In this document: in pieces, positions 1 to 64,000 of the stretch | Numbering within the stretch: the first letter of the stretch is position 1 | Layout: each line of letters opens with the position of its first letter | Made by a program: the position numbers and the translations under genes | Assembly (NCBI RefSeq): GCF_963853765.1 | Contig: NC_088860.1 | Span: 23,808,001 to 23,872,000 of the forward strand | DNA length: 64,000 nucleotides | Source of the DNA: Magallana gigas | Taxonomy: Eukaryota | Reading direction: 5' to 3' | The notes under the pieces: model-generated | What the model saw: only the letters and a program-made list of their open reading frames with translations | Databases searched by the model: none | Told to the model about the DNA's origin: nothing

Positions 1-28739: not shown

Positions 28740-29631
28740 TTTCTGACAACTTTAGTCTCCGAGTCGGTTAAAATCTATAATATCTATCTGTATCAAGCTA
28801 TCATTTAAATCACAATTCAGTACACCAAATGTGTTATATCCCTTACGGGTCACCATATAACTTATCTCAAATAAGTTAGATGGTTTTGATCTACGTATAA
28901 TGAAGTGCTTTTCAAGATATGATTTTTGATAAAAAGGCACGATTATAAATGTAAAACGTAATCAAAAATTCTGGTTTACTAAGTATAAATACGATAACAA
29001 TAAAATATACGTACATATTTGAGGTAACAGTTCCGGACCGAACCGCTTGCTGACTCGAGAGATAAACAAACACAGCGATATTTCAACTAAAGCATACAAT
29101 TATAGTTGACCAAACTACGATCTCAAACTTCCATGTCATACGTTCATGTATATTAAATGAGATCACGGGGAGAACGTTCGGATCTCTATAAATAATTTCC
29201 TACGGTATCGTATGTACTGCAAGTCTTGTTTTAATAACGATATTATTTATATATACAGGGTTTGTATTAATTCGTCGTCAGCCGAACTTGTTTATTTGAT
29301 ATCAACAAAGTAAAATATATTCTTAATTAAGGCTTTCAAAATTCTAACCGTCCCACGGTTTTTATGTGAAACCCATGTTTAAAAAAGAATGAAAATCAAT
29401 ACCATGATGCTGTTTCTCATTATCAAATCCATATTAAATTTTTCTATTCATATGTATTTTTAATTGATTTCAATGCAATCATGCCATATTCAGACATTTT
29501 ATCTCACAATGTATTCTGATCATAATAAATAATGTCATATTCAATATTACAAGCGAAAACCACCTGTGGAAAAAGAACAACAAAATGAGCCCTGTTTCAA
29601 TGTTCGACATTCTTTTACTCTCTGAATAGTT

Positions 29632-31130
29632 TTACGGTTTAACAAAACTATAATGTGGCCACGTCCTGATCTCGTGGTACAAAGCGTCCCCGGGACAGTC
29701 AGTGCTTCCAACATCCCGGTGACCGTACAGATGGTAGGTGGACGTGATGTAGCCATGGCTTATTCCGCATTGGATCAGATTCTTGATGGCGTTCAATGCT
29801 GCGTCGTTTGGTTTTCTGTGCATGTAACTTCCCATGACGGACGCGGCGAATCCCCGGCTATTGTAGCCCTGGGTATGGGCTCCCACGTGATGCCAGCCTC
29901 GCCCCTCATAGACAGCGCCGTCCTCACCCACAAGGAAACTGTACCCAACGTCTGACCAACCTAAATTTTCAATCGTATATTACATTAAAACATCATTATA
30001 CAGATATTTTTTTTTCAAATTAAGGAATCCCAAAGCATTGAATAAATATATGGTATATGGTTAAGATATTGCTTAAAGGCATGTTATTCTTTTTAAAAAA
30101 CTTTAACTGAATTTTTTTACTGAATTATGAAGGTATTCTTCAATACCTCTTGAATCCATGTGGTAGTTTTGAATACCGCGCGCTTGTGCTGCGCAGGAAG
30201 TGAAGTCATGGCAAAAATTCCCCTCGGTATGATGGACAAAGAAGAGGCTAGCCGGTGTATGCATGGTAGTCACACTCTTAGGATGTCTAGCTCCCCAAGT
30301 GGCGCGGGAGTAGATCTTCACATTGGAACACATACCGCTGTCGGTGCCTATGAGTTATAACAAGAGTAATAGAAAAAAATTGTTAAATGACAAAAAAAAG
30401 AAAGAAAGACGAAATTATTATATTAGTGGGAAAATTCTGTTTTGCTTCAAACTATATTCCAAATGTACATGTAGTTAACAGAAATAAGTAATGCTGTATC
30501 GTTTGATACATTGAGGTTTTATCAATTTTGTTGAGTTTCAATTTTAGCGGATTTCGTTGCTATGCGAACCCAAGAAGATAAATGGCACTAATTTTTTAAA
30601 CACGAAAACAGTTTGTATTGATAGAGTTACACCCCACCAATTCACTCATTGAAACAGTTTCTTTAACGACAGTCAAGAAAAGTGATACCAACGAATATTC
30701 ATTAAATGAAATTATGTCTATTCATCATCAATGAGTTTTATATCATATGTTTATTAACAATGTTGTCTTAGTTGAAAGTGGCCACACCTGATGAAGAATG
30801 TGAGGTACAGCATCGTCGATGTGTCCCCCCGGAACAGAGACCGGACACATATCCCCCAGAACAGTGAAGGTGGTCGTCCTGGCAGGTGCCCCCTGTATTG
30901 TGACAAGGTGCGTCACTTCCTGTCGGAACACAAAGATTCATTTACAAATTATCAACGTTTTAAGGAAATCAAGAAAATATTACTCTGCAAAAAATGTTTG
31001 CGGTAAATAAAAACGAAGATTTTTAGCATTTTTGATGTAAAGAGATAAATGTGTTTTGGAAATTAAAAAAAACCCATTTACCTAGAGCTGAGACTACAAG
31101 AGATGCGAAACAGAGAAGCGCGATCATCAT
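29632..31130 (-). CDS. PGRP: Secreted PGRP amidase with N-terminal defensin-like domain (PGRP-1), 236 aa; exons 31082..31130,30788..30919,30147..30347,29632..29960
   Basis: Signal peptide MMIALLCFASLVVSALG, then 6-Cys exon CHNTGGTCQDDHLHCSGGYVSGLCSGGTHRRCC, then Amidase_2 motifs VHHT, DVGYSF, YEGRGW, GHRD, TDCPG. All introns are phase 1. Confidence 0.93.
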
Positions 31131-31773
31131 GGTTTGAGGACAAGTTCAGTGCACAGGCTTTGACACCAATGAACTAAGTCGCGTTTATCATATCACATTA
31201 TACCAAGATAAGAAACAACACAATACTGTCTTGATATATCTATTTTAATCTATCGTCATTTGACATTATTGAACTGAAAGTTGCTTGAACATTCCTAATG
31301 AAATTAATAAAAAATTATTTACTCCAATCCCTTTTTTAAACATTATGTATAGAGTGAATATTGTTTCAACGAAAACACTGCTTAGAGATATCGTGCACAT
31401 TTATTACCATACCAAAGACAAAAATACATATTAAAAATCATTTTCCAACCTCGTTTGGTGCAGTACAACTTAATCCGAAAGACATTCTTACGTAATCAAA
31501 CCGTTAAAAACATTTACTATTGTGAGGACATTATATCTAGTTGTCATTGTCTTTTGTCAATTTTGTAGGGAAAGTTAAAAAATCAAATGTATTTCAAGCT
31601 TTTTTTATTCATTACCATATCATTTATTTGTTGCCCCCTTGACACAAATGTTTCACAGTCCATTAATAAACAAGAGTAATAACGTGTCCCTAGCGCCGTT
31701 ATCTACAGAGTTCATGTCCAGGAACTGTGCCTATGTTATCCTTGTTGTCATTGGACATATCCTGGAACTTACC

Positions 31774-33448
31774 ATGTTGATTGCTTTATTTTTTTCTTGC
31801 ATAGTTGTCATACCTTTGGTGGCAGGTAAATCATAATATAATCAAGTATACATTCTGTTTGGCTTTTAAATTATTGTTTTCAAGCTCATTTAAAGAGTCT
31901 GTTTTAAAAACAAAAGAAATGTGGTTCCTTTTATTAAAAATACGCAATTCATGTTACAGGAAGTGATGCTCCTTGTCATAACATTGGTGGAACATGCCAA
32001 GACGACCATTTGCATTGCTCCGGAAGTTACGTCACTGGCTTGTGTTCAGGGGATGCTCATCGTCGATGCTGTTCATCACATACAGGTAAAGCTATCATAT
32101 GATATACGATTTTGTTATACTTTCATGTTAAATACTGAAATCTGATTGGTTAAGACGCAGTTAATAATATTTACTATTACCCTCAGCGTTAGCAACGCAC
32201 TTGGCAACGGGTAACATTAAAAAATGTTACATGCGCGAAAATTATGCGCGTACGGTTCGCTGTAGAATTTACGTTATTCCTATATAAAAGCAGTAAAATT
32301 TTCTTAAAAATTTTAAAAAAGACATTCAGTATAACAAAATAAATAGTGCCTGTTTGGGAGGATAACAGTTGAAATTGACACCCCTCGAAAACCATTGTCA
32401 ACCTCCGCTTCGCGTCAGTTGACAATGGTTTTCTCGGGGTGTCAATTTCAACTGTTACCCTCCCAAACAGGCACTATTTATATAATATTTATAGTATGAA
32501 CATATTGAATATAATATTAATATATTTTAATTGGTTTAAAAACAAGCTCGAGATTCTTATCTTCATATTATATGAATTACAATAATTGTCATACACCATT
32601 ATATACAGAACAAAATAAGTTGGAAAAAAGAGCAAGATAATGTTACCGTACATACTTAATAATCATTTAAATATGTGATTTTGAGCTGATATGAAAAAAA
32701 AATTATTTATAATATTCGATTGAGCTTTCCTGTTCATTCAGTAAGAGCTAATGTATTTTTGGGGGGTATTCTTTGGCGACAGCCGTGGACATTGGAGGTT
32801 GCAGTGGGGTTAAGATATACTCGCGTGATAGCTGGGGCGCACGGCAACCAAAGAGCTTCTCCACTTTCCACACTCCCGCCAGTTTGTTCTTCATCCACCA
32901 TACCGCGGGGCATGGATGTCACGACTTCGACAGCTGTGCACATACTCTAAGGGGAATCCAGAATTACCACATGGATACACGAGGTACTAAATACAAATGC
33001 TTAATACCAAAGGGACTTAAAAGTACTAATTACGCGATTATATAATAAAGGGAAACAATATATAAATGGATGAACCGATACTTATACCTCTTTAAATTTA
33101 ACTATTTTTCCTTTTTGAGGTTGGAATGATATCGGATACAGTTTCCTTGTGGGCCAAGATGGCAACGTATATGAGGGTCGGGGCTGGCATCACGTGGGTG
33201 CGCACACGCAGGGGTACAACAGCCGCGGGTTCGCTGCCTCATTCATGGGGAACTTTATGACCCACCTCCCCAACGCGGCATCTATGAATGCAGTAAAAGC
33301 GTTGATAGCGTGTGGTGTCCAGAAAGGTTACATCTCTCCCAGCTACCACCTGTACGGTCACCGCGATGTGGGCTCCACCGAGTGTCCCGGGGACCAGCTA
33401 TATAAAGAGATCCAGTCGTGGCCTCATTACAGCCACACACATCCTTAA
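31774..33448 (+). CDS. PGRP: Secreted PGRP amidase with N-terminal defensin-like domain (PGRP-2), 235 aa; exons 31774..31825,31960..32085,32783..32983,33120..33448
   Basis: Signal peptide MLIALFFSCIVVIPLVAG, then CHNIGGTCQDDHLHCSGSYVTGLCSGDAHRRCC, then IHHT, DIGYSF, YEGRGW, GHRD, TECPG. Exons 3 and 4 have the same lengths as in PGRP-1 (201, 329). Confidence 0.93.
32175..32481 (-). mobile_element. Hairpin-headed repeat family 1, copy b (PGRP-2 intron 2)
   Basis: Reverse-complement homolog of 13209..13508, palindrome at 32339..32481. Confidence 0.8.
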
Positions 33449-34628
33449 AGAGCAGTCTATGCGAACTTTTACTTACATTCCTTATTATGATTTCTTTGAC
33501 AAATGAATGCTTTCAGTTGTCTTTTGCTTATAAAATGATGCACACAAAGTACGTATTTATACTGTAAAACACGGTTGTAGCATGGTGCCAGGGACAAACA
33601 ATTTAATTAATTTGGATTCTTTAAAACCGTAATTATTTAGTTACCATATCTGTATATTCGATGATAATAAGATATATCAGTAGAATAAAGCTGACTTCGA
33701 TGTAAGCGTGAATTCGTATTAAAGCATTATCGTTGTTGCCATGTTCTATTGTGGTACAGAAATTTAGTCAGAAACCGACTACAAAACAAGCCATGGTTCT
33801 TAAACTATATAAAAGAAATTAATTCAAAATGTTTTGGTTACCAATTCTGGCTTCATTAGCGAAATGGACTCACTGTGTTCCAGTTCGTCTAATTATTATA
33901 CTTTGTATACTACATGTAGATCTAAGTGTCTGCAGTTATGAACAATGTATATCAAACAGTTATTGACGGGGTATGAGGGCACATGTTATTTATTTTGGCC
34001 ATTATTTCGGTTTATAAAATTTCAATGTTATAAAAACAATTCTGAAGTTTTTTTCCAAAATTAATTGGGTCTGAATTTTTCCCGTTAATATACCTTTTTT
34101 CATAATGAGGAATAAAAACTGGCAAAATTTAAAACGTCTCTCAACACGTTAGATTCCGGCAATGATCATTTATGATTAAGCGTTTTTAATAATGACATCA
34201 TTCAGCTGCTCAGTAAAGCATTTACAAAAACCAAATATATGTATAGATCTATTTATGAGCGTTTCCTTGTATATCGCTAATCTTTTATAGGGAAGAATAA
34301 AAGAAAACGGAATTTAAAAAGTTCTGAGAAAGTATGTAAATGAAAATAAAATGTACTTTTAAATAAAGATTCAAGTATATAAGTATTTCTTACATCAAAC
34401 AGGTTAATAGAAAATTTCTGAAAATCGCTGTGAATAAAATAAAACGAGCTATCAACAACCCATGCATAACTCATAATCAGGGGAAAGAACTCTGCATTGT
34501 TTATAAACCGGGGCGTAAAAAATATAAATATTTTCTGTATTATCGAATATTTATTTCAACTAAAATTTCGTATATTAACGTGTAGTTTAAAAGAAAAATA
34601 GATATTCGAAACTATGTTGATTGATGTT

Positions 34629-34670
34629 TGACGCAATCGTGTTTATGACGTCACAATGATTATTCACGTG
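34629..34670 (+). promoter_or_regulatory. Putative promoter of the orphan gene: TGACGCAA, perfect CRE TGACGTCA (34646) and E-box CACGTG (34665)
   Basis: Three motifs within 42 bp, ~100 bp upstream of a CAAG|GTAAGT donor at 34773 that could splice to the AG|ATG at 35319. Confidence 0.4.
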
Positions 34671-34864
34671 GTCTATCTCTAAGCAGATAAACCGAATCAG
34701 CACGCGAATAGTGACAGCATTATCTTAGTCTCTTTTATAGGCTCTCATATTTGCTTGGAAAATACTTTCAAGGTAAGTTGTGTTTTACATTTTATTATAA
34801 GCTCTTAGACTAATATGAGTCTATAAAAAATATTTATGTACTTATCTTGAGATTCATTAACTGT

Positions 34865-35010
34865 GGCGTCGGAAGAAAATTCAAAGTGTAGAGGGGGGGG
34901 GGGGGGGGGGGGGGGGGCTAGTATCCTCAAAATATTATAGATATGGTTATGTCTAAGTTTGCAAAAAAGGGGGGCTAAGCCCTCCTCCTTCCCTAAACGG
35001 TACCAACGCC
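34865..35010. mobile_element. Small poly-G-containing MITE-like element
   Basis: Imperfect terminal IR GGCGTCGGAA / TACCAACGCC flanking a G27 run. Confidence 0.45.
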
Positions 35011-35318
35011 TATGATCTATGATAAAATATGGTGGAGCGAATAGTCCTTTTGCTTACCTTACATTAGACCACACATATCTGATTTTGTTGATTTTTATAG
35101 TTGATTGATAAACGTAATTGACGATGAAATGTTTGTAAGGCCAATTTCATTTAGATAAAAATCAAAACTGCTTTCACCATTTATTAAAAGCAATTTACAT
35201 TCGTTTGTAGGATTAATATGCCAACACATTTTATTTTATTTTTTTGATTAAAGCATTTTTTTAAAGACAAAATATCTGTTACCATCACAAATCTTAAAAA
35301 ATCAATTATTTATTTTAG

Positions 35319-36542
35319 ATGGTAAGAAGAGATTCAAAGCTGGTAAAGAAGCCAGCGTTTATGCACGACAAGATGTACGACATTGTGCCAGACATAACGA
35401 CGACCAAACGTATGCACGGGGTGGAAGATATTCCTACCATTCCGAGACAGAAACCCCTTCCGCTCACAGCTACCGGTAAAAAGTACGAAGCATTGCCAAA
35501 TCTCGGAGATGTTCATGCTCCATCTAGATGTAACAACAATGCCACTTTAACCAGGCCCAATCCCTGCATCAGCCCCGACATCTTATCTCAACCTGACGTA
35601 AAGAAACCTAGAGTCCCTCTTGCTTGCTTGGACTTGAAGAGTATCAAACAAAAAATCGACAAAGCTGAAAAGAAGGAGAAGAAAGTCAAGAAAAAGAAGT
35701 CCAAACCAGCTCCAAAGCAAATGACCGCATACCAGGAAGAAAAGCCAAACGTACAAAAGGAGAACAATCCTCCATTGGTCCATATTCCTCGTCCTCCGGA
35801 CACTCCATTAGATCCCTCAAAACCGAGACGAATTGTCCGAATCAAGCAGGAAATGTTCTACCAATCTCTAGGACCGGAGAAGATTGCAGAAATAGTAAAC
35901 ATGGTCACTGGTAATCAAGAAGGACTTGGCTACCTTCAACAACTACATGTAGGTGAAAACGATTACATGAGTTCGGAGCAGCAGTATGGATACATCAATC
36001 CCGACCCTTTTTCTGGATACGTCCACCCAGCTGACTCGCTACCAGGAGTCAGTTATCCCAACCAGGGAACAGGATATTCCGATAACTTCCCTGGATATAT
36101 CCACCCAGCTGATACGCTGCCAGGAGTCATGGACTCAAATCAGGAGATGGGATATTCGTTCCCTGGATATATCCAACCAGCGGATACACAGCCAGAAATG
36201 ATGGATACCAATCAGGATATGGGATATCCATGTCAACTTCCTGGACTAAATTTGTTCAAATCAGAACCGAGTTCGAATAATGTAGGTGACTTTCCTCAAA
36301 TTAAGCGCAATGCACCTGAGGAAATGTTAGGATACGTCAAACCAAAAGATACTAGTAAAGACAGTTTAGTGGCAAATCCCTTGATTTTACCTAAACCTCA
36401 GAAGCAAATATTCAAATGTGCTAGTCAGGAACAATTTAAATCTTTGTGTAAACGCAGCACCATGCAATCTACTCATCAGAAACAACGCTCCAAGAACACC
36501 CACCAGAAACTCCTCTCCATCAACTCTAATGTGACCATTTGA
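35319..36542 (+). CDS. Uncharacterised 407-aa protein, Pro/Lys-rich, with three ~24-aa tandem repeats
   Basis: 1224-bp open frame, more GC-rich than its flanks. The ATG directly follows a pyrimidine-rich AG. Basic cluster KKEKKVKKKKSK. No domain recognised. Confidence 0.75.
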   Translation: MVRRDSKLVKKPAFMHDKMYDIVPDITTTKRMHGVEDIPTIPRQKPLPLTATGKKYEALPNLGDVHAPSRCNNNATLTRPNPCISPDILSQPDVKKPRVPLACLDLKSIKQKIDKAEKKEKKVKKKKSKPAPKQMTAYQEEKPNVQKENNPPLVHIPRPPDTPLDPSKPRRIVRIKQEMFYQSLGPEKIAEIVNMVTGNQEGLGYLQQLHVGENDYMSSEQQYGYINPDPFSGYVHPADSLPGVSYPNQGTGYSDNFPGYIHPADTLPGVMDSNQEMGYSFPGYIQPADTQPEMMDTNQDMGYPCQLPGLNLFKSEPSSNNVGDFPQIKRNAPEEMLGYVKPKDTSKDSLVANPLILPKPQKQIFKCASQEQFKSLCKRSTMQSTHQKQRSKNTHQKLLSINSNVTI

Positions 36543-36874
36543 ACATGTTTTAATGAATCGTTTGAGTAGTTCAGTTTTTGTAACGAACATTTGTAATCTC
36601 TCTGATTTCTGCATCTGACAGTGATTGGTCCGTTCCGTGGCATTGGTGTATGGAAATACGAACTATTGTGAACAGAACTGCAACTTGTCTACTAGATTTT
36701 ACAATTTATTTTATCAAGGGTCCCTTTGAGTGCAAAGTTTAAAACCAAATATTTTTTCTCTCCATTTATAATATGCTTTTCAATCGAATCTTATTGTTCA
36801 TTGTTTTATTAAAGAAAATACATGTCTTATATAACTTACAATCAAACATGTTTTCCTTTTCTGTAAGACTTCGT

Positions 36875-36877
<3 letters not shown>

Positions 36878-36945
<68 letters not shown>
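36878..36945. repeat. (GA)n microsatellite
   Basis: Direct reading. Confidence 0.95.
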
Positions 36946-36947
<2 letters not shown>

Positions 36948-37686
36948 TTCTACGCCCGAGCACAAGATTAACTAGCACTTTGTACACAGTCGTAATAAAG
37001 TTTCCCTCCTAGGTTCAAAACCTGCTCTGGAAAAGAATTTTCATAATGAGAGAAAAGTGAGCAAGCTCAGATGTCCCCGCTCCCACATTACTTGACACTA
37101 CTACACATACACACTACTACACATACATGTAATCAAAGGCAGGTTAAAATAAATTAAAATGGGCTTATCCCCGAAAAATATTCACACCAGGCTTTTTTCT
37201 TTAACAACAGCAAAAGTTAAAGAAGTCAATTTTTTCAAAATAATCAAATCTGTATTTCTTTGTCATATTTACATCTATAAAATGAGCTCTAATACCTAAA
37301 AGTTTATTAAAATGTTTTTTAAATTTGTTTTTGTACTATAAGTCAATACTGACCAGCTTCTGTTTCTAGGTATAATACACTGGTAATCGACCAATCAAAA
37401 TGAACTTATAGTATAAATATATTTAAATTTTAAAATTTTGAAATATCTTAATTTACTATATTTAAATTTTAAAATTTTGAAATATCTTAATTTGGAATTA
37501 TATTTTTCCATGAATATATACATATTTCTGTGTTTCTGTTCTTGTCTGTGATAACACTACGAATCGATTTTGTACTATACATTCCAATAGATTCAAATGA
37601 TGTATTGTTGGTGCGCAAGCGGGGTTTGCATACTTAATTTTAAAATTTGTAATCGTACAATTGCTGAAAGTTACATGAATATAACT

Positions 37687-37835
37687 AATAAGGAATCATT
37701 CTTTGAATATCATAAGATGATAATTTCGGTCCGGGCGTGATCAAATCTGTCATTAAGCCCTTTGGGCTTTATTGGATTTGATCATGCCCCGACCAAAATT
37801 ATCACCTCATAATACTCAAAGATTGATTCCTGATT
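37687..37835. mobile_element. Hairpin repeat family 2
   Basis: ~60-bp arms (AATAAGGAATC...GTGATCAAATC / GATTTGATCA...GATTCCTGATT) with GCCC-TTT-GGGC in the loop. One arm recurs at 52941..53000. Confidence 0.7.
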
Positions 37836-38279
37836 TCTTAATTATTATTTTTTTTTTACATTTTTTTTTTCAGTTGGGCTTATAATATACACGCAACAGA
37901 GAAAGCGACATTTTATTAGATTATGGCCTTCTTTCAATAGGACCGTTTCTTCCAATCAGAATGCATATGCATAAGCTTCCTAAGGAGTGTGCACGTTGTT
38001 TAAGAACCACCGGATAGCACGTGATTTTGAGGGCGTGTTCAACAGAGCGGGTGCTCGCCAAAATTCCCTTTAGAACCATTTCAACAAGAGCTTAGACTTT
38101 GGGTCGTTGTGTTAAACAGCAATGTGACGTAGGCCTGTCTGTTTCATTGTCAGCCACGGCTCTCTGAATTCAACAAGAATTGTCTGGCTTTTGAGCTAAG
38201 ACTACGCAATCCGTGCATATTTCGCTTGAAACCGCATCGTTTTAAACTTGTTTTCACGCAAGAAATAGATAGCTACGTC

Positions 38280-38582
38280 CTACTGAAAGTCCAGGGGGGG
38301 GGGGGGGGGGGGAACTGCCCTCCTTTTTGCGCAGCAAAGATTTTTCTTAAGTTTACATAAAGAAATTAAATCAACATGGAGTTGCTCCCCCCCCCTCTTT
38401 TCTGTGACCATGTAAAAATTGGAATTGAAAATAAGGAAATAAACAGTGAAATTGAACTGAAAATGTAAAGTATACCTGCCTCTGGTAAGTACTTTTCCTT
38501 TTTTTTTTTTTTTTTTTTTTTTGCTTATCAAGATTTTTTGGATGAGTCCACTCCCCTTTCAAAAAACGATGCTACGTGCCTG
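38280..38582. repeat. Poly-G/poly-C/poly-T MITE-like repeat
   Basis: Its end TTTTTGGATGAG...AAAAAACGATGCTACGTG recurs at ~47340-47410. Confidence 0.45.
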
Positions 38583-39989
38583 TGACAGTGTATACATTGA
38601 TTATATCCGGTTCATGTTATTCATGATCCACAGAACGTTTAGTCAACTGAATGTAGACCGAGAGATAAAAAAAGACTTAATGATTCAATCTTACTTCTCA
38701 TAAGGGTTTTGTCATAAAGATGCAAACAAGTTTAGCTTTTAAAAAAAAACTTACTGTCTTTAGAAAAAACCCTAAACAGCAATATTAGTTATCAAAGACA
38801 GTTTAATTCTTTTTATATAATATGTCACCTTCCTCTACATAGCATGGCGAGTGAAACATTTTATGTCATGTGTCGTTTAAGCCTTCGTGTCTAAAATTGA
38901 GAACTGCGTACCCGAGCTTGTAAGTTGTGATCGACTATAGGGTAAAAGAGATCTTAGGTAGGGTCGTAGACTCGTATTATTTTTATAAAATCAAAGTTAT
39001 CCCACTGCATTTATCTATCTAGGGTGCAAATAACTTTACCGATATTAGACATACCGCATCAATTTTTTTTATTTTGAATAAATATTTGAATAAACAATGC
39101 TAAAAGAAAAACAAATAATTTCAATAGATATTATAAAATATGACTTTCAACTAGTTGGACCTGAAAACCAAAGGCTGAATTTCATTCATAGCAATTTTGT
39201 ATTGCTTTTTCGTTTTCTCACTTTTAAAGATTTGAAATCTACGAAATTTGTTAAGTCGTACATGAAAATAGTAAATTATCTCCCTTGCGCCGAACAGTAT
39301 TTCAACCAATGAAATAAATGTAAATTATCACATCATGTATTTTCTACCAATCACAAAGGAAAGGAAGTGCACAACCCGGAGACTGTAAATTATTTCAACT
39401 CTCTTTACCGTCTTCCAAGGAAGAGTTAGACGGTAACAAGCTAGATTGGTGAGCTAGCGCTGTAGCAATCATAAAACACTAAGCAGATTTCTAAAACATT
39501 GGTTTAAGTTTTTGAATCGATTAATTAACAATGGGAAGGCACAGTGGTGTACTGGAATTGTGCTGGAGTGGGGTCTCAATATAAATTGTGAATCTAGAGT
39601 GGGCTACACATCGGCAATGACAAAGCTCATTGGCTGTGCCTTAATCATTATGTACCTACTGTAATTTCAATTTCGAGGTAAAATTTTTCAGGAACTATTA
39701 GTACTGTTTTGTAGCAAGGTCGGAAAACATATCCGAAGTTGTCTTCCGAGCTTGAAGGAATTTAAGATAAAGCTACATACATGTTATTTATTATATTATT
39801 GAAAATAACTTTGCATTATAAGACCAAAGCTACTGTTACTTTTTGACATTAACGATAAAACACAAAACTTCACGTAAAGATGATAATTTAAAAACGTAAT
39901 TCAAATTGTACAGTTTATCTTCAGTAGTACAGTATTTCCAGAATCCCCTACTATGGAGTCGGGCATGCGTATTCCAGTGAAAAGGACTA

Positions 39990-40035
39990 ACGTAGTTGCT
40001 AGCGCTCGAGAGCGCTAGCAATTACGTGCGACTAG
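39990..40035 (+). mobile_element. Possible Helitron 3' terminus (hairpin + CTAG)
   Basis: 18-bp stem ACGTAGTTGCTAGCGCTC-GA-GAGCGCTAGCAATTACGT followed 4 nt later by CTAG. The next base is A rather than the canonical T. Confidence 0.35.
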
Positions 40036-40431
40036 AGGCATCATATTAAAATATTGCTTGCTGCGTCACTTTCCTTTTCTTCTTTTTTTTTTTAGAATAG
40101 AAGAGTAAATAATTCATATTTCGGCTAAACACAGCGAAAAAGAATTTCATGTAAAGAAAATAACTGATAGACCTTGGTATTTTCCCAGTAGTCAATACAA
40201 AGACTATAGATGTACTTTGAAATGAAGTATTTTCATTAATAATAATTATCATAGTAGAGTCAGGTATAAGATATTGTGTGATAATTATGTGTTTACTTTC
40301 AAAAAAATATAACAAGACCAATTAACGATTTATTTTTATTTATTTATAGTTGTTCGTTTACTTTTTTCGGAGATTTTGTTTCCACCAGGGACGTATAATT
40401 ATACTAACTATACGTTATATATACTAGTATC

Positions 40432-42528
40432 TCAGACTGGTTTCCACAGAGGTACGGCACTATAATGCGGCCACGTTTTAATTTCGTTATAGAGAGCATC
40501 CCCGGGGCAGGAGCTGGTACTGGCGTCACGATGACCGTACAGTCTGTAGGTGGAGGTGATGTGGCCAAGGTTCACTCCGCACTGAATCAGGTTCTTCACT
40601 GCGTTTAAAGCCGCGGTATTCGGTTTCGTGGTCATAAAGTTTCCCATCACAGCCGCGGCAAAGGACTGACTATTGTAACCAGAGGTGTGGGCTCCAACGT
40701 TGTTCCAGCCGCGACCCTCATAGACTGCGCCATCCTCACCCACAAGGAAATTGTATTCTATGTCCGACCAACCTAAATTTAAATTTACAACGCTTATGAT
40801 TTTGTTAAGTATCATTCAAGTATAAAAGTTTGAAAATTGATTTTTGTTTTGTTTTATCCCAAAATGTGGAATGCTGAATACATATGTGAACATCGGAAAA
40901 AAAATCAAAATGCAGCGATAACCTTTAAGGATCCTCGACACCCCGTGGCTTCTACTTATTTTACAGTACAGTAATTTTTTCAGTCATTGACAATTCGAAC
41001 ACTTTCTAGAAATCCAGATATTTAAATGATTTAGAAAAATGGGCTTGTATGCAGAACTTTTCCAGGTGTGTGGAGGACCCTAAAAAAGAAAAGATGTTTT
41101 CCTCTAGCTCTTACAATCACTATGAAAATCAAATAATTGTAATCTCTACAACAGCATACAAACGTACGTGTAATGTCCATGTGATAGTTTTGAATACGTC
41201 TCACTTGTGTTGCACATGAATCGAAATCAGAACATCGACTCCCTGCAGTGTGGTGAACGAAGAAAAGATCAACAGGGGTATTTTTAAACGTCCTCGAACT
41301 TTTGGGTCTCCGTGCTCCCCAGGTGTCGCGAGAGTAGATCCGTACATTGGAACAAGCGTCGCTGTATGCTGTTTTTATGACGAAAAACAAGAACATATTA
41401 CATCATTTGCTCAATTCGCTATTATTCCTGCAAAGCTTAAGCCTGGGCCATGAGGTCAAAGTGGCGCATGACTAATCTACATGTAGGCCACCTTTTGTAC
41501 AAGCTAATAAACTTACGTTAAAACCAACGTAATGAAAACATATAATTAAAGAGGTTTTGGGTAGCCATTTTGGGTCACCTCTAGTCTGAAAATCCTGCAT
41601 CACATCTTAATTTTAGTAGTATATTTATATTTTACAATGCCAAATAAACTTTATTGAATAAAATTGTAAAAGAAATTACATTTTTAAAGAGTTTTTAAAG
41701 AGTTTAGTAAGGGACTATATTTTGTGGCGGAAGGTTTTCAAGAAGGTATTTCATAGACGTTCAGAAAAAAATAACTATAATTTTGGCCTAAAATTAGCTT
41801 ATTTCATGTTATATCTCAAATATTTGAGATGTGACCCCTACTTTTTTAACTTTTAAATGAAACATTAAATGTATGTCAATTTGAATGCAAAATTTTGGAA
41901 AGATGGTCGACATTACTAATATTCTTTTTATTAGCGTTATAATTTGCTTACTTTTAACAGCTTTTGTTGTGTTCATTATGTACTGGCATTTGAAGCCACA
42001 ATTAAAGAAAGATTTTGTTTTTTAATTTTGAGTTAGATATTACTTTTATTGTCACTACATGTGTTCAACTTCATACTGTTTTAAAATCATAACTAAATAA
42101 TTGTTCAAACTATAAATATTTGTTTGATTTCTTCAGCTAATCAATATCCATGCCAAATTTTAGCAAAAATTTCAGGAAAATTATCATTTCTGTTTGGTGC
42201 CCTATATTTCCAAAAAAAAAAATAATGGCATGTAACATGGGTCATAAATAAAACAAATGCACATTTTAGGTCACCATTTTTATATCCAAGTGGTTTTCGG
42301 ATGATTGACATTGCTAGTAGTACCTGTAGTATTACAGATGCCAACGTCCTTAAGATATAAACGTACATGTATCTATATTTTGTAATGCGAAATTTTATTC
42401 ATTCATTTTTTTTTTACAGTTATTTAAAATCAATTGTGGGTATAATTAAGCTTTGAATTATCATTTTTTTAAAAGATGAGGTGTCATAACTGTAACGGTG
42501 TGTGAATACAAATTGTATAGATCTAACT

Positions 42529-42566
<38 letters not shown>

Positions 42567-44150
42567 TGCAGTTATGACACCACACTTCCCAAAAAATGAT
42601 TCAATTTTATGTTTACGTTTTTTCAACATTTATTCCCTTTCCACAAACACGATTTATTTTTAAAAATCTCTGCCTTCTTATTGAACAAGTAATGCGCAAT
42701 TAACGGAAGATCCATTGGAACAGCCAGATTATGCTGACAAAAATAGTGCACAGAGTTTTAAATTCTAATAACACAATTTTATTTTTTTATTCTGTTTGAT
42801 GAATTTACTTTTGGAATACTAAGAAAAAAATCAATTGAATTCACTTAATTGTTAAACAATATCTAAAATCAATGAAATATTAATCAGCGTAAGTATAATA
42901 TCAGGTCGTGATCTGGTTTGAAGTTTATCGAGAAATACTGAAGGAAGACTGAATGTATTCATACGCACCAAATTAGGTGGTTGGATCTTCTGTGTTATGC
43001 GTAAATATCACTCAAATCAGTTAATGCAATTTGATAGGGGGAGAGAAAGTGAATATAAATACTAGTATATGATAATGAATTAGGCTTTACGTGCGATCTT
43101 GTTTATGGATCGACATTGTAACAAAGTGAAAATTCAATGAAAATTACATTCGCAGTTGGTCAAGGTACATATACTTAAAACTCAGTTGGGGATATACATA
43201 TACATGTACATGTAGATCGTAGAGTGTCTGACATTTCTAAAGAACCCCGAACACAATCGCAAACGCTATATCACAGACCTTTCCTGTTTAAGTTCATTCA
43301 CAACAGGTCAATTTAACACCCTCTGCTTCTCCGTCCGTTTTGTTCCGCAAAAACAAAAAAAATGATAATTAATAAATAAATAAAAAGATTAGCTTGTCTC
43401 TATAATGTCCGATTAAAAATCAGTGCGCTCTTGAATCTCATTATGCGATACAATTTGCTCTGGAGATTCCTCAGAAGACTCAAATTCAATCTGTCAGTCT
43501 GCAATTTCCAACCGCGCGGTACGTGGCTTTAACGGAATTACATGTATGTACTTACTAATATTCCGCGGAGCCTCATTTATATCTTCCATTTCTTTACTTT
43601 TTTTTCTAAATTATGATTTTAAAAAAGTGTTTGGTTTCTCAAAAGTAGTGTCATATTTATTTATTCCGCAAATAAAATACTTGCAACATGTATGGCATGT
43701 GTCTTGATAGTCGAAACGGCGTTTTTTATCTTATTGTCAGACAGAATTCTTGTATCTCTCTAAATTCTTTATAAAAAATTCTGAATCAAGTCGAACTGCA
43801 TTTTTCGTTATGTAATATCATCGTCTCTACAGATTATTAACAATTAGTGAGATGATTAATTATTAATGATTTATAAGACTTATTAGATTAAAGTTCATTA
43901 AGGAAAGAGATTACAATGTTTCCGCACTAACATACACCCCCACCCAGCCCAGACAGTGACACACGATATGTAGCATTCTGTTGGTTATACAAGCAGATGT
44001 TATATATTTTTTTTTTTATAAAAACAAAAAAAAAACCCAGAAAAGTGAGCAAAAGTTAATATTGATACAAATGCCTAGTAAAAATAAAAGAAAAACAATA
44101 CCCAATCCTGGCAGCACTAGCGCAGCAAAATAAAGAGCTTCAATCCTCAT
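40432..44150 (-). CDS. PGRP: Secreted short PGRP amidase without defensin-like domain (PGRP-3), ~196 aa; exons 44102..44150,41168..41368,40432..40772 (optional 43936..43977)
   Basis: Signal exon MRIEALYFAALVLPGL (49 nt, as in PGRP-1). 201-nt exon with VHHT. Last exon with DIEYNF, YEGRGW, GHRD, SSCPG. The exon 1 assignment is inferred from length, phase and hydrophobicity. Confidence 0.85.
42447..43061 (+). mobile_element. Hairpin-headed repeat family 3, copy a (PGRP-3 intron)
   Basis: ~160-bp degenerate palindrome plus ~450-bp tail, colinear with 55159..55781. Confidence 0.8.
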
Positions 44151-46131
44151 GTTTCCACTGCGAAGTTTTTGGAACAAAATGTTGAACTATGGGTATAGCA
44201 GTGTTCATTTATACGATTGTCCAAGAAAAATAAAAATTAAATTTTTAAGTATCTTGATGGCACATCCGCTAGTACTCAACATCTGTTTAAAGTGTCTACG
44301 TGCGTCCTTTGGCGACCTTCATTCATATACGTAGTTTGGCAAAACGTATGCATTTCCTTCCTCCTGTCGGCAACACAAACATTGCAAGCTATTTTTAGCA
44401 TGTTTACTAACTGAACACTATGATATATCCTGTTTTTGTATTTGATTGGGATAGAGTTCCCAATTCTTCTGCGATTGAATGTTTTCCGTTGTAAATATTC
44501 GTTTTATGGCATATTCTCCATAAAAGTATTGTTTTAAAGTTTGCTGTAAGTTATGTCTTGCAAAAATTACACAAAAACAAGAGGACCAGGGGCCACATCG
44601 CTCACCTGAGCAACAATTGCCTTAATTCTGATCAAATTAGCATAACAGTATCAAAATATCTTGAAAACTAAGTACAGTAGATCTTGCTAAAAAAATTGAA
44701 AATCTGCCAATTTTTATCCACCTCTTTTTTTTTGGTAAATACCAAGCCCCATTTGTTGTTGTACCTGTAAGAAGATTTTTCTCTAGTCCTATATAACTCA
44801 ACCCCACCCCCCATTTCGTGGCCCCACTTCTCGTTATGGAATCATGGTTTCATCAAACTTAAATCTGCATAACCTATGCTTTCACATTAAGTACTGAGTT
44901 TAGGACCGAAAACTTTCCCAGAATATTTTTAAAGATTTTCTCTATATATTCCTATGTAAAAATTCAAACCGCCATCACGGCCCCGCCCTACCACTAGGGA
45001 CTGTGATTTTGCAAACTTGAATTTACACTACCCAAGGATGCCTCTACACAAGTTTAAGCTTTTCTGGCCAAATAGTCTTTAAAAAGAAGATTTTTAAAGA
45101 TTTTCTCTATATATTCCTATGTAAAAATTCATCCCCCATTGTGGCTCACCCTACCCCTGGACTATTATTTAAATAAACTTGAATCTATACGATCTGGGGG
45201 TGCTTCCACTCAAATTTGGGCTTTCCTGGCCTAATAGTTTTGAGAAAAAGATTTTTAAAGATTTTCTCTCTATATAAAAATTTATCCCCCATTGTAGCCC
45301 CGCCCTACCCCAGGGAGCATGATTTGAACAAAATAAAATCAACACTTCCTGAGGATGCTTCAATTTTAATTCGAGCTTCCCTGGCATAATAGTTTTTGAG
45401 AAGAAGATTTCTAAAGATTTGCTATATATATTCCTATGTAAAACTTGATCTTCCAACTGTGGCCCCAGCCTACCCCCAGGGAGCATGATTTGAACAAAAT
45501 AAAATCAACACTACCTGAGGATGCTTCCATTTTAATTTGAGCTTCCCTGGCCTAATAGTTTTTGAGAAGAAGATTTCTAAAGATTTGCTATATACTGTAT
45601 ATTCCTATGAAAAACTTGATCCCCCAATTGAGGCCCCTCCCTATCCCCGGGGACCATGATATGAACAAACTTGAATCTACACTACCTGAGGATGCTTCCA
45701 TTTTAATTTGAGCTTTTCTTGCCTAATAGTTTATGAAAAGAAGATTTTAAAGATTTTCTCTATATATTCCTATGTAAAAATTGATCCTCCTATTGTGCCC
45801 CCACCCTAACCACAGGGACCATGATTTGAACAAACTTGAATCTACACTACCTGAGGATGCTTCCATTTAAATTTGAGCTTTCCTGGCCTAATAGTTTTTG
45901 AGAAGAAGATTTTTAAAGATTTTCTCTATATATTCCTATGTAAAAATCCATTCCCCCATTGTGGCCCCACCATACCACCAGGGACTATGATTTGAACAAA
46001 CTTGAATCAACACTATCTGAGGATGCTCCCATTTAAATTTGAGCTTTTCTGGCCTGATAGTTTTTAAGAAGAAGATTTTTAAAGATTTTCTGTATATATT
46101 CCTATGTAAAACTTGACCCACTCTACCCCCA

Positions 46132-49100
46132 TATGGAGGGTAATCGTGTTCAAAAATCCAGACATGTAAACTTGTAAATCCGAATATGTAATCGTGTTGA
46201 TGTGTGAGTCTGAGTATGAAAATGTGTAATTCTGATCGTGTAACCTATAAAACTCAGGGATAATTAAACAATTTAGAGTTAACCCCGCAGGCCTTCCATC
46301 TAATTTTTCCTACAGATGCTAATTGCAGCTGTTAAATGCTGTTGGATGTTTACATGTAACAAAGCACAATAATACACACTTTCCATCTGTAGTCTCTGCT
46401 TTTGTATTTCCGTTTTCTGAAATATCATGGCTGACATGTTGCAAATAGTCTACAAGTTTGTCGAATTTTGACATGACCATATATGGAAACAGTGATGTCA
46501 CCGATAGAAAAAGGCTAGCTGCAGGTAAAGGCATGCTATAATCGCCGGAATAGGAACGGAATAAATATAAAAAATATATAAGGTAGGTCTATAATCATAT
46601 TATCTCTGGATAACAACTTTTCTTAGAAAGTATTATTTTTTGGAAAGTTATCGATAAGAAAAACAAAAAATTTAAAGTCATTGGTTTTGAGATTTTGATT
46701 AATATGTTTTACGGTGAGACCGTTGGGGCGAGCACAGCATGTGATCAAACAATGAATTATAATAATCAATAAAAATAAAATTAACAACGTAAAATTTGAA
46801 TGCAAAAAAATAAAACATACCTATTTTTCAGTAAATTTTCATTATTCATAGTTTATAAGATTTGTTAGTAGAACAGTAATTTAATCTCAGATACAATCTT
46901 GTTGAATAATAAAGATTTTAATATATAAATATTCATTGCACTGTATCTCCTCTTTTAAAGGGATTGTAACGTCAGTTCATCCCCCTTTTTTGCAGTAAAC
47001 ATTTTTCTTAAACCTACATATAAAACTTGACTAATCATAGAGCTTCCCCCCCCCCCCATGTTAAAAAAAATATTTCATTTTTTTTTCTATTTACACATAG
47101 AAAATCGACTTATCATGGATTTGCCCCCTCCACTTTTGAAAAAAAAAAATGTTTAATTATTCTTTTTTTAATTTTACGCTTTAAAATATTTGCTGATCAT
47201 AGTAAAAGAACATGGTACCCCCCCCCCCCCCCCCACGCATGTAATAAATGGAAGTAAAAGAATAAAAAGAAACCATTGAACCGCTTAAGAGCTGAAGGAT
47301 TAGACTTTTCATGATTTTTTTTTCTTTTTGCTTGCAAAATTTTTTTGGATGAGGTTGCCATCCACCGATCCACCCACCCACTCCCTTTTTAAAAAAGGCG
47401 ATGCTACGTGTACGTTCCAGGAATTTACCGTAATTTTAGTGAATAAAATAAATGTGAACATTCATCCAAATGAGTGCAATTTACAACTGTTTCCTGTATC
47501 TGAAGAAATGTCCTTATTCTTCAGCTGTTCTTTAGCTTAGCCTTTGCAAGATTTTGAGAGGATTTTGGTCATTTCAGAAGATTTAGAATAACTTCAATTA
47601 GAGTAATTTCCCCTTATCAGTGCTTATTGTGACGTCAAAGCTGACGTTGGTTAAGTGTCACCTGACTCTTTAAAACTCCCCTGAGAAATTGAAGTACGCG
47701 AAGTATACTGTTTTATTTACTTAAAAAAGCATGATGTTCTTAAAATTACAATCTTATATATGCTTCTCAAAAGTTGTACTTTGATTCCCGCGAGAACGTG
47801 AGGTTGGAAACCATTGGTACTATGAATTGTGGGTCAAATTTTACTGACGCTGAAAAATTCTATCGGATCAATGTGTAAACCTTTGTGACGTCACTCGATT
47901 ATTTTTGATTGAGAGTGTACTGACGTGAACTTTAGAGGTAGTACTGACTGTATGTCGTATACATCGTTATTGTTTTTATATTGTCTTGCTGATTCTCGTG
48001 AGAGTGTGAAGTGATAAAAATTGCCATGATTACAGGGAACTACTGGGACGATTAAAACAATGCATTACTGGTCCGATTTACTGACGCCAAAAAAATCCGT
48101 TGAATGAATGTGCAACTAGTCCGAATTTTCTATTCACACATGCCTTGGCGGTAGAGCACGCTTCGCTCGCTATTATGAGACATAAGAAGCGACACCCCCT
48201 TTGAAAATAAATAAATAAAAATTCCAAAGACTAGGTTAATTGTCGTGAAATTAAAATGTGTATAAATTATTTTTAAAAATGTTTCATTTTGCATTATCGG
48301 CAATATATAGGGAAAAAAGCCTATCATGCAGGTGAAAATTGGCATGTCTTTTTAATTTCAAGCAGTTATTACGGGATATGGGCATGAAGTCCTGAATGTT
48401 GATTCAATACAGACTCACTTTGTGAAATTGGTTGATTCCGGAGAGCTATTATATTACAGCTTTACAGCCACTTGTGAAGATGTACTGTTTGCAATAAAGC
48501 AACTACTAAATTTTGTAAAATTATTGTCAATACAGTATATACATGCATTTTCAAATATATCTTATGATTTAAACTCTACCAGTTCATACGATCAAATTCA
48601 TCTGACCCACTCCGTTCCTTACTTTTAGAAATCCAATTTCCGAAGAAAAATCATAATTGCAAAAACATAAACATACTAGTATACCATTACTATTTCTTCA
48701 AACCTTTCAATTCTTAACAAAACTTGGTGCTTTAATTAATAATTATAAAACTTCTTTTTATTTATAACAGTTTTAGATTGTTTTAATATCTATCTTTCAC
48801 TTGCACAACAAAATCATTTTGATATTCTAAAAAAAGCATAAATACATGTATAGTTACATACATTTTTCCGCAAAAAATTACCAAATCTTTGCAGGTAGTT
48901 TATTATCACTTATGCAGAAAAATAACAAGAAAAAAGTTGTCAATGTGACAGCAAACCGGGTTTTCTTTTGTGTGAACAGTATTCATAATCCATTTGTCAA
49001 TCCTAGATTGATAAATACTACCTATCCAAAGAAATGGGGTACCTTGTATGCAATGTTTTTGCCAAAAAAAGTGACTAAGTTCAACAGCTGATATTTTTTG

Positions 49101-50109
49101 ATAAATTATCAGAAATCAAAATCCTAGCAATTTGCATACCTCTAAAATATGTATAATTGATATGCAAAAGAACAATTTCATATCTCGAAAACTGTACGAG
49201 GAGTTATCGGTACAATCAGGGTACCTTTTTGGCAGCCACTCGCCCGCCCGCCATTTTCACTATTTCAATAATCGAAAAACCCGGTTAATAATTCTCTCTA
49301 AAAGTTCTCAAAATTCAGATGCAATGGAGCTACATGGGACCTCACGGCGGTCTCAGAATCTCATGCCGCTCAAAATATATTTACCCCCTAAGGAAATTTC
49401 TTGATCCGTCTCATTTTTAAAAAAGAGTACGCATTAACTTATATTCCAGTTTAAATTACATGTCAAATTATTTTAGAAAAATAAGATATTAGGCATTTCT
49501 TTTTAACCATTATAGTATAATACCATGAGAATTACCTGTGTATTACAGAAATTAGCGCATTTGTCACATCGGCGTCGATTTTTATATGCATGACCCTCTT
49601 CCTGTTTGGTCCAGTTTCAATCATACCTCAAAATTTTTTCTAAAAATAATACCGGTATTTTCGATAGAAAAAGTGTCGTTCATTAAAAGCTCATTGCAAC
49701 AGTTAAGCTGAATATTATGTTTATTTTTCATCCATTCCGGCGATTACTGCATGCCGTTTCCCCGCAGCAAGGCAGTTGCCATATAAGGTCATGTCAAAAT
49801 AGACTTTACATTTGTCAATGTGTATCATGTCAGATATGCTATTGCCGAGCCTGAAGATACAAATGCAGAAACTACGGATTGAAAGTGTGCATAGTTGAAT
49901 GTTTAATTAACTGATAAAAGCAATAAAGCTGCAAATTGTGCATCATGCGAAGGAACTGAGTCAAATCTTACACGTGTTTATGCCCGAGATTTATAGGTTA
50001 CACGATCAGAATTACACATACTCATACTCAGACTCACACACCAACACGATTGCATATTCGGATTTACAAGTTTACATGTCTGGATTTTTGAACACGATTA
50101 CCCTCCATA
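46132..50109. mobile_element. ~4-kb non-autonomous TIR DNA transposon inserted in a satellite monomer
   Basis: Outer ~130-bp TIRs nearly identical (TATGGAGGGTAATCGTGTTCAAAAATCC...). CCCCCA is duplicated on both sides (TACCCCCA if the terminal TA is counted). No transposase ORF. Confidence 0.9.
48830..49290 (+). mobile_element. Fragment of a second HINE-like repeat nested in the TIR element
   Basis: Ends with CACTCGCCCGCCCGCCATTTTCACTATTTCAATAA...AAAACCCGGTTAA, resembling bivalve (CGCC)n HINE ends from memory. Left boundary approximate. Confidence 0.4.
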
Positions 50110-50608
50110 CCCCCAAGGACCATGTTTTGAACAAACTTGAATCTACACTATCTGAGGATGCTCCCATTTTAATTTGAGCTTTTCTGGCCTGATAGTTTAT
50201 GAGAAGAAGATTTTTAAAGATTTTCTCTATATATTTCTATGTAAAAATTGATCTTCCTCTTGTGGCCCCTCCCTACCACCGGGGACCATGATTTGAACAA
50301 ACTTGAATCTACACTACCTGAGGATACCTCCACACAAGTTTAAGCTTTTCAGGCCTGATAGGTTTTGAGAAGAAGATTTTTGAAAAATACCAACAAATTT
50401 TCAATAATTCTCAATTATCTCCCCTTTAAAGAGGGCGTGGCCCTTCATTTGAACAAAATTGAACCCCCTTCACCTACTGGTGCTTTGTGCCAAATTTGGT
50501 TGAAATCTGTCCAGTGGTTCTTGAGAAGAAGATGAAAATGTAAAATGTTTACAACGACGACGACAACGACGACAACACCGACAACGACGACAACGACATA
50601 CAACGGAC

Positions 50609-50640
<32 letters not shown>

Positions 50641-51653
50641 TGGCTCAGGTGAGCTAAAAATCAGTTGAAAAAGAAATAATATTCATAATTGGCAAAAGGT
50701 TGAATAAAATATATTTGATTGTTGTGATGAAGAAAAATCTAATAATATCCTCAAGTAATATATAACTCCTATTCAAAAAATGTCAATATATCATTAAAAA
50801 AATATGAATGATCTCCCTTTGTCTGATAAACTGAGAATGCAAGGCACACTATCATGATCAAATACAGTAAATACACAGCAGTGAAATACATAATTAGGCA
50901 CTAAAACTACTAACAATACATAGCTACATGTACATGTAAACAATTTCTAATTGCAAGGATTAAAAATGTTGGAGTGAAATTAAAATGAAAACCACTATTA
51001 CGATTATAAACATTTACAAAGATATCAACTATCAATGTACCCTTTCCATTCACCTTCTGAATTAGCTGACATATAGAAGCTCTCCCATGATATTTTATGG
51101 TATAAGATTTCCAATTTTACTATTACTTTGACTGCTGTTTTCTATCCCTAACCCTTATATTATCAAGGGCAAAGAAAATCACACAGCTGAATAAAAATCA
51201 TAAATTATTTTGTTTTCAAAAACACTGGGAAAATTTTTTTATCAATTTTTTTTAGCCTTTTCTTTTTTAAATATACATGAAATCTTTTTTTATGAGCTTA
51301 CGTTGCTTCAAATGTATTGTATGCATTTTTTGATGACATATTATCGAACATTCATCGTCTAAGGAATGGTAGATCTTTAAAAAGCTCTAAAATAAATTTG
51401 CTTTGTCAAATAACATAGTAAATAACCATCCTCTTGCTTGTCACACTATCATCATAAAATTTCGGATGACATTTATCAAAAACAAAACTCAGTCCTGCAA
51501 TATTCCACACCTTTAAAAGGCCTTATCTCGAAGCTGTACGTCTTTCATTAAACAGTTGATTTCAGCTCTCATTTCACCATAAAGAACAATGATGACCACT
51601 TCATCACGCCATGTCTTGCATTTCTTGGTCTGGGATGGATAACTCTATTTCAT

Positions 51654-51740
51654 CTACCAAGACATTTCTAAACCAATGTCTAGCATGTCAACCATGTCTT
51701 GTATTTCTAGGTCTGGGATGGATAACTCTATATCATCTTT
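51654..51740 (-). pseudogene. Displaced relic of the transporter C-terminal coding sequence (KDDIELSIPDLEIQDMVDMLDIGLEMSW*)
   Basis: In frame with the last exon if the 51741..52693 element is removed leaving one CG. Contains a second copy of exon sequence TGGTT(C/T)AGAAATGTCTTGGTAG. Confidence 0.6.
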
Positions 51741-52693
51741 CGCGCGGGGGTGTTAAGGAAGCATATGGGCAATTAAGCGTCATATTTTGACTGTTATATT
51801 CAAAATCGTGAAATTAAATAATTATTTTGAATAAGATCAAAAACTTAGTATTATCCTTTAAAATAGATGCCAATGCAATAAAATCGGGTAGTACATTACT
51901 GCCACATTGGTACATTATCACGTGATAAGTATAAATAGCTTACGTATGTTCCTTAACATAAAATGAGATAGAACAACACTACCCCGCGGTTTCCAAAATA
52001 AAATAAGCATACCAAGTGAAAGCAAAACATCTCAGCTTTATCAAGACCGCTGCTAGAATCCTATGCCTGTCCTTATTAAAAAGTTATTCATCCGGTACTT
52101 GTAAAACCTTCCCAACTTTTATATAGTTTGCACGGAAAACGGCAAATTGCATCAAAACAACACACAACATGGGATTCTAGCAGCACTTTTCAATTTAAGC
52201 ATTGATAAAACTAACGATACGTACAAAATTTCAAGTTCAATATATATAGGGTAGTGTTGTTCTAGTCGGATTTTTACATCGTAAACAACGACAGAGGAAA
52301 GCCTGGCCGAGAAATAAAAGCAAATTTACATACCTTTTAGCGAATGATTGATAAAACTAACATCCCCCCTAGTATTCTTATGTTCAATTCTCAATAAATC
52401 ACACCACAATACTTTATTAGAGTTCTTAGATTAGTTATATTTTGAATATGTTTACAATGCTTTCCGATCAAATTCACACGACATTCAACTTTTAGTCATG
52501 ACGTCATCAATGTGTAAATCTACGTAATACAAACTAATTTTTGGGAAAAAATTGTCTTCAGTATTTTTTATTTGTTTTTGATCTACGTTTCGTTGCTTAG
52601 ATATTTGAATATATACATAATAACTAAGATTTGTGATTTCACGGAATTACATGCAACTTGAGATTCCATATGCTTCCTTAACACCCCCGCGCG
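51741..52693. mobile_element. ~950-bp TIR element inserted in the last coding exon of the SLC16 gene
   Basis: Perfect 28-bp inverted repeat CGCGCGGGGGTGTTAAGGAAGCATATGG at 51741..51768 and 52666..52693. Internal fold-back TAGAACAACACTACCC / GGGTAGTGTTGTTCTA at ~51969 and ~52249. Confidence 0.85.
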
Positions 52694-53126
52694 GAGGTCT
52701 CCTACCAAGACATTTCTGAACCAGTGGTAGAAAGTAGAGCATGGCTCCACTAATGGCTACCATGGTACCCGCAACGTAGAAAGAAATATCATAGCTTCCT
52801 GTGCCATCATACAACCAACCTGTAATCATAAAATTCAACATTCATTAGTAAATATATACTGTAGGTACATTGATATGGACATACATGTATTGCTGTAATA
52901 GTATTGTGACTGAATAGATACTCTTTTTATATTCATGATAGATTTGATCACCCCACAACCAAATTATCACCTCATAACATTCAAACAATGATTCCTTATT
53001 TACTTATATTTATATAGTTTTCAATTTAAGCAGATTCTCGCTTCTGCCTTAATTATATGCCATTTGAATTTACTGGACTGTATAGTACAATATCCATACA
53101 TAGTATTATCAATGGCAAAGACACTG

Positions 53127-53199
<73 letters not shown>

Positions 53200-64000: not shown

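What the first reader, a model, noticed from the sequence alone, without database searches (positions are those of the whole stretch)
51654..52693. Transposon insertion has replaced the C-terminal tail, stop codon and 3' end of the SLC16 transporter; the old tail is still readable
Seen: a perfect 28-bp inverted repeat (51741..51768 / 52666..52693) whose right copy lies inside the last coding exon. The current ending [14 protein letters not shown] is therefore element-derived, and the element offers AATAAA signals at 52567 and 52413 (minus). Removing the element and leaving one CG restores ...LGRRPP-KDDIELSIPDLEIQDMVDMLDIGLEMSW*, a 28-residue acidic tail with no internal stop. The far flank also carries a second copy of last-exon sequence (TGGTTTAGAAATGTCTTGGTAG at ~51654-51675), which ties the two flanks to one original exon. 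Inference: a young, possibly polymorphic insertion that swaps an acidic cytoplasmic tail for a short new one. The TSD is ambiguous (CG, CGCG or GCGC), and only CG restores the long frame. A CG target would be unusual for known MITE superfamilies.
Basis: partly seen in the sequence, partly recalled or inferred. Interest (0 to 1): 0.8.

Follow-up and report, generated by a model that had tools for sequence, protein, structure and literature searches.

The report
Polymorphic transposon truncating a duplicated oyster transporter
A 949-bp non-coding DNA transposon sits in the last coding exon of a fast-evolving extra copy of an oyster monocarboxylate-transporter gene and replaces its acidic tail, but other oysters carry the same locus without it, so this is an ordinary, well-documented insertion polymorphism rather than a new kind of biology.

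Summary
The perfect 28-bp inverted repeat consists of 26-bp termini of a 949-bp non-autonomous element (51743-52691) plus a 2-bp target-site duplication, CG. The family has over 300 copies; 29 of 31 inspected copies have a perfect 2-bp duplication of variable sequence. Two kinds of empty site exist. A paralogue 6 Mb away joins PP to KDEIEL through one CG.

Refinements:
- The 28-residue tail is itself derived. Orthologues end in about 17 acidic residues; a 97-bp tandem duplication that predates the element added 12 frameshifted residues.
- The host gene is a diverged duplicate: 440 aa versus 590 aa, a 147-residue loop deleted in frame, and 34 of 37 replacements on its own branch (branch dN/dS about 0.9). 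No RNA read could be assigned to it.
- A 2-bp duplication matches the published ISL2EU rule, so the CG target is not anomalous. No autonomous partner was found.

Verdict: new member of a known kind, low to moderate interest.

The parts
51743..52691 (.). Non-autonomous terminal-inverted-repeat DNA transposon, 949 bp, GC 32%, with no ORF longer than about 37 aa
   Evidence: At least 40 full-length copies at 95-96% identity. Conserved termini CGCGGGGGTG...CACCCCCGCG. This copy is 3.2% from a 31-copy consensus, with 16 private differences. ORF list.
51743..51768 (.). Left 26-nt terminal inverted repeat
52666..52691 (.). Right 26-nt terminal inverted repeat; on the minus strand it is translated as RGGVKEAYG
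51741..51742 (.). Target-site duplication CG, copy 1
   Evidence: Family rule of a 2-bp duplication. The empty-site allele L078 has one CG where the two flank alignments overlap by 2 nt.
52692..52693 (.). Target-site duplication CG, copy 2; it supplies bases 2-3 of the second Pro codon
52647..52819 (-). Last coding exon (E5) as it now reads. 52819-52692 is host sequence ending ...LGRRPP. 52691-52650 is 14 element-encoded codons ([14 protein letters not shown]). The stop TAA is at 52649-52647.
51654..51740 (-). Displaced pre-insertion tail: 28 codons (KDDIELSIPDLEIQDMVDMLDIGLEMSW) plus TAG
   Evidence: Translation. The same tail (KDE instead of KDD), joined directly to PP, is encoded by element-free allele P0160/L078.
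51692..51738 (-). Tail segment, copy A of the tandem duplication
   Evidence: Direct-repeat family D1, 94% identity, spacing 83; alignment A2
51679..51691 (-). 13-nt filler between the two duplication units (TTGACATGCTAGA)
   Evidence: Present in both the window and L078, absent from the paralogue
51609..51678 (-). Copy B of the duplication: a second copy of the exon-end motif (51678-51656) plus the tail segment (51655-51609). Fourteen nt (AGGAGAyCTCCGAA) are missing between 51656 and 51655 relative to L078.
51604..51606 (-). Ancestral stop codon TGA (...QDMA*), now out of frame and downstream of the TAG in use
   Evidence: Comparison with the paralogue and orthologue tails
52567..52572 (-). 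AATAAA inside the element, 75 nt downstream of the current stop; use untested
   Evidence: No RNA read could be assigned to this allele.
52413..52418 (-). Second AATAAA inside the element; use untested
53200..53325 (-). Exon 4
   Evidence: Gene model with GT-AG introns, all phase 1
55819..56460 (-). Exon 3. An in-frame 441-bp deletion (147 residues of the TM6-TM7 loop) relative to the paralogue and all orthologues has its junction at 56146/56145.
57031..57174 (-). Exon 2
61170..61407 (-). Exon 1, with ATG at 61407

Best explanation
A non-autonomous cut-and-paste DNA transposon inserted into the last coding exon of a lineage-specific duplicate of a conserved SLC16/monocarboxylate-transporter gene. 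It is 949 bp long, has 26-nt terminal inverted repeats, and belongs to a family of over 300 copies that always duplicates 2 bp of target. Here it duplicated a CG inside the second Pro codon of ...LGRRPP. On the assembled haplotype, translation now runs from PP into the terminal repeat, adds 14 element-encoded residues and stops at an element-borne TAA. The acidic cytoplasmic tail is thereby cut off.

Shown: the insertion is polymorphic, because element-free alleles of the same locus exist in other oysters.

Inferred order of events: (1) a segmental duplication of at least 13 kb created the extra gene copy (dS about 0.095); (2) a 97-bp tandem duplication in the tail shifted the frame and turned the ancestral tail of about 17 residues (KDEIELSIPDQEMQDMA) into a 28-residue one; (3) the element inserted into the upstream duplication unit, and on that haplotype a 14-bp deletion also removed the equivalent site from the downstream unit.

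Inferred consequence: the host copy evolves almost neutrally, has lost 147 residues of its central loop, and gave no assignable RNA reads. The insertion is therefore most likely a nearly neutral lesion in a decaying or at least strongly relaxed duplicate, while the conserved paralogue carries the ancestral function.
For: Element and duplication rule. 29 of 31 copies have identical 2-bp flanks of ten different sequences; P about 5e-33 by chance.

Empty site in the paralogue at C8:17.88 Mb...CCT CCG|AAA GAT GAA... = RRPP|KDEIELSIPDQETQDMA*.

Empty site at this same locus: L078/L079 match the window at 97.3% on both sides, with a 2-nt overlap (CG), against 83-93% to the paralogue. They encode P0160 with the 28-residue tail. 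DNA contigs of two further studies (X9, X7) run from window-type intron 4 (5 differences and 0 gaps in 429 nt) through E5 across the CG into tail sequence, at single-copy depth.

Ancestral tail: orthologues from a congener, Ostrea, Saccostrea and Pinctada all have short acidic tails.

Duplication before element: L078 has the complete 97-bp duplication and no element.

Relaxed host copy: 34 of 37 replacements fall on the window branch, 25 of them at sites invariant in six outgroups. Pairwise dN/dS is 0.51, which implies about 0.9 on the window branch. L078 has three further replacements in E5.

Expression: every RNA read listed at the diagnostic sites (52724, 51590, 51620, 56157, 56189, 56191) carries the paralogue's letter. 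Depth on the window-specific half of E3 is 0 to 0.5, against 8 to 17 on the shared half. The paralogue is represented by a spliced 2.7-kb transcript contig.
Against: The reading frame of the window copy is intact over 425 aligned codons, with canonical splice sites. There is one indel, in frame, where intron indel density (10.6 per kb) predicts about 6.7 on one neutral branch (P about 0.01). If the tail events are counted, P rises to 0.03-0.17. This suggests selection kept the frame for part of its history.

The upstream region is 97% identical to the paralogue's, so a promoter may be present.

Only two RNA runs of unknown tissue were examined, about 1% of each was read, their individuals may not carry the element allele, and most difference rows were not displayed.

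The element allele itself was seen only in the assembly.
Confidence: 0.72

Rival explanations
1. The window copy is a functional, fast-evolving (neofunctionalising) paralogue with a shortened loop. The element allele is then a consequential variant: it removes an acidic tail needed for trafficking or partner binding, supplies a new 3' end, and acts as a loss- or change-of-function allele that may be under selection.
For: The ORF is intact, the splice sites are canonical, and there are fewer frameshifting indels than intron density predicts. The remaining TM6-TM7 linker of about 30 residues is long enough for an MFS fold (established knowledge of MFS architecture). Replacements are clustered rather than scattered. 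The acidic tail is conserved across oysters in the orthologue. The element offers AATAAA 75 nt after the new stop.
Against: Replacements hit 25 sites that are invariant from oysters to scallops. Branch omega is about 0.9. No assignable RNA was found. No window-type E3 protein exists in a database of 5.8 billion proteins within the length range searched. The tail has already been altered once by a frameshifting duplication, and an allele carries three more replacements in 42 residues.
Confidence: 0.22
2. The element-free sequences are not alleles of this locus in this species. They come from the paralogue or from a sister species, and the insertion is fixed here.
For: The species of SRR327447 and SRR327429 is not known to me. 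L078 differs from the window by 2.7%. The X9 and X7 contigs extend only 35 nt beyond the junction.
Against: X9 and X7 carry the same coded organism label as the best holders. Their contig matches window-type intron 4 with 5 differences and no gap in 429 nt, whereas the paralogue's intron 4 differs by about 14% with indels. L078 matches the window far better than the paralogue on both flanks over 1.6 kb. No listed run holds more than 0.60 of the words of the stretch, less than expected for a deeply sequenced carrier.
Confidence: 0.04
3. Assembly artefact: the element was placed here by mis-assembly of a repeat.
For: The family has over 300 near-identical copies, and the element allele was not seen in any laid run.
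Against: The insertion has a perfect 2-bp duplication exactly as in 29 of 31 other copies. It has 16 private differences. It is linked to haplotype-specific changes in both flanks: the 14-bp deletion, the substitutions at 52724 and 52728, and three in copy A. This is not what a collapse or chimera produces.
Confidence: 0.02

Closest known systems
ISL2EU superfamily of eukaryotic cut-and-paste DNA transposons (PHIS assemblage: PIF/Harbinger, ISL2EU, Spy, IS5)
   Same: Terminal inverted repeats with a 2-bp target-site duplication. PMC4122938 states that ISL2EU generates a 2-bp duplication while PIF/Harbinger and IS5 generate 3 bp. It also records that ISL2EU families have been catalogued from the Pacific oyster.
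   Different: No autonomous partner (THAP-DDE transposase plus YqaJ ORF) with these termini was found. The paper calls the duplication 'typically AT'; here only 1 of 29 is AT (TA 9, TT 6, AA 3, CA 3, CG 2, ...). Membership therefore rests on duplication length alone.
MITEs and other non-autonomous TIR elements inserted in coding exons (insertion polymorphisms)
   Same: Non-coding, high-copy and homogeneous, with TIRs plus a target duplication. It creates a premature, element-encoded C-terminus and is present or absent among individuals. Bivalve genomes are rich in DNA elements including MITEs (PMC10294476).
   Different: At 949 bp it is larger than classical MITEs. Its terminal repeat happens to be open in the host frame for 14 codons.
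SLC16 / monocarboxylate transporter family (named orthologues: 'monocarboxylate transporter 9-like' in Ostrea edulis, '12-like' in Saccostrea cucullata)
   Same: MFS_1 domain; best NCBIfam model is TIGR00892 (monocarboxylate transporter); DGGWGW motif at the N-terminus; long TM6-TM7 loop and cytoplasmic C-tail in the conserved paralogue.
   Different: The window copy lacks 147 residues of the loop, carries replacements at 25 otherwise invariant sites, and on this haplotype has lost the acidic tail.
Unprocessed pseudogenes and relaxed young duplicates
   Same: A segmental duplicate with strongly asymmetric protein evolution (34 versus 3 replacements), branch omega near 1, structural lesions accumulating in the coding sequence, and no detectable RNA.
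   Different: There is still no stop codon or frameshift in the 425 aligned codons, so it cannot be called a pseudogene on sequence alone.

Membership tests
ISL2EU DNA transposons | 2-bp target-site duplication | tested here: met
   29 of 31 copies have identical 2-bp flanks outside the conserved termini; P about 5e-33 by chance. Rule taken from PMC4122938.
ISL2EU DNA transposons | Target duplication typically AT | tested here: inconclusive
   Spectrum: TA 9, TT 6, AA 3, CA 3, CG 2, TG 2, GA 1, TC 1, CC 1, AT 1. It is A/T-rich but not AT. 'Typically' is not a strict criterion.
ISL2EU DNA transposons | Autonomous partner encoding a THAP-DDE transposase and a YqaJ exonuclease ORF between the same termini | tested here: inconclusive
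   All 30 loci around terminal-repeat hits are standard ~942-bp copies or truncated ones. The genome has 145 YqaJ matches, but none lies within 10 kb of the listed chromosome-1 hits.
Tc1/mariner | TA target-site duplication | tested here: not met
   Only 9 of 29 duplications are TA, and ten different dinucleotides occur.
PIF/Harbinger | 3-bp target-site duplication (TWA) | tested here: not met
   The duplication is 2 bp. A 3-bp reading is incompatible with the flanks.
MITE / non-autonomous TIR element | TIRs, a target duplication, no coding capacity, many homogeneous copies | tested here: met
   Its size (949 bp) is above the usual MITE range.
SLC16 / monocarboxylate transporters | MFS fold with a match to the MCT subfamily model | tested here: inconclusive
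   MFS_1 is above its cut-off (175.8 bits for the paralogue product, 91.9 for window E3). TIGR00892 is the best NCBIfam model, but at 310 bits it is below its curated cut-off of 586.
SLC16 / monocarboxylate transporters | Monocarboxylate transport activity | not testable with these tools
   Needs heterologous expression and uptake assays.
Pseudogene | Disabling lesion (stop or frameshift) or loss of expression | tested here: inconclusive
   No stop or frameshift in 425 aligned codons. No assignable RNA in two runs. Tail truncated on this haplotype.

The most novel reading that the evidence does not exclude
The duplicate is a neofunctionalising transporter whose C-terminal tail is under diversifying or balancing selection. 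The allelic series would then be functional variation caught in a polymorphic state: a 28-residue tail made by the tandem duplication, and a 14-residue element-encoded tail with an element-supplied 3' end. The transposon's terminal repeat would be serving as new coding sequence.
Probability: 0.07. Interest if true: 0.6.

Novelty: new member of a known kind. Interest (0 to 1): 0.3.

Why it matters
It is a clean, fully resolved example of how a gene copy is taken apart step by step after duplication: a loop deletion, a frameshifting micro-duplication, then a transposon. Intermediate alleles are still segregating. It also shows that a 2-bp-duplication element family has been active recently enough in this oyster to be polymorphic. 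For transporter biology it offers a natural allelic series of the cytoplasmic tail, but only if the copy proves to be expressed. For genome annotation, the 440-residue model with an element-derived C-terminus should be flagged as haplotype-specific and probably non-functional, and it should not be used as the representative of this transporter.

Tried and rejected
(1) I tried to use the share of sampled words per run to separate carriers from non-carriers. This is unreliable because 63% of the stretch is the multi-copy element. It gives only a soft hint that no listed run (maximum 0.60) holds the whole allele.

(2) From the joint 51655->52692 I first concluded that X9 and X7 lack the tandem duplication as well as the element. 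I withdrew this. Their contigs reach only 35 nt past the CG, and that stretch fits copy B of the window as well as copy A of a duplication-bearing, element-free allele such as L078. They prove 'no element' only. Whether an unduplicated allele exists at this locus is open.

(4) The search for window-type exon 3 proteins in other assemblies found only paralogue-type sequences at 81-83% identity. The length filter excludes full-length 440-residue products, so this is weak evidence.

(5) Earlier notes of this scan contain nothing on this element family or gene.

(6) I considered that the 14-bp deletion in copy B is an excision footprint of the same element, and that the local cluster of substitutions reflects error-prone repair. 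Nothing tests this, so it is left as an open observation.

(7) Structure prediction, complex prediction and RNA-family searches were not used, because they would not bear on the question.

Full report
**Observation.** Arms 51741-51768 and 52666-52693 are 28 nt, 100% complementary and 897 nt apart. The gene is on the minus strand. Its last exon (52819-52647) runs into the right arm and ends ...[20 protein letters not shown]. The two AATAAA motifs (52572-52567 and 52418-52413, minus strand) and the 28-codon open frame beyond the left arm (51740-51654, KDDIELSIPDLEIQDMVDMLDIGLEMSW*) are as described. So is the second copy of the exon motif at 51654-51678.

**The element.** A search of the window's own genome (564 Mb) with the 953-bp stretch returned at least 40 full-length copies at 95-96% identity. 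The 23-nt core of the terminal repeat occurs 325+332 times with up to 2 mismatches and never in the reversed control.
- Flanks of 31 independent copies show invariant termini CGCGGGGGTG...CACCCCCGCG.
- Immediately outside them, 29 of 31 copies have a 2-bp direct repeat: TA 9, TT 6, AA 3, CA 3, CG 2, TG 2, and GA, TC, CC, AT once each. The chance probability is about 5e-33.
The duplication is CG, the element proper is 51743-52691 (949 bp), and its terminal repeats are 26 nt.
- The element has no ORF above about 37 aa.
- The copies are homogeneous: median 2.6% from consensus, this copy 3.2% with 16 private differences.
- Nearly all terminal-repeat hits belong to standard ~942-bp copies.

**Empty sites.** The DNA downstream of the element has one other match in the genome, 6 Mb away on the same chromosome. 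That locus is a paralogue, colinear with the window gene over about 13 kb at 85-93% identity including introns. Its last exon reads ...CCT CCG|AAA GAT GAA ATA GAG..., that is LGRRPP|KDEIELSIPDQETQDMA*.

There are also element-free alleles of the window locus itself.
- Searching the last-exon ORF against the protein collection returned P0160 (78 aa), which ends ...LGRRPPKDEIELSIPDLEIQDMVDMLDIGLEMSW.
- Its two identical genomic contigs (L078 from SRR327447, L079 from SRR327429) match the window at 97.25% from 53164 to 52692 and at 97.4% from 51742 to 50635. The two alignments overlap by exactly 2 nt, the single CG.
- The same contigs match the paralogue at only 83-93%.
- Independently, Logan contigs of two DNA runs from different studies (X9, X7) run from window-type intron 4 (5 differences and no gap in 429 nt; the paralogue's intron 4 differs by about 14% with indels) through E5 and across the CG into tail sequence. 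Their depth equals that of neighbouring single-copy bins.

The insertion is therefore polymorphic. The element-bearing allele was seen only in the assembly, and no listed run holds more than 0.60 of the sampled words of the stretch. That is a soft hint that the allele is uncommon.

**History of the tail.** Full-length orthologues all end in a short acidic tail after the conserved KCLG(R/H)(R/K)PP:

| Source | Tail after PP |
|---|---|
| Same-species transcript product P0001 | KDEIELSIPDQETQDMA |
| Congener P0003 | KDEIELSIPDQEMQDIA |
| Ostrea edulis | TDEIEISAPQEEEMKPLSA |
| Saccostrea cucullata | QDLVEISVAEQEDEMKTMAA |

Pinctada also has a short acidic tail. The 28-residue tail is thus derived. 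The alignment of the paralogue, L078 and the two window flanks shows a tandem duplication of about 97 bp. Each unit holds the exon-end motif, the PP-K codons and the tail, and the units are separated by a 13-nt filler. Because 97 is not a multiple of 3, the frame shifts after ...QDM and reads VDMLDIGLEMSW* through the filler and the second exon-end motif. L078 carries the complete duplication without the element, so the duplication came first. On the assembled haplotype the element then entered the upstream unit, and the downstream unit has lost 14 nt that span its own copy of the target site. Whether those two changes are connected is unknown.

**The host gene.** The window gene model has five exons, GT-AG introns all in phase 1, and encodes 440 aa. 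The paralogue encodes 590 aa and is 99% identical to P0001, which is encoded without introns on a 2.7-kb transcript contig. Relative to the paralogue and every orthologue:
- The window copy lacks 441 bp (147 residues) of the TM6-TM7 loop, in frame.
- Of 37 amino-acid differences in 425 aligned codons, 34 are derived on the window branch, and 25 of those are at sites invariant in six outgroups from oysters to scallops.
- Pairwise dN/dS is 0.51 with dS 0.095. If synonymous changes are split evenly, this puts the window branch near 0.9 and the paralogue branch near 0.1.
- The L078 allele has three more replacements within the 42 residues of E5.

In two poly-A RNA runs, every read listed at the diagnostic positions carries the paralogue's letter (52724, 51590, 51620, 56157, 56189, 56191). 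The part of exon 3 where the copies differ too much for cross-mapping has depth 0 to 0.5, against 8 to 17 on the shared part.

Against simple decay, the frame is intact and there are fewer indels than the intron density of 10.6 per kb predicts. P is about 0.01 for the aligned coding region, weakening to 0.03-0.17 if the tail events are counted. I therefore rate 'relaxed, probably silent duplicate' as more likely than 'functional divergent paralogue', but not settled.

**Mechanism.**
- Shown: a cut-and-paste-type insertion with a 2-bp duplication places the terminal repeat in frame with the host exon. As a result, 14 element-encoded residues and an element-borne stop replace the acidic tail.
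- Inferred: any transcript of this allele would need a new 3' end. The element offers AATAAA 75 nt after the stop, but no RNA evidence exists.
- Inferred: the phenotypic effect is small, because the conserved paralogue is intact and expressed.

**Comparison with known systems.** PMC4122938 states that ISL2EU elements make 2-bp duplications (typically AT) and PIF/Harbinger 3 bp, and that ISL2EU families are catalogued from the Pacific oyster. The family here meets the 2-bp criterion and fails the Tc1/mariner (TA only) and Harbinger (3 bp) criteria. It therefore works like an ISL2EU-mobilised non-autonomous element, but membership is unproven. The host protein is MFS_1 above its cut-off, with the monocarboxylate-transporter model TIGR00892 as its best match, though below that model's cut-off. 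Bivalve genomes are known to be rich in DNA elements including MITEs (PMC10294476).

**Verdict.** It is nevertheless an ordinary class of event, a polymorphic transposon insertion in a diverging gene duplicate, rather than a tail swap in the principal transporter. One earlier inference of mine, that X9 and X7 also lack the tandem duplication, was withdrawn because their contigs extend only 35 nt past the junction.

Noticed in passing
window 56146/56145 (exon 3, minus strand); paralogue G000:C8:17880143-17880583: An in-frame 441-bp deletion removes 147 residues of the TM6-TM7 cytoplasmic loop from the window copy. The deleted part includes the YRKDIFYSGSL stretch, which is conserved in most of the bivalve orthologues and present in near-identical form in the rest.
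   Followed up: yes
window ~62850-64000 versus G000:C8:17869720-17869860: A 70-bp tandem satellite lies upstream of the gene. The window has at least 16 units, seen as a ladder of 64-aa ORFs and repeated BLAST hits. The paralogous position has only about two units.
   Followed up: partly
window 50700-62300 versus the paralogue: Divergence between the two gene copies is mosaic: 2.9% upstream of the ATG, 3.6-5.8% in intron 1 and the 3' flank, and 13-14% in introns 2 and 4. Amino-acid replacements are clustered (codons 37-44, 62-72, 152-173, 253-275, 339-347), while exon 2 and exons 4-5 are almost unchanged. This may reflect gene conversion between the copies.
   Followed up: partly
window 51655/51656: The 14-bp deletion in the downstream duplication unit removes exactly that unit's copy of the element's target site (AGGAGAyCTCCGAA). 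It is flanked by AG microhomology. It could be coincidence or the footprint of an earlier insertion and excision.
   Followed up: no
window 52692-52728 and 51692-51740: The host sequence immediately around the element carries 5 substitutions in about 110 nt relative to other copies or alleles. Three are differences between copy A and copy B of the tail (copy B matching X7); two are at 52724 and 52728 relative to X9 and X7. By contrast there are 3 in about 300 nt of intron 4 and 0 in 167 nt downstream (X7). This is a local cluster of changes on the element haplotype.
   Followed up: no
window 55014-55761 and 52957-53143: Introns 3 and 4 contain further high-copy repeats. DNA contig depth there is 10^4 to 10^5 against about 200 for single-copy DNA, and both strands appear in RNA. 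The repeats were not identified.
   Followed up: no
window 53150-53200 and L076 ~4870: A (GA)n microsatellite directly follows the exon 4 donor site in both gene copies and in allele L078.
   Followed up: no
G000, genome-wide: 145 matches to the YqaJ exonuclease domain (PF09588), many in open frames of 280-790 aa and in identical-length groups. They look like several transposon families carrying this ORF.
   Followed up: no
window 51969-51984/52249-52264 and 52049-52065/52168-52184: The element contains two nested internal inverted repeats, of 16 nt (perfect) and 17 nt (94%).
   Followed up: no
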